A DNA stretch of 62,812 nucleotides. Source: a virus. Position 1 is the first letter of the stretch. The number at the start of each line of letters is the position of its first letter. The DNA is taken from the IMG/VR virus record IMGVR_UViG_3300019458_000022. One strand, given 5' to 3'. Under the pieces are notes generated by a model. That model did not search any database, was not told where the DNA came from, and saw only the letters and a program-made list of their open reading frames with translations. The position numbers and the translations under genes were made by a program. Positions 1 through 62,812 of this stretch are shown here, piece by piece.

Positions 1-17
1 AAAGGAGGTCACTTGAC

Positions 18-628
18 GTCGCAGGCTCTCAACCCCTGCGCCGGTATTGACACCACAGGGACAATTTCCTCGTGCGGACGGTGCTCGTAGTCGCGAGCAC
101 GAAGCCCCCGCGCTGGCATTGCTGCCGGACCCAGCCGCCCGCCGCTCACGGCACCCGAGATGTCGCGAGCACGAAGCCCCCGCGCTGGCATTGCTCCGAG
201 GGGATGCTGATCGGCAAGTTCCCGGGCCCGAAGTCGCGAGCACGAAGCCCCCGCGCTGGCATTGCTCCCAGGGCAGAGGAACGGCATGTGGTGCGACCTG
301 CCCGTCGCGAGCACGAAGCCCCCGCGCTGGCATTGCTCCCCGGGTGATCGCGGTGAGGTACCACTAGGCGAACTGGTCGCGAGCACGAAGCCCCCGCGCT
401 GGCATTGCTCCCGGACCATCCGAGGACCGACCCCCGCGGCCATGCCATGTCGCGAGCACGAAGCCCCCGCGCTGGCATTGCTCCTGATTCGCCTCCGGAA
501 CTTCGAAGTGCGAACCGGCCTGTCGCGAGCACGAAGCCCCCGCGCTGGCATTGCTCCTAACCGTCGACGAGATTCAGGATCGGCCGAGTAATGTCGCGAG
601 CACGAAGCCCCCGCGCTGGCATTGCTCC
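18..628 (-). CRISPR. CRISPR array: 8 copies of a 36-bp repeat plus 1 divergent trailer repeat, with 8 spacers of 35-37 bp
   Basis: Repeat GTCGCGAGCACGAAGCCCCCGCGCTGGCATTGCTCC at 90 (1 mismatch), 162, 233, 304, 376, 449, 522 and 593. Divergent copy at 18-53 (24/36 identical). The minus-strand form ends in GCGAC, as type V repeats often do. The leader lies on the cas12 side. Confidence 0.97.
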
Positions 629-805
629 TGCTCCTACGAATCCATCTGAGCGAGAAGCATTTATTGAGCGGATTGCGAGCGCCGTCCTTTTCACGCGGCT
701 TTCTGCCCGATTGTCAAAGACCCAAACGTCCCGTAACTGCCTGGCTGTCAACGACCGCGAGCATCCCGTCGCACAACCTGGATCACCGGGGTGCTCGCGG
801 CTCGA
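629..805 (-). promoter_or_regulatory. CRISPR leader containing a 14-bp inverted repeat (755-768 / 787-800)
   Basis: Non-coding gap between the cas12 stop and the first repeat. CCGCGAGCATCCCG...CGGGGTGCTCGCGG, 13/14 complementary. Confidence 0.75.
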
Positions 806-2506
806 TCACGCCCCGATGTTCGTGGCCGCGTTGTCGTCCTGATCCCATTCGGTTCCGCAGGCGGTGCAACGATGCCTGAGGATCTTGCGGTTCCAGGTCT
901 GGATCGACCCGCAGGCGTGGCACTTTGCCGTCGTATTCTTCGCATTGACGAGCACGGTCTCGGCCATGCCCTCCTTGATGCACTTGAGGAGTTCCGAGAG
1001 GCATGCATCGCGGACGTGCTCCTTCAAGGCACCGTCCTTCGGCTCCTGCTCGGCCTCCGGCGTCTCGTGGAAGTCCCGGAGATCCAGCTTCTCGACCCTC
1101 GCCGTGTGGTAGGCCCGCCGCCTCTCCGCGATGAAGTTCCTGAAGATGTCGGTGCGGCGGTTCTGAAGCTGGTCGCGCAGGTTCGACTGGTACTCGCAGA
1201 GGTGCCGATCGTGCTTGCGCCACTCCTCCAGGGTCTTGAAGATCTCGTCGTCTCCCTGGAAGCGGGCATCGCGCCAGCGGATGACGAGCCGGGCAAGCCT
1301 GGCCTGCGACTTCCACTGGGCGACCGTCCTGGCGGCTTCACGGAGCCAGTCGGGCAGGTTCTTCTGGTTCTTGAACCACTCGACGAAATCGGCGCGCATC
1401 TTGTTCATGTTCTTGTCGCGGATCGACTGGATGTCCTCGGTCTTCCTCATCCCCGACATCCAGTGGCCGGGCAGCGCGAGTTCGCCTTCGTTGCCGTCGC
1501 TCCCTTTCCAGTAGGCGACCCGCATCGAGCCGTCCTTGCGCCGCGTCTTGCCGTCGTCCCCGGTCACGCGCCAGCCCACGTCGATCGAGACCGTTCCCTC
1601 GGCCGCGCAGTCCGGCTTGTTCCATCCGATGGCCCTGGAAAGCACGAACTGGACCCGCCATTCGCAGTGCGTGCCGATCCGGCGGCGGACCAGATGCACC
1701 CACTTGATCTTGGCGTCCCAGGGAATGGGACGGTGAAGGACGATGGGAATGACGGCGAAGACGGGCGCGCCGCTTTCGTCGCTTCCGACGCGGAAACGGA
1801 CGCGCGTCCGGAGCCTCGCGGCCTTGCTCAGGCGCGGACCGATGAAGTCCGGGGGTTCCTCGATGGGCAGCGGGTCGATCTGGATTCGCCTATCCCGTCC
1901 GGCAAACGCCTCCTCCGGCGAAATCCCGTGCTGCACCTGGACGGCCAGGTGTCCGCCGCCGTCGCGACGCGAGAATTGGGGCGGCGGACCGCTCCTGTCC
2001 ACCGTGGTCCCGATGAAAAGGCGCGTTCCCCAGTAGAGCCCCATCCGGCCGATCGTGGCGTAGAGCCGCTTCTTCTTTTCCTCCGCGCGGCCGTCGATCT
2101 CGGCGCCGATAGGCTCCCAGGCTTCCGACGCGAATAGCTCCGTTCGGATGGCCTTCCGTTCCTTGCAGAGCCGCTTCAGTTCCGTAGCCGAGGCGCCCGC
2201 GCGCTTGGCGGCCTCGGCCGGGATTACCTTTGTTCGGGCGAACGCGCTCACCTGGTTGATCGTGTTCCTGGCGTGGTTCAGTTCGGCGTTCGTCGCCGTG
2301 ATCGCCGCCTCGATCCTCACAAGGTCGGGCGACATCCTGCAAAGCGCGGCGTCGGTCTTTCTCCGCCGGTCGCGTTCGACCGCCACGAGCGCATTCCGGT
2401 ACCGGCGCGCGAGTTCCATCTGCTGGTCCACGAACTCCGCCGCTTCGACCGGGGGTTTTGCGCCGTAGGAGTAGAATCGGGAGGGCAGGCTGTCATTCCC
2501 AAACAT
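806..2506 (-). CDS. cas12m: Type V-M (V-U1/C2c4) Cas12m-like effector, about 566 aa
   Basis: Adjacent to the array. Cas12m-type motifs GLYWG, RRDGGGHLAVQVQ, LHRPIP, AQWKS. RuvC-I SIDVGWR, RuvC-II VEKLDL, CxxC-CxxC zinc finger, RuvC-III DQDDNAATNI. SD AAGAGGAG upstream of ATG 2506. Confidence 0.9.
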   Translation of the reverse strand: MFGNDSLPSRFYSYGAKPPVEAAEFVDQQMELARRYRNALVAVERDRRRKTDAALCRMSPDLVRIEAAITATNAELNHARNTINQVSAFARTKVIPAEAAKRAGASATELKRLCKERKAIRTELFASEAWEPIGAEIDGRAEEKKKRLYATIGRMGLYWGTRLFIGTTVDRSGPPPQFSRRDGGGHLAVQVQHGISPEEAFAGRDRRIQIDPLPIEEPPDFIGPRLSKAARLRTRVRFRVGSDESGAPVFAVIPIVLHRPIPWDAKIKWVHLVRRRIGTHCEWRVQFVLSRAIGWNKPDCAAEGTVSIDVGWRVTGDDGKTRRKDGSMRVAYWKGSDGNEGELALPGHWMSGMRKTEDIQSIRDKNMNKMRADFVEWFKNQKNLPDWLREAARTVAQWKSQARLARLVIRWRDARFQGDDEIFKTLEEWRKHDRHLCEYQSNLRDQLQNRRTDIFRNFIAERRRAYHTARVEKLDLRDFHETPEAEQEPKDGALKEHVRDACLSELLKCIKEGMAETVLVNAKNTTAKCHACGSIQTWNRKILRHRCTACGTEWDQDDNAATNIGA

Positions 2507-2545
2507 ACGTTCTCCTCTTCTTAGGCAAGACCCATGCCTGTGCAA

Positions 2546-2573
2546 ATGTTAACACTTGTGGACTCGGTGTCAA
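2546..2573 (-). promoter_or_regulatory. sigma70-type promoter of cas12m
   Basis: TTGACA-16 bp-TAACAT with an extended -10 TG. Confidence 0.7.
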
Positions 2574-2815
2574 GGGGATATTTGATCCTCGCGCTTTCCG
2601 GAGCGTCGGCATCCGAGCGCAGACTTGCGACGCTTTTCGCGCCTGATCCTTGCCCACTCCATCTTGGCCGCGAAGGCGATCCTCTGCATGTCCTCGGACG
2701 TGGGCGCGTCTACATCCTCCCCGATGTCGGCCGTGACGATATCGTGCATGACGAGACCGCCTGCTGCGTAGGTCGGCGGTTTCCAACCCACCGAGATGTA
2801 TCGTGCTTTGGTCAT
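2570..2815 (-). CDS. hypothetical protein
   Basis: ORF in an overlapping minus-strand chain. Confidence 0.55.
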   Translation of the reverse strand: MTKARYISVGWKPPTYAAGGLVMHDIVTADIGEDVDAPTSEDMQRIAFAAKMEWARIRREKRRKSALGCRRSGKREDQISP

Positions 2816-3069
2816 ACCTTCCGATCCTCCCCGGAGGGTTGGTCGAGCTTCGCGCTACGAATGTCCTCGACCAACTTCTTCATGGCGCCGACCGCTTTCG
2901 ACTTGCTGGCGTAGACCGGTTGCGTGCTCAGAAGATCGGAATGAAGCTGCCCGTCCCTGTAGAGGGATATCCAGCCGGTCCATTTGCCGCCGACCGGGCC
3001 GCCCGCGAGACACCTGATGTCGTTGTCCGGATTCTGGATCATCAGCGCCGTCAGCATGCTTATACCCAC
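2812..3069 (-). CDS. hypothetical protein
   Basis: ORF with SD GGAGGAG, overlaps the next gene. Confidence 0.6.
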   Translation of the reverse strand: MGISMLTALMIQNPDNDIRCLAGGPVGGKWTGWISLYRDGQLHSDLLSTQPVYASKSKAVGAMKKLVEDIRSAKLDQPSGEDRKV

Positions 3070-3135
3070 GCGATCTCCTCCCCAGGCTAGACGATAGAAA
3101 AGATCCAGTACCGATCGGAGTTCTCCGCGGAACGA

Positions 3136-3354
3136 TCAGGACTCGCTTTTCATCATCGACTTCATGGCCTCGTCCGCGATCCGGACCGCCTCGATCACGC
3201 GAGGCCAGCAGGCCGGGCACCAGATGTTCTTCCAGTGCCCGAGGCAGGCGTTGAGGTCGATGGAGACCTGCTTCTTTTCCCGCTGCACGATTACCTCATC
3301 CCCGCCCTTGTTCCACAGCGGCTCGAAACCCTGTTCCTTGAGGTCGCTCGTCAT
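3136..3354 (-). CDS. hypothetical small protein
   Basis: SD AAGGAG; CPAC motif. Confidence 0.6.
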   Translation of the reverse strand: MTSDLKEQGFEPLWNKGGDEVIVQREKKQVSIDLNACLGHWKNIWCPACWPRVIEAVRIADEAMKSMMKSES

Positions 3355-3364
3355 CGCATTCTCC

Positions 3365-3562
3365 TTACTTTGGCCGGATCTCGACGTAGTCCAGGCCGTT
3401 CACGGTCACGACCTTGGCTCTCGCCGGGATGAGGGCTCCGCATCGGGCGCACTTGAGAGTCCTGTTTGGATACATTAGGAGATCGAGACTCAGATTTGGG
3501 TCGTTCCGGTCGGCCAGCACCGGTTTGCACTTGTGGCCGAGGAAGAAGCATGCGACCTTCAT
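3365..3562 (-). CDS. small Cys/His-rich protein
   Basis: CxxLGH...CxRCG; ATGA-coupled. Confidence 0.5.
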   Translation of the reverse strand: MKVACFFLGHKCKPVLADRNDPNLSLDLLMYPNRTLKCARCGALIPARAKVVTVNGLDYVEIRPK

Positions 3563-3735
3563 GAGAAATCCCTTGCCTGACCGCTGTTGGGCCAGCAGAA
3601 CTCGCAAAGAGGTTCCTTGACGGGAGGGTCCTGGTTCGGCGCCCGATAGCAGTCGAAGTCGCACCGGAAGGGCTTGCCGCAGCCCCCGCAAATATGCTGA
3701 TGTGGTACCGGAAGCCGTTCCTGGACGGTGTTCAT
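3559..3735 (-). CDS. small Zn-binding protein
   Basis: CGGC, CDFDC, CEFC; ATGA-coupled. Confidence 0.5.
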   Translation of the reverse strand: MNTVQERLPVPHQHICGGCGKPFRCDFDCYRAPNQDPPVKEPLCEFCWPNSGQARDFS

Positions 3736-3977
3736 GAGGCGCGTTCCTTCCTTTTCCACTTCCAACCGCCGCCGCGGACCCGTTTCCAGCCGGTGCAGCC
3801 GCAGAACCGCCGGTAGCGGCACCGGGTCTTGACGAGGATCGCCGCGTGCGGACACGTCCGGACGATCTTGCTGTGGAAGGGTCCCCAATGGCCGCAGACG
3901 CACAGCGGGAGCCTGAGCCGCCTGTGCTGCTTCCGAGGCTTCGGCGGACTGCACCGGATGCAGTTGGGGTCCTTCAT
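3732..3977 (-). CDS. small basic Cys-rich protein
   Basis: CxCGHxxxxH...CGC; ATGA-coupled. Confidence 0.5.
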   Translation of the reverse strand: MKDPNCIRCSPPKPRKQHRRLRLPLCVCGHWGPFHSKIVRTCPHAAILVKTRCRYRRFCGCTGWKRVRGGGWKWKRKERAS

Positions 3978-4200
3978 GAGGGACGGTGCTCTTCTCGGCG
4001 ACGAGTTGCCCTTCGCATAAATGGTGTAGGCGCGCTCCACCTGCGGAGCACCCACTCGGAGCAGCTTGGACAGGTGCGCTCATGATCGGAAAACGGTTTC
4101 CGTGATTCCTCCAGCCGGGCTGCCTTATCGTATTTCTTCCCGTATAATTTCCCGAAACCGCTGCGGAACTGTTCGCAGGTCATGCATATTTCCTGACAAG

Positions 4201-5175
4201 TTAGCTCTTCCAGCCTAATTTCTCACGGATCTTGTCGTAATAATCATCTGAAAGAGGGAAGAAATGATCCGAATGGAAGAATTGATCTCCCGAGTTGATG
4301 AGTTCGATGTGTCGTATAACGCCATCATCCAGGGCATATCCGTCCTGAAGGGCTCCCATAAACCGCTGGGTATCAATTGAGGTCTCTTTGCAGCCCTTGT
4401 CTCGCAACAGTTCGATGTGAATCACAACGTCTGCTCCGTGGACTCGGTCATACCATGCGCCCCGGAGCATGATGATTTCTTTGTTCTGATCCAGTTGCTG
4501 CTGTTGATTCTCTATGGTCTTCACGACATCGAGCAAATGGGACGCATCTTCAAAGACCACGGGTCCGCTCCGTGTTGCGAGCAAAATATGATGCCGACCG
4601 ATTCGAGCGATTCCTTGAGAAGGAAGGTAATGGGGAACAAAGATGACGTCGTTGACGGACAAAGGATGAGGAATATCTTCTGAATCTACTTCGCCCTGAC
4701 GATCAGCGCTCCCGTTCAGATTCGATGGCGATTCTTGTGATTCGACCGGGAAGCGATATCCCCCGTGGTGGCAGGCGAGGCCAATCTGAATAGGTTCCTT
4801 TTCGTTCGGCGCATAGAGTTCCATACCTACCCAGAAGTGATAATTGCTCCAGTCCGATTCGGCCATGCCGTGATGATTCACAGCCACAATCACATCAGCC
4901 GTCCATCCAATGGCGATAGCCTGTTTTGTAATCGTGAAAAGACTGTCAGGCGAGCCCGCACCGCCGGTCTCAAATCCCCTCAGAAGGCCGACCCCGACTT
5001 TGTAGGAAAGATCTCCGCAGAGGTATTTCACGAATCGAAGGATCTCGCTCCGTAGGCATTCGTTTCCTGATAATTTGTGTCGTTCGGCATGCGCCGGGTC
5101 GCAAGGGGACTCCAGGCACTCGTATGCCGTGATGCGCTTGTCGTGTTGCATCTTCCGTCGTCCAGGCATCATCAT
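4201..5175 (-). CDS. hypothetical protein in a lower-GC segment
   Basis: 324-aa ORF; visibly more AT-rich than its flanks. Confidence 0.7.
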   Translation of the reverse strand: MMMPGRRKMQHDKRITAYECLESPCDPAHAERHKLSGNECLRSEILRFVKYLCGDLSYKVGVGLLRGFETGGAGSPDSLFTITKQAIAIGWTADVIVAVNHHGMAESDWSNYHFWVGMELYAPNEKEPIQIGLACHHGGYRFPVESQESPSNLNGSADRQGEVDSEDIPHPLSVNDVIFVPHYLPSQGIARIGRHHILLATRSGPVVFEDASHLLDVVKTIENQQQQLDQNKEIIMLRGAWYDRVHGADVVIHIELLRDKGCKETSIDTQRFMGALQDGYALDDGVIRHIELINSGDQFFHSDHFFPLSDDYYDKIREKLGWKS

Positions 5176-5408
5176 TCTCCGAATCTAACTCTGCCGATTA
5201 GTTCGATTTCATTTGGATCGTAGATTCCTTTGGTCCCATTACCAAACCGGACCTCATAGTCCGATCCTCTTTTCGGCTTGCCGGGGTTGCATAGGCGGCA
5301 GTTCGGGTCCTTCGTTGGCCGGATTTCATCGGGAGGACGTAAAGCTCCTCCGGATCGTAGGTCCCCGTGGTCCCGTCATCGAACCGGATGTCATAGCATT
5401 TCGTCATG

Positions 5409-5744
5409 CTACGACATCTCTTCGATGGTTTTCGGAACCTTGACGACAATCTGGTCCGTGTCCTCGCCATGCTGAGGTGAGCCCCACGTTTTGTTCCACA
5501 GGAGCCAAACAAGGTATTGATGGAGGTCTTCCGAGCCTTGGTCTGCTCTACCTTCGTTTCGGAGCACCAAATCGCATTCCTTGTGCAGGACGCGGATAGG
5601 AAGATGCTTGTCTCCGCCCAGTGGCAATACCGGACTGGTTACGTTTGCAAGCTTCCAATCCTCGATTGGCTCATTACAGTGGTCACAGAAGATTTCTGGA
5701 CGATAGCGGCCATCACGGTTAATCATGCAGAAGCCCATCACCAC
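5409..5744 (-). CDS. hypothetical Zn-finger-like protein
   Basis: CDHC...HKEC; SD GGAGGAGG. Confidence 0.6.
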   Translation of the reverse strand: MVMGFCMINRDGRYRPEIFCDHCNEPIEDWKLANVTSPVLPLGGDKHLPIRVLHKECDLVLRNEGRADQGSEDLHQYLVWLLWNKTWGSPQHGEDTDQIVVKVPKTIEEMS

Positions 5745-5765
5745 ACCTCCTCCGAAGCTAACCCC

Positions 5766-6608
5766 TTAGAGGATCGGTTTACCAATTACACGCTGTCGTA
5801 CATGAAACCTGACAAGGCGCTGGAACTGATCCGGGTTGGTCCGCGCAAGCTCGGAGACCGCTGGCATTCGGAGCAGCTTCTCCTCGATCTCGGCCTTATG
5901 CTGTTCGGCCAGGGGAGGGAGATCGCCGCCGGTCTCCCAGTCCTTTACCTCTGGAAGCGACGCCAGTTCGCGGTCAATGGCATTCAGGATCTCCGCGGCC
6001 GAGTCCCTCAATGCGCCCATCGTTTCGACGAGCCCGAAGACCGACCTGCTATTCAAGGCCGAAATGACCGCTCGTAAGACTTCCGCATCCATCGAACCGA
6101 AAACGGCCGAGCCGGAAAGCGACTGTACGGCCGCTCGATAGCCCCGGTCGTAGGCGTCCTTGGCCTTCTGGTCGTCCGGGAAATGGTTCCGGAGGTTGCC
6201 GATAAGCTTCGCCGCCAGACCGCGGCCGATCTTGTCCCTGGTCGTGAGCCGGGACGCCTGGACGACCTTTTCAAGCTTCCGGTCCTGATGGGCAACAAAA
6301 AGCCCCCATCCGGACGGAAGGTCGTTCCATTTGACCACGTTCTCGGCCGCGACCACGTAAAAGTAGTCGCAGAATCCGGCGGTCACAAAGCTCTTCCCGG
6401 GATCTCGGAGTTCGACGAGCCAATCCGGGCGCGTCCTTTTGATCTCGAACCCGATGATCTCCAGGTCGTCCACGAAACGCAGGGCCAGGGCGTCCGGTTC
6501 GACGCCTTCATCCCGGAGAACGGGATGGTCGAGGACGCAGTAGCCCTCGAACTCGCCCTCGATGAGGGCGAGGATCTCGCTCTCGCTAAGAAGCGGCGTC
6601 GCCATCAT
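5766..6608 (-). CDS. MmcB-like PD-(D/E)XK nuclease-domain protein
   Basis: PDALA...GFEIKRTRPDWLVEL.DP.K...CDYFYVV...LPSGWGL. Confidence 0.75.
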   Translation of the reverse strand: MMATPLLSESEILALIEGEFEGYCVLDHPVLRDEGVEPDALALRFVDDLEIIGFEIKRTRPDWLVELRDPGKSFVTAGFCDYFYVVAAENVVKWNDLPSGWGLFVAHQDRKLEKVVQASRLTTRDKIGRGLAAKLIGNLRNHFPDDQKAKDAYDRGYRAAVQSLSGSAVFGSMDAEVLRAVISALNSRSVFGLVETMGALRDSAAEILNAIDRELASLPEVKDWETGGDLPPLAEQHKAEIEEKLLRMPAVSELARTNPDQFQRLVRFHVRQRVIGKPIL

Positions 6609-7056
6609 CGGCGTCCGGTTTCCGGACGATGGTGGGCTTGGAGACATTGCTCTTCCTCTGCTCCTTGATGAACTCCAGGTCGTCTTTTCGCCCGTCCACG
6701 TAGTCCTCGCCCGTCCGCGTGATCCGGTAGAGCCGGGGCTTGGGCCCCTTGACCTTGGCGCCCTGGATCGCCGCGAGCAGCTTGAGCAGCTTCTCGGCAT
6801 CCTCGCCGTCGATGGCGTGCCGGGTCTTGAGCGTCTCGACCTCCCTTTCGGTGAGGATCATGATCATGCCGCTTTTGAGGAGCTTCCGGAGGCGCTCGGA
6901 GACCTCGTGGGCGGGATCGCCGTAGGGGGCGAGGCACTTATGGAAGTGATCGAGGACGTCCCGGGAGGTGAAGGCCGACTGCTTGGCCGCCCACGCGAGG
7001 ATCTCGATGGTGTGCAGGCTGGCGGTCTCGTTGTAGAAGCCCGGCCGGTTGCCCAC
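6586..7056 (-). CDS. winged-helix DNA-binding protein (leaderless)
   Basis: VSERLRKLLKSGMI and RLYRITRTG wing motif; GTG 7 nt after the -10 box. Confidence 0.6.
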   Translation of the reverse strand: MGNRPGFYNETASLHTIEILAWAAKQSAFTSRDVLDHFHKCLAPYGDPAHEVSERLRKLLKSGMIMILTEREVETLKTRHAIDGEDAEKLLKLLAAIQGAKVKGPKPRLYRITRTGEDYVDGRKDDLEFIKEQRKSNVSKPTIVRKPDADDGDAAS

Positions 7057-7063
7057 GGAGAAA

Positions 7064-7092
7064 AGACTACCCGAAGGACCCGGCGATGTCAA
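7064..7092 (-). promoter_or_regulatory. sigma70 promoter
   Basis: TTGACA-17 bp-TAGTCT. Confidence 0.7.
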
Positions 7093-7152
7093 GCACTACC
7101 CCATACCTGTGGGGTATAATACCCCCCAATTGTGGGGAGTTTCGACTTGGGC

Positions 7153-7180
7153 ACTATCCTAAATAGCCATTTAAGTCACT
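7153..7180. other. putative dif-like tyrosine-recombinase site
   Basis: 11-6-11 layout ACTATCCTAAA-TAGCCA-TTTAAGTCACT with inverted TAAA/TTTA cores, 25 bp from the recombinase stop. Confidence 0.45.
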
Positions 7181-7204
7181 GGGCTTTCGGAGGATGCAGA
7201 GCCT

Positions 7205-8398
7205 CTACCGGCGCTTCGGAGGACGCGCTGGCTGGCCCGCGGGCGCGCTGGACGTGGGGGGACCTTCTCCCAATAGATCGGCCAGGGGATCGTCGTCCCT
7301 GGGCGCTTCCTGGCCATCCCCGAGGATCAGGCGCTCCAGGGCCTCCATGCCCTCGGTCGAGATCCGCTTCATCGACCCCAGGTAGATGTCGGTCGTGTTG
7401 AGGTTCTTGTGGCCGAGCTTCTCCTTGATCTTCTTCACGTCCATTCCCATCTGGTGGAGGGTCCGCGCGGCTAGATGCCGGATGCCGTGGACGTGGAGGT
7501 GGACCTCGGTCTCGTCTATCCCGGCCTGGCGCCCGCGGCTTTTGACCATCTGGTCGAGCGCCGAGGGCGCGAGCGGCCCTTCGCCGTCCCGGCGGTGGAG
7601 CCCCCGGGCCTGGACCAGGTACTTCCCGGCGTCGGTCGTGGCGACGAAAACCGGGCTCTCCCGGGTCATCTTCCGACCGCTCGCCTTCCAGTAGTCGAGG
7701 ATCGCCTCCCAGACGATCGACGTAAGCTCGACCTTCTGCTCGTCCCCGCCCTTCATGATGAATCGGATGTAGGGCTTCCCGCCGTCCCGGCTGAAGTCGG
7801 CGATCCGGAGGTTCATGATCTCCTTGCGGCGCCTGGTCGTGTAGAGGATGAGCCAGAGGATCGCGTAATCGCGCTTTCCGAGGAGGGTCTTACGGTCGCA
7901 GGTGTCGAGAATCTTTTTGAATTCGTCCTTGTTCATCTCCCGGAGGTCGCCCGACTTCTGGTAGGGCTGGATGGTCGGGAGGCGCTCCTTCACGGTCCGG
8001 AACGGGTTCGATTGGATGAGCGACTGGCCCTTGGTGTCCTTGGGCCGGGTCATAAAATCGAAGAAGGAACTGCATGCGGCAATGTAGTTGATGATCGTCC
8101 GGGGCTTCTTCCCCTCAGATTCGAGGTACGCGATGTAGGAGGTTATGTGGGTGGTTGTCACGTCCTGGGGCGACAGCACCGGCGGCTGGAGCCGCGCCAG
8201 GAAGTCGAAGAAGTCCCGGAGCGCGACCTCGTAGGTCGCCCAGGTCTGGGGTTTGCAGGTGGACTTGAAGTCGTAAAGGGCCATGGCCTCCGGCCGCGGG
8301 AAGAAGATCTCGGTGCTTCCCCGTGGGTCCCGGAGGACGAGCGTCAGTTTCTCCGGCTTGACCAGAGCCGGGAGGCTCGACGCCTTGTGAGGCTTCAC
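7205..8398 (-). CDS. XerC/D-like tyrosine recombinase
   Basis: SAM-like N-terminus; RDYAIL.LILYTTRR, HGIRH, LGHKNLNTTDIY catalytic motifs. Confidence 0.93.
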   Translation of the reverse strand: MKPHKASSLPALVKPEKLTLVLRDPRGSTEIFFPRPEAMALYDFKSTCKPQTWATYEVALRDFFDFLARLQPPVLSPQDVTTTHITSYIAYLESEGKKPRTIINYIAACSSFFDFMTRPKDTKGQSLIQSNPFRTVKERLPTIQPYQKSGDLREMNKDEFKKILDTCDRKTLLGKRDYAILWLILYTTRRRKEIMNLRIADFSRDGGKPYIRFIMKGGDEQKVELTSIVWEAILDYWKASGRKMTRESPVFVATTDAGKYLVQARGLHRRDGEGPLAPSALDQMVKSRGRQAGIDETEVHLHVHGIRHLAARTLHQMGMDVKKIKEKLGHKNLNTTDIYLGSMKRISTEGMEALERLILGDGQEAPRDDDPLADLLGEGPPTSSAPAGQPARPPKRR

Positions 8399-8462
8399 GG
8401 AGTCAATCTTACTGTGTTCCTCGGGCCAATGGAACTGGTGTCGGATGGGACCTATTTCACCC

Positions 8463-8682
8463 CTCCGGACCCAGGGTTGGAAGCGCTGGAAGCGCGGTTC
8501 CGGAGGATCTATGATCTACCCGTGGCGAAACGCGCGCCGTGCCTGGCCTATCACCGCGTCCGGAGCGGCCCCAAGGGCGTGCAGCCGACACTCCGGAAGG
8601 GCGCCAAGGTCTAACCGATCACTCGGTCCAACTCCTCCACCTGCCCCTCCAGGATCGTCTCGATGTCGCACCGCAGGGCCTT
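8463..8682. repeat. about 220-bp direct repeat, copy 1 (divergent promoter + leader peptide + 3' end of the 9251-9616 gene)
   Basis: Near-identical to 9103-9322. Confidence 0.92.
8522..8614 (+). CDS. 30-aa basic leaderless peptide (AKRAPCLAYHRVRSGPK...), copy 1
   Basis: GTG 6 nt after TATGAT; conserved in 3 copies. Confidence 0.5.
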   Translation: MAKRAPCLAYHRVRSGPKGVQPTLRKGAKV

Positions 8683-8714
8683 GGAAACGTCTGGCTGTTC
8701 GTCTACGATGGTCC

Positions 8715-9071
8715 TTAGCAGATCCACCAGGCGCCATCCCATTCGATCTCCGGCATACCTTCGATGGCTTTTATGACAACGGCTTGGCCGAATTCCGGGT
8801 CGTCCGTCTGGTGGTAGATCAACCCGAATTCCGTGGAACCCTCAGCTTGCCATTCACCGCCTCCAAGAAGGAGGCGTGAGATCGACAGCTTCAATTGCAG
8901 GAGTTTTGATCTGAGTAATCTTGCGGTTCTCGGCTTGGCCCGGTGAAGAGCCTTTACCCAGATGAACCATGTATGGAAGTATTGGTCGTCGTACTTGATC
9001 CTCACCTCGATCTCGTTCCCCTGGTAGAAAAGTGAGGTCGCTATACATGTCAGCGCATTCTTGGTCGGCAT
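8715..9071 (-). CDS. hypothetical cargo protein
   Basis: 118-aa, lower-GC ORF between the repeat copies. Confidence 0.6.
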   Translation of the reverse strand: MPTKNALTCIATSLFYQGNEIEVRIKYDDQYFHTWFIWVKALHRAKPRTARLLRSKLLQLKLSISRLLLGGGEWQAEGSTEFGLIYHQTDDPEFGQAVVIKAIEGMPEIEWDGAWWIC

Positions 9072-9102
9072 TTTTCAAGCCTCACGGAAGGCCAATTTAC
9101 CA

Positions 9103-9322
9103 CTCCGGACCACGGGTTGGAAGCGCTGGAAGCGGGGTTCCCGAGGATCTATGATCTACCCGTGGCGAAACGTGCGCCGTGCCTGGCCTATCACCGCGTC
9201 CGGAGCGGCCCCAAGGGCGTGCAGCCGACACTCCGGAAGGGCGCCAAGGTCTAACCGATCACCCGGTCCAACTCCTCCACCTGCCCCTCCAGGATCGTCT
9301 CGATGTCGCACCGCAGGGCCTT
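9103..9322. repeat. about 220-bp direct repeat, copy 2 (includes peptide ORF 9162-9254)
   Basis: Near-identical to 8463-8682. Confidence 0.92.
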
Positions 9323-9616
9323 CGCCGCGTCGGGCTCCTCCCTGTAGGCGTACTTCTCCATCTTCCGCCCCTGGACCCAGAGGACCGGATCGAAGATGCG
9401 TCCTTCGATATCGAGCCACGAGTGGAGGAAGCCCCTCAGCTTCCCGTACCGGGCGACCCCGTAGACCGGCCGGACCGCGTAGCCCTTGGTCTGGAGCCAC
9501 GCGGCGATGATCTCGGAGACGTCGGAGCAGCCGCCGATGACGAACTCCGGGTCGGTCTGGTAGAGGTAGATCGTCGCGCGCTTGGCGAGCGCCAGCGCCT
9601 CGGACTGCGTGCTCAC
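9251..9616 (-). CDS. transglutaminase/papain-like protein
   Basis: GGC...HSWLDIEGRIFD (C-H-D triad). Confidence 0.65.
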   Translation of the reverse strand: MSTQSEALALAKRATIYLYQTDPEFVIGGCSDVSEIIAAWLQTKGYAVRPVYGVARYGKLRGFLHSWLDIEGRIFDPVLWVQGRKMEKYAYREEPDAAKALRCDIETILEGQVEELDRVIG

Positions 9617-9687
9617 GGAAGGCCATTTTACCCATCCGGACCCCGGGTTGAAAGCGCTTGAGGCCAGTCGCGGAAGATCCTAGAATC
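9611..9687. promoter_or_regulatory. divergent promoter module
   Basis: Minus strand TTTCAA-17-TAAAAT; plus strand TTGAGG-17-TAGAAT; similar to the modules at about 8455, 9085 and 12120. Confidence 0.65.
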
Positions 9688-9777
9688 GTTCATCCGGATG
9701 GCGCGCCAGGAGTGCCGGTCAAGGATCGCCTGAAGAAGCTCAAGAAGTAGGCGCGCAGAAGGCTTGATTGGTGAGGG

Positions 9778-10227
9778 ATGCTCATATCCGCTTTCGGTGG
9801 AACGTTGCTGAGGCTTGCGGATGGATCGTGGGAATGGTCGGACGGAACGCCGGAGCCGCGTGTCAGGACGACGCCGCTCGGCTGGTGGGCACCAAACTTT
9901 CGGGTTGTCAATATAAGAGGGCGGAATTGGGTAGAGATCCCAGAGCAATGGAGGGAACTCTACCATTGGGACCAGTCGCCTCAAGTTGAAGAAGCGGTTA
10001 CCTCTCTTGTCGAACGCCATGGAGAACGCTATGGGGTCTACGCCGAAGGGCGCGCCGAAGAGGAAGACGATCCGAGGGCAACGCGCCCAGGATGGCTCGT
10101 GCCTGCCGAAGAATGGGACGTGATCATGAGCGAACCGGCAGGTATTACCTGGGATAAGGTGCATGAAGAGGACATTCTGAATAAGGCGCAACACCTTGGG
10201 TGGACCGGCGCGGGACAGTTGGGATGA
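9778..10227 (+). CDS. hypothetical protein
   Basis: 149-aa ORF with SD GAGGG. Confidence 0.6.
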   Translation: MLISAFGGTLLRLADGSWEWSDGTPEPRVRTTPLGWWAPNFRVVNIRGRNWVEIPEQWRELYHWDQSPQVEEAVTSLVERHGERYGVYAEGRAEEEDDPRATRPGWLVPAEEWDVIMSEPAGITWDKVHEEDILNKAQHLGWTGAGQLG

Positions 10228-10252
10228 TTCACTGAAGACTTGAAAGGCGCGT

Positions 10253-10468
10253 ATGAAACGTATCCGACTTGATGAGGCGCTTCTACTGGCCCAGGATGCG
10301 CTATATCACCAGTTAGTCGGACGCCCAGAAGATCTTGAGCATGCCAGGGTGATCGAGGCGGCGATGACGAAGATCGGCGCCGAACTCCGGTCTTATGGAT
10401 ACAAGACTAGGGACGTGACCGTCACTACGACTCTAGGAAAGTTCACGGTGCCCGACGTCGCACGATAG
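10253..10468 (+). CDS. hypothetical protein
   Basis: ORF with SD AAGG. Confidence 0.55.
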   Translation: MKRIRLDEALLLAQDALYHQLVGRPEDLEHARVIEAAMTKIGAELRSYGYKTRDVTVTTTLGKFTVPDVAR

Positions 10469-10526
10469 CCTTGAAAGATGCCTGCGAAAGTGGATCGAGA
10501 AGTCCATGGACTGGTAGGGCCATCGG

Positions 10527-10940
10527 ATGATCCTCTACCGTGGAACACCGCAGCCGGAAAGCGTTGCCAGACCGAGGGAGTACGCCTGCGCATTCTTCTC
10601 ACCGGATTTCGAGTACGCGGCCCAATACGGCCGCTATGTTCAGAAATATAAGGTCGATCGCCAGCGGCTTCTCGATTTCCGGGATGAGGACGCACATCGG
10701 CTTACGTTTGAATTCACCGGTCATCGACCGGCGCGCCACATGAATGACCCGGTCATGCTCGACCTTTTCTGGCACCCGACCCGAAGTTGGGTAGAATTCG
10801 TTTCGGCGTCCGGTTATACAGGGACGTCCATGGGCTGGAACGTGTGCATTTTCGACCTGGCCGGATTGAAACTCCTTGGGCGCTGGAGCGTGGAATGGCC
10901 GAAGGGCCGGGTGCGCGCGGTACGGCTTCCGTTACTATAG
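10527..10940 (+). CDS. ADP-ribosyltransferase-like protein
   Basis: LYRGT...FFSPDFEYAAQYG. Confidence 0.55.
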   Translation: MILYRGTPQPESVARPREYACAFFSPDFEYAAQYGRYVQKYKVDRQRLLDFRDEDAHRLTFEFTGHRPARHMNDPVMLDLFWHPTRSWVEFVSASGYTGTSMGWNVCIFDLAGLKLLGRWSVEWPKGRVRAVRLPLL

Positions 10941-10971
10941 ATAGCTATGGACACGTTAGAGCGACCCCGTC

Positions 10972-11442
10972 TCACCGATCCAGGATCAGCCATTCTGCCT
11001 GCATGCCCGGATATTGGCTTTCGTCACGGAGGCGCATGCGCCAGGTCTCAATCCCCTCGATCGAAACGGCCTTGACCGGTCTCGCAAGGACGCAGATGAC
11101 GCCGTCCCGGCCGTAATCCCGGGCGAACTCCCCCGCAATACTCCTGTTCGAGGTCCAAGAGCGGAAGCCCATGGGTCCAGGAAGACAATCGCTCTTTTGC
11201 CCCCGGTAGAATACACCGAACCATGGGCGGAACGGCTTGATGCGGAGAAGGATCTCGATGAGCCGCTCCAGAACGTCGGCTGACGTCATGAAGACGTCGG
11301 GGTCCCGGGCCGTATAGAGCGCGACGGCGTTGAAAAGTTCATCGTCGTCGGCAATGAGCGCCTCAGCCTCTTCCGAAGCGATCGCCTTCCTCGAAACCCT
11401 GAGCTTGGGCAGTCGTCGGATCAGCGTCTCGATCTCGTCCAC
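10972..11442 (-). CDS. R-S-E ADP-ribosyltransferase-like protein
   Basis: FYRGQ...SWTSNRSIAGEFA...QAEWLI. Confidence 0.65.
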   Translation of the reverse strand: MDEIETLIRRLPKLRVSRKAIASEEAEALIADDDELFNAVALYTARDPDVFMTSADVLERLIEILLRIKPFRPWFGVFYRGQKSDCLPGPMGFRSWTSNRSIAGEFARDYGRDGVICVLARPVKAVSIEGIETWRMRLRDESQYPGMQAEWLILDR

Positions 11443-11455
11443 GCGGTACCACCGG

Positions 11456-12124
11456 CTAAAGAACCATCGGCTCCACGGCTTCCGGATCGCTCCAGATTTC
11501 CCGAACTAGGCCGCTGTTGCCCTCGATCGGGGGCGTAATCGGGACCCCATCCAGATGCGTCACGAGGACGGGCACGTTCGGCAGCAGGCTGACCTCCCAT
11601 TGGTCCTCGCCGTAGTACATGAAGGACGTGAAGCCGTACTCCCAGTCCACGTCCGACGCCTTGACGAGGCCCGTCATGACGACGTCGCGCGTTTCCACGC
11701 TGCTATGGGGCACGACACCGAAGACGCCCGCGCCGCGCGGGTCCTTCGACCACGCCTTGCCCAGATCGTCGAAGTGGACGACCGGGTTTCCTTCGGAATC
11801 CAAGGGGACCCGCACGGCCCGGTAGATCGTCACCGCTCCATCCCGATAGACGTCACGAGCGAAATCGCTGTAAATCTCAGCGCGTTCCCCGTAGAACTCG
11901 TCGCCGAGACCGCGGTGCTGCTCGTTCATCTCCTCGACATAGGACTCCAAGTCGCCGACGTGCCGTAGTGCCCACCGGAAGGCCGTGGCGCCGTCGCGCA
12001 GGAAGGATGGGACCTTCCGGTGCTTCATGGTCCAGGCCATTGTACGGAACAATTGGTGGGCGGGGAAGGACTGGAACCTCCGGCCTCCACCGGCTTTCGC
12101 CAGCGCCTCGGACTGCCCGCTCAC
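11456..12124 (-). CDS. ADP-ribosyltransferase-like protein
   Basis: IYRAV...LGKAWS...EDQWEVSL; related to 41487-42071. Confidence 0.55.
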   Translation of the reverse strand: MSGQSEALAKAGGGRRFQSFPAHQLFRTMAWTMKHRKVPSFLRDGATAFRWALRHVGDLESYVEEMNEQHRGLGDEFYGERAEIYSDFARDVYRDGAVTIYRAVRVPLDSEGNPVVHFDDLGKAWSKDPRGAGVFGVVPHSSVETRDVVMTGLVKASDVDWEYGFTSFMYYGEDQWEVSLLPNVPVLVTHLDGVPITPPIEGNSGLVREIWSDPEAVEPMVL

Positions 12125-12280
12125 GGAAGACCGTTTCACCCCTCCACACCCGGGTGGAAAGCGCTGGAAGCGGGGTTCCCTGAGATCTATGATCTACCCG
12201 TGGCAAAACGCGCGTCTTGCCTGGCCTATCATCGCGTCCGGAACGGCCCCAAGGCAGTGACGCCACACTGGAACCAATGA
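12119..12280. repeat. divergent promoter module + peptide ORF 12200-12280 (copy 3)
   Basis: Diverged copy of the 9081-9254 module; peptide stop overlaps ATG 12277. Confidence 0.85.
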
Positions 12281-12936
12281 CGCTCGAAGCACGACACTTC
12301 GTCGCCGGAGGCCCCGCGGTGGTGGACCGGATTAGCGCCGCCGGGGTAATCCTCCCCTCCGCCGAACGGATGTACAGGTCCGACGCCATCCAGGCATGTG
12401 ACGTCTGGTGGTACAACAATGTGATGCTGGACTTACCATTTTATGCCGGAAAAAGGACTATCAAAGACCGATGGCGTTCGGCGCTTCTTGATATTGTCTG
12501 GGAACGCATTGACGAGCTACCGGAGGAGCCTGCTGGAAAACGCCTGCCGACTATGATTGGCTGTCTCGATATTATGGCGGGAGACCACGAGAATGTCTTT
12601 CTGGCGGTTGATGCCTGGGTGAGTTATCCACGAAACGGCTTCGTTTTCGACGCCTTCGAACTCGTTGCAAAAGGCGCGGGCATCCGGCTTGACGATTTCC
12701 GGGATGGTTACCGGCTCGCACTCACGAAAACGGGCCGGGCAAAGAGCGTCGGCGCGATGAGGGATGCTATTCTGCGTGCGATTGGAACGGTTAAGCGCCA
12801 CGAACTTCACGGACGCGAAGCGAAGGAGGCGCTTTTGAGATTCCGCCACGGGGAATATACCGAGGTCGTCTGGCCTGGACCGCTTCCCGTAGAATGGGCG
12901 ATGGCCGTTTGGAAGCAAGATTCACAGGTGGCCTAA
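12277..12936 (+). CDS. hypothetical protein, possibly ART-fold
   Basis: RH...GVILP...VFL...GFVFD...EVVWPGPLP. Confidence 0.55.
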   Translation: MTLEARHFVAGGPAVVDRISAAGVILPSAERMYRSDAIQACDVWWYNNVMLDLPFYAGKRTIKDRWRSALLDIVWERIDELPEEPAGKRLPTMIGCLDIMAGDHENVFLAVDAWVSYPRNGFVFDAFELVAKGAGIRLDDFRDGYRLALTKTGRAKSVGAMRDAILRAIGTVKRHELHGREAKEALLRFRHGEYTEVVWPGPLPVEWAMAVWKQDSQVA

Positions 12937-12997
12937 CGTAGACGACACTCCCCGGCTTGATACGCAGAATCCGCTGCGTGTGACATCTTAAATTCGG

Positions 12998-13075
12998 TGG
13001 CGGGCAGGGAAGGACTTGAACCTCCGACCTCCACCGGCCTAAGCCAGCGGCGCTCTTTCTCTGAGCTACCTGCCC
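12998..13075 (-). ncRNA. tRNA-like RNA 2: the anticodon arm is an 8-bp stem with a UUAG tetraloop
   Basis: GGGCAGG/CCTGCCC acceptor, GCTC/GAGC D stem, GGAGG-TTCAAGT-CCTTC T arm, encoded G-CCA; CCGCTGGC-TTAG-GCCGGTGG replaces the 7-nt anticodon loop. Confidence 0.8.
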
Positions 13076-13079
13076 ACAA

Positions 13080-13152
13080 TGGTGGGGAGGCCACGGCGCG
13101 ACCCGTGGACTTCCGGACCGAAGCCCGGCGTGCCGCTTGACACCACCTCCCC
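13080..13152 (-). ncRNA. tRNA-like RNA 1: the anticodon arm is a 6-bp stem with a UUCG tetraloop
   Basis: GGGGAGG/CCTCCCC acceptor, A-CCA end, D-like stem GTGTC/GGCAC, CCGGGC-TTCG-GTCCGG, T-like stem CCACGG/CCGTGG with a non-canonical loop. Confidence 0.7.
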
Positions 13153-13158
13153 GCGCGA

Positions 13159-13509
13159 TCAGTTCGAGACCTCCTCGTGTTCCGGACTCCAAAGAGGGAA
13201 CTTCTTGAACGCCTTGCGCGCGTCGCCCGAGATGGGCTCCGTCGCGAACGCGGTCGCCTGGTCTCCGAAGTCGTCCTCGACCCAGAGGTAGTGGCGGATT
13301 CCGCGGAGCGAGCAGTTGGCGGCGGCTACGCGGAGCGCGGCCTCGTCAGGGACGGTGCAGAACACGATCGAGGAAATGTCGCGTGGGTTTCCGAATCTGA
13401 TGCCGCACTCGTGGGCGGCGTGGAGAGCCTGAACGGCCTGGTGGACGGCGGGAATGTCCGAACGGACGACGACGTAAATGTAGCCCTTGGCTTCCTACGT
13501 GTCCTTCAC
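13159..13509 (-). CDS. Pth2-like peptidyl-tRNA hydrolase with an in-frame UAG (13495-13497)
   Basis: SD AAGGAGGT, then GTG AAG GAC ACG TAG GAA...; YVVVRSDI....QAVQALHAA...EDD..DQATAFATEP pattern of the PTH2 family. Confidence 0.8.
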
Positions 13510-13577
13510 GGCAACCTCCTTCTTCTGGTTCGAGAAGACTTCGTTCGCTTTCATCAGCAGCAGTTTCAACGATAGAA

Positions 13578-13606
13578 AGACTATCCTGCAATCCCCCATG
13601 TGTCAA
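13578..13606 (-). promoter_or_regulatory. sigma70 promoter of the pth2 / tRNA-like operon
   Basis: TTGACA-17 bp-TAGTCT. Confidence 0.75.
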
Positions 13607-13615
13607 GAAAAAAAT

Positions 13616-13689
13616 TGGTGCTCCCGCCGAGACTTGAACTCGGCTGCGGGCTTTTAGAGAGCCCTGGCCATCCGCTGGCCCACGGGAGC
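13616..13689 (-). tRNA. amber suppressor tRNA, anticodon CUA
   Basis: GCTCCCG/CGGGAGC acceptor, GGCC/GGCC D stem, GGGCT-CTCTAAA-AGCCC anticodon arm, CCGAG-TTCAAGT-CTCGG T arm, A-CCA. Confidence 0.92.
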
Positions 13690-13707
13690 GGGATCGTCCA
13701 CTCACCG

Positions 13708-13736
13708 ATTCTAACCCACGAACCCCACATTTGTAA
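13708..13736 (-). promoter_or_regulatory. promoter of the suppressor tRNA (-35 partly supplied by the IS right end)
   Basis: TTACAA-17 bp-TAGAAT. Confidence 0.6.
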
Positions 13737-14990
13737 CGATCCCCAGCCCTAAAGGGCGGGGCTTTTGACTGAGCTATGAGGACGACCGAAGAAGTCCAGA
13801 AGCTCGCCAATACGGGTGGCGTTACGATCACCGCGTATCTCTCGCGGTTCCACCCCGCCCGCGGCGACGTTCACGGAGGCGTTCGCATCCGCGTCCATCC
13901 TCCCGCAGGTTGCGCAAAGAAACTTCGCCCCGTCCCGTCGTCCGATCTTGGAGCATTTGTGGCAGGTCACGCTTGTGCGGAACGGGTTGACGTGCTCCGT
14001 CACGAGCCCGACGCGGAGTGCCTTGTATTCGGAGAACGTCTGGCACTCCCGAAAGGCCCACCCAGCAACCATCCGGTTGAGATGGGGGTTGCGCGTCCGG
14101 GTGCGCTTCCGGATTCCTTTCAAATCCTCGAACCGGATGACGCCGAACCCACCCCTGAGAGCTTCCTCCACGATGGACTTCGAGACGTTGTGGTTCACCC
14201 ATGCCTTCCAGCGCCGCTCCCTGCCGCTCAAGCGTCTCAGGGCGCGCTTGGCGCCCCGAGTGCCTTTGCTCTGAAGCGACGCCCGGACACGGGCAAACTC
14301 CGCTTTCTTGGCCTGAACTGCTACACCAGATATTGTCTTGCCGCTCGACATCGTGGCGATGTTGTGGATGCCGAGGTCAATCCCGAGAGGCGGGCCTCCG
14401 CGCTTCGGAGGTTCTGTTTCTTCAATAGCGATGTGGATGTCCCAGTTCTTGCCGTTCCGAACCACACGAGCACAGGTAGGTTGTTTCCCGACAAGTTGCT
14501 CCCTTTGGAACCCGCCGATCTTGAGCGGGATGTGGAGCCTTCCTTTGAGCGTAGTCACGGAGACTGTCTCGTCCGTCTCTCGGTAGTCGAAGATTCGAGC
14601 ATCGTAGTCGATGCTCGTTGGACGAAACTCGGAAACGCGCTTTCCGCGCTTGGCGGCGATCTTGACGGCGTAGGCGACCCGAGCGATGGCACGGATGGCG
14701 AGGTTGGCGGAGAGGCCGAAGTCCTTCCGTATCTCCCGGTAGCAAGCGCGCTGGAGCTTGACCTTGTTGGAGGTCTTGAGCCTACGGGAATGGCCGAGGA
14801 CGGCGTTGCAGGCATTGGCGAACGCCTTGGTTGTTTCGAAGAGCGCCTGTTCCATAATTGGCGTGGGAGCCATCCTGCATTTGACGGTACGTTGCATTAA
14901 GAAGAAGCTATCACATATGGTTTTTGATGTCAAAGAGGGCGGCGCTTCCTCCCCACGGCTGAAGCCGGGGGCTTCCGCGCCGTCCAATTC
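13733..14990 (-). mobile_element. IS200/IS605-family (IS1341-like, TnpB-only) element
   Basis: Left-end hairpin GAAG-CCCCCGGCTTCAGCCGTGGGG after target TCAC; right-end hairpin AAAG-CCCCGCCCTTTAGGGCTGGGG ending in TTAC; no tnpA. Confidence 0.85.
13749..14897 (-). CDS. tnpB: RNA-guided endonuclease TnpB
   Basis: LGIDLG, FEDLKGIR, TSVTCHKC...CATC, DADANASVNV; own promoter TTGACA at about 14927. Confidence 0.93.
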   Translation of the reverse strand: MQRTVKCRMAPTPIMEQALFETTKAFANACNAVLGHSRRLKTSNKVKLQRACYREIRKDFGLSANLAIRAIARVAYAVKIAAKRGKRVSEFRPTSIDYDARIFDYRETDETVSVTTLKGRLHIPLKIGGFQREQLVGKQPTCARVVRNGKNWDIHIAIEETEPPKRGGPPLGIDLGIHNIATMSSGKTISGVAVQAKKAEFARVRASLQSKGTRGAKRALRRLSGRERRWKAWVNHNVSKSIVEEALRGGFGVIRFEDLKGIRKRTRTRNPHLNRMVAGWAFRECQTFSEYKALRVGLVTEHVNPFRTSVTCHKCSKIGRRDGAKFLCATCGRMDADANASVNVAAGGVEPREIRGDRNATRIGELLDFFGRPHSSVKSPAL

Positions 14991-15032
14991 GTGAACATGG
15001 AAAGGGTTCCCCGAGGGCGGTAGAATAACCGG

Positions 15033-15488
15033 ATGGGACGTCGCATCACGGAGGCTGAGTTCCAAAGCGTCCTCGCGGAGGTCCGCGACAGGATTCTTGA
15101 TCGGATGGCCGAGACGGGCTTCTGGAACGAAGGCGTCCTGCGTCGCGACGCCACCACCTGGGACATCAACAACGGTTGCTGCGAGGAATTCGCCGACGAA
15201 GTGATCCTAGAACTCGCCCAAAGGTACGGCCAGGGCTTCCCCGGCGAACATTACGAGACTTTCGCCTACCGCGCAACCGGCGCCGAAGCCATCGAACTTC
15301 CCGATCCCGACGACCCCGACGATTTGCTAGGTCATGCCGTTGTCATTTGGAGAGGGCGGTACTACGACGCGGAGTGCATCACCGGCGTAAAGGACTGGAA
15401 GACGCTTCCACTTGTCAAGAATCGTGATCTTAGCCGCCAGGAGATGCTCCTCAAGCGCCGAGGAGACGCGCGTTGGAGTAGGTGCTGA
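15033..15488 (+). CDS. papain-like fold protein (leaderless)
   Basis: INNGCCEEFA...GHAVV..RGRYYDAE; ATG 6 nt after TAGAAT. Confidence 0.65.
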   Translation: MGRRITEAEFQSVLAEVRDRILDRMAETGFWNEGVLRRDATTWDINNGCCEEFADEVILELAQRYGQGFPGEHYETFAYRATGAEAIELPDPDDPDDLLGHAVVIWRGRYYDAECITGVKDWKTLPLVKNRDLSRQEMLLKRRGDARWSRC

Positions 15489-15794
15489 ATGGGTTGGGCC
15501 ACTCACGCAGTTGAGGCTCTTCTGGCTGGTCAAAGCGTCCAGGTCCGGCCGCGCGGCCACTCGATGCGCCCGCGGATCTGCGACGGAGACCTCGTCACCC
15601 TCATTCCCTGCGATCCCGACGCCGTCGTCGTGGGCGACGTCGTCCTCGTACGCATGCGGGGAAACTGGCTCCTTCACAAGGTCACGGCGATCGACGACTC
15701 GCGCTTCCAAATCGGCAACAATCATGGGAAGATCAACGGTTGGGCAGGCCGCGCCAGCCTCCTGGGGAGAGTCACGGAGGTCCGAAGGGCCTGA
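15489..15794 (+). CDS. S24/S26 family peptidase
   Basis: GHSMRPRI.DGDLV...GDVVL...LLHKV. Confidence 0.8.
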   Translation: MGWATHAVEALLAGQSVQVRPRGHSMRPRICDGDLVTLIPCDPDAVVVGDVVLVRMRGNWLLHKVTAIDDSRFQIGNNHGKINGWAGRASLLGRVTEVRRA

Positions 15795-15805
15795 AAGGGC
15801 AGCCG

Positions 15806-16342
15806 ATGGGCGATCCGCACAATCCGAACCGGGCCGGAGAATGCTGGGACCAGCGCCGGATCGACCTCCAACTGGAGGAATTGGCGGCGGTCCAGGATCT
15901 CGTGGTCGTCTCCGGCGGCTGGGCGTGGCATTTCATGTCTCCGCCCGGCCACGCGGAGGTCAAAACCCAGCACGACCACAAGGACATCGACGTCTTCGTC
16001 CGGCCGACCGACTTCGGGGACTTGAGAAGCGCGCTCATGGCCCGCGGATACCAGCGCGCGCGCACCCAGTACGACGATCCGTCCGGCAACTTCTACAGGT
16101 TCACGAAGTTCTTCTCCATCGGCAAGGTCGTCTTCGACGTTTTCCTGGACGAAGTGCCCTCGATCGAGGTCGGCGGCTTCCGGATCGTCGAACCGGGGCG
16201 CCTCCTCTCGTTCTACGGCGTGAAGCACACGAGCGAGGAGTGCCTGGCGGTCCAGGAAGCGCGCAAGTTGGTCGCCCGGGGCGAGAGCCCGGTCGGGAAA
16301 TCAGAACTCGTCTACGGTTCAGAGAAATTGATGGATGCATAA
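15806..16342 (+). CDS. nucleotidyltransferase (ANT(2'')/Lnu-like fold)
   Basis: VSGGWAWH...HDHKDIDVFV. Confidence 0.7.
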   Translation: MGDPHNPNRAGECWDQRRIDLQLEELAAVQDLVVVSGGWAWHFMSPPGHAEVKTQHDHKDIDVFVRPTDFGDLRSALMARGYQRARTQYDDPSGNFYRFTKFFSIGKVVFDVFLDEVPSIEVGGFRIVEPGRLLSFYGVKHTSEECLAVQEARKLVARGESPVGKSELVYGSEKLMDA

Positions 16343-16351
16343 AACCTAGCT

Positions 16352-16687
16352 ATGCTTTATACAAAAATAGCACCAGACCCGACGTATTGGGGAGCTTCCA
16401 CTTATGATCAAGCTACGCGCTTTTCTAAAGCTGTCGAACGCGCACTCCTTCGTGCCGGATTTGAAGCGGCTGGCGTGCAAAGTGAGGGAACGACTGATGA
16501 GCACTGGATTTATGTGGTTGATGATGGGTCGGATGTTGAAGAACAATGGGAATGGTTTGATGTTTGGGCAAGCGGAGGTGCTCGGGCGGTTTATGCTGCG
16601 GCTCGGAAAGTAGTCAAACACGCACACACGGCCAAAACTCGTAGTCTACCACATGGCCGAAAGCGATGGATGCCGAAGGAAGGGTAA
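16352..16687 (+). CDS. hypothetical protein, C-terminal RKRW
   Basis: ORF ends GRKRWMPKEG. Confidence 0.6.
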   Translation: MLYTKIAPDPTYWGASTYDQATRFSKAVERALLRAGFEAAGVQSEGTTDEHWIYVVDDGSDVEEQWEWFDVWASGGARAVYAAARKVVKHAHTAKTRSLPHGRKRWMPKEG

Positions 16688-16747
16688 TGGCCATCAAGCA
16701 CCTTGGCGAGGCGTTCTTTATCGGTTAAGGACGACGAATCCGGAGCC

Positions 16748-17281
16748 ATGAAGGACCGAAGACTTCTCGATCACCAGAAATACTCCGAGTGCCAACTCGT
16801 CGCCGTCGTCAACGCGGCGGCCTACCTCGGAGAACCGCTGGTTGATCCGGATTCCGAGGAATACGAGCGCCTGATCGACCTCGTCGGTGCGCGTCATGGG
16901 AGCGCCATCTCGATCCGGCTGGCTGTCAACTACCTCAGGCTCCGTTGCCACGAGATCGAGCCGCTCAGTCTGGAGAACGTGAAGGAGTTTACGCTGTCCG
17001 GGAAGCCCGTTTCCGTGAGCATCCGGCATCCCGATCCCGGGCTCCATCAGGTCTTGCTCACGGATGGGGATTCTGCGGCCGTCCGGGCTTGGAATCTTAG
17101 AATCAAGGACTGTCCGGACGGCCGCTTGACCTGGCCCCGCCTTGGTGAACTGATGGCCGCGGTCGCGCCCCACCTCCGGAAAGCCGAATGGTACGAGCTT
17201 GACCCCATGAAGGTACGTAAGAAGGATGGTGAAGGAGGAGGAGACCATGCTGTCCGTTCCACGTCTTCGCTACGCCGATGA
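16748..17281 (+). CDS. C39/papain-like peptidase-fold protein
   Basis: Q...EC.LVA..NA...LHQVL. Confidence 0.5.
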   Translation: MKDRRLLDHQKYSECQLVAVVNAAAYLGEPLVDPDSEEYERLIDLVGARHGSAISIRLAVNYLRLRCHEIEPLSLENVKEFTLSGKPVSVSIRHPDPGLHQVLLTDGDSAAVRAWNLRIKDCPDGRLTWPRLGELMAAVAPHLRKAEWYELDPMKVRKKDGEGGGDHAVRSTSSLRR

Positions 17282-17873
17282 GTTCGACCCCCTGACGAGC
17301 GACGAGGTCGTCGATCTCGTCTTCCCGCGCCGTGGTATGCACGCGGGGCGGGAGCGCATCCACCGGATTCCGCTCGTCACGGTCGAGTTCCCGAAGTCGA
17401 AGCGCATGGACGTCCATTCCAAGAAGGGCGTCCTCGGGCTCACCCAGGACCAGGTCGATTGGGTCCTTGGCTGGAAGTGCGCGATGCCGTGGGCCGACAT
17501 CCCGTCGATCGAGTTCCTCTTCTCGGAGGCTCAGCACCTGTGGGGGCATCCGCTTCTCGACCGGTTCGATACGGCCATCCGGGATTCGATGGCCCAGGTC
17601 GCGGTCGAAGCCGTCTACCAGGCGTTCTATCTCCTCTCGGACTTGCTCTACGATCCCAAGACCAAGTACCGCCCCGAGCACGACGATAGCCTCCTCTGGC
17701 ACCGGATGGCCACGTACTACTACTGGGCCGTAAGCGAACAAGTCGGTTCCGGCCTTCCGGGTTTCTTCGCCAAAATGGACAGGATGAACCGCTGGACGTC
17801 GGCCAGGGTCCGGAAGACCTTGAACGAGATCATGGAGCGCGGCCGGATCGTGCCGAAGAGGAAGGCCAGGTAG
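17247..17873 (+). CDS. hypothetical protein
   Basis: Strong SD GGAGGAGG. Confidence 0.7.
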   Translation: MLSVPRLRYADEFDPLTSDEVVDLVFPRRGMHAGRERIHRIPLVTVEFPKSKRMDVHSKKGVLGLTQDQVDWVLGWKCAMPWADIPSIEFLFSEAQHLWGHPLLDRFDTAIRDSMAQVAVEAVYQAFYLLSDLLYDPKTKYRPEHDDSLLWHRMATYYYWAVSEQVGSGLPGFFAKMDRMNRWTSARVRKTLNEIMERGRIVPKRKAR

Positions 17874-17874
17874 C

Positions 17875-18561
17875 TCAGGACTCGCTCTCTTCCCACAGGT
17901 ACCGCTGGCCCATCCGGCGCTCGGCTTCCCGGCGCGCCTCCCTCGCCAGGTGATCGAGGGCGTCCCGAACGAAGTCCGGTAGAAGTTCCGGCCGGTCAAT
18001 AAGGCCGAGTTGCTCGTACGCCCAGAGCAGGCCGCCTTCCAAGGTCTCGTTGTAGCGAAGGAACTGGGTCGTCCGATCGGCCTCGTCCGGGTCCCCTGTC
18101 TCCTGGGAGACCATAAACGACGTGAAGTCGCCGAGCCAGACCTCGTAGTCACTCCGGCCAGTCCACAGGATCGCGGCCCCTTCGATCCGTCCCGGAAGCC
18201 GGAAGTGCGTGAACTCGAAGTCCTCCCCCATGAAACCGTCCATCCCGCGCGTTCTGCCTTCGCCCCATTCGGCGAGTTTTCCGTCCTTGGCCTTCAACCA
18301 GTCGAGCGCGGGTTCGTCGCCCTCGTACGGGAAGTTGTAGAGGCTCGCCGTAAGAGCCCTGTCAAACCACATGTTCTCGCCGATCCAGTTCCGCGAGTGG
18401 AGTCTCACCCAGTAATCGCCGTCCGACGACACCTCGACGCGCATCAGGGGGTTGTCCATCACGATGCTTTCCGGGGTCGCCGTGACGACGATCGTATGGT
18501 TAGCACCCGGAACCTTGACTCCCGGATACCAGCGTTTCCGGATGAGTGGGATTCGCGCCAT
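17875..18561 (-). CDS. hypothetical protein, N-terminal RKRW
   Basis: MARIPLIRKRWYPG. Confidence 0.7.
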   Translation of the reverse strand: MARIPLIRKRWYPGVKVPGANHTIVVTATPESIVMDNPLMRVEVSSDGDYWVRLHSRNWIGENMWFDRALTASLYNFPYEGDEPALDWLKAKDGKLAEWGEGRTRGMDGFMGEDFEFTHFRLPGRIEGAAILWTGRSDYEVWLGDFTSFMVSQETGDPDEADRTTQFLRYNETLEGGLLWAYEQLGLIDRPELLPDFVRDALDHLAREARREAERRMGQRYLWEESES

Positions 18562-18563
18562 CC

Positions 18564-18911
18564 CTAGTCCCACCAGAGCCGGAGCACCGCCCGGCCAGGT
18601 TCCCCGTAGATGGGCTCGAAGTGCTGGTGGTGTCCCAAGCCTTCCCAGACGATCTCCGAAGGCTCCCAGGAACGCGCGAGCGCCAGGAGTTCCGATTCAC
18701 CGCCCGGCGACGGAAGGATGAAGAGCGTGTCGGCGTAGTGCTCCCCGTGCGGGAGCGCCTGAAGGATGCCTCCGGGATTCATGTGGGTCACGAATGCGGC
18801 CTGCCAAAGCCCCCGGTGGCGATCCAGATCCCGAGCGACGCGGCGCCCATCCAGGGCATTCCACCGGACGGTGCCGAGAAGATCCAGTTGGAGCTTCTGG
18901 ACGCGGTTCAT
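18564..18911 (-). CDS. hypothetical protein
   Basis: ORF in a chain; ends LRLWWD. Confidence 0.65.
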   Translation of the reverse strand: MNRVQKLQLDLLGTVRWNALDGRRVARDLDRHRGLWQAAFVTHMNPGGILQALPHGEHYADTLFILPSPGGESELLALARSWEPSEIVWEGLGHHQHFEPIYGEPGRAVLRLWWD

Positions 18912-18916
18912 GACCC

Positions 18917-19357
18917 TCAGAGGACTCGCCGAACGTCCGAGACCTTGAGCCAGAACGGCCACGGCTTCTCGTAGCGCGGCTCCCCGACCAGGAAGGTCAC
19001 GTTCTCGGCGTCCACCTTCACCGCGACCGGAAGCCGTTCGATCTTGTTTTCGGGCGACCGGATGCCGAGCAGGATCGCGCCCGGACCGTGGTCCATGATC
19101 TCCCTCATGCTCGTGAGCGGGGCTTCGGCGATCGCGTCCCGGCCTCGCTCGACGAACACGCGGATACGGAAGAGGTCGCGGTCCCCGTCCGAAAGGAGCG
19201 TGCCCGGGAAAACGATCGGGTCGTCCGTCAGGAAGTACGTCCGGATCTCGACCGGCCCGTGACGCCGGATCGCGCGGGATGCCGACACGCCCACGATCGC
19301 GCCCGCGGCTAGGACCGAACCCGAACCGATGAACGCGCGCCTGCTCAGCGTCTCCAT
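18917..19357 (-). CDS. protein with a twin-arginine-like signal peptide
   Basis: LSRRAFIG followed by a hydrophobic segment. Confidence 0.6.
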   Translation of the reverse strand: METLSRRAFIGSGSVLAAGAIVGVSASRAIRRHGPVEIRTYFLTDDPIVFPGTLLSDGDRDLFRIRVFVERGRDAIAEAPLTSMREIMDHGPGAILLGIRSPENKIERLPVAVKVDAENVTFLVGEPRYEKPWPFWLKVSDVRRVL

Positions 19358-19518
19358 TGCTCCTCTTCTCCTAAAGAAGCACTCTCCGTGGATTCTACCC
19401 CTTCTGGCGCCCGGTTGGAAGCATGGAAGGGATGCCCCGGGCCAGGTACAATCCCAGGATGGCCCGCTACCGGTCCGGAGACTATCGCGCCGAGGTCCCG
19501 GCGCGCTCGAAGAAGTAG

Positions 19519-19815
19519 ATGATCACCTGGAGAAAGCGCTGGGGCGTGGATAATGTGGTTCTGATCGTAGATAGCATGCAGGTTGACCCGGAAACGGGCG
19601 AGAATTACTACTCCGCGGGCGTCTACCATTGGCCCTACCCGAAGGAATACTTCAAGGACTCCGACGTTAGGCAGCCTTGGCTTCGTGACCTGACTCGAAG
19701 GGGAAAAGCGCTGGGACGCAGCCCATTTTCCGGGACTCGCACGGCAGCTTTCCGAGCAGCCGAACGAAAAATAAAGGACCGATTCTCAATCGTGGCCAAG
19801 ATAGCATTATTCTAA
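19519..19815 (+). CDS. hypothetical protein, N-terminal WRKRW
   Basis: MITWRKRWG. Confidence 0.65.
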   Translation: MITWRKRWGVDNVVLIVDSMQVDPETGENYYSAGVYHWPYPKEYFKDSDVRQPWLRDLTRRGKALGRSPFSGTRTAAFRAAERKIKDRFSIVAKIALF

Positions 19816-19819
19816 AGCC

Positions 19820-20218
19820 ATGGTCACCTGGAGAAAGCGCTGGCCGCTGCGCCCGCCTCCCAAGCCGGAGGAACTGGACAAGTTCACCAGGTCGTACATC
19901 GAGACCGCGCTTTGGTCCTCAACCGATGAAGTTGGAGTTCCGCTCGATGAGAATTACGACATCCACGACATCGCCCCCGAAACGCTCCGCAAGATGGCCG
20001 AGGACACGGCTGCCTTCCAGGAATCTAACTGGGACGACATCAAGTTCGCGCTCGAACGGGCCGGTCACGATTTCTGGTTGACCCGAAACAGGCACGGCGC
20101 TGGATTCTGGGATGGAGATTGGCCGAGGGACGTCGGCAGGCGCCTGACCGAGGAATCACATCCCTACGGCACCTTCGACCTCTACGTCGGGGATGACGGA
20201 AAAATCCACGGCCAGTAG
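19820..20218 (+). CDS. conserved phage-type protein (GHDFWLTRNxHGAGFWD), N-terminal WRKRW
   Basis: Motif recalled from phage hypothetical proteins; starts MVTWRKRWP. Confidence 0.7.
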   Translation: MVTWRKRWPLRPPPKPEELDKFTRSYIETALWSSTDEVGVPLDENYDIHDIAPETLRKMAEDTAAFQESNWDDIKFALERAGHDFWLTRNRHGAGFWDGDWPRDVGRRLTEESHPYGTFDLYVGDDGKIHGQ

Positions 20219-20246
20219 AGCATGCATACGCGGTACAATCCCTCTG

Positions 20247-20444
20247 ATGAGAAGGAAACGAGAAAGCCTCGGGGACTTCCATAGGCGCATGTACCGATGC
20301 GTCCTTCGCCTCGAATACGACCCGCCCAAGAAAAGGCGCCTCAGGCAGCGCGCGATCGAGGAGTGCCTGAACACCCACGGCATAGGATGCGCCTGCTGGA
20401 AGGAGAAGCTAAACCGTCCGACCGAGAAGAACCGGAAAGCCTGA
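20247..20444 (+). CDS. small basic protein (leaderless)
   Basis: TACAAT 7 nt before the ATG. Confidence 0.55.
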   Translation: MRRKRESLGDFHRRMYRCVLRLEYDPPKKRRLRQRAIEECLNTHGIGCACWKEKLNRPTEKNRKA

Positions 20445-20448
20445 GCGT

Positions 20449-21033
20449 TCAGTTCATCCCCAAAGGGGGCGGCCTCCTCAACTCTTCCGGCAGGAGGGTC
20501 GAGTCCGGCCCGAGGTCTCCCCAGTGGCCTTGGTCGCACACCACCCGATACCACCCTCGCGTCCTGGAATCCGGACTGTAGAGCTTTGCAGTTCTTCGGC
20601 ACGAAGGGCACGGGATTTCCGCAACGAGAGCGCCCTCGGCCAATGACGGAAGATCTTCCGGATGAACTTCGCCCGTCGCGATCTCGAACTGGTGACCGCA
20701 GGCGGGACAGGCTTCTAGGGATACCGGAGGCACGCGGATCTTGCAGTTCGGACACTCGACCTCCGGCGGTAGGACAAACGCGGGGAGGTCCGCATCATCA
20801 TGGGACTCGCATGCCCTGCGCGCGCGGAAGCGCCTCAGCATATCGAAGATGACCCACGGCCAGATGAACGCGCCGAAGAGTAAGGCGAAAACGTAGACGA
20901 GGGGCATCGTCTCCATGGCCTCCGAGAACACCTTCCGTCTGCGCTCGTCGAATCGAAGCGAAACGCGGACCACGAGGAGGCCGATCGCGATGTAAACGCA
21001 AGCAACAAGCGCAACGATCGCCGACGTCGCCAA
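20449..21033 (-). CDS. membrane protein with Zn-ribbons
   Basis: Two hydrophobic helices and several CxxC pairs. Confidence 0.65.
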   Translation of the reverse strand: MATSAIVALVACVYIAIGLLVVRVSLRFDERRRKVFSEAMETMPLVYVFALLFGAFIWPWVIFDMLRRFRARRACESHDDADLPAFVLPPEVECPNCKIRVPPVSLEACPACGHQFEIATGEVHPEDLPSLAEGALVAEIPCPSCRRTAKLYSPDSRTRGWYRVVCDQGHWGDLGPDSTLLPEELRRPPPLGMN

Positions 21034-21044
21034 TGGTCGGACCT

Positions 21045-21359
21045 TTACCGCGGCGTCGGACTGGGCGACGGACTGACCGACGACGGCGGCGCGGGCGGCG
21101 GTTGAGGCCGTGGCGCGGGAACGGTGCGCTGAGGAGGAGGCGACGGAGGCGCGACCGCCGGAGCCGGGGGAGGGGGCGGCGGGGAAGGCGCGGGCGCAGG
21201 TGCGGCCGTCACCGGGGCCGGAGGCGGCGCAGGTGGGGGAGAGGGCTTCACCGTCTCCGCCTGAGGCGCGGGTGCCGGAGCCGGAGGCGCAGGTTCGGGT
21301 TTCGATCGGGACTTCGGCTTCGAGGGCGCCTTGGACGTCTTCTTCTTCTTCTCCACCAT
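21045..21359 (-). CDS. Lys/Pro-rich low-complexity protein
   Basis: SD GAGGGGAGG; poly-Pro tracts. Confidence 0.55.
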   Translation of the reverse strand: MVEKKKKTSKAPSKPKSRSKPEPAPPAPAPAPQAETVKPSPPPAPPPAPVTAAPAPAPSPPPPPPAPAVAPPSPPPQRTVPAPRPQPPPAPPSSVSPSPSPTPR

Positions 21360-21447
21360 CAGAACCTCCCCTCTTCCGTGCAAATTCCCCTAAATTCTAC
21401 ACCACGGAGGTTCGATCTGTCCAAGAAGAACGACTAGAATCCATCGT

Positions 21448-21983
21448 CGGAACGGAATTATCCCTTTGAGTCAGCCCAGCCCATGATACCCCAATCGGTA
21501 GTGGCGGACCAGATTGAGCAAGCTGAACTCGAACGCCGTCCTGTACATGGATGATGCGATGCTGTAGAATGGTGGCCGTCGATCTGCGACCGGAGGTTCA
21601 GAATGGCAAAGACGTCAGTCTCGGAGAAGATGCTGTATTTGTCTGGCCTGTACCTGAACCGGATGGAGCGCAACCCCCGCGAAGAACGCCCTGAGGTAGC
21701 TGCTTTCTGGGCAACTATGATCCATAGCCAGTTCGCCCTTGCTCGATCTATGGCGGCGGATGGGCAGATGCACAAGGATGTCTTCGACGAACTAAACAAG
21801 CACGACGATAGGGCGATGAAGGTTATCCAGCGGCTAGGCCCCCAGGAGCTAGAAGGGCTCGGCTCTGCGGATGCCGACGCTTGCGCTGGCGCTGTTCTTG
21901 ATGCCTACGAACAGTTCCGGGAAGAAGGCGAGCGGATTGGCGTACTGTAGGTTACTTCGAACTGACTCAAAGGGATAATTCCG
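21448..21983. mobile_element. non-autonomous TIR-bounded cargo element
   Basis: Perfect 22-bp inverted repeats CGGAATTATCCCTTTGAGTCAG (21453-21474 / 21962-21983), flanked by direct repeat TCCATCGT (21440-21447 / 21984-21991); no transposase. Confidence 0.75.
21603..21950 (+). CDS. hypothetical cargo protein of the TIR element
   Basis: SD GGAGG; 115 aa. Confidence 0.7.
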   Translation: MAKTSVSEKMLYLSGLYLNRMERNPREERPEVAAFWATMIHSQFALARSMAADGQMHKDVFDELNKHDDRAMKVIQRLGPQELEGLGSADADACAGAVLDAYEQFREEGERIGVL

Positions 21984-22060
21984 TCCATCGTTTCCACGAA
22001 GACGACGCCTGCACGGACGAACTTCGCGAGCGCCCCGTCCGATCACCTCCGCTCGGGAGG

Positions 22061-22444
22061 CTACCACCAACCACATTCGCCCTGGATTCGCATCTCCGGA
22101 TAGGGAATCCGGATGAAGATATTCCCGGCCAGGGTGTAATCCAAACGGCCGCCGGTCGGCTCGTAGACGTAGATGTCCATAAGATCGCCTGGGAGGATGT
22201 ACTTCCGGACGTTCGTCAAGGAGTCGAAATCGCCGCCCCACGGAAAGCCTTCGACTTGATCTCCCTGATAGACGCCCGATTTCGATCGCTCCCCGCCTAC
22301 GGCCACGTCGAGCTTCATTCCCCGAACGTCAAGCCGCCGCAGGCATTCAGTGATGAATTCATTGATCTCCCGCCGGGTCATCCCAGGAGGCGGCGCCCAT
22401 CGTTTCCGCCATCTGATCGTGGTCGGCCTGGCCATGGTCGTCAT
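22061..22444 (-). CDS. hypothetical protein, N-terminal WRKRW
   Basis: TIRWRKRWAPPP. Confidence 0.65.
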   Translation of the reverse strand: MTTMARPTTIRWRKRWAPPPGMTRREINEFITECLRRLDVRGMKLDVAVGGERSKSGVYQGDQVEGFPWGGDFDSLTNVRKYILPGDLMDIYVYEPTGGRLDYTLAGNIFIRIPYPEMRIQGECGWW

Positions 22445-22445
22445 T

Positions 22446-22874
22446 CTACGGAAGAGGCCACGGTCCGTAAACCGCCGAGAATCTCCGCGCTTCGATCGAC
22501 GGCCTCGGAATCCAGAAAAGAACGCCCGCGGCATCCCCTTCGTAGAGCAGTCGGGCGTCCCGCGGGAGATCGACCTCGAAACAGGCCGACCCGTACCAGA
22601 ATCTGGGCTCCTCGGCCACCCAGATCGGGGTCCCGCGGCCGTAGATGCGCCTCCAGGACTCTTCGAGGCGCCGGACGGCCGCTTCCGGGATGTCCTTTGG
22701 CGACCGGTAGTCACCGGCGAGCGCGTCGATCATCCGGATTTCCGGCGGGGGAAGCGTCTCGATGTAGAGGTCGAAGAACTCGCGGAATGCCCAGGAAGGG
22801 ACCGTCCAGCGGAAGCCTTCGCTCAGGATGCGTTCCGCTTCCTGGGGGTGCGCGCAGTGGTACCAGCGCGGCAT
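22446..22874 (-). CDS. ADP-ribosyltransferase-like protein
   Basis: WYHC....A..IL.EGF...IWVA....YG.ACFEVDL. Confidence 0.55.
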   Translation of the reverse strand: MPRWYHCAHPQEAERILSEGFRWTVPSWAFREFFDLYIETLPPPEIRMIDALAGDYRSPKDIPEAAVRRLEESWRRIYGRGTPIWVAEEPRFWYGSACFEVDLPRDARLLYEGDAAGVLFWIPRPSIEARRFSAVYGPWPLP

Positions 22875-22879
22875 GGCCG

Positions 22880-23413
22880 TTAGACGTAGAGTTCCCGGCT
22901 CGTGATCAGGATCACCCGGGCGGCGCGGGCCGCCTCTTCCGGCGTTTCCACCCGGACCACGGCATCGAAGAACGCATCTCCCGAGGGCCCTGTCGCGACC
23001 TCGTAGAGTCCGATCTCGCGGAGCCGGTAGGCCAGGACATCGAGGAGCGTCGCCATCGCGAGATCCACGCGCTTCTTCGAGATCTCCCTGCGCTCCTTCT
23101 TGGCCTCGATCTCGCTGATGAAGCTGCGTCCCACGTAGAATCGCCATTGACCCCCGATGAACGTGCCTCGGACCCACGAGAGGTTTGGGTCTTTGCTATC
23201 GACCGCGGCATCAAACTGCTGCCAGGCGGCGATGAACTCCTTGAGTTCCGGACGGTGGCGGTAAATCCAGCCCGGCGCGCTTTCCACGTCCAGGTGCTTG
23301 ACGTCGGAATGGACAAGGCGCCATTCCCGCTTAGGCACCCGCTGCCTTTCGAAGAGTTGGCCTCCCGCTTCGATCCGGTAGTCCTGTAACATGGCTATCT
23401 CGGCATCGGCCAA
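22880..23413 (-). CDS. hypothetical protein
   Basis: ORF in a chain. Confidence 0.6.
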   Translation of the reverse strand: MADAEIAMLQDYRIEAGGQLFERQRVPKREWRLVHSDVKHLDVESAPGWIYRHRPELKEFIAAWQQFDAAVDSKDPNLSWVRGTFIGGQWRFYVGRSFISEIEAKKERREISKKRVDLAMATLLDVLAYRLREIGLYEVATGPSGDAFFDAVVRVETPEEAARAARVILITSRELYV

Positions 23414-23973
23414 AGGAGCGCGGGATCGACCTCCACCTTGACCCAGTCGCGGTACTGCCCCACGAAGACCGTGGGCATGTCGCTCGCGTCAAGATAGCGG
23501 CGCTCTCGCCTCCAGTCCGGGAGTAGTTCTTCCTCGTAATAGACCGCGTGCCCGGTCGGGTCGATCAGTTCGATGGCCACCCACATGAGCGCGTTTGGGT
23601 CTTCGCGCCAGAGCGCGCCCGCGCGGTGTCGGCCCTCGTGACGGGTAATCCGGCCGGTCTCCAGGTCCACGCCGAGGAAAGGCGCGACCACGATTTCCCC
23701 GGAGAGCGCAAGGTCGTTATAGAAGTCGAGCGTCTCCTTCGGGCCTTTTACATCCGGATCGGGGCTGAGGATCGCGTTGACATCGAGTTCGCTTGCGGTC
23801 GTAAGGCGGATGACATCGACCGGGTCCATCGGCAGGAAACCGATGGCCTTGTTCCCCTGCGCCACCCAGACCTGGTCCGAAGTGACGATCAGGTGATCGT
23901 CCTGAAGCGGTGGAGGTACAGGGAAGAGGGGTCCCCGCCGGGCTTCCGTACGCCTCCGGCGCCTCGTCTTCAC
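23395..23973 (-). CDS. ParB/Srx-like domain protein
   Basis: PFL...HEGRHRA; leaderless after TACAAT. Confidence 0.55.
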   Translation of the reverse strand: MKTRRRRRTEARRGPLFPVPPPLQDDHLIVTSDQVWVAQGNKAIGFLPMDPVDVIRLTTASELDVNAILSPDPDVKGPKETLDFYNDLALSGEIVVAPFLGVDLETGRITRHEGRHRAGALWREDPNALMWVAIELIDPTGHAVYYEEELLPDWRRERRYLDASDMPTVFVGQYRDWVKVEVDPALLWPMPR

Positions 23974-24079
23974 GACTCCACATTGTAACAGGCGAGGGTG
24001 CCCCATTGAAGTGCTGGTGAGTCATGGAGAAACCTGTATACTTAGATGGGGGGAAAGCCGATAGGACGAGGGCTGAACG

Positions 24080-24517
24080 ATGCCGGTCTACCTGAGCAAG
24101 AAGGACATGTCCGATCTTCTCGTCACCGCATGGGAGGGAGGGTCGAACTACTGGATCGAGCACGCCGACTACGTGCCCCCCAAGGGCATGTCGATCGAGA
24201 ACCTGAGGGCCCTGGCGTGGGAAGCCGCCCCGCCGGAGGAACATGAACTGTGGCGACGCGAGGGACCCAAAGGCCGCTGGCCCCTCTACGCCTTCCTTCC
24301 GTTGCTGCCCCCGAGCGTGAAGTGGAAAATCAAGTTCAAGCCGATCGAGGACGAGCCCGCGGTCTTCCTGACGCCCGAGAACATGCGCGAGGCCGCTCCC
24401 AAGCTCGTGGACACCCATCCCAAGATCTTCGGGCGCATCAAGAGCGGCGATTTCGACGCAGGGGATGCCGACGCCTGGCTCCAGACGGCCGTCTTCGACG
24501 AAATCATCTTCGGATAG
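24080..24517 (+). CDS. conserved phage-type hypothetical protein
   Basis: TAWEGGSNYW...DAGDADAWLQ.AVF.EIIFG. Confidence 0.7.
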   Translation: MPVYLSKKDMSDLLVTAWEGGSNYWIEHADYVPPKGMSIENLRALAWEAAPPEEHELWRREGPKGRWPLYAFLPLLPPSVKWKIKFKPIEDEPAVFLTPENMREAAPKLVDTHPKIFGRIKSGDFDAGDADAWLQTAVFDEIIFG

Positions 24518-24526
24518 GACCGGCCG

Positions 24527-25267
24527 ATGATCCGGCCGCCCATCCTCCGAGACGAGCCCGATTACGGCCTCGGTCGGCTCGGAACAGCCGCGCGCCGCGC
24601 AGGGAATCCCGAACTCCAGGCGCTCATGGAGGAGTACGCCGAGGACGTTGGCCTCCCCCCGCTGAGAAGCACTCCTCAGGTCGAATGGGACCCGGAACGC
24701 TGTCGCGAGATCGCCCAGGAATTCGGCGCGCTTCCTTTTCGCGAACGAGGCGCCCCCGTCCGTGAAGCCTACCGGGCGCTCGCGGACGAAATCGGACGGC
24801 AGTTCGACTTCCTGTCGCGTTTCTACGCCTTCGACTGGTACGGGGATGGAGATCCCGTGCCGTACCGGGACTCGAAGGACATGATGGAGGACGTCCGGCG
24901 GAATCGCCACTTGTGGGTCTACACCGGAGGCGCGCCGCACTCGATCTGGTCGGACGAGGAGAACCTGAGGTTCAGGGCCGTCCACGACCTCTTCGGCCAT
25001 GCGGCGCAGGGCTGGACGTTCGGTCCCCATGGCGAGGAGAATGCCTGGGTCGAGCACTCGAAGCTGTTCTCGCCGATCGCGCGCGCGGCGCTCGCGACTG
25101 AGACCCGCGGGCAGAATTCCTGGTTCAACTGCGGCCCCCATGCGCACCTTCCGGTCGCCGAGCGCCCTTATGCCGAGCAGAAGGGGGCCCTCCTTCCGGA
25201 AGATCGCTGGACCCATCCTGTCCTCGAAGAAGCCTATCGGGACATCCCAGAATTCGTGTATCTTTAG
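24527..25267 (+). CDS. zincin-like (HDxxGH...E) domain protein
   Basis: FRAVHDLFGH...GEENAW...ETRGQNSW. Confidence 0.65.
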   Translation: MIRPPILRDEPDYGLGRLGTAARRAGNPELQALMEEYAEDVGLPPLRSTPQVEWDPERCREIAQEFGALPFRERGAPVREAYRALADEIGRQFDFLSRFYAFDWYGDGDPVPYRDSKDMMEDVRRNRHLWVYTGGAPHSIWSDEENLRFRAVHDLFGHAAQGWTFGPHGEENAWVEHSKLFSPIARAALATETRGQNSWFNCGPHAHLPVAERPYAEQKGALLPEDRWTHPVLEEAYRDIPEFVYL

Positions 25268-25702
25268 GTGAGCTTCATGAACCTCGTCTGCACGGCGCCT
25301 TTCGGCTGCACGAACAGGAACGTCCGCCACGAGACGGACGATCTCAAGGAACTCCACGGTTCTCCGGAGAAGCCGATCCCGGTCGAGGAGCGGGACGTCA
25401 ACAAGTTCGTGAAGTGGGAATGGGAGCACATCGGCCGCTCGGTCGTGCCCTTCAACCGCTGCCAGCAGAGCCTCCACGAGGAGAACGACCGCTGGTTCGA
25501 CCGGATCGTCGTCCGGGACTCCGGCGGGAAGCACCACGTCTTCTGGTTCGAGATCACCGACCAGTACAAGGAGCGTTCGCAGGCGATGAAGCAGGCGTTC
25601 GAGGACTACAAGGCCGGTAAAGCGATCCCCGAAGAAGCCCGCAAGGCCATCCTCAAGGCGGAGAAGGCCCAGAAGACGAACAGCCGCATCGTCCGACTCT
25701 AG
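25268..25702 (+). CDS. hypothetical protein
   Basis: ORF in a chain; strong GC3 bias. Confidence 0.65.
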   Translation: MSFMNLVCTAPFGCTNRNVRHETDDLKELHGSPEKPIPVEERDVNKFVKWEWEHIGRSVVPFNRCQQSLHEENDRWFDRIVVRDSGGKHHVFWFEITDQYKERSQAMKQAFEDYKAGKAIPEEARKAILKAEKAQKTNSRIVRL

Positions 25703-25710
25703 GAGAGTTC

Positions 25711-25944
25711 GTGAAAGGGAACGCTCCGATCTACCGGGAAGACCTGGACCGGTCCGTCTGCGAGGGCTGCGGAAAGCGCCCGGAGGATCACACGTTCCAG
25801 ATAAACCCGGTCTGCCACGACGATGCCGGTGTCGTCGCCGAATACCGGGTGGGCGAAGGCACGCTCCGTCTCTACTGCAACGTCTGCAACGACCTCGTCA
25901 TGGTCCTCCAGGTCGCGCGGAGATCCATCGTCGGCGTGAACTGA
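25711..25944 (+). CDS. small Zn-binding protein
   Basis: CEGC, CH, CNVC. Confidence 0.6.
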   Translation: MKGNAPIYREDLDRSVCEGCGKRPEDHTFQINPVCHDDAGVVAEYRVGEGTLRLYCNVCNDLVMVLQVARRSIVGVN

Positions 25945-25952
25945 GTGTCCCG

Positions 25953-26381
25953 ATGTCCAAAAATCGCTCGCTCACGGTACTTCCGGCCCGGAACTCGCTC
26001 ATCCCGAGGAAATCGGTTGCATTCATCGGCGGACCCAAGATCGAGCGCCTGAAGGGGGTTCCGAAGAAGACCATCTACGAGTGGATGGATGAACCCATCG
26101 GGAGCGGCATCTTGAAGGGCGTTTCAAGGAAGTCTGTCCTCATGAGCGCGGGGATCGCGCTCGGAGGGCTCATCCATTATCTCTCCTGCGACGAGAAGGA
26201 CCACCGGAACTGCAAGATCTCGATGGAGATCATGGAAACCGACGATCCCAGGATCGCGAAGGCGTGGCACGACCGGTTCTGGAACGACTTCTTCGGGGAC
26301 CCGGAAGACCCGCTGGGCCGGATGATGCGCGACGTCCTTGCCGGAACCGATGATCGGCGTACCCCATCGAGGCGCCCGTAG
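25953..26381 (+). CDS. hypothetical protein
   Basis: ORF in a chain. Confidence 0.6.
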   Translation: MSKNRSLTVLPARNSLIPRKSVAFIGGPKIERLKGVPKKTIYEWMDEPIGSGILKGVSRKSVLMSAGIALGGLIHYLSCDEKDHRNCKISMEIMETDDPRIAKAWHDRFWNDFFGDPEDPLGRMMRDVLAGTDDRRTPSRRP

Positions 26382-26383
26382 CG

Positions 26384-26701
26384 ATGGACGTTCGCGACCC
26401 CTTCAAGGAAAAGGTCAGGAACATCATCCTCGACAGGCTCCAAACGAACCTGAACATGGCCAAGGAGGAGGCCGAGCGGATCTCCGACATCCTTTGGGAG
26501 CCGATCTGGAGGCTCGGGGTCCAGGAGTACATCCACGGCGCGCGGGAATCGTCGCACCTCTACCAGGCGATCAAGAAGGGCCTCAAGGCCGAGGCAGAAA
26601 TCGACGTGATCGAGGAGATCCTCAAGCTGCCGCTCTGCGCTCCGTGCCGGAGGATGATCGAGGCGCCGGAGCTTCCCGGTGAACAGCAGATGCCGCCATG
26701 A
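26384..26701 (+). CDS. hypothetical protein
   Basis: ATGA-coupled to the next gene. Confidence 0.65.
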   Translation: MDVRDPFKEKVRNIILDRLQTNLNMAKEEAERISDILWEPIWRLGVQEYIHGARESSHLYQAIKKGLKAEAEIDVIEEILKLPLCAPCRRMIEAPELPGEQQMPP

Positions 26702-27177
26702 GAACCGCGCTCGAACGCCAGGCTTCCTACTACGCGAAGCTATTCGCCGACTTCATGATCGGGGACGCCCATCTGGCCACCCAGAAAATCTGGCGGCTGC
26801 TCGAACGGGAAACCTTCTTCCTCTTCGCTAAACTGGGCGACAAGGAATACGAAGCCTTGTACGCAAAGCTCGTAGCGGCCATGGAAAGGACGATTTTCGA
26901 CTTCTTCGACCCGCTCGGCATCGGTTCCGGGGATGAAGTGCGCCGCTACGCTTCCGAGCACGCGAAACTCTTCGCGTTTACGCTCATCGGCGACGACGAG
27001 GTCTCAGCCTTCGTGGCTTTCGGAAATCTCGCCGAGAAGATGTACCTCGGTCTTCCGAAGCCCTTGATGGAGAGCTTCGACGAGCACCATGACCGGTTGA
27101 GGGAGGCGCTTTACGAAACAATCGTAGGCGTCGTCCATGGCGCCGGTTACGGTGGACGCAAGAGGTGGAAGCCGTGA
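26698..27177 (+). CDS. hypothetical protein, C-terminal RKRW
   Basis: Ends GGRKRWKP. Confidence 0.65.
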   Translation: MRTALERQASYYAKLFADFMIGDAHLATQKIWRLLERETFFLFAKLGDKEYEALYAKLVAAMERTIFDFFDPLGIGSGDEVRRYASEHAKLFAFTLIGDDEVSAFVAFGNLAEKMYLGLPKPLMESFDEHHDRLREALYETIVGVVHGAGYGGRKRWKP

Positions 27178-27198
27178 AGCGGTTCGGCGAGTGATTCC

Positions 27199-27801
27199 TC
27201 AGGACGCCGTAACCTTCTTCAGGTGCTTCCCGGCCCAGTCCCACCTCTTCCGGAACCGCTCGATCACGCGCTTACGGATCTCGGGAAAGGAACCGCGCTG
27301 GGCGATCCGTTCATAGAGATCGGACCTCGGCTTTCCGGAGAGCCCTTCGGATGCGCCGATCGACTCCAGGTACTCATAGGCTTCGGCCCTCCAGAGGAGC
27401 ATGGAAAGGGCCAGGATGTCGGGCGACGGGTTCCGGACGGCTTTCCGGTGCGGGACAAGCCGGACGGCCCTTGGGCCCGTCTCGGCGACCGTGATTCCCC
27501 ACCATCCGGGCACGAGCTTTGAGGCGCGTTCCAGGTGGTTTCGGGTCAGGACGATGCTCACCCGGTCGCAGACGCGGCTGTAGACCTCGGCCTGGTCAGG
27601 GAGCCTCCCGAGGTCGTCGGTCTCGCCCTTGATCTCGTAGCCGTGCAGGTAGCGGCTGGCGACCAGGAGGTCGATCCGCGTTTCCCCGTGCAGAAGGCCG
27701 ACCTCGTCCAGGACGAGCGCGGTGTCCACGCGACGCCGCAGGATCGACTTGCGCAGGACCGAGCGGATCTTCTGGTCGAGCAGCCGCTTAGGCTTCGGCA
27801 C
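27199..27801 (-). CDS. sce7726-family PD-(D/E)XK protein, C-terminal RKRW
   Basis: DEVG...RIDL....LHGYEIK.E.D.L.RL..Q..VY. Confidence 0.75.
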   Translation of the reverse strand: MPKPKRLLDQKIRSVLRKSILRRRVDTALVLDEVGLLHGETRIDLLVASRYLHGYEIKGETDDLGRLPDQAEVYSRVCDRVSIVLTRNHLERASKLVPGWWGITVAETGPRAVRLVPHRKAVRNPSPDILALSMLLWRAEAYEYLESIGASEGLSGKPRSDLYERIAQRGSFPEIRKRVIERFRKRWDWAGKHLKKVTAS

Positions 27802-28109
27802 GCAGGCGCTCCATCGCCGGAGGCCAGCAGGTCCGGCAGTAGTTCTGGTTGCAAAAGACGCGGCCGATGTCCTTCCGCGGGAATCGCCGCTTGCAGCCGT
27901 TGCAGGTGTACTGCCTTCTCCTCTTCCTGGTCACCGGTCACTCCTCGATCCTGAGCCGAACAGCGCGTTTTGGACGCCATCGCTTCGAGCGCGGCTTGAG
28001 CGGGACGATCCAGACGTGGGCATAGTAGTCCTCGTCGCCCTCGTGCTTCGGAGGACCCCCGAGAACGTCGATGCAGTTCCTGGGCTCGCCGCTCACCAGA
28101 GTATTCCAT

Positions 28110-28331
28110 GAACGCCATCGAGAGCTTGAACTTCCAGGCTTGTTCAACGCGGTCCCCCCTGATGATTCTGCGTTGTGCTTCCCGTACGTCCGCGTCCCTT
28201 ACGTCATTGGAGCCATCAAGCCTTGCGTACATGTTGGCCTGGTGGATAAGGGCTTCCTTGAACAGCGCCCCTACTTCGTCACGCTCCTTGTTCGCATTCT
28301 CAGACCATTTAGGAAGTGGGGCGTCGGTCAT
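28110..28331 (-). CDS. histone-fold-like protein (3' end probably truncated at the insertion boundary)
   Basis: LIHQANMYARLDGSNDVRDADVREA resembles histone-fold alpha2-L2-alpha3. Confidence 0.4.
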
Positions 28332-28337
28332 GGTGGC

Positions 28338-28634
28338 CTAGACGGCTCCCATGCTTGCAAGTAGTTCGCGCAGATTCGTTAAAATGTTGTCCCTGGACAA
28401 AACCTCTTCCTTTGGACGATCTCTCCGCGATTCTGCCAGTTTCTTTCCCAACTCAAGCATCGCAGCCTCAATGGCAGCGGCGACATCCTTCTCGGAGATC
28501 ACAGGGTTGTCCGTTTCGACAGCGTGCTTTCGAGCAATCCCCTTCACAAGTTTGACGAATGCATCCCCAACAGAATCGCTCAGAGTCAATGCCTGCAAGT
28601 CCCAACGCAAATCACTAGTCGTCAACGTGTTCAT
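28338..28634 (-). CDS. histone-fold-like protein
   Basis: LVKGIARKHAVETDNPVISEKDVAAAI. Confidence 0.4.
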   Translation of the reverse strand: MNTLTTSDLRWDLQALTLSDSVGDAFVKLVKGIARKHAVETDNPVISEKDVAAAIEAAMLELGKKLAESRRDRPKEEVLSRDNILTNLRELLASMGAV

Positions 28635-28993
28635 GGCTCGCACACCCGTTCGTGGTAACATGGCCCGGTATACATGGCGTTAGGTTCAGCCACTCTAACC
28701 ATTGAACTGAACTTCTTGCCCTTCCAATCCATCTTCCGGGCGCCTCCTGAGGTGCGCTGTTGGTTGGGCGTGGACAACCATATCTACAACCTTCACAAAC
28801 ACACCCTCCGGGAAAAAGCAAGGTAGCCCTTCTGGCATTTGCCGCATCTGTTCGCGGATCTCGTGTTCGCGTGCCATGGCGCTCCTCCACTGCTCGTTGC
28901 ACATATGTTAACATCTGCTCAAGGTTTCCGCAAAGCCGTTTCGCCAGAGAGTCCCCTCGCCCGTTCCTACCCATTGTGGTACTATGGGTTGAA

Positions 28994-29019
28994 CTGACTC
29001 AAAGGGATAATTCCGTTCC
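28994..29019. repeat. third copy of the TIR
   Basis: CTGACTCAAAGGGATAATTCCGTTCC is the reverse complement of 21449-21474. Confidence 0.85.
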
Positions 29020-29278
29020 TTGAAAGCCTCGACACGAATCCTCCATCCTCCGCTTCCGATCAGGGTTCGCGGATCGACCGCAACAAGCGGGATCGGTTCC
29101 CCGTTTTCCAGGGCCGCGGCGGCGTGTTGAGGGTGGACTTCCAGCTTTCGGGACAGGCAATCGGCAAGGTCGATCTGGGTCCAGCGCTCCAGGTTCTGAT
29201 AGGGAATGGCAGCGACATCGCGTTTCCGGAAAGGACGCATCGGTTTCGCCGGATACCAGAGGAGGACGTCCTCCGCGC

Positions 29279-29809
29279 TCATCTTCCCGCCTCCTCTTCT
29301 AGATCCTCCTCGGTGAGGACATAAAGCGACTCTCCCGGAATCCGCCGTCCGACCGTGATGAGCCCCCAGCCGTAGGCGTGGTCCGGGAACATGAAACCGG
29401 ACATCTTCTCGACGTCCTCCAGACGGATCTCGATGACGACGCCTCCGAAGTCGAGCGCCCCTTTCACCTCTTCCGAGACCCAGGTCATGTATGCGTTCGG
29501 ATACTGGTCCTTGAACGCCGCAAGAACCCCGTCGTCCCAGCCCATCGGGATGCGCATGTAGGGCGGCCTCCCGAAACGCTCCATCACCGCTTCCTGGTGC
29601 GCGTCGTCGAGAAGGCAGAAGAGATACCAGGTGTGGTGCTCGTAGCCGCCCAAGGCCATCCACTTCGAGACGTGTTCTCCAAGCCCGTCTTTCTTGATCG
29701 AGGCGATCTGCCGCGGAGACGTCCCGTGGTAGGCGATGAAGCCTATGATGTCGGTGAGTCTGGAGAGCGGCCAGACGTCGGAGGCGCAGTCGGGATGCAC
29801 TAGAACCAC
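29279..29809 (-). CDS. ADP-ribosyltransferase-like protein
   Basis: AYHGTS...SIKKDGL...ALDFGGVVIEI. Confidence 0.55.
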   Translation of the reverse strand: MVLVHPDCASDVWPLSRLTDIIGFIAYHGTSPRQIASIKKDGLGEHVSKWMALGGYEHHTWYLFCLLDDAHQEAVMERFGRPPYMRIPMGWDDGVLAAFKDQYPNAYMTWVSEEVKGALDFGGVVIEIRLEDVEKMSGFMFPDHAYGWGLITVGRRIPGESLYVLTEEDLEEEAGR

Positions 29810-30060
29810 CTCTTCCGGAACATCCGGAACTCCTCGGGATGGTTCTCGCGGACCTCGTCCAGGAATTCGCGGAACTCGTAGACGAGTTCGCCGACCGGAG
29901 TCATATCGAAACTCGCGACGCGACCCGCTTTTTCGGCCTCTCCGAGGAAACCGCGGACTCTCTGGACTTCTTCCCGGTCCATGTTCACGAAGTAGTTCGT
30001 CGTGTACCTTCTCCCTTCGAAGGTCCAGGTGACATCGACGAAGTAGACCATCGGTTCCAT
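29800..30060 (-). CDS. hypothetical protein, C-terminal RKRW
   Basis: Ends FRKRWF. Confidence 0.65.
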   Translation of the reverse strand: MEPMVYFVDVTWTFEGRRYTTNYFVNMDREEVQRVRGFLGEAEKAGRVASFDMTPVGELVYEFREFLDEVRENHPEEFRMFRKRWF

Positions 30061-30307
30061 CGTCAGGCGTCCTTCTTCCTGATGTCCGATTGCATGAATC
30101 GGGAGATGCAAGGCACGGGAAAAGGGCCGTATCTGGAGTCCGCGGGGTCCGGGAGCACCGCGACCACCGCGATCTCCGTGACGCACTCGATCATGAGGAA
30201 TTCCTCAGGATGAAGTTGCCCGTCGATCCCCAAGCCTCCTCGGCAACGATGCCATTCGCCGCAGTACGGGCATCGTACGAGATCCCCCTCGGATACGTCC
30301 ACATAGT

Positions 30308-30715
30308 TCATGCTCGAAGAACGACATTCTTTCGGTACCTCGGGAGATCCCGGTACCTCCCGACGACGACCGCCGGGAGCCTTTCATCGACCTCATCCGA
30401 GAACTGATCCGCCGTGATGTCGAGAAGGAAGCCTTCGGCCTCGACCCAGTAGTGGAGCGGATGGTAGATCGCGAACTCCATCGCCTCGGGGCTCTTGAAA
30501 TCCGATGGGTCCCATTCGTCGTAGAACTCCCAGTTCGGGTTGTCGATCGCAAACGTACCCCGGATCACCTTCGCCCTGTAGCCTTTCTGGGCCAGCCGCT
30601 CGGAGAGGGCCTTGGACACCTCCAAGCATTGTGCGCAGAGGTCGCCTTCCTTTCTGAGAAGCTCGTTACGGACGCTCCGAGCGATCCTGACCAGGCGTTC
30701 GTGAAGCGACGGCAC
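30308..30715 (-). CDS. transglutaminase/papain-like protein
   Basis: QCLEVS...HYWVE....LDITADQF. Confidence 0.65.
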   Translation of the reverse strand: MPSLHERLVRIARSVRNELLRKEGDLCAQCLEVSKALSERLAQKGYRAKVIRGTFAIDNPNWEFYDEWDPSDFKSPEAMEFAIYHPLHYWVEAEGFLLDITADQFSDEVDERLPAVVVGRYRDLPRYRKNVVLRA

Positions 30716-30727
30716 ACCGGCTTCCTC

Positions 30728-31207
30728 TCATCTTCCGAGAAATCTCAGGACCACGAGCGCATCCTGGGGCGCCTCCTTCGGATCTTCCTCGATCATATGG
30801 AAGTCCATGCGGTCGCCGACCGCCTGCTCGACCCAGGCGATCCACTGGTCGCGAAGGAATCGGCCGGTGTCCGGCGCCATGCCGATCGGCACCTGGAAGC
30901 TCACGAGAACGCGCCCTTGGCGTTCCCAATCGGGCTGCGCGCGCCCCCATCTCTTCCTCGATCCCATGACCGGAACGTGGCGATCCCTCATCACTCCGGT
31001 GACGGTAAATACCCGGCCAGGATCGACCTCGCGCACGGCCGGGGCGATCTTCTTCCAAAGCTCGACGATACTCTGTTCTTCTGGAGTCAGGTTCTTGACC
31101 ACCCCCCGCTGGTGCGCGTAACCGAGGAGGAACCTCTCAAACCCCGCGTCGGTGTCAGTCGTGATCATCGCGCCTTCCGGACTTACGATAAATTCGTAAA
31201 GGGACAC
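30728..31207 (-). CDS. hypothetical protein, internal RKRW
   Basis: MGSRKRWG; SD AAGGA. Confidence 0.6.
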   Translation of the reverse strand: MSLYEFIVSPEGAMITTDTDAGFERFLLGYAHQRGVVKNLTPEEQSIVELWKKIAPAVREVDPGRVFTVTGVMRDRHVPVMGSRKRWGRAQPDWERQGRVLVSFQVPIGMAPDTGRFLRDQWIAWVEQAVGDRMDFHMIEEDPKEAPQDALVVLRFLGR

Positions 31208-31470
31208 GGCTGGTTCCTTACGCCGTCCGGCTCGTCTTCCGCTTAATGGCGGCGAAGACCGCGGAACCCGCCATGCTTCCACCGGCTCCGATCAGGAAGC
31301 TCTTCAGGGCTCCTTCCTTCAGGAAAATGGCCGACGTGATGGCGAGCGTCGTGCCTCCGACAAGGCCCAGGATCTCCTCGATCGTGGCAAGCGGGATCGC
31401 GCCGACCTCGGCCTGTGAGAGGGTCCGCGTGGTCCTGCGTTCGGAGATGTCGTAGATCATGAGGACCACC

Positions 31471-31923
31471 TCATTCTCTCATGCCGGAAAGACTGCACCA
31501 GGCCGATTCAATGAGATCCTCAACGCGCTCTATTTCAGACTCCAGTTCGGGACTTCCAACCTCTCCAAAGAACGTCACAGCGTCCGTTCCACTAAGAGCA
31601 TCATTCCCGTCTGTACGACGAACCCGCGCGGAACCTCCTTCATCAGTGTCCACCCAGGAAAGGAGATTGTGTCTTGACGTTATCCCGGAGCCGTCAAGGA
31701 ACGTTCCGTTATGAAGCAAGGCGACGTGGTAGTACATGTGCGCGGCGTATTTTGCCTCCATTCGTGGATTATATGCGCCCATGAAGACTCTTTGATCGTC
31801 GCGACCCCCAAGAAACCGATTCAAGGCCACGGCGAAGATCGCGCAGCCTTCGTCGAAACACTCGATTTTTCCGCTCTCACATACGGCGACAATGGCCTGG
31901 AGCAACCGGTGATCTATTGTCAT
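31471..31923 (-). CDS. papain-like fold protein
   Basis: GCAIFAVAL...HVAL....FLDGSG. Confidence 0.6.
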   Translation of the reverse strand: MTIDHRLLQAIVAVCESGKIECFDEGCAIFAVALNRFLGGRDDQRVFMGAYNPRMEAKYAAHMYYHVALLHNGTFLDGSGITSRHNLLSWVDTDEGGSARVRRTDGNDALSGTDAVTFFGEVGSPELESEIERVEDLIESAWCSLSGMRE

Positions 31924-32363
31924 ATCTTGCGTATCGTCTCTCGTACGTTCGGATGAAGCGGCTCGGGAAGATCATCGGGATCGAACCAGCCCCAGTCATC
32001 GTTCTCCCAGTTGAGCTTTGGACGCCATTTCTGAGCGTTTGTCGTGCTCATCCGGACGATGAAGGTCCAGTATTCGAATCCGCCCGAACGGTAGACGTCG
32101 TGCGCGACGGCCTTGACCGGAGGCAGCGACCCCATTTCCTCGACGGTCTCGGCGATTGCCGCATCGAGCGGGTCCTCGCCGGGCTCGATCCGTCCTCCTG
32201 GGACGCCCCAGACGCCCGGGTCCAGCACCTCCTCGGAGCGCTTGGCGAGAAGGATCTTCCCGTCGCCGCGCACGATGAGAAGCCCGGCGGCGCGCCGCCC
32301 CCAGCGAACGCGCCCGGCCGCGTCCACCGATAGCTCCTCATCTGGACCGGAGAAATACGGCAT
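31920..32363 (-). CDS. NUDIX hydrolase
   Basis: WGVPGGRIEPGE...AAIAETVEEMG Nudix box. Confidence 0.88.
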   Translation of the reverse strand: MPYFSGPDEELSVDAAGRVRWGRRAAGLLIVRGDGKILLAKRSEEVLDPGVWGVPGGRIEPGEDPLDAAIAETVEEMGSLPPVKAVAHDVYRSGGFEYWTFIVRMSTTNAQKWRPKLNWENDDWGWFDPDDLPEPLHPNVRETIRKI

Positions 32364-32364
32364 C

Positions 32365-32943
32365 CTAGAGGAACCTCCCCTCGATCTGGTGGCCGCGGTT
32401 GAGGAGTTCCCAGTCGATGGTCTCGGGGTCCATCTCGGCGATCACCGGTACGATGCCACGTTCATTCGGAGGCGCCAGCCACGCGCGTTCCGGGACCATC
32501 TCAGCCCTGAAAAAGACTTTCGCCCGCAGCCATCCGTCCTCGCCGACGCGGAGGTCTGGGGTGTGCTCGGGACCGACCGTAAGCCCGGAGGCCGAAGCCT
32601 GTTCCCCGGCGATGTAGTAGGCGTTCGGCTCGAAGAAGCTTTCGCCCCAGACGAAGGGAAGCAGGAACCGGTATCCGGCGTTGACCGCGCGGACGACATC
32701 CTCCGGGGTCCACATCTCCGGCCGGGGGATGTTCGGGGGCAGCGGCACATCCGGAAGAGCGCCGAGGCCAGCTTGTTCAAAGACCTCGCCCGTTTGGAGG
32801 TCGATGCCGAAACCATCCCTCGTCACGGAACCGGCCGGGAATCGGGTCCTCGGAAAGTGCTCGCCCTTCCACTCCCAAAGGCCGTAGGATCTTCCGAAGG
32901 GTTTTTTGATGTAAAGAGGACGCGCGTGTCCGATTTTTATCAT
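32365..32943 (-). CDS. hypothetical protein
   Basis: 192-aa ORF in a chain. Confidence 0.6.
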   Translation of the reverse strand: MIKIGHARPLYIKKPFGRSYGLWEWKGEHFPRTRFPAGSVTRDGFGIDLQTGEVFEQAGLGALPDVPLPPNIPRPEMWTPEDVVRAVNAGYRFLLPFVWGESFFEPNAYYIAGEQASASGLTVGPEHTPDLRVGEDGWLRAKVFFRAEMVPERAWLAPPNERGIVPVIAEMDPETIDWELLNRGHQIEGRFL

Positions 32944-32961
32944 CGCTCTATTCCTTCACCC

Positions 32962-33372
32962 TCAAGCCTCCGGCCACCAACGCTTTCGGGCAAGCACTTC
33001 CTCGTACTCCTTGAAATTCTCACCCGTTGTCAGACTCTCCCAGAGATCCCACGAGCCGTCCTGTTCTTCTTCCAGATCGTAGAAGATCCGGACGGTCCCA
33101 TATGGACCACGTCCAAAAAGCCCTGAGTCCGCAAGCCTATCCTCGAAACGCTCACGCCAAAGAGCGGCTTCTCTCGGAGTTCTTACGTACCTCCTGAAGA
33201 CGATGGTCTGCTCTTGCAGTCCCTCCACCTCACGATGCGACGCTTCGTCGTCGTCGATGCCATACTCAACTTCGTCCCAGAGTCCAGGTCCGAGTACAGA
33301 TGAGATCCGACGATCGAAAGCCGCCGGGTCGCCTACACCGCTCACTCCGTAGATGATCCGCAACCTGCCCAT
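32962..33372 (-). CDS. hypothetical protein, C-terminal RKRW
   Basis: Ends LARKRWWPEA. Confidence 0.65.
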   Translation of the reverse strand: MGRLRIIYGVSGVGDPAAFDRRISSVLGPGLWDEVEYGIDDDEASHREVEGLQEQTIVFRRYVRTPREAALWRERFEDRLADSGLFGRGPYGTVRIFYDLEEEQDGSWDLWESLTTGENFKEYEEVLARKRWWPEA

Positions 33373-33378
33373 GCCCTG

Positions 33379-33690
33379 CTACTCCCGGAGCGTTTCCATG
33401 TAGTGCTCGGCCAATTCGATCCAGTCGATTTCCTCGAACGCGGAGTTGAGGAGGGACGACCACGGACCCTCAAGTTCCGGCATTTCCTCCTCGAACCACT
33501 CCTTGAGCGCGTCGGCCGTGGCAAGCTTCGCCTCGGTGATGCCGCTCTCATCCCAGCGTTTCCTAGCGCCGCGGACTCCCCGAATGGCCTCCTGGACCGT
33601 GGAAAGTGCAGTCTCGTAGTAGTTCCGGTCGTTGTCGATGAAGAGGGCCATCGAGAACGTCTCGTAGTTCTTCCAACCCTGGTAGCTCAT
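33379..33690 (-). CDS. conserved phage-type acidic protein (YxGWxNYET), internal RKRW
   Basis: MSYQGWKNYET...IDND...IDW.ELAEH. Confidence 0.7.
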   Translation of the reverse strand: MSYQGWKNYETFSMALFIDNDRNYYETALSTVQEAIRGVRGARKRWDESGITEAKLATADALKEWFEEEMPELEGPWSSLLNSAFEEIDWIELAEHYMETLRE

Positions 33691-34469
33691 GCCGACTTCT
33701 CCAGTTGCTCTGCGCTCACGGTCGCCAGGAGGTCCCGGGTCAGCACCGACTCGACCGGGATGATCGCCCCCGCCACGAGCGGGCGGTAGGTCTCGTGGAC
33801 CGGGACCTTTTCCATTTCGAGGTCCCACTGCCGCTCGACTCCTTGAAGGCCGTAGACGTCGATCCCGAGGAGCTTGGGCGCCACGAATTCCCCTCCCTGG
33901 AAGACGTCCGGATAGTAGAGCGCCTTGTAACCGAGGTTCACGGCGGCACGCTGGACGGCCGGGGCGTCGGCGAAGATGAAGGTGTCGGCTATCAGACGAT
34001 CGGCCTCCTGCTCCACTTCTTTCTTGTCGGAGATCCCTTCCAGTTCCCACTTCAACTCGCTGATGGCCATCTTCGGGTCCATGAGGCTGAAGGGGATGTC
34101 CTCCTCTTCGATGCCTTCTACCCTGTACGAGAATTCGCCGCCCTTGGCGCGGCCGATCAGGCGGTTGTGGAGATATTGGAGGATCTTGAGCATTTCGTCG
34201 TGGTCGAGGCCGCCCCGTACCCCGTATTTCAGCGCCCGGAGGATCTGGAGGAAGGAGTCGTGGTTGTCGCTCGAAAGCTCCAGGATCTTATCGGTATTGA
34301 GCCTGGCGATGTGGACCGTCGAGGTCGGGAGAAATGAGGCTTCCCGCTGGCCCCAGACGTCAGGAGGCCGGAACGACCAGATGATCGCGACGGGAAGCGA
34401 CGGCGTGTACGAGACGCTCTTCCGAACGCCCTTCACTTCTTCCCTCCGGGTCCCGCGGTAAAGTTCCAT
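33687..34469 (-). CDS. ADP-ribosyltransferase-like protein
   Basis: LYRGT...SYTPS..VA. Confidence 0.5.
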   Translation of the reverse strand: MELYRGTRREEVKGVRKSVSYTPSLPVAIIWSFRPPDVWGQREASFLPTSTVHIARLNTDKILELSSDNHDSFLQILRALKYGVRGGLDHDEMLKILQYLHNRLIGRAKGGEFSYRVEGIEEEDIPFSLMDPKMAISELKWELEGISDKKEVEQEADRLIADTFIFADAPAVQRAAVNLGYKALYYPDVFQGGEFVAPKLLGIDVYGLQGVERQWDLEMEKVPVHETYRPLVAGAIIPVESVLTRDLLATVSAEQLEKSA

Positions 34470-34481
34470 AGATGGTATGGT

Positions 34482-34919
34482 CTATTCTCCCACCTCCGAC
34501 ACCCATTCCTCGCTGCCTCCATGATAGGCGAGGTAGGCGATCGCCGCGTCCTTCACGGCTTCCCAGATGTCGTGGCGCCCCATCTTGATCAGGTCTTCAA
34601 GGCTCACCCCAATGTCCCCGGAATACGATTGGCGGTGCTTGGCTTTTGGGTCCATGACGTCCCTGAGATCGACTGAGGCCCCTATCTTGAGGACCGGATT
34701 CTCCTTCCAGTCCTCCAGATAAGCCTCGTCGTCCGGGGGTTCCGTCATGTCCCACTGCACGATCGTGACTTCCCCGCCGGACAGCTTGATGCCGAGACCG
34801 TGTTCCGGGTCCTTGTCCTGGTCCTCCCCGTAATAGGAGAACTCCAGGTCCGAGATGAACTCGTCCATGTCCTCGCGCGGGATCTCTCCCTCGGGCCACC
34901 AGCGCTTCTTCCAGATCAC
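34482..34919 (-). CDS. hypothetical protein, N-terminal WKKRWW
   Basis: MIWKKRWWPEG. Confidence 0.65.
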   Translation of the reverse strand: MIWKKRWWPEGEIPREDMDEFISDLEFSYYGEDQDKDPEHGLGIKLSGGEVTIVQWDMTEPPDDEAYLEDWKENPVLKIGASVDLRDVMDPKAKHRQSYSGDIGVSLEDLIKMGRHDIWEAVKDAAIAYLAYHGGSEEWVSEVGE

Positions 34920-35555
34920 TTAGAGGAAACTCCCGTCTTCGTCGAACTCGTATTCGTTCGCGATGATGTTTTCGGTAATATCCTGGTCGCTCTCCCTGTA
35001 GTCGATGTTCTCGTAACCGGATTTTTCCAGTCGCTTCGAAACGTCCTTCACCTGATCCTGGAGATGGGCCATTAGCTCTCGCGCCATCCGTTCGATCGCG
35101 ACCGGCCCGAGGCGGATGGGCCAGCGTTTCCTGCCGCCGACACGGGGTTCCCCGTAAGTGTCCACCTCCGCGGTGACGACCATGGTGTTCCAGTGGTCAT
35201 ACATGTGGAATGCCTGCCGTTTTTCGATCGCGATCTCAATCCTGGCTTCATCGTTCTCGATCGCGGTAATGATCGGCTCGAATTTTGTGAGCGAGTTCTT
35301 CTGGATATAGTCTGCAAGGTCCACCTTCCCATAGAAGGCGACGCCGTCCCCAGAGCTATAGTCCAGGCGCCAGCGAATGTCCTCGGTCGGTAGGCCGAGC
35401 GCCTCCAGTTCCTCAGCGAAGAATTCACTGAGCATCTTGCTGTCTGCCTCGTCCCATGCCCAGCCTCGATCGCGATACTCCCGGATGGCCCTCTCCTTGG
35501 CTTCCGGAGAGAGTTCCGCGAACGTGTAGATCTCGATTTCTTCCTTTCTCGGCAT
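34920..35555 (-). CDS. conserved phage/ICE acidic protein, internal RKRW
   Basis: YTFAELSPEAKERAI...SGDGVAF...IIANEYEFDEDG. Confidence 0.7.
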   Translation of the reverse strand: MPRKEEIEIYTFAELSPEAKERAIREYRDRGWAWDEADSKMLSEFFAEELEALGLPTEDIRWRLDYSSGDGVAFYGKVDLADYIQKNSLTKFEPIITAIENDEARIEIAIEKRQAFHMYDHWNTMVVTAEVDTYGEPRVGGRKRWPIRLGPVAIERMARELMAHLQDQVKDVSKRLEKSGYENIDYRESDQDITENIIANEYEFDEDGSFL

Positions 35556-35809
35556 CAGGACGGGCGCCAGCGCTTGCCGCGACCGGTTCTCCGTTTGTGG
35601 ATTTTCCAGGCCCCCTGCTCGGTCGTCCATGTCCATTCTTCAAGGCGACGTTTCCAGCTATCCTCCTTCTCCACGTCGGCGACCATGGCGCCGGTGAGAC
35701 CGTGGATTCCGGTCTCTCCCTGGATTCCGGTCGCACCCTGAAGACCGGTGGCGCCTTGAGGTCCCGGTCCGATCGGAGGCGTGTACAGGAAGTCGCTCCT
35801 TCTCACCAT
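35555..35809 (-). CDS. short collagen-like repeat protein
   Basis: GPQGATGLQGATGIQGETGIHGLTGA; ends GKRWRPS. Confidence 0.55.
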   Translation of the reverse strand: MVRRSDFLYTPPIGPGPQGATGLQGATGIQGETGIHGLTGAMVADVEKEDSWKRRLEEWTWTTEQGAWKIHKRRTGRGKRWRPS

Positions 35810-35816
35810 CGCAGTC

Positions 35817-36275
35817 CTAGAAAAGATACTTCACAATCTCGTCCACGATCTGGCGCGCCTGGTACCTCGGAAGACCGCTGGTATTCGAGACCATCGCCAC
35901 AGTCTCGTCGTAATCCCGCCACGCCATGGCGTTCACCGTCTCTGTTTCCTCTAGAGAAACCTCGTGGTGGTCGATCCCTTCTCCGCGCTCGCCTCGGCCG
36001 AGCGCGACGACGGGGATGACGGCCACCCCTCGGTCCTCATCGACTTCCATCTCCTCCTTGAGAAGCGCCTTCGTGATCGAGAACACCTCCGGAACCTGGT
36101 AACGGAGCGGCGTCAATTCCCCGAGTTTCGCCATCGCCGACTCCAGTCCTTCCTCGGCCAGGGCCGACACGATGGTCCTGGCCAAGTCCGGCGTCACCGC
36201 ACGTTCGCTCACGAACGGCTCGATCACCCCATTCTTTTTCTCGAACGTGACGATCTTGAAGAGGATGTCGGCCAT
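35817..36275 (-). CDS. hypothetical protein
   Basis: 152-aa ORF with SD GGAG. Confidence 0.65.
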   Translation of the reverse strand: MADILFKIVTFEKKNGVIEPFVSERAVTPDLARTIVSALAEEGLESAMAKLGELTPLRYQVPEVFSITKALLKEEMEVDEDRGVAVIPVVALGRGERGEGIDHHEVSLEETETVNAMAWRDYDETVAMVSNTSGLPRYQARQIVDEIVKYLF

Positions 36276-36390
36276 TCATGAATGCTCCGCCTTCGAGTTT
36301 AGATGAAAGACTCCTGAGAATGAAAGCACCGTTAGACGACCGAACACGTCCCCGGCTTTCACATGTCTTCTGGCGTGCATAGGCGTTTTA

Positions 36391-36999
36391 CTACTCCTCT
36401 TCGTCTATGTCGCAGATATCGCGCCGCCTTTCCCGCGGACCTTTCACACCTCTTCTCGGTTCTTCCCCTTTCTTTCGTGCAGCCAGACTCCTGTCTTCCG
36501 GCAAATGATAAGGCAGTCCCAAGTAATCGAAGAAATCCTCTTCGTATGGAGATTGAAATACGAGTTTCCCGCTACGCCAAAAACCGTACTGGTCCAATTT
36601 TTCTCCTCTGCGTTTTGCGATTGATCGGGTGGCGACATTCCAAATCCAGTCGCCCGTGTACATGAGAATTAAACCGCCGAGTTCGTCAGGGTCATGTGCT
36701 AGATAAAGCTCAACCTTGACGCCGTCAATCCACGACCAGAGCTTCCGGTCTCCGCCCAGGTAACCCTCTTCCCGCATGATCTCGACGAAGTCGTCCACGT
36801 CCTTCGGCAGGACCACAAGCTCGATGTCGGCCGTCTCCGGTCGCTTTCTCCGGATGGAGCCCACGACCATGCTGAAATCGACGAGCGGGCGGACGGCCCG
36901 GCAGATCCGGGTCGCCAGGCGCCTGGCGCGCGCGAGCGGAATCCGCTTCTTCGGCCGGACTTCGCCGAGCATTCCCCGTTCCATCTCGTCTTCGAACAT
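36391..36999 (-). CDS. minimal DNA polymerase X (palm + thumb only)
   Basis: VGSIRR....ADIE...YTG...N...R..A...G.KL.QYG...EEDFF..LGL. Confidence 0.85.
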   Translation of the reverse strand: MFEDEMERGMLGEVRPKKRIPLARARRLATRICRAVRPLVDFSMVVGSIRRKRPETADIELVVLPKDVDDFVEIMREEGYLGGDRKLWSWIDGVKVELYLAHDPDELGGLILMYTGDWIWNVATRSIAKRRGEKLDQYGFWRSGKLVFQSPYEEDFFDYLGLPYHLPEDRSLAARKKGEEPRRGVKGPRERRRDICDIDEEE

Positions 37000-37005
37000 G
37001 GTGTC

Positions 37006-37356
37006 CTAGAATCTGTCCAGGATCTTCTCGATACTGTCCTTCGAGAGCATCTCCAGGGTGATCCCGCGCTTCTGGAGCTTCTCGATGATCCGGAAAACGA
37101 GATTCTCGTGCTTGTCCTGGAGCGCGACCGCGTCCCATTTCAGCCTCTGGGGGTCTATACCGGTCGCGCGCTTCACGTCGGCCGGGGGCGCAAGGTCGAG
37201 GAGGAGTTCGGCGAGCGCCACCGCGTAGCCGTTGTGCCTGGCGGCCACGACCGGGTTCTTGTCCTGGAGGCTCGCGTAGTGGTACCGCTGGACGGCTCCG
37301 ACTATGTGCCGGATGCCATCATCTGTCAGGAGTTTCTCGGCCGCTCCCAGGTACAC
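37006..37356 (-). CDS. hypothetical protein, paralog of 37804-38154
   Basis: ASLQD.N....HNGYA...ATG.D...QD. Confidence 0.75.
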   Translation of the reverse strand: MYLGAAEKLLTDDGIRHIVGAVQRYHYASLQDKNPVVAARHNGYAVALAELLLDLAPPADVKRATGIDPQRLKWDAVALQDKHENLVFRIIEKLQKRGITLEMLSKDSIEKILDRF

Positions 37357-37389
37357 CGCGCGTAGCCTCCCGTTCTTGGCCGCCGGTCA

Positions 37390-37794
37390 TCAGTACCAGT
37401 AAAGGATGACTGGCGTCGTCTTTTTCAGCGCTTTCAGGCGACGTATCGCGCCCCTCAAATCCTTCCAGACGAAGGGCGTATCCCTCCGTAGGGCCGAACG
37501 CGCCTCCGGGCCCGCCTCCATCACCGCGTCGTCGAGCACCTCGTAGAGCCGTCCGGCGGGCAGGTAGGAGAGCCAATCTCCGTAGGGCCCGATCTGGATG
37601 CATTCGGGCTTCTCGTCGTACTCGTGGACGAAGAACACCCGTTTCGGGATCGGTTTCGGGCTCTGTGCCTGGATCAGGTCATAGATCGCATACATTCTCG
37701 GGAATCGGATGGGATCGCTGTCCCAGTGCTGGACCTGGCCCTTCTCCGGCCAGCGCGACCTGTGGAATGGATAGAACGTCAGGTCAACTCCCAT
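37390..37794 (-). CDS. hypothetical protein
   Basis: MGVDL...PYG...VILYW. Confidence 0.65.
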   Translation of the reverse strand: MGVDLTFYPFHRSRWPEKGQVQHWDSDPIRFPRMYAIYDLIQAQSPKPIPKRVFFVHEYDEKPECIQIGPYGDWLSYLPAGRLYEVLDDAVMEAGPEARSALRRDTPFVWKDLRGAIRRLKALKKTTPVILYWY

Positions 37795-37803
37795 GTCCGG
37801 TTC

Positions 37804-38154
37804 CTAAAGATGAGAGAGCAGCTTCTCGAAAGACTCCTTGCTGATCCCGGTCAGGTCGATCCCCTTGGCCTTCAGCTTCTCCATGATCTTGAGCGCCTTT
37901 CCTTCGTGCTCGTCCTGGACGCGCATGATCTCGTCCTTGAGCGTGTTCACGTCCTCTCCGGTCGCGGCGAGAACCTGGTCAGGGGACGCCAAATCCTGGA
38001 GCTTCCAGATGATGGCGGCGGCGTAGCCGTTGTGCTTGGCGGAGACGTAGAGGTTGTCGTCCTGGAGGCTGGCGAGATGGTAGCGCTTGGCAGCCCGCAT
38101 CATCTTGCGGATGCCTTCGTCTTCGATCAGTCTCAGGTCATCGCTGAGATACAT
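37804..38154 (-). CDS. hypothetical protein, paralog of 37006-37356
   Basis: Same motif set. Confidence 0.75.
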   Translation of the reverse strand: MYLSDDLRLIEDEGIRKMMRAAKRYHLASLQDDNLYVSAKHNGYAAAIIWKLQDLASPDQVLAATGEDVNTLKDEIMRVQDEHEGKALKIMEKLKAKGIDLTGISKESFEKLLSHL

Positions 38155-38172
38155 GCTTTCCCTGGATCTCGC

Positions 38173-38736
38173 CTATGCGTAATGCCATTTGGCCACATGC
38201 TTGAGGAGCGAGACCTTCTCGCCCAGGCTCAGGCCCGTGCCGCTGATCATGGCGGCAGCCTGGTCCCACTTCCGGAGCGGAATCGTGTTCAGGTGCCAAT
38301 CTCCGGTATCGAGCGCCCGCCGGATTCGGTCGGGAGGCGCCGGAATCAGGGTCGCGACGAAGTCGATCCCGACCTCTCTCGCAAGCGCCTCGTACTTGGC
38401 AGCGTGCTCGACATCGGAAGGGGTCATCGCAGGCCGCGCAACGGGAGCACGGGGACGTTCGACGACCTCCTGGATCGCTTCCTCGCGGTAGTCGGCAAAC
38501 TCCTCCATCATCTGGTCCCTGGCCTCACGGATCTCGTCGAGCGTGTAGCGGCCTTCCACGCCCGCCATGGACTGGATCTCCTCGGCGAAACGTCTGGCGA
38601 GCGCCAGAGCCTCGCGCCTGGCCGGGACTTCGCCCCAGGCATCGCCTTCTTCTATCCAGTCGTCGAAAAGCTCCATTTTCGCGTTGTAGAGGCCCTCGAT
38701 GTTATTCACCACGTCCATGATCGTGTCGTCCGGCAT
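38173..38736 (-). CDS. hypothetical protein
   Basis: HLNTIPL.KWD...SL.E.VSLLKH. Confidence 0.65.
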   Translation of the reverse strand: MPDDTIMDVVNNIEGLYNAKMELFDDWIEEGDAWGEVPARREALALARRFAEEIQSMAGVEGRYTLDEIREARDQMMEEFADYREEAIQEVVERPRAPVARPAMTPSDVEHAAKYEALAREVGIDFVATLIPAPPDRIRRALDTGDWHLNTIPLRKWDQAAAMISGTGLSLGEKVSLLKHVAKWHYA

Positions 38737-38750
38737 ATCGCTACGCTCGC

Positions 38751-39170
38751 CTAACCGTGAAGGCCAGCGACCTTCCCCCGGCGCCGCTTGACCTCTTCCT
38801 TCGGCATCCAGACTTCCTTTGGAACGAATTCCCTGAGGAGTCCACGCGCGCCGCAGACCGGCCAGAACTCCCGGAGTTTCATGTCGGTCTCTTCGGCGGT
38901 TTTCGTCTTGAGCAACTTCCTCGCCCGGCGGATAAGATCGTCGCGGTCTCCTTGCAGGAGTTCGAGACTCGTGCATTGGCCAGCGGCGGTAAACTCAAGC
39001 TCGTCGAGACGGCGCTTCCGTTCCGCGCGTCCCATCCGCTTGTCCGTGCAGATCTTCTCGGCCTCCTCCTCCAACCTGTCGAGGCTGAACCGCGTCCAGT
39101 ACAGGTTCTCCAGCGTCAGCCACCACCAACTGGCGACCTGGCAGACCTCTTCCCAGTGGCCGCGCTTCAT
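38751..39170 (-). CDS. hypothetical protein
   Basis: SD GGAGG. Confidence 0.6.
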   Translation of the reverse strand: MKRGHWEEVCQVASWWWLTLENLYWTRFSLDRLEEEAEKICTDKRMGRAERKRRLDELEFTAAGQCTSLELLQGDRDDLIRRARKLLKTKTAEETDMKLREFWPVCGARGLLREFVPKEVWMPKEEVKRRRGKVAGLHG

Positions 39171-39181
39171 GGTCCTCCAGG

Positions 39182-39412
39182 CTAGTCCAGGAACTCCACC
39201 CGCTGGTCTCGGAACTCCTCGCCGATCACCTCCACTTCGCGCCCGAGGACGACGCCGCCTTCGGCCTCGTACATGTTCCAGAACTGCCGGTGGTCGAAGT
39301 TGACGACGATGATCGGTCGCTTCCGGCGCTTGGTCTTGACGAACATCTGGACGATCGTCCCGTGATCGACGATGTCGGTTACCTTGCCCGTGATCCTCGC
39401 GGGTCGGGCCAT
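39182..39412 (-). CDS. small beta-barrel-like protein
   Basis: SD GAGG. Confidence 0.6.
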   Translation of the reverse strand: MARPARITGKVTDIVDHGTIVQMFVKTKRRKRPIIVVNFDHRQFWNMYEAEGGVVLGREVEVIGEEFRDQRVEFLD

Positions 39413-39415
39413 CGG

Positions 39416-40594
39416 TTACCTCGTCCTCAGGAGATGGCTGCCTCCGAAGAACTGGTCGATGTATCCCATCGACCGCCCCATCGGGCTCACAAGCCCGGCG
39501 ACCTGGAGGCGCAGGCCCTTGGCGACGGCATGGGGCGGAGGACCCGGAGGGCGTGGAGGCGCGGTGATGAAGGGAGGAGGCGTCTCCCCTTCCTCGGTCA
39601 TGATCGAGATGATGAGCGCGTTCTGCTGCGCTTCCGACATCGCCAGGAACTTCTCGGGCGTGAGGCCGTGTTCGTGGAGGTTTTCGTTGTAATCGACCAC
39701 GAACTCCTGGATGAACTCCTGGCGCTCCTCCAGTTGCTCCTGGTGCGCCTCCAGGGACTCCTCATAGGCTTCCTCGGCCGCTTCCTCGGCCGGGCTGACC
39801 GCGGGCGCGGCCGGGGCCGCGGGCGGTGGCGGAGCGGCTGGTGGCGCCGCGGGCGGCTTGGGCGAGATGTACGCGGTCGGGATCGGCTGTGGGGAGACCA
39901 TGACCCGGCCCATCCCGTGGAAATAGGCCGCGTCGATCGCGCCCATCATGCGACCGCGGGAGTTGTTGCCGTAGATGTTCCCGACCTCGCGCATGAGTCC
40001 CTTCACCTGGGGCGGCGGCTGCGGTACCGGCTTCACGGTGCCGGGTGGAGGCGCCACGATGAAGGGCGGAATCGGGTCCTTATACTCGCTCATGAGCGCG
40101 ATGATGACCGCGTTTTGTTCCGGCTCGGTCATCGCCAGGAACTGGTCCTTCGTGATCCCGCGGTCCGTGAGATCTTCGCCGTACTCCTGGAGAAATTCCT
40201 GGATGAACTCCGCGCGCATTTCGCGTAGCTCCTCCAGTTGCTCGGCGGTGACGCCGGGAGGGGCGCCCGGAGGAGGCGGAGCCTCGGGCTCCTCGTCCTT
40301 CGCTTCCGGAGGAGGCGCGCCTGGAGGGGGAGGCGCGCCGGGCGCTCCAGGAGCGCCCGGAACGCGGCCCATGACGTCCTCTTCCGGCATCTCCTCATCC
40401 TCTTCGTCTTCCTCCTCGCCGGGGAGGAGCCCCGGGGCTCCCGGGGCCGCCTTCGCTGCCAGATCGACGGCTCGCTTCCGGAGGAAGAAGTAGGCACCGG
40501 TTCCGATCGCGGCGACCCCTGCGCCCATGGCGATCCATCCCCAGGTGGGGATGCCCTTGGACTTCCCGGCGCCCTTTCCGTTCGTCTTGCTCAT
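39416..40594 (-). CDS. membrane-anchored Pro/Glu-rich protein with a duplicated domain
   Basis: N-terminal TM helix; two copies of EFIQEF...G.T...FLAM.E..QNA.II. Confidence 0.75.
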   Translation of the reverse strand: MSKTNGKGAGKSKGIPTWGWIAMGAGVAAIGTGAYFFLRKRAVDLAAKAAPGAPGLLPGEEEDEEDEEMPEEDVMGRVPGAPGAPGAPPPPGAPPPEAKDEEPEAPPPPGAPPGVTAEQLEELREMRAEFIQEFLQEYGEDLTDRGITKDQFLAMTEPEQNAVIIALMSEYKDPIPPFIVAPPPGTVKPVPQPPPQVKGLMREVGNIYGNNSRGRMMGAIDAAYFHGMGRVMVSPQPIPTAYISPKPPAAPPAAPPPPAAPAAPAVSPAEEAAEEAYEESLEAHQEQLEERQEFIQEFVVDYNENLHEHGLTPEKFLAMSEAQQNALIISIMTEEGETPPPFITAPPRPPGPPPHAVAKGLRLQVAGLVSPMGRSMGYIDQFFGGSHLLRTR

Positions 40595-40606
40595 AGCGGC
40601 TCCCAG

Positions 40607-41419
40607 TCACATTTCGTCGATCGCAACCTGATAGGTCCCGGCGAAGTAGTCGGCCAGATCCTCCCGCATCGGACGGAAGGCGCCGGGTTCTCGCGTGTCG
40701 ATGGGGATGATCCAGAGAAGGACGCCCTGGTAGAGGCATCCGGGTTCGTTCGGGAAATGCTTGTCGCAGAAGATCCGGAACTCCTCAAGCGGTATGGGCT
40801 GGGCCAGAATCCATTCGTACTTGTCGTCCGACCAGCGCCCCTGCGGGAACGTGGCCGGATCTCGCCGTTTCCAGGCTTCGGCCGTGTCGAGACCGACCGC
40901 GACGACCGTGGGCTCGTAGAAGCCCTTTTGGATCTTCCTGTAGTCGATGGCCTCCGGCGCCCGCATGAAGGTGATCGGCTCGAAGACTTCCATGAGGATG
41001 ATGTCGCCCTCGATCCCGACGATCTTCCCTGGGAAGTTCTTGATCGCCATGACGTGCTCGGGATCGTCCTCGGTGTACTCCGTGAGCCTGCCCCGCTTGG
41101 GCATGATCTCCAGGTCACGCCAGTAGGCCCAGAGGCATTGGATCTTCCCATCCATGTCGAGGCAGTTGTCGGCGATCATCTGCTCGTAGAGCGCGCTCGT
41201 CTTCTCCTTGTCGAGGCCAAGACGGCGGGCGTGCTCCTCGAACGATACGGGCTCGTCGAGCTTGACGAAGAAGACCGCCCCCGGGCCGACACCGCCTTGG
41301 CGGGCGATCTTCCCGGTATAGTTCAGGCCGTGGAACGTCCAGGTGACCGGCATCCCCGCGGGCGTATAGCCCCGGAGCGCCTCGATCACCTTCCTGATCC
41401 TGGCTTTTTCAGACGCCAT
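40607..41419 (-). CDS. hypothetical protein
   Basis: SD GGAGG; strong GC3 bias. Confidence 0.7.
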   Translation of the reverse strand: MASEKARIRKVIEALRGYTPAGMPVTWTFHGLNYTGKIARQGGVGPGAVFFVKLDEPVSFEEHARRLGLDKEKTSALYEQMIADNCLDMDGKIQCLWAYWRDLEIMPKRGRLTEYTEDDPEHVMAIKNFPGKIVGIEGDIILMEVFEPITFMRAPEAIDYRKIQKGFYEPTVVAVGLDTAEAWKRRDPATFPQGRWSDDKYEWILAQPIPLEEFRIFCDKHFPNEPGCLYQGVLLWIIPIDTREPGAFRPMREDLADYFAGTYQVAIDEM

Positions 41420-41486
41420 AGGGACGGACTCCTCCTTGGTAATTGTAATAATTTTCTCATTTAAGGCCAACGGAAAAGTAGAGCCG

Positions 41487-42071
41487 TCAGGCCGTGACCG
41501 CCATCGGACGGTCCACTCCCCTTTCGATCCATTCGACCTCTCCGATCTTCTTGATCCCGATGGCCAGGATCTCGACTGGGGCGCCTTTCTTGAGAAGGAT
41601 CTCCGCTTCCTCTTCCCCGAGGCCGGGATCTAGGTTCTTGAGGAGCGTCTCGGGGATGTCGATCGCGCTCAGGCGGACACGGCCTTTCACGAGCACCTCC
41701 TGGGGGCCCTCTCCCCAGTGGCATTCGGCCAGGTCTTGGTTCCAGGCCCAGAATATGCCGATTCCAGCATATTTCGGGTCCGTGACGCCGCTCGCGACCA
41801 TGAACGCGAACTCGTACGGATCGACGATCCCGAGGCAGCGGTAGACGACGAGCTTCCCATCCTCTTCCTCGGCGTTCTCGAAGAAGTCCCTCTCGAAGGT
41901 CGGCCACCGCTCGTCAAGCCACGTTTCGATGAGTTCGCGGTCCGAAAGCTCCCCATACGCTTCCGGAAATTCACGGAGATGGGCGAGCACATCTCCTGCC
42001 ATGAGTTCCCTTTCGATCGTCCGCTCGCTCACCCGCGTGAACGCATCCCATAGCTCTACGACGGCGCCCAT
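41487..42071 (-). CDS. ADP-ribosyltransferase-like protein
   Basis: VYRC...GIGIFWAW...EEEAEILL. Confidence 0.55.
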   Translation of the reverse strand: MGAVVELWDAFTRVSERTIERELMAGDVLAHLREFPEAYGELSDRELIETWLDERWPTFERDFFENAEEEDGKLVVYRCLGIVDPYEFAFMVASGVTDPKYAGIGIFWAWNQDLAECHWGEGPQEVLVKGRVRLSAIDIPETLLKNLDPGLGEEEAEILLKKGAPVEILAIGIKKIGEVEWIERGVDRPMAVTA

Positions 42072-42230
42072 GGACCTCCCACCTCTACAAGCGCCGACCG
42101 AGGATGATCCAGCCGAACGGCGTCCGCGCAAGCCAGAAGAGCGCCTCCACGAAATGGATGCGCCACTGATAGCCCTGGCGGCTCGTCGTGCGCCGGATGT
42201 GCGCATGGACCTCGTAAAAGGGAGTCCTCC

Positions 42231-43055
42231 TCATGCGCCCTCCTCGATGAGCGTCTTTGCGGTGAAATCCAGGAGTTCACGGAGGATCTCGCCCTTCCGC
42301 TCTTCTCGAACGATTTCCCAGTGTTTCCGCCACTTGGCGCGGTTGGCCCAATCCACGTTTTCGTGAATCTTCTGGAGCGCCAGAAGGACGTCGTAGACGA
42401 AGTCGCCCGCGATCCCGCCAAGGTCCGTCCGGAGCGCCTCATCGACCTCCTTGGCCGATGGAGGCCCATTCTCAGAATGCTCTGAGAGCCAGCTTAGAAG
42501 CTGCCTGGCTGCCGGGACCTCATTCCACGAGAGGACGATGTAGCGGTCGTACCAGCCGGGTTTACGGTGGTAGATCTTCGAGAACGGTTTCCCGACGACC
42601 TGGGCGGCTACTTCATCGGCATCCATGCCGGTCGCGTCGAGGAAGCCCTCCCAGAGGAAACCGAGGTGGTTCCCGTAACGGTTGTCCTGGGCGAACTCGA
42701 CAGCCCGCTCGATGTCTCGGTCGGTGGGCGTCCCCGCTTCCTCGTACATGTACTGCATCGCATCAACGAACGCCTGGCGGGTCGATTCGAGCGTCGGATC
42801 TCCCTTTTTCGCGGCCTCGGCCGCGCGGCCGAGATCCTCCTGCGTGAGGACTCCCCACCGTTTCCTGGCCATCCGACCGCGGGCGGGCTTGACGATCTCT
42901 GCGAGATAGTCCATGACGTCGTCGGCCTTGAGCGATGCCCAGTCGTTCCAAACGGCATCCGCGACGAGTTCCCCGAATCTCTCCTCGTACGACCAGGGCT
43001 TCCAACCCTCTTCCTCGACGAGGTTGACCCTGATCGTCGGCAGGCGTTTGGCCAT
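42231..43055 (-). CDS. hypothetical protein, internal RKRW
   Basis: RMARKRWG. Confidence 0.7.
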   Translation of the reverse strand: MAKRLPTIRVNLVEEEGWKPWSYEERFGELVADAVWNDWASLKADDVMDYLAEIVKPARGRMARKRWGVLTQEDLGRAAEAAKKGDPTLESTRQAFVDAMQYMYEEAGTPTDRDIERAVEFAQDNRYGNHLGFLWEGFLDATGMDADEVAAQVVGKPFSKIYHRKPGWYDRYIVLSWNEVPAARQLLSWLSEHSENGPPSAKEVDEALRTDLGGIAGDFVYDVLLALQKIHENVDWANRAKWRKHWEIVREERKGEILRELLDFTAKTLIEEGA

Positions 43056-43058
43056 CGC

Positions 43059-43529
43059 TCACCGCTGGGCCAAATACTCCGGGAGAGCATCTCTCGTTCC
43101 GTCCGCGTGGATAAGCTCCTGGGAGACCGGTTCGCCCATCCTGTCGAAAATGGTCCTGATCGTCGTGTAGGCCACGGGTCCGCCGGGCGGGAACGAGATC
43201 CTTAGAATGTATTCCTGGCCGAATTCGGCCCCGAGGATCATGCCGAGCCAGAGCACCTTGTCCGAAAACCGGTGCCAGAGCCTCACGGTCGGACAGCAGT
43301 TGATAAGAACGATAGCGAGCGTCGGTTCAGGCTCATCAAACCATCGCCCGTGGACCGGCACCGCCGAATAGCTGTCGAAAAGCGTATCGACGAAGGCCAT
43401 GACCTCCTCCTCGGAGGCCAGGTGGTCCTTCACCTGGGACGCGCGGGAGACGAGGAGGATCTCCATCCCCTCCTGGTTCTTGAGCGAGCCAAGAAGGCCG
43501 TCCACGAGACCGTCCAGGAGAGCGCTCAT
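43059..43529 (-). CDS. hypothetical protein
   Basis: ATGA-coupled. Confidence 0.6.
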   Translation of the reverse strand: MSALLDGLVDGLLGSLKNQEGMEILLVSRASQVKDHLASEEEVMAFVDTLFDSYSAVPVHGRWFDEPEPTLAIVLINCCPTVRLWHRFSDKVLWLGMILGAEFGQEYILRISFPPGGPVAYTTIRTIFDRMGEPVSQELIHADGTRDALPEYLAQR

Positions 43530-43912
43530 GGGGCCGCTTTCCGCTCGCGGCGCCACCGGCCGCCGCCCACGAACGCGGCCTCGGCTTCCCGGTCCTCCGG
43601 GGGAACCCACCGGTGGAACCGCATTCCCGGGCCGATCTCCAGGATCTGGTGGCGCCGGAAGAAATAGCGGTCCGCCTCCTCGTGGCTCAGGTGCTCGACG
43701 GCCTCGCATTCCCAGCCCTCAAGACCCAGGCCGTAGCCCGGATAATCCGGGTTGGGAACGGCCGAGAACTTCGAGGCGCCCGACAGGATCTCCCGGCGGA
43801 TCTTGAGCCGTTCTTCCCGGGTGAACTCCGGGATGCGCCGGAGCCTGTCGCGCTCCTCCTCGGAGAGACCTTCCAGCCTCTCCATGAGACGCCTGAAGAC
43901 GGCCTCGCTCAT
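43526..43912 (-). CDS. hypothetical protein (leaderless)
   Basis: ATG 8 nt after the -10 box. Confidence 0.6.
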   Translation of the reverse strand: MSEAVFRRLMERLEGLSEEERDRLRRIPEFTREERLKIRREILSGASKFSAVPNPDYPGYGLGLEGWECEAVEHLSHEEADRYFFRRHQILEIGPGMRFHRWVPPEDREAEAAFVGGGRWRRERKAAP

Positions 43913-43920
43913 ACCATCAT

Positions 43921-43948
43921 ATGATAACACTTGTTCACATATTGTCAA
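43921..43948 (-). promoter_or_regulatory. sigma70 promoter sharing ACAAGTGTTA with the cas12m promoter
   Basis: TTGACA-16 bp-TATCAT. Confidence 0.7.
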
Positions 43949-44174
43949 CGCTGGCGCTCCCGGAGGACGCTGGCGGCGGCGGATGCGGGCATGATGGCCT
44001 CGCATCCCTTCAGGTACTCCCCTTCCAGGAAGCGGACGCCGAAGACCTCGCGTTCCGGGTCGAAGAAGACCTCGACCGGCCACTGCTGGGCCGGGTTACC
44101 CTGGGCGTCGTTCAGGACGAGCGCGGTCGGCTCGACCACCGGTTTCAGGCTGTTCATCCTCTCCTCCTTCCAGG

Positions 44175-44933
44175 CTATCCGACCCTGAGGTCCAGGTAGT
44201 CCGCGAGCGCGTCGAGCGTCTTCGCCGCGTGGGCGACCTTCGCCTTGAAGTCGGGGTTGTCGATCTTCTTCCTCATGTCGTCGAAGAACTTCGCGACCTC
44301 CCGGAACTGGGCGACGCCGTCCCCGAAGCTGTCCTTGAACGAGGCCAGCCCATGGAGCGCCTGCTGGAGGTCCCCGTTCTTCCCGATCGCTTTTTCGATC
44401 TCGGTAAGCGCGTGCTCGACCTTGCTGAAGTCGCGTTCCTTGAAGGCCGAGACGATCTCCTTCATGTCGGCGAAGACCTGCTTCACGTCCTCGATGAAGG
44501 GCTTGAGATCCTTGGCGTCCGTGATCAGGCCCTTGAGTTCCAGGATCATCGGCTTGAGTTCCCTATCGGCCCATTCCTTGGCGTCCTGCATCCCCTTCTG
44601 CATCTTGTAGGTGAGCCGGAGGCCCTCGATGTTGAGGAGCTTCATCGGCCAGACGAAGACGAGCGTGAAGATGCACGCCCAGAGGAGGCCACCGATGATG
44701 ACGACCGAGCCGTTCATGGTCGTCAGCCGGTGGATGCCCTCGACCGAAAGCACCCGCCAGATGAAGTAGGTCTCGATGACGATGAAGTTGAGCGCGAAGA
44801 CGAAGAGGATGGTCAGGGTCTTCTTGACCGGGACCTTGGAAAGGATGGCCTCGACCTGGCGGTCTTCCTCGGTCTTCGTTTCCTGGTCCTGGACGATCTT
44901 CTTCTCTTCCATCGTTTCCGTCTCCTCTTCCAA
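44175..44933 (-). CDS. two-TM coiled-coil membrane protein
   Basis: Two hydrophobic helices and an amphipathic heptad region. Confidence 0.7.
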   Translation of the reverse strand: MEEETETMEEKKIVQDQETKTEEDRQVEAILSKVPVKKTLTILFVFALNFIVIETYFIWRVLSVEGIHRLTTMNGSVVIIGGLLWACIFTLVFVWPMKLLNIEGLRLTYKMQKGMQDAKEWADRELKPMILELKGLITDAKDLKPFIEDVKQVFADMKEIVSAFKERDFSKVEHALTEIEKAIGKNGDLQQALHGLASFKDSFGDGVAQFREVAKFFDDMRKKIDNPDFKAKVAHAAKTLDALADYLDLRVG

Positions 44934-44961
44934 TATCCGCCGGACTCGCCCGCCCGGCGCC

Positions 44962-45288
44962 CTAGACCTTCCGGAACAATTCCTGCGTGACCCCCTTGAC
45001 GAGTCCGTCGCCCTTCATCTGCCCGCAGAACGGGCACTTCCCCGCGACCGAACGGAGCGCCTCGATCTCCTTCCGGGTCGCCAGGCGCTCCTCGTCGCGC
45101 GACTCGACGTACTTCGACCCGGCCTGCGTGAGCAGATGCCTCACGAAGAGCGGATCGGCCTCAAGCTGGTCGGGCTTGGTCACGAGCCGCCATTCGCCGC
45201 TGTCCGGGTTGTAATAGATCCGGATCTCGACGTAGTACTCGAACTCCTCGCCGTCTTCAAGGACGACGACGGTCGGAGGTTTATCCAT
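44962..45288 (-). CDS. hypothetical protein
   Basis: SD AGGAG. Confidence 0.6.
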   Translation of the reverse strand: MDKPPTVVVLEDGEEFEYYVEIRIYYNPDSGEWRLVTKPDQLEADPLFVRHLLTQAGSKYVESRDEERLATRKEIEALRSVAGKCPFCGQMKGDGLVKGVTQELFRKV

Positions 45289-45315
45289 CCGTTTTCTCCT
45301 CTTCCTTCCGGATGC

Positions 45316-45663
45316 CTATCGCCAACCGCCCAGACGCCCCATCGGCGTTACAAGGCCCATGCGCCCGAAGCCCTTGACCGTGCTCGGCGCGATCTTCTCC
45401 TGCTCCTTCGTCCCCTTCGCCTTCGCCTCCTCCTCGGCGCGGCGGCGGAGGCCCACGGCCTTACCCTTGATCCTCTCCAGCCGCACCGGATCGAGCGCTC
45501 TTGAGACCTTCTCCTGCTTCTCGGCCGGAAGCTCGACCATGGCCTCGGCCAGGGCGTCTTCGAGCTTCTCCTCGCGCTTCTTGGCGATCCCGTGGGCGAC
45601 GGCCGCGCCTCCCACCGCCGATGCCACGGCGATTCCCGCGGGGATCAAAAAGGGGATGACCAT
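45316..45663 (-). CDS. membrane-anchored small protein
   Basis: N-terminal hydrophobic helix; GFGRMG/MGRLG tail. Confidence 0.65.
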   Translation of the reverse strand: MVIPFLIPAGIAVASAVGGAAVAHGIAKKREEKLEDALAEAMVELPAEKQEKVSRALDPVRLERIKGKAVGLRRRAEEEAKAKGTKEQEKIAPSTVKGFGRMGLVTPMGRLGGWR

Positions 45664-45679
45664 GGTGACGCCTCCGCAA

Positions 45680-46177
45680 TCAGCCAGCAAAATAGAAGCC
45701 CAGACGAAGCGTATCCGGGCTCGTCCGAAGCTGCTCGATGTACTTCAGGATCTCGGTGAGCCGACGCTTGGAGTCGTCGGGTTTTCCGGGCTCGAAGGTC
45801 GGGACCAGGATGTAGCGGTGCCCGAAACCGTCCTGTTCAGCCTGGAGCTTGAATGCGGGCTCGTTGTCGATCAGGACGTCGCCGTTCACGCGGTATATGT
45901 TCTTGAAAAAGCGGGGATAACCGCGCGCCCGGTCGATCGCCGGAAGCGTGTCGTCGGTGTAGATCTCCCGGAAGAAGGACATGAGGGCCGGAAAGTGCCC
46001 ACGTACCGTCCGCACCCAGGCCGCGTTCGCGGCCGTCCATAGGACCAGGCGATGGCCCCGGCGCGAGAGTTTTTCCAGGAACTCATGGATGCCCGGCCGC
46101 GGACGGACGTAGACCTCCCCATTCGGGGCCAGGCGTTCCCCGATCAGCGTCCCGTCCAGGTCGCAGACGATCCTCAT
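45680..46177 (-). CDS. HAD-superfamily (FCP1/NIF-like) phosphatase
   Basis: DLDGTLI...RPG...LWTAA...K...LIDN. Confidence 0.85.
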   Translation of the reverse strand: MRIVCDLDGTLIGERLAPNGEVYVRPRPGIHEFLEKLSRRGHRLVLWTAANAAWVRTVRGHFPALMSFFREIYTDDTLPAIDRARGYPRFFKNIYRVNGDVLIDNEPAFKLQAEQDGFGHRYILVPTFEPGKPDDSKRRLTEILKYIEQLRTSPDTLRLGFYFAG

Positions 46178-47067
46178 TTAGACGGCACCAGCACTTTCGT
46201 GAGGACCCACGCCAGACCGAGCGATCCGGCGACGATGCCCGCGGGGACCGCATAGGGCTTAATGGTTTCCCAGACCTGGGCGACCGCGCCTCCGATCTCC
46301 TCGCCGCGGATGATCGCGAGGTATTTGGCGGTTCCGACCCGGCCCCCGATCCCCGGATACCGCGCGTTGATCCGGGCGGTCGTGTCGGCGACCCGGTGGC
46401 GAGCGAGCGGATGGGACCGCAGGTAGTATTCGATCCCGCTCGGCTCTTTCCCCTTTTCCATCGACTGGAACTTCCCCATGACGCCGACGATGCCGTGCGG
46501 GTCGTACCCGGCGCGGGCCGAAAGATCGACGCCGTCCTCGTCGGCTTCGGATTCGTGGCCGCGGGAGAACCCGTTCACGGCCAGGTTGAAGCCGAGGTCC
46601 GTCGCCTTGGTGAGCGTCTCCTGGTTTTCGGCGCTCAGGCGCTTCCCGACCAGGGCCTTGGCAAGCTCTGCGAGCGCCGTGAATCCGAGCCGTTCCTCGA
46701 TCGACTTGTTGATGTGGCGCTTGTTGACGTGCCCGACCTCGTGGCCGAGGACGCCCGCCAGTTCCGCCTCGTTCTCAAGGACGTCGAGGATCGCCCGCGT
46801 GACGAAGATCTGCCCGTTGCCGAGCGCGAAGGCGTTCACGACCTTGTCGTCGGCGAGGACCGTGAACTTGTACGGGATGTCCTGGCGCTTGGCTTTGACC
46901 GCGACCGCCTTCCCGACCTCGGTCACGTAGTCATTGACCGATTTCCCGGGATAGACGCCGCCGAACTCCTTCACCATCTCCGGGGCTAGTTGGTCGCCGG
47001 TCGTCTTCGCGATCGGATCGGTAAGGAAGGTCGGAAGGATCTGCCCCAGGCCCGCGTTCGTGTACAT
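46174..47067 (-). CDS. M48 family metallopeptidase with a C-terminal TM helix
   Basis: NAFA.G.GQIFV...LGHEVGH...FSR..E.EAD..G...SHP. Confidence 0.9.
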   Translation of the reverse strand: MYTNAGLGQILPTFLTDPIAKTTGDQLAPEMVKEFGGVYPGKSVNDYVTEVGKAVAVKAKRQDIPYKFTVLADDKVVNAFALGNGQIFVTRAILDVLENEAELAGVLGHEVGHVNKRHINKSIEERLGFTALAELAKALVGKRLSAENQETLTKATDLGFNLAVNGFSRGHESEADEDGVDLSARAGYDPHGIVGVMGKFQSMEKGKEPSGIEYYLRSHPLARHRVADTTARINARYPGIGGRVGTAKYLAIIRGEEIGGAVAQVWETIKPYAVPAGIVAGSLGLAWVLTKVLVPSK

Positions 47068-47069
47068 GG

Positions 47070-47645
47070 CTAAACCAGCGCCTTCATCAGGGGGTCGGGC
47101 ACCCGGGCCCGTTCGGTGACGATGTTCCAGTCCACGTTTACGAGCACCGCATCGAGATAGGCGCCTTTGTCGATCCCGTAGTCGCTCATGTAGGAATGCT
47201 CGTAGCAGTCGATGACGAGGAGCGGAACCGCGAGGGCAACGAACCCGTGCGCGTGGCTCGACATCGTGAAATCGAAGAGGCGGCCGGTCGCAAGATCCAT
47301 CGCGCGGATCACCCAGCCGGTCGAGGCAAGCGCAGCCTTGTGGAAGCGGTCCTCCCATCGGACGTACATCTCGTCGTCGCCAACGACGTCAAACGGGTCC
47401 CCGGCGCCTCCGGGCGTCAGGTTCTCGAAGTATAGTTCGTGGAGCCGGACCGCGTTCCGGAGCATCCCTTCCTCGGCCAGAAGTCTCCCGTATTCGAAGG
47501 GATCGCCCGGCGGAGCGTCTTGCAGCCGGTGGTGGAGTTCATCCCAACGGTCCAGGTACCTGAGATAGAGGCCGTAATGGGCCTCCAGGAGCTTCTTGGA
47601 AAGCCCCGGAAGGCTCTCGTACGGCAGTTCCATCGGCTGCCACAT
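47070..47645 (-). CDS. Fe/Mn superoxide dismutase family protein
   Basis: HY.LY...LHELYF...LVIDCYEHSY..DYG...YL....NVDW. Confidence 0.85.
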   Translation of the reverse strand: MWQPMELPYESLPGLSKKLLEAHYGLYLRYLDRWDELHHRLQDAPPGDPFEYGRLLAEEGMLRNAVRLHELYFENLTPGGAGDPFDVVGDDEMYVRWEDRFHKAALASTGWVIRAMDLATGRLFDFTMSSHAHGFVALAVPLLVIDCYEHSYMSDYGIDKGAYLDAVLVNVDWNIVTERARVPDPLMKALV

Positions 47646-47658
47646 GGAGAATCCCCGT

Positions 47659-47922
47659 TCAGCGCTTGCTCGGACGGAAGAAGAGCCAGTCCACGAACTC
47701 GATGTCGCTGTCGTGCTCCTTCTGGTAGTTCCTCCAGGTCCGGATCGCCCAGTAGGTCCCCAGGCCGATGCCCCCCAGGATGACGCCGACCAGGATCTTC
47801 TTCTTCATCGTCGGATTGGGAGCCAGGATCTCGGCCGCGTTCGTGAGCGTCTTCGAGACCTCGCCCAATTCCATCTTCCGCAGGAGTTCCGGGGCGATCT
47901 TGAGGAGGTCGTGGTCGTTCAT
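47659..47922 (-). CDS. small membrane protein
   Basis: ILVGVILGGIGLGTYWAI TM segment. Confidence 0.6.
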   Translation of the reverse strand: MNDHDLLKIAPELLRKMELGEVSKTLTNAAEILAPNPTMKKKILVGVILGGIGLGTYWAIRTWRNYQKEHDSDIEFVDWLFFRPSKR

Positions 47923-48257
47923 ACGCTGCCGAGGAGCTTTTCGCTCCACCCCACGAGGAACCGCCCCAGGATCTCGGTCGCCGTGACCACGCGCGCCTCG
48001 ACTTCAAGCGCGGCCTGGTAGTTCAAGCGCTTGTAGCGCCCCTTCACCTGGGCGACCAGTTCCTTCAGGTTCTCCAGGTGCTCTTCGCGCTCGTCCTCGG
48101 GCGCGTTCACGGACTTCCACTTCTCCTTCGCGTAGTCCTCGGCGACCGCCTTCAGGAAGTCGGCGATCGGCCCGGCGTTGGTGTCGGCCAGGTTCTTGAG
48201 GCCGTCCTTGAAGGTCCCGAGGATCTCGTCCTTGAGCGCTGCCCAGGGTTCTGACAT
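47919..48257 (-). CDS. hypothetical helical protein
   Basis: SD GGAGG; coupled to the next gene. Confidence 0.65.
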   Translation of the reverse strand: MSEPWAALKDEILGTFKDGLKNLADTNAGPIADFLKAVAEDYAKEKWKSVNAPEDEREEHLENLKELVAQVKGRYKRLNYQAALEVEARVVTATEILGRFLVGWSEKLLGSV

Positions 48258-48260
48258 CGG

Positions 48261-48683
48261 CTAATCCTCCACCGCTTTCTTGCCGTCCGCCACGAACGCG
48301 GCCCACTCGTCCGCTGTCCTCGTCCGGATCTTCTTGGTGTCGTCCTTGAGCGAGGATGCGGCCACGTACGCCTTGTACTTCGGGATGATCTCCCCGGTAT
48401 AGGCGACCATCTTCCGGACGAACTCCTTGTGGTCGGCGTCCTTCCCGCGGGCGATGTCGGCCTGACAGTCGTCGGCGGTCTTCTTGAGCTTGTCTCGGGC
48501 GGCAGCGTCGTTCTTGAGCGCGGGATCGTCGTCCAGGAACTTCCGGTACTTCGGGAGGATCTGCTCCGCGTAGATCTCCATCCCCTCGACGAACTCCTTG
48601 TGCCGGAACTCCTTGACCGTCCGGCAGGAGGTCGCCAGAAGCGCGAAAACGAGGAAAACGGAGGTTCCGAGACGCTGCCTCAT
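48261..48683 (-). CDS. putative lipoprotein with an internal repeat
   Basis: Lipobox-like LATSC; HKEFV...I.PKY occurs twice. Confidence 0.65.
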   Translation of the reverse strand: MRQRLGTSVFLVFALLATSCRTVKEFRHKEFVEGMEIYAEQILPKYRKFLDDDPALKNDAAARDKLKKTADDCQADIARGKDADHKEFVRKMVAYTGEIIPKYKAYVAASSLKDDTKKIRTRTADEWAAFVADGKKAVED

Positions 48684-48830
48684 CGGCTCTCTCCTTCGAT
48701 CGCCGCAACCTACAAAAAAAGACGCCTCCTCCGGGCAGAGCGAGAGCGTCCGCGCCAACCCCTATCTTCTCTTCGCCTCTATCATAGGCGATGGGGAAGA
48801 CCGGCGGCAAGCGTTTTCGCAAGGCGGGGT

Positions 48831-49694
48831 CTATAGAGCGGCCGTGAGCACCGTTTGGGCCCGATGGACCGAAAGGTGCCGTTCCAGGCATGCCGTCCGG
48901 GCTGCGTCGCCGATCGCGGCGGCCTTCTCGGGGTGTTCGAGCAGGCTGACGAGGGCCGCCTCGAAATCGGCCGTAGAGCCCCAGAAAACGGCTTCTTCGC
49001 CGTCCCGGAAGTTGTCCGGGATCAGGATCGGGAGCCGCTGCGAAAGGAGCGCGCAGCCGAAATAAGCGGTCTCCCAGTACCGGTAGGTGTCGTACCCGGC
49101 CCCCGGGACGGAGACGCCGACCAGGGACGCGGCCAGGGCCGCGTTATAGTCCTCCTTGGGGATGCCGGATTGACTCACCTTGAAGCCCCTGTGAGTCAGG
49201 ATCTTGGCGACCTCGGCCCGCATGGGATGGCGGTGATGGAGGCCGCGGAAATAGACGCCGCGCCGCGGTTTGATCTCCGGAGGAAGCGCCTCCGGGATCG
49301 CGCCGAAGGGCAGCGGGCACACGTTCATCCGGTATTTCCGATCGGCCAAGTATTCGCGCTTGAAGTAGACGTGCGCGATCTCGCGGTAGGGTTCCTTGAT
49401 TTGGTCATCGTCGTCTCCATCCAGGACCACGAACCGTCCCCGGGTTTTCTTGATCCATGATTCGGCCAGTTCCATCGTCCCTCGAACCGACGCGACGAGG
49501 ATGTCCGCCTCCTCGATCGGGAACTCATTTGGCCCCTCGAATCCGATGAAGAGTTGCCGGGTCGTCAGGTCCCGGACCGGCGGGATCGAATAGGCCAGGT
49601 GGAGATTGGACCGGCCGAGCATCCGGACGAGCCCATCGGTGACGATGTCCACGAGGTAATCCGGGCTCGAACGGGAGTAGACGGCGATCCTCAT
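48831..49694 (-). CDS. glycosyltransferase (GT-B; exostosin/CgeB-like)
   Basis: YFKRE...Y...L..S...VSVPGAGYDTYRYWE...AAAIG.AAR. Confidence 0.75.
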   Translation of the reverse strand: MRIAVYSRSSPDYLVDIVTDGLVRMLGRSNLHLAYSIPPVRDLTTRQLFIGFEGPNEFPIEEADILVASVRGTMELAESWIKKTRGRFVVLDGDDDDQIKEPYREIAHVYFKREYLADRKYRMNVCPLPFGAIPEALPPEIKPRRGVYFRGLHHRHPMRAEVAKILTHRGFKVSQSGIPKEDYNAALAASLVGVSVPGAGYDTYRYWETAYFGCALLSQRLPILIPDNFRDGEEAVFWGSTADFEAALVSLLEHPEKAAAIGDAARTACLERHLSVHRAQTVLTAAL

Positions 49695-50133
49695 GGGCTT
49701 GCGTCCCTTCCGCAGGGACACCAGACGGGGTTCTCGCAGGGCCCGTCATGATAGGAGCATGACCCGGGATGAAAGAAGTGGCGTCCCTCGGGCTTGCCGG
49801 TCCCGCAGCCCCGGGGACAGTAGAGGTCTCCGAAGCACTTTGGGCAGATGACACCCTGGAACGGCCCCTTCCAGCCGCACGACTCGCAGGATGCCTCGGT
49901 CACTTCCTCCGCCACAGGAACTCCGCCAAGCGGTCGGTCTCCTTTCGAGTGAGGGATATCGAGAGGATCTTTCCTCGCGCATCGACAAACCTGAGACTGA
50001 GCGCTCCGTCGAGATCAGTGCGCCAAAGGGGTTCGATTCCTACGCGGACGGGTGCCTGCCCTGGTTTTCCAAGCTCCTCATCCGTTTCATGCCAATCGTG
50101 AATGTTCGCCATTCCGAATTCCTCGCGAAGGGA

Positions 50134-50535
50134 TTAGGCCAGCACCCAGACCACGGGCACCCTGAAGGATGGCCCGAATCGTTGCCAGTACCAGTGGAAT
50201 CGGTGATATCCATCCTCGATCACGTAGATCTTCCCGAAGTCATCCTCCTCGTAGGGGCCTCCGACCGGCCCCTTCAGGATGAGAGCCAAGACCGAATCCG
50301 GATCTGTCCTGGTCCAGTCGGGCTTCCGGTGGCTCCGGACAAACCACCGGTGGTAATCCTCGAAAGACTTGAAGTCGGCCCGCATGTCCGGGGACGTCCG
50401 CCACATCTCCTGGGCAACGGACGCGAGCGGGACCTCCGCATATCCCCATTGGAGGCGTCTGGGATCGGTGCCCCCGCTCCGGAAGTACTCCCAGAGGGCA
50501 GATCTTGCGGGACTGGGCAGTTTACCGTACTTCAT
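50134..50535 (-). CDS. ParB/Srx-like domain protein
   Basis: IEDGYHRF. Confidence 0.55.
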   Translation of the reverse strand: MKYGKLPSPARSALWEYFRSGGTDPRRLQWGYAEVPLASVAQEMWRTSPDMRADFKSFEDYHRWFVRSHRKPDWTRTDPDSVLALILKGPVGGPYEEDDFGKIYVIEDGYHRFHWYWQRFGPSFRVPVVWVLA

Positions 50536-51026
50536 CAGGCTCGTTCGGCCTTCGCTCGTCCGCTTTCCCAGACCGAGATGACTAGGCGCACGGTCTCCTC
50601 GAACGACAGCGCGCCGCGGTTCTCGCGCCACCACGCCTTTGGGCCACGGGTATGGCGCCCACCGATGCGGCTGCACACCCATCGAAGATCCCGTTCGGTG
50701 GGGATGACGCATTCGACCTTGGAGGATCGACCGTAATCCTTGACGGGAGCCTTCCGCTTGGATCTCGCGAGGGAGCCGCAGGATTCCACGGTACACGGCG
50801 CATTGGGCCCGTATTGTGTTGCCTCAGGTGGCGCATGTCCGTGGCGCATCCACCAGAGGCTCCTAAAGCGCTCGTTTTTGCGTTTTCGGACGCGCTGGGT
50901 GCATCGTTCGCATCGTACGAAGAGGCCCAAGCCCTTTGATCGCCGGTCCACGTAGTCCCGGCTGATCGCGGCTCCGCAGCCAAAACATCTTGGCGGAACG
51001 AGCCTGCCCTTGGATTTCGTGGTCAT
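50535..51026 (-). CDS. basic Cys-rich hypothetical protein
   Basis: Several CxxC pairs. Confidence 0.5.
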   Translation of the reverse strand: MTTKSKGRLVPPRCFGCGAAISRDYVDRRSKGLGLFVRCERCTQRVRKRKNERFRSLWWMRHGHAPPEATQYGPNAPCTVESCGSLARSKRKAPVKDYGRSSKVECVIPTERDLRWVCSRIGGRHTRGPKAWWRENRGALSFEETVRLVISVWESGRAKAERA

Positions 51027-51541
51027 AACGCCTGTCGCTAATCAAGAAGTTGGAGGTCTATCCTCTCACCGGCGGGAAGAGGCTCGCTCGACCAGGGCCA
51101 TGAGAGCCGTACCCGCTTCCCAGTCATGGATTGTGCGGCTTCTTCTCCACCCGGCCACGCATCGACGACGATGTGGACTTCCCCTCCACCGTCCTCCTGG
51201 ATTCGGACCGATCGCGTCGAACGTGGCGCAAAGGCCGGACCGGTCCAGAAGACGCCAGCGACCCGGCCGTTGAAGACGACGACCCTATTCCCTACCTGGC
51301 TTTCACGATGATCCGTCATCGGGAACCTCCTTGGCGCTCAGCTATCGGATGTCCGTATGCCGCACGCTTTCAAGGTACCCGGCCTCGGATTGGACGTTCA
51401 CGTAGACGCCCTCCTTCCGCACGATCGGGTCCCCTACAACGAAGCCGCGCACCCATTCACCTGGTCCGATCCGGACCTCAACTTCATCTCGGTTCCCGAG
51501 CGTGGCAGCATATCGTCTTTCCATACCGAGTACTCCTTGTC

Positions 51542-51817
51542 TCAGGCGACTTCTTCACCCTCGCTTTCCGTGTCGAAGTATGTCTCGTCGATCGAATCAA
51601 GGGCGGTCTTCAACTCCTCCTCAAGATGCTCGATCGCCTCCGTCCGGGCCTCCTCGTCCTCGATCGGTCCCCCGGCCTTCTCCTCCATGTTCCGGAAGGC
51701 ACGGCGCGCGAAAAACTTGAAGAGCACGTTGAACGCCCGTTCGCGCCCAAGGGCCTTGAATCCGACCGCGTAGGTCTCGGTCAGGCTCTTCGCGAAACCG
51801 TTGACGTCCATCTTCAT
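51542..51817 (-). CDS. hypothetical protein
   Basis: Coupled ORF. Confidence 0.6.
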   Translation of the reverse strand: MKMDVNGFAKSLTETYAVGFKALGRERAFNVLFKFFARRAFRNMEEKAGGPIEDEEARTEAIEHLEEELKTALDSIDETYFDTESEGEEVA

Positions 51818-52063
51818 CTCCGAAGGATCTCGCGCATCGACCGGACATTATCCGCGTCTTCGAGGGGCAGTGGTAGCACGGCGCGGTTTCCGGTGACGAC
51901 CGCGCCGTGCTCGTGGATCGAAACCCTGAGTTCCCTGCATCCGGCCTTGACGAGAGACCCGATGGCGCTTCTCACGTCGTCCAGGAAGCGCGGGAGCTTC
52001 GTATCACCCACGATCTGGACGGAGACGTCTACGTGATCCGTGCCGATGCCGTAGCCCATGGCG

Positions 52064-52771
52064 CTACCGATTGACGACCTTTCTCCGCTCCTTGGCGCCG
52101 GGGAGCACCCGGAATCCCTTCCGGGCGACTTTCGGCGGCTGGATGCTCACCGTCGTGCCCTCCTTGACCGCGGACTGGATCATGTCGAGAAGCGCCTTCG
52201 GCTTCATCTCCTTGAGCATGTCGGACGGGATCACCATGGTCGCTGACACCGGGCCCTTCTGCTTCGGACGCGCCCCCTCCAGTTCCTTTTCGGTGGGGGC
52301 GTGCGCGCGCTTCCCGAGGACCCAGTCCTGGACCAGCCTCGGGACGTGCTCCCACTTGACGTCGAGGCCGTAATCGCCCATCGACCCGGCGAGATCGTCG
52401 GTGGGGGTCCAGTTCCGGGGCCAAGGCTGGCAGGAGAGGCGGATCTGGTACTTCGCGGGCTTGTTCTCCGCGTTCTTCCCGACCGCGCGCACACAGACCG
52501 CGGGCGCGCCGAGATCGCCCGGGTCGATCCGGTTCTTCATCTTCTTGGCGATCTTCTTCCGGACGGCCGGAGGAAGCCCCTTCCGCTTCCGGAGATCCAT
52601 CGCCAGATCCTTGGCCCACTTGGGAAGCCGGTCCTTCGCCCACTTCGGGTTCTTGACCGGCATCGGCGCGTCGGACCACTTGATCTGCTCGCCCTCGGCG
52701 TACGCCATGCACTTGTCGTCCTTGCAGCGCCCGGCCCAGAGCGCGCGCTCGGCCACGCACACGTCGCACAT
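52064..52771 (-). CDS. basic hypothetical protein
   Basis: SD AGGAGG; strong GC3 bias. Confidence 0.7.
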   Translation of the reverse strand: MCDVCVAERALWAGRCKDDKCMAYAEGEQIKWSDAPMPVKNPKWAKDRLPKWAKDLAMDLRKRKGLPPAVRKKIAKKMKNRIDPGDLGAPAVCVRAVGKNAENKPAKYQIRLSCQPWPRNWTPTDDLAGSMGDYGLDVKWEHVPRLVQDWVLGKRAHAPTEKELEGARPKQKGPVSATMVIPSDMLKEMKPKALLDMIQSAVKEGTTVSIQPPKVARKGFRVLPGAKERRKVVNR

Positions 52772-53940
52772 AAGCCCTCCTACGCCTGCCTGGCAGGCTT
52801 CGAGATCACCATCTTCCGGGTGTCCCCGACGATCTCCCGGTCGAAGTCCCGGACCACCGGGACCATGAACCTTTTCTTTCAGTTCTCGCAGCGGGCCTTG
52901 AGGCGCACGATCCCGGCCACGTTCTGCCAGAACGTTCCGGAGACACTGAAGAGATGGCCCGCCTTTCCCTGGCAGCTAGGCGATCTCCTCGTCTTCCGGG
53001 ACATCCGGCCCTTCGAGCGGGCCGGTGGCCTCTTCTTCGCCGTAGTCCGCCGCGATTTCCCCACAAAGCTCTCCGATCTCCTCCTTCGACATCGCGATCG
53101 AGACCTTGATTCCCGCCTTGTCCAGCTTCACGACGTTCCCGTGGAGCAGCCTCTTCAACTGCTCGGCATCAAGCTCCACGAGCCTAAGATTCGCTTTATC
53201 GGGCATGCGCCAGTCCCCCTCGGCAATTCTACCCCGGGTTGCTCCTCGCATGGAACTCCGGACGAGGCTTGACCTGACGGTCCGTGAACGTCGGTTCCCT
53301 CTGTCCGCGCTTGACGAACTTTCTCCAGAACGCCTCGCGTTCGCACTGCCTGACGAAGCGGTCGTCCTCCAGGCTGACACGGGTCGGTCCCGGATCATAA
53401 AGGAAGGGATTCGTGCTCGTCCCGGCGTACGCCGGATACCTGAAAGGAGCGAAAACCATCATTTCACCGTCGCTTTCAGGCTACGTCTTCCTTCGGGTCC
53501 TCATCCTCGACATACTCAACGGCCTTCCAGATAATTTCATGAAGCTGCTTCTGGGCGGCTGCGGGATCTCCCTGGCCCTGACCAACGATGTCCCGGATGA
53601 GCATCCGTGGATCGACCCACCGGTTCCACCCGCATCGAGGGCAGCGCGCCTCCGGCTGGTTGTCGTAGAGATAGATCCGCGCGCACCGGACGCACATGAC
53701 CCCGAGTCTGAGCGCCATCTCCGTCAACCTCACCTAATCCGGCCACGCCCTCTCGATCATGACGAGGAGCGACGTCAGTAGATCGGCCACCGCATGGGGA
53801 CTAGGGGCTTGGTACCCGCTGTTTAGGGCCCCGCGGAGGGTCCTGATCGCCTCGACCGCCTTGTCCTTGTCGCCGTCCTCGATCGCCATGACGACGGCTT
53901 GGGCGAGCTTGGTCGGATACGAGTGCCGAATCGCCATTCC

Positions 53941-54420
53941 TTACCCCATGACCACGTCGAGCTTGTCCTCGGTTTCCTTCCAGGCGATCGGGAGGACGCC
54001 GCCCACGTCCCCGAAACCCGGCACGAACTGGGACCGGGTCGTCTCGGTCGTCTCCCCCCAAAGCCCCCGTTCCAGGAGCATCCGGAAGATCTCCACGTAG
54101 TCCTTGCAGGAGGTCTTGAACGGATTCGCCTGCGCGAGGCCGTCGAGAATCCACGATTCGATCTTGACCTTGAACTCGGGGACCGTCCGGGCGGAATTCA
54201 CCGCCATCCAGTTCGGGTCGAGGTCGTACTTCTCCTTGGCGATGTCGGCGTCCTGGATGGCCGGACGGAGCTTGTCGATCTGCCGGGCCGATTCCATCGT
54301 GAGCGCTCGGGCGAGGAGTTCGTCGAAGGCGTTGCCCATGTCGGGCATGCGGTAGCGGCGCTGGAGTTTCGTCAGAAGCGGACGAGACATCCGGACGACG
54401 AACGGAATGCGGACGGACAT
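53941..54420 (-). CDS. hypothetical protein, possible N-terminal ribbon-helix-helix
   Basis: SD GGAGG. Confidence 0.6.
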   Translation of the reverse strand: MSVRIPFVVRMSRPLLTKLQRRYRMPDMGNAFDELLARALTMESARQIDKLRPAIQDADIAKEKYDLDPNWMAVNSARTVPEFKVKIESWILDGLAQANPFKTSCKDYVEIFRMLLERGLWGETTETTRSQFVPGFGDVGGVLPIAWKETEDKLDVVMG

Positions 54421-54449
54421 GTTCCCCGACCCTCCAAAACGCGGTCTAT

Positions 54450-54881
54450 CTATAGAGCCCCAAGTTGACTCTTTTTCGTCCTTGTCGGCCAGAAGTCGAG
54501 AATCGCATAAACCCACGGTCTTTGGGACGGCTCCCATCCCATGGGCACGAAAAACGGCCGCTTTTCCTTCATCCTGTAGATGGCGAAGAGCGTGTCGTAG
54601 TAGGGCGAGGCCGAGAGGAGCCCGTGCCACTGGTGCGGGTACTCCGCCTTCAGGCGCTCGGGCGAGAGCGTCCCTTCGCGCTCGACCTTGAACTCCAGGG
54701 CGAGATGCACGACCGGATGCGGCGCCGGAAAGTCGGTCTCGTCCAGCCGCACGGCCGCGACCGAATCGAACGGCCGGAATCCGCCGTATTTCCCGGTCGG
54801 GATCTTGTAGAACCAGGCCCGCCGCTTGTAGCGGTCGAGGAGGAGATCCCGCCATTTCTCGACGAACTTCTTTTCGAGCAC
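54450..54881 (-). CDS. Holliday-junction resolvase-like PD-(D/E)XK nuclease
   Basis: LEKKF...YKIP......PFD...ALEFK. Confidence 0.65.
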   Translation of the reverse strand: MLEKKFVEKWRDLLLDRYKRRAWFYKIPTGKYGGFRPFDSVAAVRLDETDFPAPHPVVHLALEFKVEREGTLSPERLKAEYPHQWHGLLSASPYYDTLFAIYRMKEKRPFFVPMGWEPSQRPWVYAILDFWPTRTKKSQLGAL

Positions 54882-54895
54882 CCTTTCTCTCCCGG

Positions 54896-55081
54896 CTAAG
54901 CCTCGTCCCGCGTGGCCTCGGCCGCCAGCTTCCTCTTCACGGTCGCGTGCGTCCGGTTGTCCCGGCACCAGCCGCATCCTCCGTGGTTCCGGCAGGACCC
55001 GTCGAAGTCGCGGCTGTCGCGATAGCGGTGCATCCGCTTCCTCGCGTCCTTCGACTTCGGGTATCGCTTGTCGAATCCCAC
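54896..55081 (-). CDS. small phage-type protein (SCRNHGxCxWC)
   Basis: Motif. Confidence 0.6.
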   Translation of the reverse strand: MGFDKRYPKSKDARKRMHRYRDSRDFDGSCRNHGGCGWCRDNRTHATVKRKLAAEATRDEA

Positions 55082-55082
55082 G

Positions 55083-55745
55083 TCAGGACCCGAGCCAGAG
55101 GTCCACGACCCCGTCCTTCTTGATGTAGACGCCCTCGAAGTTGAGGTCGTCGAGCCCGTGGCCCCAGACGCCGTACTTCTCGTGCTCCTTGTAGATCCGC
55201 TCGTACTCCTTCGCGAGCGTCCAGAGGAGGTATCCTGGGCTCATCTCGACGCGCTTGGAAACGGGATGATCCTCGCCGCACGCCTTGCAGGCTTTGGCCT
55301 CGCGGACGAGAGGTTTCACGCAGAGGCGGACGCCGCGATTGAGCGGGTATGTGATGTCCACCCAGAGGGTACGCGGCTCGTAGAGAATCCAGTTCTCCAG
55401 GTGATCCGGGTGCCTGGTCCGCCCGTCAAGGCTGCACGCGAGAACGAGTTGGTCGGCCTGCTCAAGCGTGATCGAGGCCACCGCCTGGACCGGATACCAC
55501 ATACTCCATTTGCCCGAAAGCAACGGCTTCTTCCGTTCCCTCCGGCGCCGAAGGAGGCGCTTCGGAGGCTGAACGTCCGGCATCTCGTCCTTCTGGAGGC
55601 TCTCGATCATGCTTTTCTCGGCGACCGCGACCTCCCTCTGCTTCGGCGCGGGCAGATCCTTCCGAGATACGCTCGTGATCACGTCCCACTCGTGCGCGTG
55701 CGGATTCGGGCCCCTCGAAGGGGGCCAGTTCATGAGCCCAGGCAT
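55083..55745 (-). CDS. hypothetical protein
   Basis: YERIY.E...YGVWGH...DL..E. Confidence 0.65.
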   Translation of the reverse strand: MPGLMNWPPSRGPNPHAHEWDVITSVSRKDLPAPKQREVAVAEKSMIESLQKDEMPDVQPPKRLLRRRRERKKPLLSGKWSMWYPVQAVASITLEQADQLVLACSLDGRTRHPDHLENWILYEPRTLWVDITYPLNRGVRLCVKPLVREAKACKACGEDHPVSKRVEMSPGYLLWTLAKEYERIYKEHEKYGVWGHGLDDLNFEGVYIKKDGVVDLWLGS

Positions 55746-55835
55746 CGTCTCTCTCCTTCTTCGATTATGCAACCTCGATTGTCACTTTTCTACCGTTGCC
55801 AGAGGAACTCTTCCACCCACCGCGTTGTTGAGAAG

Positions 55836-56366
55836 CTACGTCGCACCAATCGTCTGCATGGGAATGGCGTCACAAGCGGGACAAACCGGTCGTATCCCAA
55901 TTGCTCCCAGCCCCATCCCCGCAACCGTCCTTTTCTTGCAGAACCGGCAGACTTCCCCGATCCCGGCGACCCAGGTGTACGCGCGATCGCTCATGATGTC
56001 GCGCGCCCGGACTTCGTCATGCCGTCCTCTCGAAAGCTCCCCCAGGATGACCACATCGTATTCACCGACAGTGAGGGCCGAGAGCGCCTTCCGGATGCGT
56101 TCGAGCGTCCATTCGTCCAGCCGCCAGTACTGGAAGTGGTATTCGTTCGTCACCCGCAAACGAATCCAGTCTCGCCGGAGCACCTCCGAGAGGAGTTCCT
56201 GGCGAAGTTCGGCCTTCGGCTTCTTCTTCGAAACCCCGAAAAACCGCTTGATCTGGGCCGGTGTGAAGCCGAACATCTCCGGATGTTCTCGGACGAACTC
56301 GAAGTGATCCCAGACCTCGATGAGTTCCCCCATCGGGCCGATGAAATATCCTTCCCCGACCGGCAT
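55836..56366 (-). CDS. hypothetical protein
   Basis: GYFI.P.G...H...P..FG...WIR.R. Confidence 0.65.
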   Translation of the reverse strand: MPVGEGYFIGPMGELIEVWDHFEFVREHPEMFGFTPAQIKRFFGVSKKKPKAELRQELLSEVLRRDWIRLRVTNEYHFQYWRLDEWTLERIRKALSALTVGEYDVVILGELSRGRHDEVRARDIMSDRAYTWVAGIGEVCRFCKKRTVAGMGLGAIGIRPVCPACDAIPMQTIGAT

Positions 56367-57118
56367 CAGCGGGTCCTCCAGGAGATCGGGACCACGTTAC
56401 GCGACCCGCGGCCGTCGATGTACGAGATCCTGCCGTGCTTGAATCCGTAGAAATAGAGGTCGCGTTCCAGTTCCACGTCGTTCCGGCAGTAACCGATGAC
56501 CTGGTGCCGGTTCCTCTTGCCCCATTCTACGGGGGCGAGGATTCCGTTCATAGTCTTCTTCCGGCCAAGCGTGGGCCCGGTGATGAGTTCCAGCTTGACC
56601 CTGAATCCGAGCCATTCGTACACGTCCGCGAGCATGTCCACGGTCTTCCCCGCGAGCGCCTCCTCGACCCATCGGGGGATATCCTGCGGGGAGTCCGCGG
56701 GGTGAAGCGTCCGGGCGACCTTCCGGATGAGCGCGAGATCCCCGTCGATCACCCGGTAATCGAAGGCAAGCGTGTTGAATCCGACGACCCGATCGAACGA
56801 AGCCAAGTAGAGAAGGAGATCCTCGCTCTCCCCCGCGAACCAGTCCTTGAAGCCCTCTTTATCGTCCCAGGTGACGGCGACGGCCATCCCGGTCTGCCAG
56901 CACCGCTCCCATGTGTAGGGCGGCGCGATCTCCGTCCGGATCTCGACATCGAGAAAGGTCGCGCGCGGTCGCTTCTGGGCGGGCTCGACCGGCGCGGACA
57001 CGGGGTCCCCGACGTTCGTATCCGAGAGCGCGCTCGTCGAGGACCCGCCCGAGATTTGGATCGGCGAGGACGTGGCCTCGTGGGGTCGCTCAATGATTTT
57101 CGTCGTCATGTACGTCAC
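56366..57118 (-). CDS. RNase H-like (DEDD/YprB-like) exonuclease
   Basis: FLDVE...VVGFN...FD...YC.NDV. Confidence 0.8.
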   Translation of the reverse strand: MTYMTTKIIERPHEATSSPIQISGGSSTSALSDTNVGDPVSAPVEPAQKRPRATFLDVEIRTEIAPPYTWERCWQTGMAVAVTWDDKEGFKDWFAGESEDLLLYLASFDRVVGFNTLAFDYRVIDGDLALIRKVARTLHPADSPQDIPRWVEEALAGKTVDMLADVYEWLGFRVKLELITGPTLGRKKTMNGILAPVEWGKRNRHQVIGYCRNDVELERDLYFYGFKHGRISYIDGRGSRNVVPISWRTR

Positions 57119-57618
57119 CGGGCTCCTCGGACAACCGGGAGAAGACCTCTAGCTGTTCGGCCGTGAGCTTCGCACGGTTCCTGAGGACGATTTCCAGCGC
57201 CCGGAGGAACTGCGGCTGCGTGCAAAGCTCGTGCTTTTGTAGATAGACGCCGACGTCCTCGACGGCCTTCGCAAGCTCGTAGGAAAGGAGCGCGGCTACG
57301 GAGGGCGACACGAATTGTTCGCTCAGTTCGCGCTCGATCTCCTTTCTATACTTATCGGCGATCTCCCGCGCCTTCACGTTCGCCTCGTCGTAGTTCATGG
57401 AGCCGCCCTTTTTCATCTCAGGACAACGGAGCGGTGCTGCCGGATCTCGACCCGGGCCTTGCGCCACTCCTGGTCCGGTACGTACCAGATCCACCACTTG
57501 AGAGCTTCGCGCTCGCCAAACGCGCCAGCGCAGGTCAAGGTGCAGAAGACATTCCTCCAGATAGCACGGCGACCCTTGCAGTTCAGGCACACGGGGCGCG
57601 TCGTCGTTCGTGCCACGG

Positions 57619-58074
57619 CTAGTCCCCGTAGAGCAGCCGATGGGCGAGTTCCAGGGTCTGGTCGTTCGTGGCCTCGACTTCGATCACGGTTCGTCCGGTG
57701 TCCGTTTCCCGGACCTTGCAGACCCTCGAATCCGTGACCCGCGGATTCTTCCGGAGGCCCTTGACCGAGCATGCCACGATGAGCGACTCCTCTTCCAAGT
57801 GGACCAGGAACCCGCGCTGCGAGAACCGGCCGAGCACGGTCTGGAAGTTGTCCAGAAGCCTCAGGAACCAGCGATCACCCAGGCGCTTCACGAATTTCGT
57901 CCGGTCGAAGACGTAGACCCATCGGCGGTCCTTCGACCGGAACCAGCAGTACCAGGGCGCCTTTCCGCGCTTCAGGAAACGCTGGACGTAACGGTCGAAG
58001 AGCGCCTGGAGGGGCTCCTCCTCCGGATGGATCTGTACCTGGACGAACACGTCCCCAAGGCTGAAATCCTGCAC
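57619..58074 (-). CDS. hypothetical protein
   Basis: 151-aa ORF. Confidence 0.6.
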   Translation of the reverse strand: MQDFSLGDVFVQVQIHPEEEPLQALFDRYVQRFLKRGKAPWYCWFRSKDRRWVYVFDRTKFVKRLGDRWFLRLLDNFQTVLGRFSQRGFLVHLEEESLIVACSVKGLRKNPRVTDSRVCKVRETDTGRTVIEVEATNDQTLELAHRLLYGD

Positions 58075-58095
58075 GTTTCGCCGCTTTTCCTCGCG

Positions 58096-58566
58096 TCACA
58101 CCCTGAGCAAGTCCGAGATCGCGCGCGTGACATGCCGGTCGCGGTCCTCGGAGGCGTACTCGAACGCCTTCAACTGGCTCTTGACGATGATCTGGACGAG
58201 TTCCGACATGTTCATGTCGCAGTAGTCGGCCCCGTTCCGGAGCGCCTTCTTCTCCTTCTCGTGGAAGAAGACGGGGATGCGGTCGCGGTTCTCGTACCGC
58301 TGATTCCGTTCCCATCCCTTTTGTCGGACGCGCTCGGGGCGCGGCAGGAGATCCTTCATGACCCTGGGGACGGTCGTCCCGCGCTCGGCCGCGATCTTGC
58401 GGAAGGTCTCGAAGACGTTCTTGACCATCTCGCGAACGGTCTTGGCGACGCTGTCGTCGTTCCGTTCCGAGATCTTCCGGAGGGCCTCCTTGTCGGTCTC
58501 GTCGAGCGAGAAGATGAACCGGGCGCCTTCCGTCAGGACTCCGCCGTTTTCTTCTTCCTTGACCAT
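58096..58566 (-). CDS. tandem ribbon-helix-helix DNA-binding protein
   Basis: Repeated beta-helix-helix pattern (FSLDE...SVAKTVRE; VFFHE...NMSELV). Confidence 0.55.
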   Translation of the reverse strand: MVKEEENGGVLTEGARFIFSLDETDKEALRKISERNDDSVAKTVREMVKNVFETFRKIAAERGTTVPRVMKDLLPRPERVRQKGWERNQRYENRDRIPVFFHEKEKKALRNGADYCDMNMSELVQIIVKSQLKAFEYASEDRDRHVTRAISDLLRV

Positions 58567-58576
58567 GGCTCGTTTT

Positions 58577-59203
58577 CTAAGAAACCTCCACAGTGGGAAC
58601 GTGGCCGCGAAGACGCGCGTAGGACACGAGGAGCCTGCCGGGTCCTGAGACTTCCGCGTAATACTCCAGCCCGTCGTCCCGGAAATGCCAGCCTTCGAAG
58701 CCCTCCTCGAACCCGCGCGCCAGTTCGGGGAGCCTTCCGTCAAGGTCCGCCAGCACCGCATCGACCACGGCCTCGTCGTACCAGGCCGGAAAATCGACGG
58801 TGATGCCCTCATCCTCCAGGTCGCCCACGCCGGAAACCGTGACCACGAACTCGTCCGGCTGGCGGAGCAGCTTCTGGGCCTTCTTGTTGATGACGGTCTT
58901 GGCGATGAGAGCGAAGTCCGACTCCGGCTCGTTCTTGATCCAGACGGACGGGATCGAGATGTCGAGCGACCGCGACGTCACCGTGGCCTGGAAGGAGGCG
59001 ACGCGCTTCCGCTTCCACCGGCCGTAGAGGACGGGCAGCGCCTCGGTCATCTTCTGGATGACGAGATCCTCGGCGATCCCGCGCTGCTCCGGGAGCGCCC
59101 TCCAGGCCGCCTCCCGGGTGAGGACGAGACGGACCACCTTCCGGTCGGGCATGACCACTTCCGCGATCACGCTCCCGCCGGGTTTGATCGGGACATCCGC
59201 CAT
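58577..59203 (-). CDS. hypothetical protein
   Basis: MADVPIK..., strong GC3 bias. Confidence 0.65.
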   Translation of the reverse strand: MADVPIKPGGSVIAEVVMPDRKVVRLVLTREAAWRALPEQRGIAEDLVIQKMTEALPVLYGRWKRKRVASFQATVTSRSLDISIPSVWIKNEPESDFALIAKTVINKKAQKLLRQPDEFVVTVSGVGDLEDEGITVDFPAWYDEAVVDAVLADLDGRLPELARGFEEGFEGWHFRDDGLEYYAEVSGPGRLLVSYARLRGHVPTVEVS

Positions 59204-59249
59204 CCGTGACTCCTCGCGACTCAAAACGTGTGCCTTGTGAGTCACTGTA

Positions 59250-60173
59250 TCAGGTTTCCTCCGCGGACACAAGCATCGCCTGGACGCATTTGCCTTCCGG
59301 GTGGGGCTGGAACCTGGCGATCCTCTTGCCCTTGAAATCGGAGAATTTGAAGCAGGAGACCATCGGGTACTTCGTCTCAAGCTTCCAAAGGTCGATGAGC
59401 CTGACCTCCTTCCCCTTGGCGGGCAGGTACTTCCAGTTCTGGTAATAGGGCACCGTTTGGAGGTTCAGGCGCTCCCGGAACTCCTTCATCTCTTCCGGGC
59501 TGAAATGAGACTCCCCCATGAGTTCGAGGTAGAACCGGAGATCCCCGAGCACCGTGAGCGACCGGATCTGGCTCGGCATGATCCGGCCGATATGGGCGCA
59601 GCAGCCGTACTCCTCCAGCGCGTCCTGCCAGGTGACCTTGACGCGCTCGCTCAGGCCGGTCGGTCCTCCGGAAACGTCGATCCTGGCGTCCGGATAGCGC
59701 ATGTCCACGCCGATCCGGATCATGCCGTCCGCGGCCACCCGGAGCTTCTTCGTGGCCTCGTGGATGCGCTGGATCACCCGGCGCCCGTTGTGGACGTAGT
59801 CCTCGTCGGGGGCCAGGTTCTCGACCCGGACCTCGACCTCAAGGACGATGGGCGCGACCGACCAGGTCTTGTACCATTCGGGGTCCGCGCCCATGGCCGC
59901 GTTGAACGCGAAGAAGTAGTGCCAGAGGTCGGTGAGATAGACCCGGTCCGGGATCGACTCGATCGGCCGCTGGTATCCGAACTGGGTCGGGATCGTCTCC
60001 GCGTGCTTCCAGTTGGAGTTTTCGGTCGCCTTCCGCGGAAGAATGCCCTTCTCCTGGATCTCGGCCAGGTACTTGGTCGTCGTCCCGTGGAAGAGGAGGA
60101 TCTTCCCGTCCTTTGGAACGCCGATCCCGGTCTCCTTCGAATCGGACGCGAAGCCCGTGCGCCGGAAGTCCAC
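59250..60173 (-). CDS. ADP-ribosyltransferase/KptA-fold protein
   Basis: LFHGT....L..I...GI.PR...VYLT...A...IVLEV...L.PDED. Confidence 0.65.
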   Translation of the reverse strand: MDFRRTGFASDSKETGIGVPKDGKILLFHGTTTKYLAEIQEKGILPRKATENSNWKHAETIPTQFGYQRPIESIPDRVYLTDLWHYFFAFNAAMGADPEWYKTWSVAPIVLEVEVRVENLAPDEDYVHNGRRVIQRIHEATKKLRVAADGMIRIGVDMRYPDARIDVSGGPTGLSERVKVTWQDALEEYGCCAHIGRIMPSQIRSLTVLGDLRFYLELMGESHFSPEEMKEFRERLNLQTVPYYQNWKYLPAKGKEVRLIDLWKLETKYPMVSCFKFSDFKGKRIARFQPHPEGKCVQAMLVSAEET

Positions 60174-60178
60174 GGCGG

Positions 60179-60853
60179 CTACTCCTTCCCCTTGGGCGCC
60201 GGGAGGAGCGCCTGGGCGCCCCTCTGCGCGATCGAGAGGAGCATCTCGTCGAGCTTCCCCTGGTCGAGGAGCGCGTTCACCCGCTCGTTCAGGCTCTTGA
60301 TGAGGAGCGAGATCGTCCGGAGCGCGCTCCATCGTTCCGGCGTGTAGGGGAGTAGCAGGCTGTCCTTGGCCCGGCGAGGCTCGACCGCGGCCACGACCTC
60401 GCTCACGAACCCGAAGGGCTGTCCGCACGGCCGTCCCGGCTGGCCCTTGACCTCATCGCTTTCGGCCGTGTTGAGATGCGTGTCCCCGGCCTTCGCGAAC
60501 TCCTTCCAGAGGTAGGTACCGTCCTTCCTCTTGGCGCGGTAGTAGCGCTTGTAGTTCAGGTTGATCGTCTCCTCGCTCGCGTGCCGGTAGCCCCCGATGG
60601 ACTCGGAGCCCCGGATGATGATGACGGCCTCCCAGTCGAGGACGGCGTTGTCCCGGAGCCAGGCGAGCGTCTCGTCGCGCACCTGCTGGAGGTCGTTCCC
60701 GCGGAAGACCGCAAGCGTCCGGTAATCGCTCTCGTGATCGGGGATCTCCACCCGGAATTCGCCGTTTTCCTTGTTGACGGCGATCGTGTACTTCGTCCCG
60801 TCTTCCCACACGATCTCGTCGATCTTCTTGTAGCCGCGTTCCATGCGCGCCAT
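60179..60853 (-). CDS. hypothetical protein
   Basis: SD GGAGG. Confidence 0.7.
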   Translation of the reverse strand: MARMERGYKKIDEIVWEDGTKYTIAVNKENGEFRVEIPDHESDYRTLAVFRGNDLQQVRDETLAWLRDNAVLDWEAVIIIRGSESIGGYRHASEETINLNYKRYYRAKRKDGTYLWKEFAKAGDTHLNTAESDEVKGQPGRPCGQPFGFVSEVVAAVEPRRAKDSLLLPYTPERWSALRTISLLIKSLNERVNALLDQGKLDEMLLSIAQRGAQALLPAPKGKE

Positions 60854-61806
60854 CGTGCGACCTCCGATTCACTGTGTACAGGTTCCGGCTTCCCCGTGCG
60901 CGAATTCGCTACCGTAGACCCCCTCGCCGGTCGCGCGCAATCTCTCGTTCCTCCTCGCAAAGCGCAAAGGCCATCGCCAGGGACTTGAGGAAGCCGCGCT
61001 CGCTCTCGTCTCCGCGGTCGATCGGGGCGTGCTCCCACCAGTGGAAGCCGTTCAACTCGATGTCCCTGGTTGGAGCGACGTACCGGTCGATCGGCGCGAA
61101 GGGCAGCGCCCTCTCGACGTCCTCGTGGTCGTCGATCGCCTCGGCGAGCTTCCAGATCTCGGACTCCAGCTTCCGAATCTTGAATGCCAGATCCCGGATC
61201 GACCGCACCTTTTTGACGAGATCCGGGTGCTTTCCGAGGAACCGGAGCCACTTCGCCTGCCGAAGCTCCTGGTCGGTCTTCTTCACGGCCTGACGACCTC
61301 CAGCCCGATATCGCGCCAGATGCGCTTGACTTCCTCGTACTTCACGAACTCGCTCTTCTTCCGGATCGCGATCTCGGGTAGGACACTGCCTCCGGGGTCT
61401 CGGCCGATCGAGAAGACGGGCCCGAACTCGCCCATGTCGTCCCTGCGGATGGCCAGCTTCTCCTTGAGCGCGAGGCCCAGGGCGACTCGGGACGTCCCGA
61501 GGTCGATCAAATCGGAGCGTCCGCCGCAGGGACCCGAAAGCCCCACGGTCCCGAGCGGCGTCCAGAGCGCGTAGCACGGGTTCCCGTAGTAGAACTCAAG
61601 GCCGATCCCGCCGTTCGCCTCGATCTGCTCGTGGCACGGATTGGGCCCGCTCAGGACCGGGAGCCCGCGGAGCAGCTTCTCGCGCCGTGGGCCGTCCTCC
61701 TCGACGGCCTGCCACATCGTCTCGGAGATGAAGATCGCGATCGCCCGGCAGCGCTCGAAGTACGCCCGCAGTTCCTCGATCGAGTTCACGGCGATCCTCC
61801 TTGAGA

Positions 61807-62601
61807 TCAGGCTACCTGGACACGTCCGGTGCCGCCGCAGGTCTCGCACATCCGGGGCCTGAAGCAGTGCCAGTTCTCCTTCGTCGTGTTCGGAAGCGAG
61901 AAGTAGATGCTCCGGACCGGCTCCCGAAGATGCTCGACGGGCACGCAGTCGGCGCTGCATGCGATGTTGAAGCCCACCGAATGGCCGCTTCTTGCCTCGA
62001 TCCGGGTGCCGTCGCAGTCCCGGCAGAGCGTCGGATCGTGGACCCACCGGTAGTGCTTGCACAACTTCTCCGGGTTCGTTCGGCAGGGCAGGTACTCGAC
62101 GTCCTCCCAGTCCGGCTCCTGGCCGTCGAGCGCGAGGGTGCCGCAGTCGAACCAGTTGGCCTTCCCGCCGGTCGCGAAGAGGACCGTCATCGTCCGCGCG
62201 GACTCGTCGAGGACGTACCCCCATTCGCGGTCGCTGCACGGCATGCTTTTCGTGATCGTCCAGCCTTCCTCGTTCCGGTCGCCGTGACAGAAGCACTGCG
62301 CGCGCACGATCCGCTCCCGGATGCCGCCCCAGCGCTTGCGTACCATGCCGCCGCGCTTGAGCAGATGACGATCCTCCGTGAAGCCGGGCTGGATCGAGAG
62401 GTCGTGTCCCAGGATGCTGTCCCACCCGGCGGGATGTTCGTCGATCAGGATCTTGAGCATCGCCCGGAGATCGCCCTTGAAGTTCTCCCGGAGTTGGCGC
62501 CAGAGTTCGGCGCCCAGGCCGGTCGGGTACCCGTCGCAGTGGTGGTACCGTCCCGACCATCCGCGGGCGGTCTTCCGGGCGATGACGGCTCTCGTGCTCA
62601 C
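61807..62601 (-). CDS. conserved phage-type protein (YxHxDGYP) with Zn fingers, internal RKRW
   Basis: MSTRAVI...YHHCDGYP.GLG; SD GAGGAGG. Confidence 0.7.
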   Translation of the reverse strand: MSTRAVIARKTARGWSGRYHHCDGYPTGLGAELWRQLRENFKGDLRAMLKILIDEHPAGWDSILGHDLSIQPGFTEDRHLLKRGGMVRKRWGGIRERIVRAQCFCHGDRNEEGWTITKSMPCSDREWGYVLDESARTMTVLFATGGKANWFDCGTLALDGQEPDWEDVEYLPCRTNPEKLCKHYRWVHDPTLCRDCDGTRIEARSGHSVGFNIACSADCVPVEHLREPVRSIYFSLPNTTKENWHCFRPRMCETCGGTGRVQVA

Positions 62602-62812
62602 GCCAACTCCTCCTCGTAGACCCCGAGCGCCGAGAGCACGGTCGCCTTCTGGCCCCGGACGCCGTCCGCGTGCCCGAGGTCGTAGAATTCGAGCGCGGCC
62701 GTGCCGTAGGCGAACCGGAGTACCATCTCGGTCTCGAACGTCATCTTGTGGCCGAGCTTCTCCATCTCGGCCTTCTGTCCGGCGATGAACCGGTCCTCGC
62801 GCTCCCTGAACA

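Follow-up and report, generated by a model that had tools for sequence, protein, structure and literature searches.

The presence of an intact RuvC triad in a Cas12m-like protein on a phage-like contig raises the question of whether such a protein cuts its target DNA or acts by binding it. The locus concerned lies at the beginning of the window (the whole stretch of 62,812 nt that was analysed, IMG/VR record IMGVR_UViG_3300019458_000022). Its effector, here P0001, had been taken in the first-pass annotation to be a nuclease-competent viral member of the clade. Our results point to a different reading, to which we give a probability of about 0.75: a complete minimal type V-M module on a phage-like element, in which P0001 is an RNA-guided DNA-binding silencer that does not cut. 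The carrier is best explained as an uncultured, phage-like mobile element of roughly 175 kb, and its 'viral' nature is plausible.

The promoter, the 566-aa gene, a 177-nt leader and an array of nine repeats and eight spacers formed one minus-strand unit (positions 18-2573, Table 1), so that the compact arrangement of effector, leader and array described earlier was fully recovered. The putative promoter had 10 of 12 consensus matches and was the only such site in positions 1-3200, where 0.4 were expected; from its sequence, it probably drives cas12m. A TTG codon at 2545, which would give a protein of 579 aa, was ruled out as the start because it falls within the -10 box or directly behind it. 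No terminator-like site was found on the minus strand between cas12m and the array, and the array may therefore be co-transcribed with the gene. The protein was 100% identical across three assemblies, and the first six spacers were identical in a second assembly (L005).

Table 1. Features of the cas12m locus, with positions in the window
Feature	Position	Strand	Remark
Predicted sigma-70-like promoter, TTGACA / 16-nt spacer with TG / TAACAT	2546..2573	(-)	upstream of cas12m
Shine-Dalgarno AGGAGA	2512-2517	(-)	4 nt upstream of cas12m ATG
cas12m gene (P0001)	806..2506	(-)	566 aa, ATG at 2506
RuvC-I Asp codon D309 (SIDVGWR)	1580..1582	(-)	aligns with TfCas12m D306
RuvC-II Glu codon E472 (VEKLD)	1091..1093	(-)	aligns with TfCas12m E459
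Zinc-ribbon/TNB cysteines C529, C532, C547, C550	857..922	(-)	CHACG and CTACG motifs
RuvC-III Asp codon D557 (DQDDN)	836..838	(-)	aligns with TfCas12m D550
Leader	629..805	(-)	from cas12m stop codon to first repeat
CRISPR array, eight 36-nt repeats (GGAGCAATGCCAGCGCGGGGGCTTCGTGCTCGCGAC on gene strand) and eight spacers	54..628	(-)	
Divergent terminal (trailer-end) repeat, ninth copy	18..53	(-)	12/36 positions changed

P0001 matched Cas12m over nearly its full length, both with the PADLOC Cas12u1 profile (E 4.1e-99, residues 10-564 of 566) and with the TfCas12m sequence of PDB entry 23vw_A (E 1.5e-67, residues 12-564). The AF2 model (pLDDT 94.7) had the bilobed Cas12m fold, with a long helical REC insertion (long helices at 23-154), RuvC and a zinc-ribbon TNB. 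Foldseek gave TM values of 0.80-0.83 to Cas12m2 (8hhl) and GoCas12m (8pm4), separated by a gap from the 0.34-0.46 obtained for Cas12f and TnpB (about 0.36-0.45 for the TnpB structures). P0001 shares with Cas12f (type V-F) and TnpB the core of RuvC and zinc ribbon (Pfam PF07282, Cas12f1-like_TNB, E 3.8e-10, residues 508-564). However, the corresponding HMM scores were below their cut-offs (NCBIfam guided_TnpB 33.8 bits against 100, IS607_TnpB 22 against 350). Cas12f is tracrRNA-dependent and dimeric, and TnpB works with an omega-RNA encoded at the ends of a transposon, whereas the P0001 locus has none of these features. The HMM comparison proposed in the first-pass annotation thus gave Cas12m at full length and no score at the level of a TnpB. 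With the fold and the repeat handle described below, these matches uphold the Cas12m-like identity, and the locus is confirmed as a genuine, intact type V-M (Cas12m, formerly V-U1) effector with its own guide array.

The closest solved sequence relative was TfCas12m from Thermanaerosceptrum fracticalcis (QNB45423.1; PDB 23vw, 'CRISPR-associated DNA-binding protein Cas12m'). The two proteins are alike in length (567 and 566 aa) and in the triad (D306/E459/D550 and D309/E472/D557), and both systems have a crRNA-only guide and an array downstream. However, TfCas12m is encoded by a bacterial chromosomal gene and P0001 on a large phage-like element, and the sequences have clearly diverged. TfCas12m has also been assayed, without cutting (PMC11013384). 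The founding type V-M effectors, MmCas12m2 (8hhl/8hio) and GoCas12m (8pm4), have the same fold with a coiled-coil REC insertion, and their repeat-derived handle shares its stem and pseudoknot with the one described here and has ...AC at its end. The HR pair of GoCas12m lined up with H258/R259 of P0001 in the HMMER alignment. Unlike P0001, these effectors have an H-D-D RuvC site, belong to another clade and share only about 19-22% identity with it. MvCas12m from myxophage MV-1 (bioRxiv 10.64898/2026.09.14.751636) and UnCas12m from an IMG/VR contig (PMC11013384 Table S2) are likewise virus-associated, with D-E-D and an adjacent array. They differ in host lineage and element, and MvCas12m is longer (610 aa); this comparison is by published description. 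The MV-1 system was reported to have no cas1/2/4, no tracrRNA, and eight spacers with no identified targets (bioRxiv 10.64898/2026.09.14.751636).

Seven of the eight 36-nt repeats were exact copies, and the one at 90 had a single mismatch (repeat starts 90, 162, 233, 304, 376, 449, 522 and 593). The eight spacers were all unique and 35-37 nt long. In a covariance model these repeats reached 42.6-44 bits (E about 1e-7), and 25.1 bits (E 8e-4) were obtained for the terminal copy, which places the array far beyond chance. The terminal copy retained its stem through compensated changes (CGCAGG/CCTGCG). Since this divergent repeat marks the distal end, the array reads in the direction of the gene. 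The repeat has the form of a Cas12m crRNA handle, with a 6-bp stem, a 3-bp pseudoknot and a 3′ end in ...GAC, and its pairs coincide in position with those published for the PmCas12m crRNA (-28..-26 with -17..-15 and -23..-20 with -3..-6; bioRxiv 10.64898/2026.03.26.714355). Among 19 related repeats, 95.3% of stem and pseudoknot cells were paired and both sides had changed in 31 cells, values that were reached by 0 of 500 shuffles. A computational search detected no anti-repeat or tracrRNA near the locus (best complementarity 16 nt, 50 kb away, E 0.08), and on these sequence grounds P0001 would be guided by crRNA alone. In the search for dispersed solitary handles there was one borderline match (34324-34359, 15.4 bits, E 0.14). 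It was located inside an ORF, lacked the pseudoknot pairing and was treated as chance.

Neither Pfam nor PADLOC detected Cas1, Cas2 or Cas4 among the 96 window ORFs (ORFs shorter than 60 aa or with low GC3 left out). They were also absent from the called genes to about 139 kb of contig (the window and about 77 kb more) and from the 10 kb around three close homologs. The earlier remark that the window holds no adaptation genes was therefore correct for the 96 ORFs and applies to the further 77 kb of contig. A PADLOC 'Csx1' match was recorded among the window ORFs and was assignable to none of ten large ORFs. The 'AcrVA2-like' gene labels were reproduced neither by the Pfam scan nor by the PDB sequence search.

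All three RuvC motifs noted in the first reading of the sequence (SIDVGWR, VEKLD and DQDDN) were present. The alignment with TfCas12m identified the third catalytic residue, D557, as the second D of DQD and not the first. In the homolog alignment, D occurred at 309 in 105, E at 472 in 101 and D at 557 in 112 of 115 sequences, and in the model E472 stood at the end of strand 468-472. The D-E-D triad was intact in 122 of the 143 family members in our tree (~85%), including all 11 in the well-supported clade of P0001. The remaining 21 had lost it; the tree needs no fewer than 15 changes to account for this, and well-supported branches force at least 9 of these. One viral relative without the triad (L046, DKD) retained an array of 20 repeats. 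Most of the branch carries an intact triad and losses have recurred, so that its presence alone is no predictor of nuclease activity: a nuclease would require it, but it does not suffice. Its conservation across 85% of the family and in the whole of the P0001 clade speaks for a function of the RuvC site that is under selection.

Published assays bear directly on this point. The premise of a degenerate RuvC in the characterised Cas12m proteins was incomplete, as D-E-D members have already been described and assayed (PMC11013384, PMC10442227). Bigelyte et al. (2024) assayed four of them (Ms, Ap, Tf and one IMG/VR-contig protein), and none cut DNA (PMC11013384). In the same study no dsDNA cleavage was seen for any of the eight Cas12m assayed, the four with D-E-D included, and for two of these not even binding was seen (PMC11013384). 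With TfCas12m, plasmid interference was confined to guides directed at the replication origin, and pre-crRNA processing was still seen in MsCas12m D274A (PMC11013384). Omura et al. (2023) listed D-E-D clades and found that changing HDD to DED in Cas12m2 did not restore cutting (PMC10442227). They left DNA hydrolysis by the D-E-D clades open, with the speculation that clades 3 and 4 may perform two-metal hydrolysis (PMC10442227).

It is consequently unlikely that P0001 cuts target DNA through its intact D-E-D site. That speculation speaks for cutting, as do the retention of D-E-D in most relatives and throughout the P0001 clade and the high-confidence model, in which D309, E472 and D557 occupy the strand and helix elements expected for RuvC. 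However, none of the four assayed D-E-D proteins cut, TfCas12m acted at the origin only, the HDD-to-DED conversion restored nothing, and the family has dropped the triad on at least 9-15 occasions while keeping arrays. The nuclease inference of the first-pass annotation therefore fails. The assayed D-E-D orthologs are distant from P0001, and heterologous assays can give false negatives. The conservation of D-E-D might then reflect a real catalytic activity that went undetected when other orthologs were assayed in E. coli and in cell-free systems, a reading to which we assign little probability. Such an activity could be target-strand nicking, cleavage of DNA that is single-stranded or being replicated, or cleavage dependent on a factor from the host or the phage. 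If it existed, P0001 would be a natural miniature crRNA-only nuclease of 566 aa.

By analogy with its characterised relatives, P0001 most likely binds without cutting. In this DNA-binding module, transcription from the predicted promoter (2573-2546) would cover cas12m and probably continue into the array. Cas12m would bind the 3′ handle of each repeat and mature short crRNAs, and the complex would then bind matching dsDNA beside a PAM and, by remaining in place, obstruct transcription or replication. Competing mobile elements or genes of the host would be the likely objects of this silencing. In a viral relative (L014), two spacers with perfect matches on its own contig are tolerated, which we count in favour of binding without cutting.

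No target of the eight spacers was found in the sequence sets searched. Within the window the best matches were 11-14 nt only, in the roughly 77 kb beyond it on the same contig the best was 12 nt, and about 139 kb of the element itself held no 18-nt seed with up to 2 mismatches. Comparison with phages and plasmids, as the first-pass annotation had advised, also revealed no target: the whole array had no match in INPHARED and two chance matches (E 0.2) in PLSDB. Exact 24-mers of five spacers had no match in IMG/VR, and exact 22-mers of two spacers had none in the JGI metagenomes. The spacers matched no other window of the same scan, and the spacers of related loci did not match the present window. 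Two apparent matches in related loci were discarded: the self-target of L040 lies beyond the last repeat and is not a bona fide spacer, and the L042/L043 match lies in the leader.

These searches also bear on whether the module is mainly a gene regulator, with guides that silence own or host genes (in lysogeny or takeover, for example) and not an anti-rival defence. Binding-only effectors suit regulation, the two self-matching spacers of L014 hit a Uma2-family gene, and the hairpin kept by compensated changes in the terminal repeat could make a fixed guide. However, no spacer matched the 139 kb of own element, and the 17 nt after the terminal repeat matched nothing else in the window, so that a mainly regulatory role seems improbable. 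Less probable still is an inactive relic, or a common transposon TnpB beside repeats that cluster by chance: although no targets were found, adaptation genes are absent, NCBIfam gave weak TnpB-family matches only and a true TnpB-like ORF exists elsewhere in the window (13752-15065), the cas12m ORF is intact with promoter and Shine-Dalgarno sequence, seven repeats are exact and the spacers unique, guided_TnpB scored 33.8 bits against a cut-off of 100, TM was ~0.8 to Cas12m against about 0.4 to TnpB, and the protein was the same in all three assemblies.

P0001 is thus an ordinary further Cas12m and not a new nuclease, and the locus corrects the tempting inference that an intact D-E-D triad marks a nuclease Cas12m. 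Its suggested value as a compact editor holds for a binder in base or epigenome editing, a use already exploited for Cas12m, but not otherwise; like other Cas12m, P0001 could serve as a compact DNA-binding scaffold. Most members of this largely element-borne branch keep D-E-D, whereas others lose it repeatedly.

P0001 alone as a query found no relative in IMG/VR. An alignment-based genome scan found three loci only, at up to 31% identity, a count that depends on the search patterns used and does not show that others are absent. No conserved partner gene was found beside cas12m across the relatives. Cas12m relatives were found on 43 IMG/VR contigs, and Cas12m with an array is therefore common on viral contigs, though a 2026 preprint calls its own case the first phage example. 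The layout of gene, leader and array was common to about 33-35 of these 43 relatives and to the three closest homologs.

The effector P0001 was identified as a Cas12m by all the tests that we ran, namely a profile search, a sequence match to a solved structure and superposition of a predicted model, and the Cas12m-like assignment of the first-pass annotation was thus correct. The PADLOC profile Cas12u1 matched residues 10-564 (E 4e-99), V-U1 being the old name of type V-M. The best solved relative was PDB 23vw_A (full-length match, E 1.5e-67), entitled 'CRISPR-associated DNA-binding protein Cas12m'; this entry has the same sequence as TfCas12m, which Bigelyte et al. (PMC11013384) list in their Table S1. 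An AlphaFold2 model built with 115 homologs (mean pLDDT 94.7, pTM 0.89) gave TM scores of 0.80-0.83 to Cas12m2 (8hhl) and GoCas12m (8pm4), whereas Cas12f and TnpB, the next-best structures, reached just 0.34-0.46. A TnpB identity was rejected, as the NCBIfam TnpB models scored far under their cut-offs.

Promoter, cas12m, leader and array formed a single compact unit on the minus strand (18-2573). The unit of effector, leader and array had been correctly recognised before, and the three motifs quoted for it (SIDVGWR, VEKLD and DQDDN) were all found in the ORF. The eight spacers were all unique and 35-37 nt long. Since the divergent repeat was distal to the gene and no terminator-like site was found on the minus strand between cas12m and the array, the array orientation is most simply that of the gene. 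The same layout and missing site suggest that the array may be co-transcribed with cas12m.

Features of the Cas12m locus and the adjoining part of the element (window coordinates)
Feature	Position	Strand	Basis or remark
Array: 36-nt repeat x8 (7 exact, 1 with 1 mismatch) plus ninth, divergent copy at 18-53	18-628	-	
Leader, 177 nt	629-805	-	Between ORF end and array
cas12m ORF, 566 aa	ATG 2506, end 806	-	ORF call
Shine-Dalgarno AGGAGA	4 nt upstream of ATG 2506	-	Sequence read
Sigma-70-like promoter, TTGACA-16 nt-TAACAT	2573-2546	-	Consensus match; sole such site within 1-3200
ORF with 37%-identical homolog adjoining the L001 integrase	5769-6800	-	
Tyrosine integrase	7208-8398	-	PF00589, E 1.3e-23; ~4.7 kb from cas12m
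tRNA-like gene	12998-13075	-	ARAGORN
tRNA-like gene	13616-13689	-	ARAGORN
TnpB-like ORF, 438 aa	13752-15065	-	PF01385 OrfB_IS605, E 1.6e-10; PF07282, E 1.5e-13

The central proposal of the first-pass annotation was that an intact RuvC triad marks P0001 as a novel, nuclease-competent Cas12m. Alignment to D306, E459 and D550 of TfCas12m places the catalytic residues of P0001 at D309, E472 and D557. The triad is not an unusual feature, as 97 of the 115 homologs in the alignment were D-E-D and such clades are already published. Omura et al. described four Cas12m clades, two of them mostly D-E-D, and found that Cas12m2 did not regain cutting when its HDD site was changed to DED (PMC10442227). Four of the eight Cas12m proteins tested by Bigelyte et al. 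are D-E-D (MsCas12m, ApCas12m, TfCas12m and UnCas12m, the last originating from an IMG/VR contig), and dsDNA cleavage was undetected for any of the eight. Purified MsCas12m showed neither target nor collateral cleavage, and TfCas12m stopped plasmids only when the origin was targeted, whereas the nuclease Cas12a was effective at every target (PMC11013384).

At least one triad residue was lost in 21 of the 143 proteins of our tree, some of these calls possibly being alignment errors. The losses need at least 15 changes, at least nine of which are forced by well-supported branches, and a viral member without the triad (on contig L046) retained an array of 20 repeats. This repeated loss, together with the retained array, indicates that the triad is favoured yet dispensable in Cas12m relatives. 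A dispensable triad fits a binding-based function and lends no support to the nuclease reading, and the step from triad to nuclease and novelty was therefore unsupported. The clade of P0001 itself (11 rows, support 99) is D-E-D throughout, which keeps a catalytic role conceivable; true nuclease activity would be quite unlikely.

The most likely function of P0001, to which we give a probability of about three in four, would be to bind DNA under RNA guidance and so to silence rival elements or genes of the host. The array spacers matched neither their own window, nor ~77 kb more of their own contig, nor the cultured-phage and plasmid collections, and exact searches of IMG/VR with five spacers and of JGI metagenomes with two found nothing. 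On L014 (IMGVR_UViG_3300005764_000026), a viral contig of 47 kb that encodes a Cas12m relative with the D-E-D triad, two spacers (6158-6196 and 6308-6342) matched their own contig perfectly (39/39 and 35/35). The protospacers (3126-3164 and 3130-3096) abut on opposite strands inside a Uma2-family gene for a putative restriction endonuclease (PF05685, E 2.9e-19), ~850 nt upstream of cas12m. Such self-matching spacers would be poorly tolerated by a cutting effector, although no obvious PAM was shared between the flanks of the two matches.

The repeat, ending 3′ in GCGAC on the gene strand, can form a 6-bp stem (-23..-18 with -8..-3) and a 3-bp pseudoknot (-28..-26 with -17..-15), at positions coinciding with those described for PmCas12m (bioRxiv 10.64898/2026.03.26.714355). 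Over 19 distinct repeats from arrays adjoining relatives of P0001, pairing held in 95.3% of cells and all six stem pairs showed changes on both sides, values reached by none of 500 shuffles; shifted registers lowered pairing to 32-51%. Although 12 of the 36 positions in the terminal repeat depart from the consensus, its stem is kept through compensated changes (CGCAGG/CCTGCG). It resembles repeats of relatives such as that on L014, and the 17 nt beyond it, running to the contig end, had no match elsewhere in the window. No anti-repeat was found near the locus, which fits a crRNA-only system. A weak match to the crRNA-handle model at 34324-34359 on the minus strand (15.4 bits, E 0.14), within an ORF, was rejected as a solitary handle, its stem being only partly kept and its pseudoknot absent, and is probably due to chance.

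The closest homologs of P0001 (57-71% identity) were all metagenomic. Three that we inspected had the same gene-leader-array order and related repeats, and one of these (L001) was located terminally on a contig of 191 kb and likewise had an integrase upstream, within a few kb. In IMG/VR, a pattern scan recovered relatives (24-43% identity) on 43 viral contigs, many of them 50-245 kb in length, and in ~33-35 of these contigs an array lay 100-350 nt downstream of the gene. Within the bounds of the search patterns, species-representative genomes yielded three loci only (at most 31% identity). A September 2026 preprint describes a D-E-D Cas12m, accompanied by eight spacers, from a myxophage and presents it as the first such system in a phage (bioRxiv 10.64898/2026.09.14.751636). 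The present locus is a further member of the already known Cas12m systems.

The window's own contig measures 175,429 bp. An ENA contig of 168,645 bp and a Logan contig, each ending in or at the array, encode a protein 100% identical to P0001, and the first six spacers were identical in a second assembly (L005). Three assemblies of the element, and the 191-kb contig of its relative, all stop within the Cas12m array or directly behind it (L005 end, L006 end, window position 1 and L001 end); this may reflect either a break made by the assembler at the repeats or the true genome end. The homolog of the ORF beside the L001 integrase makes this end partly syntenic between both elements. The TnpB-like ORF, immediately upstream of the tRNA-like cluster, had no BLASTP similarity to Cas12m. 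For one tRNA-like gene ARAGORN left the anticodon undetermined, and the other was called tRNA-Pyl with CUA (amber-reading).

The window matched 13 PHROG families and further encodes an M48 peptidase, a glycosyltransferase and many ORFs without known family. The called genes of the ENA contig, followed out to ~139 kb, included helicases, DnaJ, peptide deformylase, a glycosyltransferase cluster, DUF5131 (E 1.4e-65) and an STIV B116-like protein. Neither capsid nor terminase was among them, nor were Cas1, Cas2 or Cas4, so the reported lack of cas1/cas2 holds over that length. Two paralogs (29% identity, E 9e-46) at ~76.5 kb and 88 kb in window-contig coordinates (L054:5775-6962 and L055:2732-3895, stretches of the same element) carry the precomputed Pfam label PF26125, 'AcrVA2-like'; AcrVA2 is an anti-CRISPR family against Cas12a. 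The label is unconfirmed, since our own Pfam scan and PDB sequence search gave no match. At ~101.8-110 kb (stretch L057:825-9031), about ten genes for sugar modification follow one another, including several glycosyltransferases, a polysaccharide pyruvyl transferase and methyltransferases. Cargo of this kind, which also comprises the peptide deformylase, M24 peptidase, DnaJ and cold-shock protein encoded elsewhere on the element, is unusual in a mobile element.

What the first reader, a model, noticed from the sequence alone, without database searches (positions are those of the whole stretch)
12998..13736. Amber-gated peptidyl-tRNA hydrolase operon: suppressor tRNA(CUA), UAG-interrupted pth2 and two anticodon-less tRNA mimics
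Seen, in order on the minus strand: promoter; canonical tRNA with anticodon CUA; second promoter; strong SD and GTG-AAG-GAC-ACG-TAG followed in frame by a full Pth2-like domain; two CCA-ended cloverleafs. No alternative start codon lies between the UAG and the first conserved strand (YVVVR), so full-length protein needs readthrough. Other genes here use TAG as a normal stop. Established: Pth recycles dropped-off peptidyl-tRNA, and very short ORFs promote drop-off. Inference: a self-contained translational switch or sensor, in which hydrolase output reports competition between suppressor tRNA and RF1, possibly countering host defences that attack tRNAs or translation. I know of no description of this four-part module.
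Basis: partly seen in the sequence, partly recalled or inferred. Interest (0 to 1): 0.92.

Follow-up and report, generated by a model that had tools for sequence, protein, structure and literature searches.

The report
Stop-codon-gated Pth2 gene with suppressor tRNA
A small tRNA-hydrolase-like gene can be translated in full only if a UAG stop at its fifth codon is read through by a UAG-reading tRNA encoded just upstream, and this pairing recurs in about 90 diverged phages, including lab-grown ones whose stop-reading tRNAs had no known target.

Summary
On the minus strand lie a tRNA(CUA), a conserved promoter, a Shine-Dalgarno (SD) site, the leader GTG-AAG-GAC-ACG, an in-frame TAG, a 111-codon Pth2-fold ORF, and two CCA-ended cloverleaf RNAs with tetraloops in place of anticodon loops.

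The TAG is not an error. Of 91 distinct related loci, 86 keep a start codon, 1-7 further codons and then an in-frame stop, and 72 of these have no canonical start after the stop.

- **Covariation:** the stop matches the local suppressor tRNA: TAG with CUA (dozens), TGA with UCA (three), TAA with UUA (one). No non-cognate case was found.
- **Ungated relatives:** none of seven has such a tRNA.
- **Context:** 70 of 72 gates are followed by a purine.
- **Genetic code:** the window is not recoded overall. TAG ends at least 41 coding-like ORFs.
- **Cultured phages with the gate:** Serratia BF, Acinetobacter ME3, Cronobacter GAP32, Salmonella Arash, Ralstonia RsoM2USA and Xanthomonas XacN1. Two of their genome papers (XacN1, RsoM2USA) report the suppressor tRNA without naming this gene as its target.
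- **tRNA mimics:** both types are conserved, with compensatory changes, in the window's clade.

The enzyme's activity and the mimics' role are inferred, not shown. I found no published description. This scan has noted the same module before on other DNA (at least 35 notes).

The parts
13708..13737 (-). Promoter-like site upstream of the suppressor tRNA (GTTACA-N18-TAGAAT). It abuts the end of a TnpB ORF (13749-15065).
   Evidence: the only consensus match in 12800-13900, against 0.1 expected in shuffles. Conservation in relatives was not tested.
13616..13689 (-). Amber-suppressor tRNA with anticodon CUA. It is a canonical cloverleaf with a CUCUAAA loop, discriminator A73 and an encoded CCA.
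   Evidence: ARAGORN; Rfam RF00005, 48.8 bits, E 5.9e-9; cloverleaf at minimum free energy, z -4.0. Forty-one distinct suppressor tRNAs lie beside homologous genes.
13578..13606 (-). The gene's own promoter, TTGACA-N17-TAGTCT.
   Evidence: Read. The same hexamers and spacing sit between the tRNA and the gene in L001, L003, L018-L020 and L022-L027.
13495..13521 (-). Translation start and gate: SD AAGGAGG (13521-13515), a 5-nt spacer, the leader GTG AAG GAC ACG (13509-13498) and the in-frame TAG (13497-13495), followed by G.
   Evidence: The leader-stop layout is conserved in 86 of 91 distinct loci. The base after the stop is a purine in 70 of 72.
13159..13494 (-). Pth2-fold ORF: 111 codons after the TAG, then TGA at 13161-13159.
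   Evidence: AlphaFold2 gives pLDDT 93.9. The Foldseek top hits are Pth2/Bit1 structures (1q7s, 1wn2, 2zv3, 1xty, 3erj) at TM about 0.75 and probability 1.00. The family profile hits Pth2 chains in the PDB (E 4.7e-6 to 0.01). 36 of 70 members match PF01981.
13080..13152 (-). tRNA mimic type 1. It has a 7-bp acceptor stem and an ACCA end, a 6-bp stem with a UUCG tetraloop where the anticodon arm would be, and a non-canonical but conserved T loop (GGGUCGCGCC). It starts 6 nt after the gene's stop codon.
   Evidence: 23.8 bits, below the gathering score; cloverleaf at minimum free energy, z -2.5. Homologs lie 6-22 nt after the gene in L018, L019, L022 and L024, and further downstream in L002 and L003, with acceptor and T-stem covariation.
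12998..13075 (-). tRNA mimic type 2. It has a canonical acceptor, D stem and T arm and a GCCA end, but an 8-bp stem with a UUAG loop replaces the anticodon arm, and the D loop (AGAGAAA) lacks the GG.
   Evidence: ARAGORN: tRNA-???, 2-nt 'anticodon'; 47.2 bits. Seventeen related copies occur in 11 loci. In their alignment together with the window's type 1 copy (18 sequences), 14 of 24 pairs show compensatory changes.

Best explanation
This is a programmed stop-codon gate.

The mRNA of a small Pth2-fold protein starts with a good SD site and a four-codon leader that runs straight into UAG. Release factor 1 (RF1) ends translation there unless the tRNA(CUA) encoded about 120 nt upstream, with its own promoter, decodes the UAG. 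The ribosome then continues in frame through the whole enzyme.

The UAG lies in a non-conserved N-terminal leader, so any inserted residue is tolerated. The codon therefore acts purely as a switch. The enzyme is made only when, and roughly in proportion as, a processed and charged suppressor tRNA outcompetes RF1. In circuit terms this is an AND gate, or a coherent feed-forward loop.

The conservation of the gate and its match to the tRNA are shown by comparative evidence. The rest is inferred:
- The protein probably acts on ester-linked tRNA 3' ends (peptidyl- or N-acyl-aminoacyl-tRNA). It would recycle tRNAs trapped as a side effect of suppression or translation stress.
- In this clade the two anticodon-less, CCA-ended tRNA mimics are probably co-transcribed with the gene. 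They may serve as processing or stability elements, or as acceptor-end ligands or decoys for the enzyme or for host factors.
For: 1. Conservation. 86 of 91 distinct loci (33-80% protein identity, 30-63% GC) keep a start codon, 1-7 further codons and then an in-frame stop. In 72 of them there is no ATG, GTG or TTG between the stop and strand 1.
2. Stop type. The stop is TAG in 81 of 85 gates against 24% of ORF ends in the same DNA (binomial 1e-45). In low-GC loci it is 31 of 33 against 12%.
3. Covariation with the anticodon.
   - TGA gates: L076 and L108 have tRNA(UCA) 40-130 nt upstream, and the only tRNA on L009's contig is UCA.
   - TAA gate: L099 lies in a 527-kb phage that encodes tRNA(UUA).
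   - No non-cognate pairing was found.
4. Linkage. A cognate suppressor lies in the fetched DNA in 58 of 93 gated loci and in 0 of 7 ungated ones (Fisher 0.002). In the main survey all 51 such tRNAs are on the gene's strand, mostly 17-120 nt upstream or about 0.7-0.8 kb downstream of the stop.
5. Context. The base after the stop is a purine in 70 of 72 gates, and the tRNA loops are mostly CUCUAAA. From established work on amber suppression (Bossi, Miller, Yarus; recalled, not checked here), both favour suppression.
6. Genetic code. The window is not recoded overall, and this is its only leader-stop gene.
7. Fold and family..
8. Annotation. Database gene calls for this family are often 63-72-aa C-terminal stubs, and the gene is unannotated in several GenBank phage records. 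That is expected if gene callers stop at the gate.
9. Literature. The XacN1 authors found two tRNA(CUA) genes but no target gene (PMC5852040). XacN1's homolog opens ATG-AAG-TAG.
Against: - Nothing here is experimental. Expression, charging and the inserted residue of the tRNA are unknown, and no readthrough product has been seen.
- TAG is the commonest stop of the window's own coding-like ORFs (41 against 38 TGA). A strong suppressor would therefore extend many proteins, and TAG-ended ORFs show no enrichment of back-up stops.
- Ten loci also have an in-frame canonical start after the stop. In Mycobacterium Bixzunavirus phages a well-placed GTG follows ATG-TAG directly. Readthrough is therefore not always obligatory.
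- About a third of gated loci with at least 2.5 kb on each side show no suppressor tRNA in the fetched DNA (12 of 37).
- The window protein scores below Pfam's PTH2 cut-off.
- In the profile alignments to solved Pth2 chains, a lysine of their GK-type motif falls opposite the Gln pair of the family consensus. Hydrolase chemistry may therefore differ.
- The loci are related to one another, so the P values overstate independence.
Confidence: 0.72

Rival explanations
1. The short leader is an ordinary upstream mini-ORF that simply terminates at TAG. The enzyme is then made by re-initiation or by a non-canonical start downstream (in the window, ATT at 13479-13477). The suppressor tRNA would be irrelevant to this gene.
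For: - The window's ATT aligns with the Met of some database homologs that begin 'MY..VR'.
- Ten loci have an in-frame ATG, GTG or TTG after the stop.
- Bixzunavirus phages read ATG-TAG-GTG, with the SD spaced for the GTG.
Against: - Re-initiation does not depend on which stop ends the mini-ORF. Yet the stop is TAG in 81 of 85 gates (background 24%; 12% in low-GC loci), and it switches to TGA or TAA exactly where the local suppressor is UCA or UUA.
- 72 loci have no canonical start at all between the stop and strand 1.
- The ATT is not kept in the closest relatives L018 and L019, which read EAAKRHVYVVVR there.
- No well-spaced SD precedes the ATT.
Confidence: 0.12
2. The element uses an alternative genetic code (TAG read as a sense codon, 'code 15'). 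On this reading the TAG is one of many recoded codons and not a dedicated gate.
For: - Recoded phages with suppressor tRNAs are well documented (Borges et al. preprint).
- Some relatives gain ORF coverage when TAG is read as sense, for example L034 (0.68 to 0.88) and L069.
- One database protein (P0046) has Q where the gate falls in relatives, which may mean TAG was read as Q (my inference).
Against: - In the window TAG ends 41-53 coding-like ORFs. The same frame continues after TAG no more often than after TGA or TAA (7/53, 4/47, 3/12), and each such case has ATG or GTG within a few codons.
- A scan for leader-stop genes finds only this one with a distant downstream start.
- Low-GC relatives L007, L082, L092 and L096 gain almost nothing from reading TAG as sense.
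- The cultured carriers are annotated under the standard code, and XacN1's 18 amber stops gave no readthrough homology.
Confidence: 0.05
3. The gene is a decaying pseudogene or the TAG is an assembly error, and the two odd cloverleaves are decaying tRNA pseudogenes without function.
For: - The window protein scores below Pfam's threshold.
- Mimic 1 scores below Rfam's tRNA threshold.
- A TnpB element sits next to the module.
Against: - The stop sits at the same place, in an otherwise open and conserved frame, in about 90 independent assemblies, including complete genomes of cultured phages.
- The model is confident (pLDDT 93.9).
- Both mimic types keep a full acceptor stem, an encoded CCA and a stable tetraloop. 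They show compensatory changes: 14 of 24 pairs in the 18-sequence alignment dominated by type 2, and 8 of 15 pairs for type 1.
Confidence: 0.03

Closest known systems
Stop-codon-recoded phages with phage-encoded suppressor tRNAs (TAG read as Gln or TGA as Trp; crAss-like, Lak, Jade and Agate phages; Borges et al., bioRxiv 10.1101/2021.08.26.457843)
   Same: A phage-encoded suppressor tRNA decodes in-frame stops in phage genes. Those authors proposed that this times gene expression, and described a 'code change module'.
   Different: - Here the genome otherwise uses TAG as a stop.
- The gate is one codon, at position 2-8 of one particular small gene next to the tRNA.
- That gene encodes a Pth2-fold protein, not a lysis or structural protein.
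- The paper does not mention a hydrolase.
prfB (RF2) autoregulation through an early in-frame UGA
   Same: An in-frame stop within the first codons of a translation-factor gene makes its output depend on how well that stop is decoded.
   Different: - prfB escapes the stop by a +1 frameshift, and the product itself reads the stop, giving closed negative feedback.
- Here escape is same-frame readthrough by a dedicated tRNA.
- Whether the product feeds back on suppression is unknown.
Pth2 / PTRH2 (Bit1) peptidyl-tRNA hydrolases (PF01981), including the PTH2 genes noted in jumbo phages (Iyer et al. 2021, PMC7824862)
   Same: - The alpha/beta fold is the same (TM about 0.75 to 1q7s, 1wn2, 2zv3 and 1xty).
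- The Q..HA motif and the acidic D-x-G motif are shared.
- The genes sit in tRNA-rich and tmRNA-rich phage neighbourhoods.
   Different: - This is a divergent subfamily. The window protein scores below Pfam's cut-off.
- A lysine of the Pth2 GK-type motif falls opposite Gln in this family.
- One loop is about four residues shorter.
- The published survey mentions neither the in-frame stop nor the suppressor tRNA.
Synthetic amber-suppressor feed-forward 'leak dampener' circuits (PMC7969014)
   Same: The logic is the same. A target gene carries an amber codon and is expressed only when a co-regulated suppressor tRNA is present.
   Different: Those circuits are engineered. This one is natural and widely conserved, and its purpose is unknown.
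Non-decoding tRNA-like RNAs (bacterial Y RNA YrlA, mascRNA, viral 3' tRNA-like structures)
   Same: They share a tRNA-shaped fold with an acceptor-like stem and T-arm but no decoding function. Weak sub-threshold Rfam hits to YrlA and mascRNA lie in or near the module.
   Different: The RNAs here are tRNA-sized cloverleaves with an encoded CCA and a GNRA, UUCG or UUAG tetraloop capping a 6-8 bp stem. They do not match any Rfam family other than tRNA.

Membership tests
Pth2 peptidyl-tRNA hydrolase (PF01981) | Sequence match to the Pfam model above its gathering score | tested here: inconclusive
   - The window protein scores 14.5 bits against a cut-off of 23.
- 36 of 70 family members match at E <= 0.01.
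- The XacN1 fused homolog scores 25.3 bits, above the cut-off.
- The family profile hits PDB Pth2 chains at E 4.7e-6 to 0.01.
Pth2 peptidyl-tRNA hydrolase (PF01981) | Pth2 alpha/beta fold | tested here: met
   The model has pLDDT 93.9. The top ten Foldseek hits are all Pth2/Bit1 structures, at probability 1.00 and TM 0.69-0.75.
Pth2 peptidyl-tRNA hydrolase (PF01981) | Active-site Lys (GK motif) and Asp (DAG motif). The residue roles are recalled from the Sulfolobus Pth2 study; I could not retrieve that paper. | tested here: inconclusive
   - In the profile alignments, a lysine of the Pth2 'gKK'/'kgK' stretch falls opposite the Gln pair ('qq') of the family consensus.
- Gln at window-domain position 19 is nearly invariant in the family.
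- The acidic E-x-D-x-G motif is nearly invariant (E73, D75).
- Q22, H25 and A26 are invariant.
Pth2 peptidyl-tRNA hydrolase (PF01981) | Hydrolysis of peptidyl-tRNA or N-acyl-aminoacyl-tRNA | not testable with these tools
   This needs an enzyme assay or complementation of a pth(ts) strain.
Programmed stop-codon readthrough by a dedicated suppressor tRNA | The in-frame stop is conserved among homologs, with the frame open and conserved on the 3' side | tested here: met
   86 of 91 distinct loci, 7 of 9 loci from bacterial genome assemblies and the cultured phages.
Programmed stop-codon readthrough by a dedicated suppressor tRNA | A cognate suppressor tRNA is encoded by the same element, and its anticodon matches the stop | tested here: met
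   - TAG with CUA in dozens of loci.
- TGA with UCA in L009, L076 and L108.
- TAA with UUA in L099.
- No non-cognate case, and 0 of 7 ungated loci carry a suppressor.
Programmed stop-codon readthrough by a dedicated suppressor tRNA | A readthrough protein is actually made | not testable with these tools
   No proteomic or reporter data were available.
Genome-wide stop-codon reassignment (genetic code 15) | In-frame TAG in many genes, and TAG not used as a terminator | tested here: not met
   TAG ends 41-53 coding-like ORFs in the window, and no other gene needs TAG readthrough.
prfB-type autoregulation | The gene product itself acts on decoding of its own in-frame stop (closed feedback) | not tested
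   No evidence either way. The gate is same-frame readthrough, not a frameshift.
Canonical decoding tRNA (asked of the two downstream cloverleaves) | A 7-nt anticodon loop on a 5-bp stem | tested here: not met
   - Type 1 has a 6-bp stem with a UUCG loop, and type 2 an 8-bp stem with a UUAG loop.
- Relatives have GAAA or GCAA loops, or longer stems.
Canonical decoding tRNA (asked of the two downstream cloverleaves) | A 7-bp acceptor stem with discriminator and CCA, and a T arm with the GTTCRA loop | tested here: inconclusive
   - Acceptor stem and CCA are present in both.
- Type 2 has a canonical T loop, whereas type 1 has a conserved non-canonical loop (GGGUCGCGCC).
- The type 2 D loop, AGAGAAA, lacks the GG.

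The most novel reading that the evidence does not exclude
The module is a self-contained translation-state circuit. The suppressor tRNA exists chiefly to gate this one gene. The Pth2-like enzyme and the anticodon-less, CCA-ended tRNA mimics then work together on tRNA 3' ends. The mimics could be dedicated substrates, or decoys that protect the tRNA pool from host toxins that modify or cleave acceptor ends. The enzyme would be switched on only once phage tRNAs are functional. If so, the suppressor tRNAs with no known target in standard-code jumbo phages, and in some Chloroflexota genome assemblies, would be regulators rather than code-changers.
Probability: 0.2. Interest if true: 0.9.

Novelty: new variant of a known kind. 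Interest (0 to 1): 0.8.

Why it matters
- **A target for unexplained tRNAs.** Standard-code jumbo phages carry suppressor tRNAs whose genome papers named no specific target. [quoted passage not shown] This module supplies a concrete, conserved target.
- **A natural genetic circuit.** It shows a natural, ancient version of the amber-suppressor AND gate that synthetic biologists build.
- **An annotation error.** The gene is missing or cut to a stub in GenBank records of the Serratia BF, Yersinia fHe-Yen9-04, Erwinia pEa_SNUABM, RsoM2USA, GAP32 and Arash phages, and in most metagenome gene calls.
- **Testability.** Several carriers grow on ordinary laboratory hosts (Salmonella, Serratia, Acinetobacter, Cronobacter).
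- **A new RNA family.** The conserved anticodon-less tRNA mimics are an undescribed small-RNA family tied to a tRNA-end enzyme.

Tried and rejected
- **Scan of bacterial and archaeal genomes (GTDB) with A1:** it found nothing. A second scan with A3 found nine loci, so 'phage only' is rejected.
- **Upstream DNA of the 'MY..VR' homologs P0001 and P0002:** the sample files were too large, so I could not see whether they also carry the leader-TAG.
- **ORF-coverage test for recoding:** it is uninformative in high-GC DNA. I replaced it with GC3-based frame tests.
- **Back-up stops:** TAG-ended ORFs have no closer back-up stops than TGA-ended ones (Mann-Whitney P 0.85).
- **Prediction for Agrobacterium phage Atu_ph07:** its paper reports a UCA suppressor, so I expected a TGA-gated homolog. 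tblastn with two queries did not hit that phage, so the prediction remains untested.
- **Type of element:** PHROGs and Pfam on 20 neighbouring ORFs gave only an integrase, an M48 peptidase, a DNA-repair-like protein and a second TnpB/Cas12-like protein. Whether this is a jumbo phage or another large mobile element stays open. Its closest relatives are IMG/VR viral contigs.
- **Pth2 catalytic residues:** a literature search did not return the primary paper.
- **Amino-acid identity of the tRNA(CUA):** I could not assign it. The suppressors beside these genes have several unrelated acceptor stems.
Full report
**1. What is in the window**

Reading the minus strand from 13737 down to 12998 gives the following, in order:
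- A promoter-like GTTACA-N18-TAGAAT site.
- A canonical tRNA with anticodon CUA at 13616-13689 (ARAGORN; Rfam tRNA 48.8 bits; cloverleaf at minimum free energy, z -4.0).
- A TTGACA-N17-TAGTCT promoter at 13606-13578.
- A 5' leader with the SD site AAGGAGG, then GTG AAG GAC ACG TAG.
- 111 in-frame codons ending at TGA 13161-13159.
- Six bases later, a 73-nt cloverleaf ending ACCA. Seven bases after that, a 78-nt cloverleaf ending GCCA.

In both cloverleaves the anticodon arm is a long stem capped by four bases: 6 bp with UUCG in the first, and 8 bp with UUAG in the second. The only in-frame canonical start after the TAG is 43 codons in.

**2. The protein**

On its own the window protein matches Pfam PTH2 only weakly (14.5 bits against a cut-off of 23). 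The family is large, with 904 representatives at E <= 0.001 among 1.8 billion proteins. Three results place it in the Pth2 fold:
- A 70-member profile hits solved Pth2 chains (24bt, 2zv3, 1rzw, 1wn2, 1q7s).
- Half of the members hit PF01981.
- An AlphaFold2 model (pLDDT 93.9) has only Pth2/Bit1 structures as its top matches, at TM about 0.75.

In the profile alignments, the Q..HA motif and an acidic E-x-D-x-G motif are kept. A lysine of the Pth2 GK-type motif falls opposite the Gln pair of the family consensus. It is a divergent Pth2-fold protein, and its activity is inferred.

**3. The TAG is programmed**

I collected relatives from viral contigs, metagenomes, GenBank phages and bacterial genome assemblies. 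I read the frame upstream of each.

*Layout.* Of 91 distinct loci in the main survey:
- 72 have a start codon (67 of them with an SD site), 1-7 further codons, an in-frame stop, and then 7-19 codons with no ATG, GTG or TTG before the conserved strand Y-V-x-V-R-x-D.
- 10 more have the same leader-stop plus a later start codon.
- 3 lack a clear leader.
- 5-6 have a normal start.

*Leaders.* They are usually 2 or 4 codons long (for example M-T-stop or M-x-D-T-stop). The last sense codon is ACN in 35 of 72.

*Stop type.* The stop is TAG in 81 of 85 gates, against 24% of long-ORF ends in the same DNA. In low-GC loci it is 31 of 33 against 12%. The loci are related, so these P values are generous. 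The set does, however, span 33-80% identity and 30-63% GC.

**4. The stop matches the tRNA**

- ARAGORN finds a cognate suppressor tRNA in the fetched DNA of 51 of 86 gated loci (25 of 37 with at least 2.5 kb on each side). All are on the gene's strand. They cluster 17-120 nt upstream or about 0.7-0.8 kb downstream of the stop.
- The three TGA gates have tRNA(UCA). L076 and L108 carry it just upstream, and for L009 it is the only tRNA on the contig.
- The TAA gate (L099) lies in a 527-kb phage that encodes tRNA(UUA).
- No non-cognate pairing was seen.
- None of the five normal-start loci has a suppressor. In bacterial assemblies, 7 of 7 gated loci have tRNA(CUA) and 0 of 2 ungated ones do.
- Pooled, the association gives Fisher 0.002, or 0.0004 for well-flanked loci.

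This covariation is the main argument against a plain upstream ORF with re-initiation. Re-initiation would not depend on which stop is used.

**5. Signs of tuning for suppression**

- The base after the gate is a purine in 70 of 72 loci.
- The suppressor anticodon loops are CUCUAAA in 26 of 41 and UUCUAAA in 7.
- Classical amber-suppression work, recalled and not re-checked here, associates both features with efficient suppression.
- In contrast, ordinary TAG stops in the window are followed by C in 19 of 41 cases. This is suggestive only.

**6. The window is not recoded**

- Using GC3 and GC1-GC2 as a coding signal, TAG ends 41-53 coding-like ORFs.
- The same frame continues after TAG no more often than after TGA or TAA (7/53, 4/47, 3/12). 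All seven TAG cases have ATG or GTG within a few codons, so they are ordinary gene junctions.
- A scan for leader-stop genes finds only this one with a distant downstream start.
- I see only 62.8 kb of a contig of about 175 kb.

**7. Cultured phages and the literature**

The same gate is present in:
- Serratia phage BF (M-T-H-TAG), where the gene is unannotated and a tRNA(CUA) lies 3.3 kb away.
- Acinetobacter phage ME3 (M-T-TAG), with an annotated 'tRNA-OTHER, anticodon CTA' about 420 nt upstream of the gate.
- Cronobacter phage GAP32, Ralstonia phage RsoM2USA and a 595-kb uncultured phage.
- Salmonella phage Arash, where the gene is annotated only as a 50-aa stub.
- Xanthomonas and Stenotrophomonas jumbo phages XacN1, Xoo-sp13 and RAS14. 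There the gene is fused to a weak HD-like N-terminal domain, and the gate sits at the fused N-terminus.

What the papers say:
- The XacN1 paper reports two tRNA(CUA) genes and states that in-silico readthrough of 18 amber stops found no target (PMC5852040).
- The RsoM2USA paper notes its CUA suppressor without naming a target (PMC8504454).
- A comparative survey records PTH2 in jumbo phages but mentions neither the stop nor the tRNA (PMC7824862).
- The main recoding paper describes a 'code change module' of tRNA, synthetase and release factor, with no hydrolase.
- Six full-text searches found no description of the gate.

Mycobacterium Bixzunavirus phages are a borderline case. They read ATG-TAG-GTG, with the SD spaced for the GTG, and a tRNA(CUA) lies 250 nt downstream.

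**8. The tRNA mimics**

*Type 2.* Its acceptor stem reads GGGCAGG and it has a canonical T arm. It recurs in one or two copies downstream of the gene in L003/L026, L018/L019, L020-L022, L024/L027 and L030/L032. An independent-looking copy lies beside the tRNA(CUA) in L100. The loop is GAAA, GCAA or UUAG, or the stem is longer. In an 18-sequence alignment that also includes the window's type 1 copy, 14 of 24 pairs show compensatory changes.

*Type 1.* Its acceptor stem reads GGGGAGG and its T loop is the conserved odd sequence GGGUCGCGCC. It starts 6-22 nt after the gene's stop in the window, L018, L019, L022 and L024, and it also occurs in L002 and L003.

The mimics are therefore real, conserved small RNAs, and no terminator-like site separates them from the gene. 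They are restricted to the window's high-GC clade, so they are an accessory of the module and not a defining part.

Their function is unknown. My two working ideas are RNase P/Z processing and mRNA-end elements, or acceptor-end ligands or decoys. Neither was testable here.

**9. Mechanism and its limits**

*Shown by comparison:*
- The gate is conserved.
- It is matched to a linked suppressor tRNA.
- It sits in a non-conserved leader, where any residue fits.

*Inferred:*
- The enzyme is made only when a charged suppressor outcompetes the release factor.
- It hydrolyses ester-linked tRNA ends.
- This helps during suppression or translation stress. A tmRNA gene sits next to the tRNA(CUA) in L011/L078.

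*Main unease:*
- TAG is the commonest stop in this element. Suppression must therefore be weak, timed or context-limited, or else costly.

**10. Relation to earlier notes of this scan**

After I had reached the above reading, a look-up showed that the scan has noted this module on other DNA at least 35 times. It had also noted the tRNA mimics of this window separately. Those notes agree with my reading. One adds that the module occurs in bacterial genomes. I confirmed this independently for Chloroflexota, Gemmataceae and Alcaligenaceae assemblies, including contigs of 1.1 and 1.75 Mb.

**Verdict**

This is a real, conserved and apparently unpublished regulatory module. It is a new variant of suppressor-tRNA-dependent recoding, and the biochemical role of its enzyme and tRNA mimics is still open.

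Noticed in passing
L011, L033, L043, L045, L056, L059, L064, L067, L068, L071, L073 (between the gene's end and the downstream tRNA-CUA): In the sub-clade where the suppressor tRNA lies about 0.7-0.8 kb downstream of the gate, a conserved small ORF (about 90-140 aa) fills the gap. It has a shared '...ITxLLN/HRLY...G/NKxY/FxxxH' region. It may be a further module component of unknown function.
   Followed up: partly
L141 (Xanthomonas phage XacN1 ORF364), L173 (Xoo-sp13), L175 (Stenotrophomonas phage RAS14): The Pth2-like domain is fused behind an N-terminal domain of about 180 aa with a weak HD-domain match (E 0.008 in RAS14). The leader-TAG gate sits at the start of the fusion (M-K-TAG or M-K-K-TAG).
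   Followed up: partly
L178 (Mycobacterium phage IkeLoa, Bixzunavirus), 568-576 and 1199-1272: The annotated 'peptidyl tRNA hydrolase' starts at a GTG that directly follows ATG-TAG, and a tRNA(CUA) lies 250 nt downstream. This may be a minimal one-codon leader or a relic of the gate.
   Followed up: partly
L181, L183-L188 (Chloroflexota, Gemmataceae and Alcaligenaceae genome assemblies; contigs up to 1.75 Mb): The gated gene and a tRNA(CUA) also occur in bacterial assemblies, on very long contigs. Either prophages, or the cells themselves, carry an amber suppressor.
   Followed up: partly
L011 4925-5300 (also L078); L012 475-850: tmRNA genes lie next to the module. In L011 the tmRNA follows the tRNA-CUA directly.
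   Followed up: no
window, ordinary TAG stops: TAG-ended coding-like ORFs are followed by C in 19 of 41 cases, against 9 of 38 for TGA. Classical work considers C a poor context for amber suppression, so this may be an adaptation to living with a suppressor.
   Followed up: partly
window 13749-15065 (-) and 806-2545 (-): A TnpB/Cas12f-like ORF (OrfB_IS605 plus a TNB domain) ends 12 nt upstream of the tRNA's promoter-like site. A second protein, 579 aa with the same TNB domain, lies at the left end of the window.
   Followed up: no
window 7205-8398 (-), 46174-47358 (-): An integrase (phrog_1, E 2e-37) and an M48 peptidase lie in the window. Nearly all other long ORFs tested have no Pfam or PHROG match, so the type of element (jumbo phage or other large mobile element) is unresolved.
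   Followed up: partly
L034 (619-kb contig), L069, L013/L080: ORF coverage rises markedly when TAG is read as sense (for example 0.68 to 0.88). Some relatives may be truly TAG-recoded while keeping the same gate.
   Followed up: no
GenBank records KY630187 (286092-286403), LT960551, MT939486-8, MW879342-4, MG752970, OQ632216: The gated gene is unannotated, or annotated only as a C-terminal stub, in several complete genomes of cultured phages.
   Followed up: yes

What the first reader, a model, noticed from the sequence alone, without database searches (positions are those of the whole stretch)
12998..13152. Tandem tRNA-like RNAs with tetraloops instead of anticodon loops
Seen: both have perfect 7-bp acceptor stems, a discriminator base and encoded CCA, 4 nt apart. 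Their anticodon arms are extended stems capped by UUCG and UUAG. Intact pairing in unrelated sequences argues against random decay. The UUAG loop is complementary to CUAA in the suppressor anticodon loop. Inference: non-decoding RNAs that act as decoys for anticodon nucleases or uncharged-tRNA sensors, as aminoacyl donors or Pth substrates, or as an anti-tRNA that tunes the suppressor.
Basis: partly seen in the sequence, partly recalled or inferred. Interest (0 to 1): 0.8.

Follow-up and report, generated by a model that had tools for sequence, protein, structure and literature searches.

The report
Phage tRNA mimics without anticodons
Two neighbouring tRNA-shaped RNA genes have a closed hairpin in place of the anticodon loop; relatives in large uncultured phage-like elements keep this shape through compensating mutations, so they are selected non-decoding tRNA look-alikes whose role is still unknown.

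Summary
On the minus strand, 13152..13080 (type I) and 13075..12998 (type II) fold as cloverleaves. Each has a perfect 7-bp acceptor stem, a discriminator base and an encoded CCA, and they lie 4 nt apart. Their anticodon arms are closed by UUCG (6 bp) and UUAG (8 bp).

Both belong to conserved RNA classes found in about 20 related metagenomic and IMG/VR contigs. There were 21 and 25 distinct sequences, 98-99% of stem positions paired, and every pair of the extended anticodon stems showed compensatory change. Thirty-three of 44 caps are GNRA and 3 are UUCG.

They sit in a fixed cassette: amber-suppressor tRNA(CUA), then a Pth2-fold gene with a conserved in-frame TAG near its start, then the mimics, usually as I-II pairs. 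The first mimic typically starts 6 nt after a stop codon.

The window's UUAG cap is an outlier, because its nearest relatives have GAAA. The proposed pairing with the suppressor anticodon is therefore not a family feature. Acceptor stems vary, which argues against specific aminoacylation.

The most likely role is processed, non-decoding "top-half" tRNA mimics tied to the Pth2-like/suppressor circuit. The mechanism is inferred, not shown. This scan found the same family earlier on other DNA (e1-5362005). I found no published description.

The parts
13080..13152 (-). Type I tRNA mimic. It has a 7-bp acceptor stem, a GUGU/GCAC D stem, a 6-bp anticodon stem capped by UUCG, a 6-bp T stem with a 6-nt loop GUCGCG, A73 and CCA. 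It starts 6 nt after the TGA of the Pth2-like gene.
   Evidence: Sequence and fold. Rfam tRNA 23.8 bits. Own model R2 gives 90.6 bits and this is the only such hit in the window with filters off.
13076..13079 (-). 4-nt spacer UUGU between the two mimics. In relatives the I-II spacer is 0-4 nt, mostly 1 nt.
12998..13075 (-). Type II tRNA mimic. Acceptor GGGCAGG, D arm GCUC-AGAGAAA-GAGC, 8-bp anticodon stem capped by UUAG, normal T arm, G73 and CCA.
   Evidence: ARAGORN 'tRNA-???'. Rfam tRNA 47.2 bits. Own model R1 95.3 bits.
13159..13509 (-). Pth2-fold gene (P0001, 116 codons). It has a GTG start 5 nt after AAGGAGG and an in-frame TAG as codon 5 (13497..13495).
   Evidence: Translation. AlphaFold pLDDT 88.6. 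The top Foldseek hits are all Pth2-type hydrolases, TM about 0.7. An early in-frame TAG is kept in nearly all of about 85 homologous loci.
13578..13606 (-). Promoter-like TTGACA, 17 nt, TAGTCT in front of the Pth2-like gene and mimics. The same two hexamers and spacing occur in L002 and L031.
   Evidence: Read from the sequence. The consensus scanner did not list it.
13616..13689 (-). Amber-suppressor tRNA, anticodon CUA, a normal cloverleaf with encoded CCA.
   Evidence: ARAGORN. Rfam tRNA 48.8 bits. Fold z -4.0.
12054..12122 (-). Decayed remnant of a type II mimic. The anticodon arm (GAAA cap), T arm and 3' end are kept. The D arm is lost and the acceptor stem is broken.
   Evidence: R1 55.1 bits. 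Sequence and fold show no cloverleaf, z -0.19.

Best explanation
The two genes encode stable, processed, non-decoding tRNA mimics of two conserved classes. They are made as a I-II dimer from the transcript that also carries the amber-gated Pth2-like gene. I consider this part well supported, at about 0.85.

Their acceptor/T-arm half and CCA end look like a tRNA, so RNase P-type 5' processing and CCA-end or shape readers can accept them. Their anticodon arm is sealed by a GNRA or UNCG cap, so they can neither decode nor be read through an anticodon.

The mechanism is inferred, at about 0.3. The mature RNAs act as competing, uncharged 'top-half' ligands for a protein that handles tRNA 3' ends. 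The most likely partner is the cassette's own Pth2-like protein. That protein is made only when the neighbouring tRNA(CUA) reads its early UAG. The mimics would then set the threshold of a circuit that keeps stop-codon readthrough in bounds, in an element where TAG ends about half of the genes.

Cleavage at the 5' end of the first mimic would also end the Pth2-like mRNA 6 nt after its stop codon.
For: Architecture.

Conservation with covariation: type II has 25 distinct sequences, 98.1% of cells paired and 16 of 24 pairs with two-sided change. Type I has 21 distinct sequences, 98.7% paired and 17 of 23 pairs with two-sided change. Slid controls give 40-55% paired. The result holds on plain MAFFT alignments.

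Caps: 33 of 44 are GNRA and 3 are UUCG.

Strand: G-U pairs fit only this strand.

Contrast with decay: a truncated copy in the same window has lost its fold.

Fixed cassette order and I-II pairing with 0-4 nt spacers, often duplicated.

Spacing: the stop codon lies 4-7 nt before the first mimic in 14 of 16 loci.

Neighbouring gene: it has a Pth2 fold. Its early stop codon is kept across about 85 loci, and in L126 it changes to TGA together with a UCA anticodon.

Cost of readthrough: TAG ends 27 of 55 confident ORFs here.

Class-specific loop and D-arm sequences stay constant while the stems change.
Against: Nothing is experimental. Transcription, processing, charging and binding are all untested. 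Type II-like RNAs with 4-6-nt loops occur in two near-complete phage records with no detectable Pth2-like gene, so the partner need not be that protein. Cultured jumbo phages and the more distant metagenomic loci have the gated gene and the suppressor but no mimics, so the circuit works without them. The hydrolase activity of this divergent Pth2-like family is unproven: there is no Pfam hit, and the profile match to a solved Pth2 has E = 0.32.
Confidence: 0.4

Rival explanations
1. Decoys for host factors that read the free CCA end or overall shape of uncharged tRNA. Candidates include 3'-end-modifying abortive-infection toxins (MenT/AbiEii-type nucleotidyltransferases, CapRel-type pyrophosphokinases, HepT-type nucleases) and RelA. 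The mimics would soak up these factors during infection without disturbing decoding.
For: The CCA is invariant, the acceptor and T arms are intact, and the I-II pairs are duplicated, which suggests dosage. Type II-like RNAs occur in phage records that lack the Pth2-like gene. tRNA-repair genes lie near distant cassettes: RtcB, a Macro domain and a tRNA nucleotidyltransferase. That such toxins target tRNA 3' ends is established knowledge and was not tested here.
Against: No such toxin or sensor is identified for the unknown host. This account does not explain the fixed position directly behind the Pth2-like stop codon.
Confidence: 0.22
2. Mainly cis-acting processing modules. Any tRNA-shaped structure directly after the stop codon recruits RNase P, which defines the 3' end of the upstream mRNA and so its stability or its release from ribosomes. 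This would resemble mascRNA behind MALAT1. The released RNAs would be by-products.
For: The stop codon lies 4-7 nt before the first mimic in 14 of 16 loci, including loci where another ORF intervenes. Earlier notes of this scan report relatives in which the Pth2-like ORF runs straight into the suppressor tRNA (e1-3754321, e1-3288186; not checked here).
Against: One element would be enough, yet two distinct classes are kept as pairs and duplicated. Later copies lie far from any stop codon. Class-specific loop sequences (GUCGCG, AGAGAAA) are conserved. Type II-like RNAs also occur inside ordinary tRNA arrays.
Confidence: 0.2
3. Aminoacylated carriers: amino-acid donors for a non-ribosomal transferase, or true substrates of the Pth2-like hydrolase.
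For: The CCA end and intact acceptor helix are present. Precedents from the literature are B. cereus tRNA-Other and irregular tRNAs that are charged but not used in translation (PMC5389517).
Against: Acceptor pairs 2:71, 3:70, 4:69, 5:68 and 7:66 and the discriminator (A or G) all vary. No G3:U70, G-1 or long variable arm is present. There is no anticodon for the synthetases that need one. No transferase gene is linked.
Confidence: 0.08
4. Anti-tRNA. The UUAG cap of RNA 2 pairs with CUAA of the suppressor anticodon loop and tunes the suppressor.
For: The 4-nt complementarity exists in this window.
Against: It is 1 of 44 distinct caps. The closest relatives have GAAA in the same stem, and the common GAAA, GCAA and UUCG caps have no complement in CUCUAAA. 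Four base pairs between a tetraloop and a 7-nt loop is a weak, chance-level match.
Confidence: 0.03
5. Decaying tRNA pseudogenes or chance cloverleaves.
For: ARAGORN gives 'undetermined' for one and misses the other. Fold z-scores are only about -2.5.
Against: Stems are 98-99% paired with many compensatory changes across loci whose neighbouring protein is only about 60% identical. The real pseudogene in the same window has lost its fold.
Confidence: 0.02

Closest known systems
mascRNA / MEN-beta tRNA-like RNAs behind MALAT1 and NEAT1 (known from the literature; Rfam RF01684)
   Same: A cloverleaf with a reduced, non-decoding anticodon arm lies directly behind another RNA. RNase P cleavage would form both the upstream 3' end and the small RNA, which ends in CCA.
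   Different: Those are eukaryotic, the CCA is added rather than encoded, there is one element rather than two classes in pairs, and there is no link to a suppressor tRNA or a hydrolase. RF01684 matched only the suppressor tRNA here, below threshold.
Gammaherpesvirus 68 tRNA-like vtRNAs (TMERs) (from the literature)
   Same: Virus-encoded tRNA-shaped RNAs that are processed by tRNA enzymes, not aminoacylated, and placed at the head of other RNAs.
   Different: They belong to an animal virus, are made by pol III, keep an anticodon-like loop, and serve to process microRNAs.
tmRNA tRNA-like domain and the YrlA tRNA-like module (from the literature)
   Same: Bacterial RNAs that keep the acceptor/T-arm half of a tRNA and lack a decoding anticodon loop.
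   Different: tmRNA carries G3:U70 and is alanylated, and it has an mRNA part. YrlA is bound by Rsr. Neither signature is present here, and ARAGORN finds no tmRNA.
Irregular tRNA polycistrons and allo-tRNAs of Acidobacteria (Mukai et al. 2017, PMC5389517)
   Same: Tandem, non-standard tRNA genes in GC-rich soil metagenomes. Some are suppressor-like, some are charged but not used in translation, and some are linked to mobile or toxin-antitoxin genes.
   Different: Those keep 7-nt anticodon loops and differ by 8/4 or 9/3 acceptor/T branches. The mimics here have 7/5 (type II) or 7/6 (type I) branches and no anticodon loop.
Dimeric tRNA precursors of phage T4 (from the literature)
   Same: Phage tRNA genes lie 1 to a few nt apart and are processed from a common precursor.
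   Different: The T4 products are decoding tRNAs.
Amber-gated Pth2-like gene with its own suppressor tRNA
   Same: This window carries that cassette. The gate is confirmed here across about 85 loci and in cultured jumbo phages.
   Different: The mimics are an addition found only in a GC-rich uncultured sub-clade. Most cassettes lack them.

Membership tests
Canonical decoding tRNA (Rfam RF00005) | Cloverleaf with a 7-bp acceptor stem, a discriminator and a CCA end | tested here: met
   Both RNAs meet this. The CCA is encoded.
Canonical decoding tRNA (Rfam RF00005) | Score at or above the family's gathering score (29 bits) | tested here: inconclusive
   Type II scores 47.2 bits and passes. Type I scores 23.8 bits and fails.
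Canonical decoding tRNA (Rfam RF00005) | 5-bp anticodon stem with a 7-nt loop (U33, three-base anticodon, purine 37) | tested here: not met
   The arms are 6 bp + UUCG and 8 bp + UUAG. Relatives have 5-9 bp stems with 4-nt caps, mostly GNRA. ARAGORN reports a 2-nt 'anticodon'.
Canonical decoding tRNA (Rfam RF00005) | D-loop G18-G19 and a 7-nt T loop (T54-Psi55-C56) forming the elbow | tested here: not met
   Type II has a normal T loop, but its D loop AGAGAAA lacks GG. Type I has a 6-nt T loop GUCGCG on a 6-bp stem and a 4-6-nt D loop.
Aminoacylatable tRNA-like RNAs with anticodon-independent identity (Ala, Ser, Leu, His types) | G3:U70, or a long variable arm, or G-1:C73 | tested here: not met
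   3:70 is G:C or C:G, the variable region is 4-5 nt, and no G-1 is present. Acceptor pairs vary among relatives.
tmRNA | tRNA-like domain plus a tag reading frame | tested here: not met
   ARAGORN finds no tmRNA and Rfam gives no tmRNA match.
mascRNA-like 3'-end processing modules | A tRNA-like structure directly behind the functional end of an upstream RNA | tested here: met
   The first mimic begins 6 nt after the TGA of the Pth2-like gene, and 4-7 nt after a stop codon in 14 of 16 loci.
mascRNA-like 3'-end processing modules | RNase P cleavage demonstrated at the junction | not testable with these tools
   This needs 5'/3' end mapping or an in vitro RNase P assay.
Pth2 peptidyl-tRNA hydrolase (Pfam PF01981), for the neighbouring gene | Pth2 fold | tested here: met
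   The model has pLDDT 88.6. The top 11 Foldseek hits are Pth2-type proteins (1q7s, 1wn2, 2zv3, 1xty, 1rlk, 3erj) and the unannotated 2gax, with TM 0.66-0.73.
Pth2 peptidyl-tRNA hydrolase (Pfam PF01981), for the neighbouring gene | Significant sequence match to the family model | tested here: not met
   There is no Pfam hit at E <= 0.01. The profile against solved structures gives E = 0.32 to a peptidyl-tRNA hydrolase.
Pth2 peptidyl-tRNA hydrolase (Pfam PF01981), for the neighbouring gene | Ester-bond hydrolysis of peptidyl- or aminoacyl-tRNA | not testable with these tools
   An enzyme assay is needed. R-x-D, Q..H-A and T-E-P motifs are conserved, but the Gly-Lys of classical Pth2 is not aligned.

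The most novel reading that the evidence does not exclude
The suppressor tRNA, the stop-gated Pth2-like enzyme and the anticodon-less mimics together form a self-contained controller of stop-codon readthrough. In this reading, readthrough makes the enzyme and the enzyme discharges or clears the suppressor. The mimics titrate the enzyme and so set a sharp threshold. This would let an element whose genes mostly end in TAG use a UAG-reading tRNA safely. It would be the first RNA-decoy-tuned feedback loop acting on a tRNA.
Probability: 0.15. Interest if true: 0.9.

Novelty: new variant of a known kind. Interest (0 to 1): 0.72.

Why it matters
tRNA-shaped RNAs that do not decode are known from a handful of systems: tmRNA, mascRNA, herpesvirus vtRNAs and YrlA. 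Here a whole family in large phage-like elements has swapped the anticodon loop for a hyperstable cap. It has kept that state under clear selection, next to a stop-codon-reading tRNA and a tRNA-hydrolase-like gene that only that tRNA can unlock.

If the mimics bind a tRNA 3'-end enzyme or sensor, they would be a new kind of phage tool for steering host or phage translation. They would also be a compact natural part for controlling amber suppression.

On the practical side, gene finders call them 'undetermined' tRNAs or miss them, and they split the neighbouring gene at its TAG. The whole cassette is therefore invisible in current annotation.

Tried and rejected
- No DNA match in the GenBank phage collection.
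- No whole genome is held for the window.
- GTDB species genomes contain neither the Pth2-like protein nor the type II motif.
- A first loose type I pattern gave 58 viral hits, of which only 3 contigs were real. The rest were chance matches in GC-rich coding DNA.
- The exact 3' end of type II found nothing.
- Global TAG recoding is rejected. TAG ends 27 of 55 confident ORFs. The TAG junctions where both sides look coding are followed within a few codons by a start codon. Eight of 27 are in frame, which matches chance.
- tRNA introns are rejected because the arm is only 3 nt longer than normal.
- A four-base-anticodon frameshift suppressor is rejected because the 'loop' closes into Watson-Crick pairs that covary.
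- The TnpB gene upstream is absent from all related cassettes, so it is unrelated.
- Pfam and PHROG scans of 20 larger ORFs gave almost no annotation and no phage hallmark genes in this window.
- Literature searches for anticodon-less or tetraloop tRNA-like RNAs in phages, and for the conserved motifs as strings, found no description. The supplements of Mukai et al. are not held.
- A tertiary D-loop/T-loop pairing in type I is supported by only 1 of 3 variants and is not claimed.

Full report
**What is there**

Read on the minus strand, the stretch contains two cloverleaves.

- RNA 1 (13152..13080, 73 nt): acceptor GGGGAGG/CCUCCCC, D arm GUGUC-AAGC-GGCAC, anticodon arm CCGGGC-UUCG-GUCCGG, a 4-nt variable region, T arm CCACGG-GUCGCG-CCGUGG, then A73 and CCA.
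- Spacer: four bases, UUGU.
- RNA 2 (13075..12998, 78 nt): acceptor GGGCAGG/CCUGCCC, D arm GCUC-AGAGAAA-GAGC, anticodon arm CCGCUGGC-UUAG-GCCGGUGG, a normal T arm GGAGG-UUCAAGU-CCUUC, then G73 and CCA.

The minimum-energy folds are exactly these structures. ARAGORN calls RNA 2 an undetermined tRNA with a two-base 'anticodon' and misses RNA 1. The Rfam tRNA model gives 47.2 bits for RNA 2 and 23.8 bits for RNA 1, against a threshold of 29.

**Surroundings**

Upstream on the same strand lie three features.

- A TnpB-type gene at 15065..13749.
- A normal tRNA with anticodon CUA at 13689..13616.
- A TTGACA-17-TAGTCT promoter-like site, followed by a 116-codon gene at 13509..13159. This gene starts with GTG behind a strong AAGGAGG and has TAG as its fifth codon.

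Its product has no Pfam match. It folds with high confidence (pLDDT 88.6) into the Pth2 peptidyl-tRNA hydrolase fold. The best solved matches are human Bit1/PTRH2 and archaeal Pth2 enzymes, with TM about 0.7. RNA 1 begins 6 nt after this gene's TGA.

The rest of the window is mostly unannotatable. It holds a Cas12-like gene, an integrase, an M48 peptidase and a glycosyltransferase.

**Relatives**

The protein led to several sets of related loci:

- 2 IMG/VR loci;
- 9 loci from assemblies;
- 79 metagenome loci;
- none in one-genome-per-species prokaryote references.

Contigs reach 175-236 kb, and IMG/VR classes several as viral.

In the closer relatives (roughly 55-80% protein identity) the same order recurs: tRNA(CUA), gated gene, then tRNA-shaped genes with closed anticodon arms and encoded CCA.

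These RNAs fall into two classes.

- Type I, like RNA 1: GUGU/GCAC D stem, 5-6-bp capped arm, 6-bp T stem and a 6-nt T loop, nearly always GUCGCG.
- Type II, like RNA 2: D loop AGAGAAA or a normal AGUUGGUA, 7-9-bp capped arm and a normal T arm.

They usually occur as I-II pairs 0-4 nt apart, and the pair is often duplicated.

**Selection**

I built covariance models R1 (type II) and R2 (type I) and aligned all strong hits.

| Measure | Type II | Type I |
|---|---|---|
| Distinct sequences | 25 | 21 |
| Stem cells paired | 98.1% | 98.7% |
| Pairs with two-sided change | 16 of 24 | 17 of 23 |
| Anticodon-stem pairs with two-sided change | 8 of 8 | 6 of 6 |

Sliding the 3' partners by 1-3 columns drops pairing to 40-55%, and no shuffle reached the observed values. 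The result does not depend on the model-fitted alignment. Plain MAFFT alignments with my hand-written structure give 96.3% and 98.8% paired, with 15 and 8 compensated pairs.

About 10% of paired cells are G-U. These would be A-C mismatches on the other strand, so the RNA comes from this strand.

The window also holds a truncated type II copy at 12122..12054. It has lost its D arm and acceptor pairing and no longer folds as a cloverleaf. This shows what real decay looks like in the same DNA.

**The caps**

Of 44 distinct sequences, 33 end the arm in GNRA (GAAA 17, GCAA 15, GUAA 1) and 3 in UUCG. The rest vary.

The window's UUAG is unique. Its nearest relatives (L061, L117, L070, L071) have GAAA in an almost identical stem. 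Complementarity of the cap to the suppressor's CUAA is therefore not conserved, and the common caps have no complement in CUCUAAA.

Selection acts on a closed, stable arm, not on the loop sequence.

**Identity elements**

Acceptor pairs 2:71, 3:70, 4:69, 5:68 and 7:66 change freely, and the discriminator is A or G. There is no G3:U70, no G-1 and no long variable arm.

With no anticodon either, specific charging by a standard synthetase is unlikely. This weighs against the amino-acid-donor and true-Pth-substrate readings.

What stays constant is the shape, the CCA, and class-specific D-arm and T-loop sequences. That pattern points to recognition by shape-reading or end-reading partners.

**The cassette**

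Almost every homologue of the gene, down to 35% identity, has an in-frame TAG within its first few codons (MT*, MxDT*, MS* and similar). Most loci with enough flank also have a tRNA(CUA) within about 1 kb.

In L126 the early stop is TGA and the adjacent tRNA has anticodon UCA. L106 and L144 are ungated.

Cultured jumbo phages carry the gated gene. Serratia phage BF starts M-T-H-TAG. Acinetobacter phage ME3 starts M-T-TAG and has an annotated CTA tRNA. Neither has mimics nearby. The mimics are therefore an addition in one GC-rich uncultured sub-clade.

TAG is not recoded in this element. It ends 27 of 55 confident ORFs, against TGA 25 and TAA 3. The in-frame TAG junctions between coding segments are ordinary gene boundaries. 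Strong suppression would therefore be costly to the element itself.

**Position**

In 14 of 16 loci the first mimic starts 4-7 nt after a stop codon, and mostly exactly 6 nt. This holds even where an extra small ORF lies between the Pth2-like gene and the mimics.

The RNAs are therefore most likely co-transcribed with the gene. Their 5' processing would trim the mRNA to a few bases past its stop codon. This echoes the way mascRNA defines the MALAT1 3' end.

**Reading**

Shown:
- These are selected, non-decoding, tRNA-shaped RNAs of two classes.
- They belong to the suppressor/Pth2-like cassette.

Inferred:
- They are cut out by tRNA-processing enzymes.
- They act through their acceptor/T half as uncharged competitors for a tRNA 3'-end-handling protein.

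My best guess for the partner is the co-encoded Pth2-like protein, whose synthesis reports readthrough. The mimics would then tune a feedback loop on suppression.

Three observations keep the rivals open:
- Type II-like RNAs with 4-6-nt loops occur in near-complete phage records with no Pth2-like gene.
- Gated cassettes exist without mimics.
- The spacing rule would fit a cis-acting processing role.

The live rivals are therefore host-factor decoys and cis-acting processing modules.

**Known or new**

The literature library holds no description of such RNAs or of the cassette. The nearest report is Mukai et al. 2017 on irregular tRNA polycistrons in Acidobacteria, but those RNAs keep anticodon loops.

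This scan noted the same family before on the 236-kb contig that I reached independently as L031/L076 (e1-5362005). It has also noted the gated cassette several times.

I class the mimics as a new variant of a known kind, namely non-decoding tRNA mimics.

Noticed in passing
window 12054-12122 (-): A truncated type II mimic. It keeps the ancestral GAAA cap, T arm and CCA but has lost the D arm and acceptor pairing. It lies 13 nt upstream of an ATG at about 12041. It may mark a rearrangement that inserted the opposite-strand gene at 12217-12936 into a former array.
   Followed up: partly
window, whole: TAG is the commonest stop codon among confident ORFs of at least 100 codons (27 TAG, 25 TGA, 3 TAA). 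It is often followed by GA/GG, so it doubles as part of the next gene's Shine-Dalgarno. This is unusual for 62% GC DNA and odd for an element that carries a UAG-reading tRNA.
   Followed up: partly
window 13495-13509 (-), and loci L001-L148: The early in-frame stop of the Pth2-like gene is kept across about 85 loci. In L126 it is TGA and is paired with a tRNA of anticodon UCA. L106 and L144 have no gate.
   Followed up: yes
type I T loops, alignment A8: Positions 3-6 of the 6-nt T loop are CGCG (17 sequences), CAUG (2) or UAUG (1). All are self-complementary, allowing G-U. This would permit a kissing homodimer, but there are too few variants to claim it.
   Followed up: no
L070:1926-2052 and L002:3985-4077 (= L063:3359-3451): Further tRNA-shaped RNAs occur in the same arrays. 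One is 127 nt with a large insertion in the D region carrying several GAAA loops. Another is 93 nt with an elaborate central arm. Both have a normal T arm and CCA.
   Followed up: no
L155:5035-5108 (-): An RNA with the type I body (GUGU D stem, 6-bp T stem, 6-nt T loop) but a normal 7-nt loop with anticodon UUG and U1:A72/G73, the Gln-type identity. It is a possible ancestor of type I.
   Followed up: no
L150:2787-2863, L151:2802-2877, L149:6676-6750, L154:4026-4102: Type II-like RNAs (D loop AGAGAAA) with 5-, 6- or 7-nt AU-rich loops that ARAGORN reads as Ile(AAU) or Phe(AAA). They lie inside tRNA arrays of large IMG/VR phages. Two of the records are 98-100% complete and have no Pth2-like gene.
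   Followed up: partly
L066 (RtcB), L068 (Macro domain), L159 (tRNA nucleotidyltransferase), L157 (glutamyl-tRNA amidotransferase-like): Distant copies of the gated gene sit beside tRNA repair and tRNA metabolism genes.
   Followed up: no
window 13749-15065 (-): A TnpB/IS605 OrfB-type gene lies directly upstream of the suppressor tRNA. It is absent from all related cassettes, so it is probably a recent insertion.
   Followed up: no
window 806-2545 (-): A 579-aa protein with a Cas12f-like TNB domain. Earlier notes describe a CRISPR array beside it.
   Followed up: no
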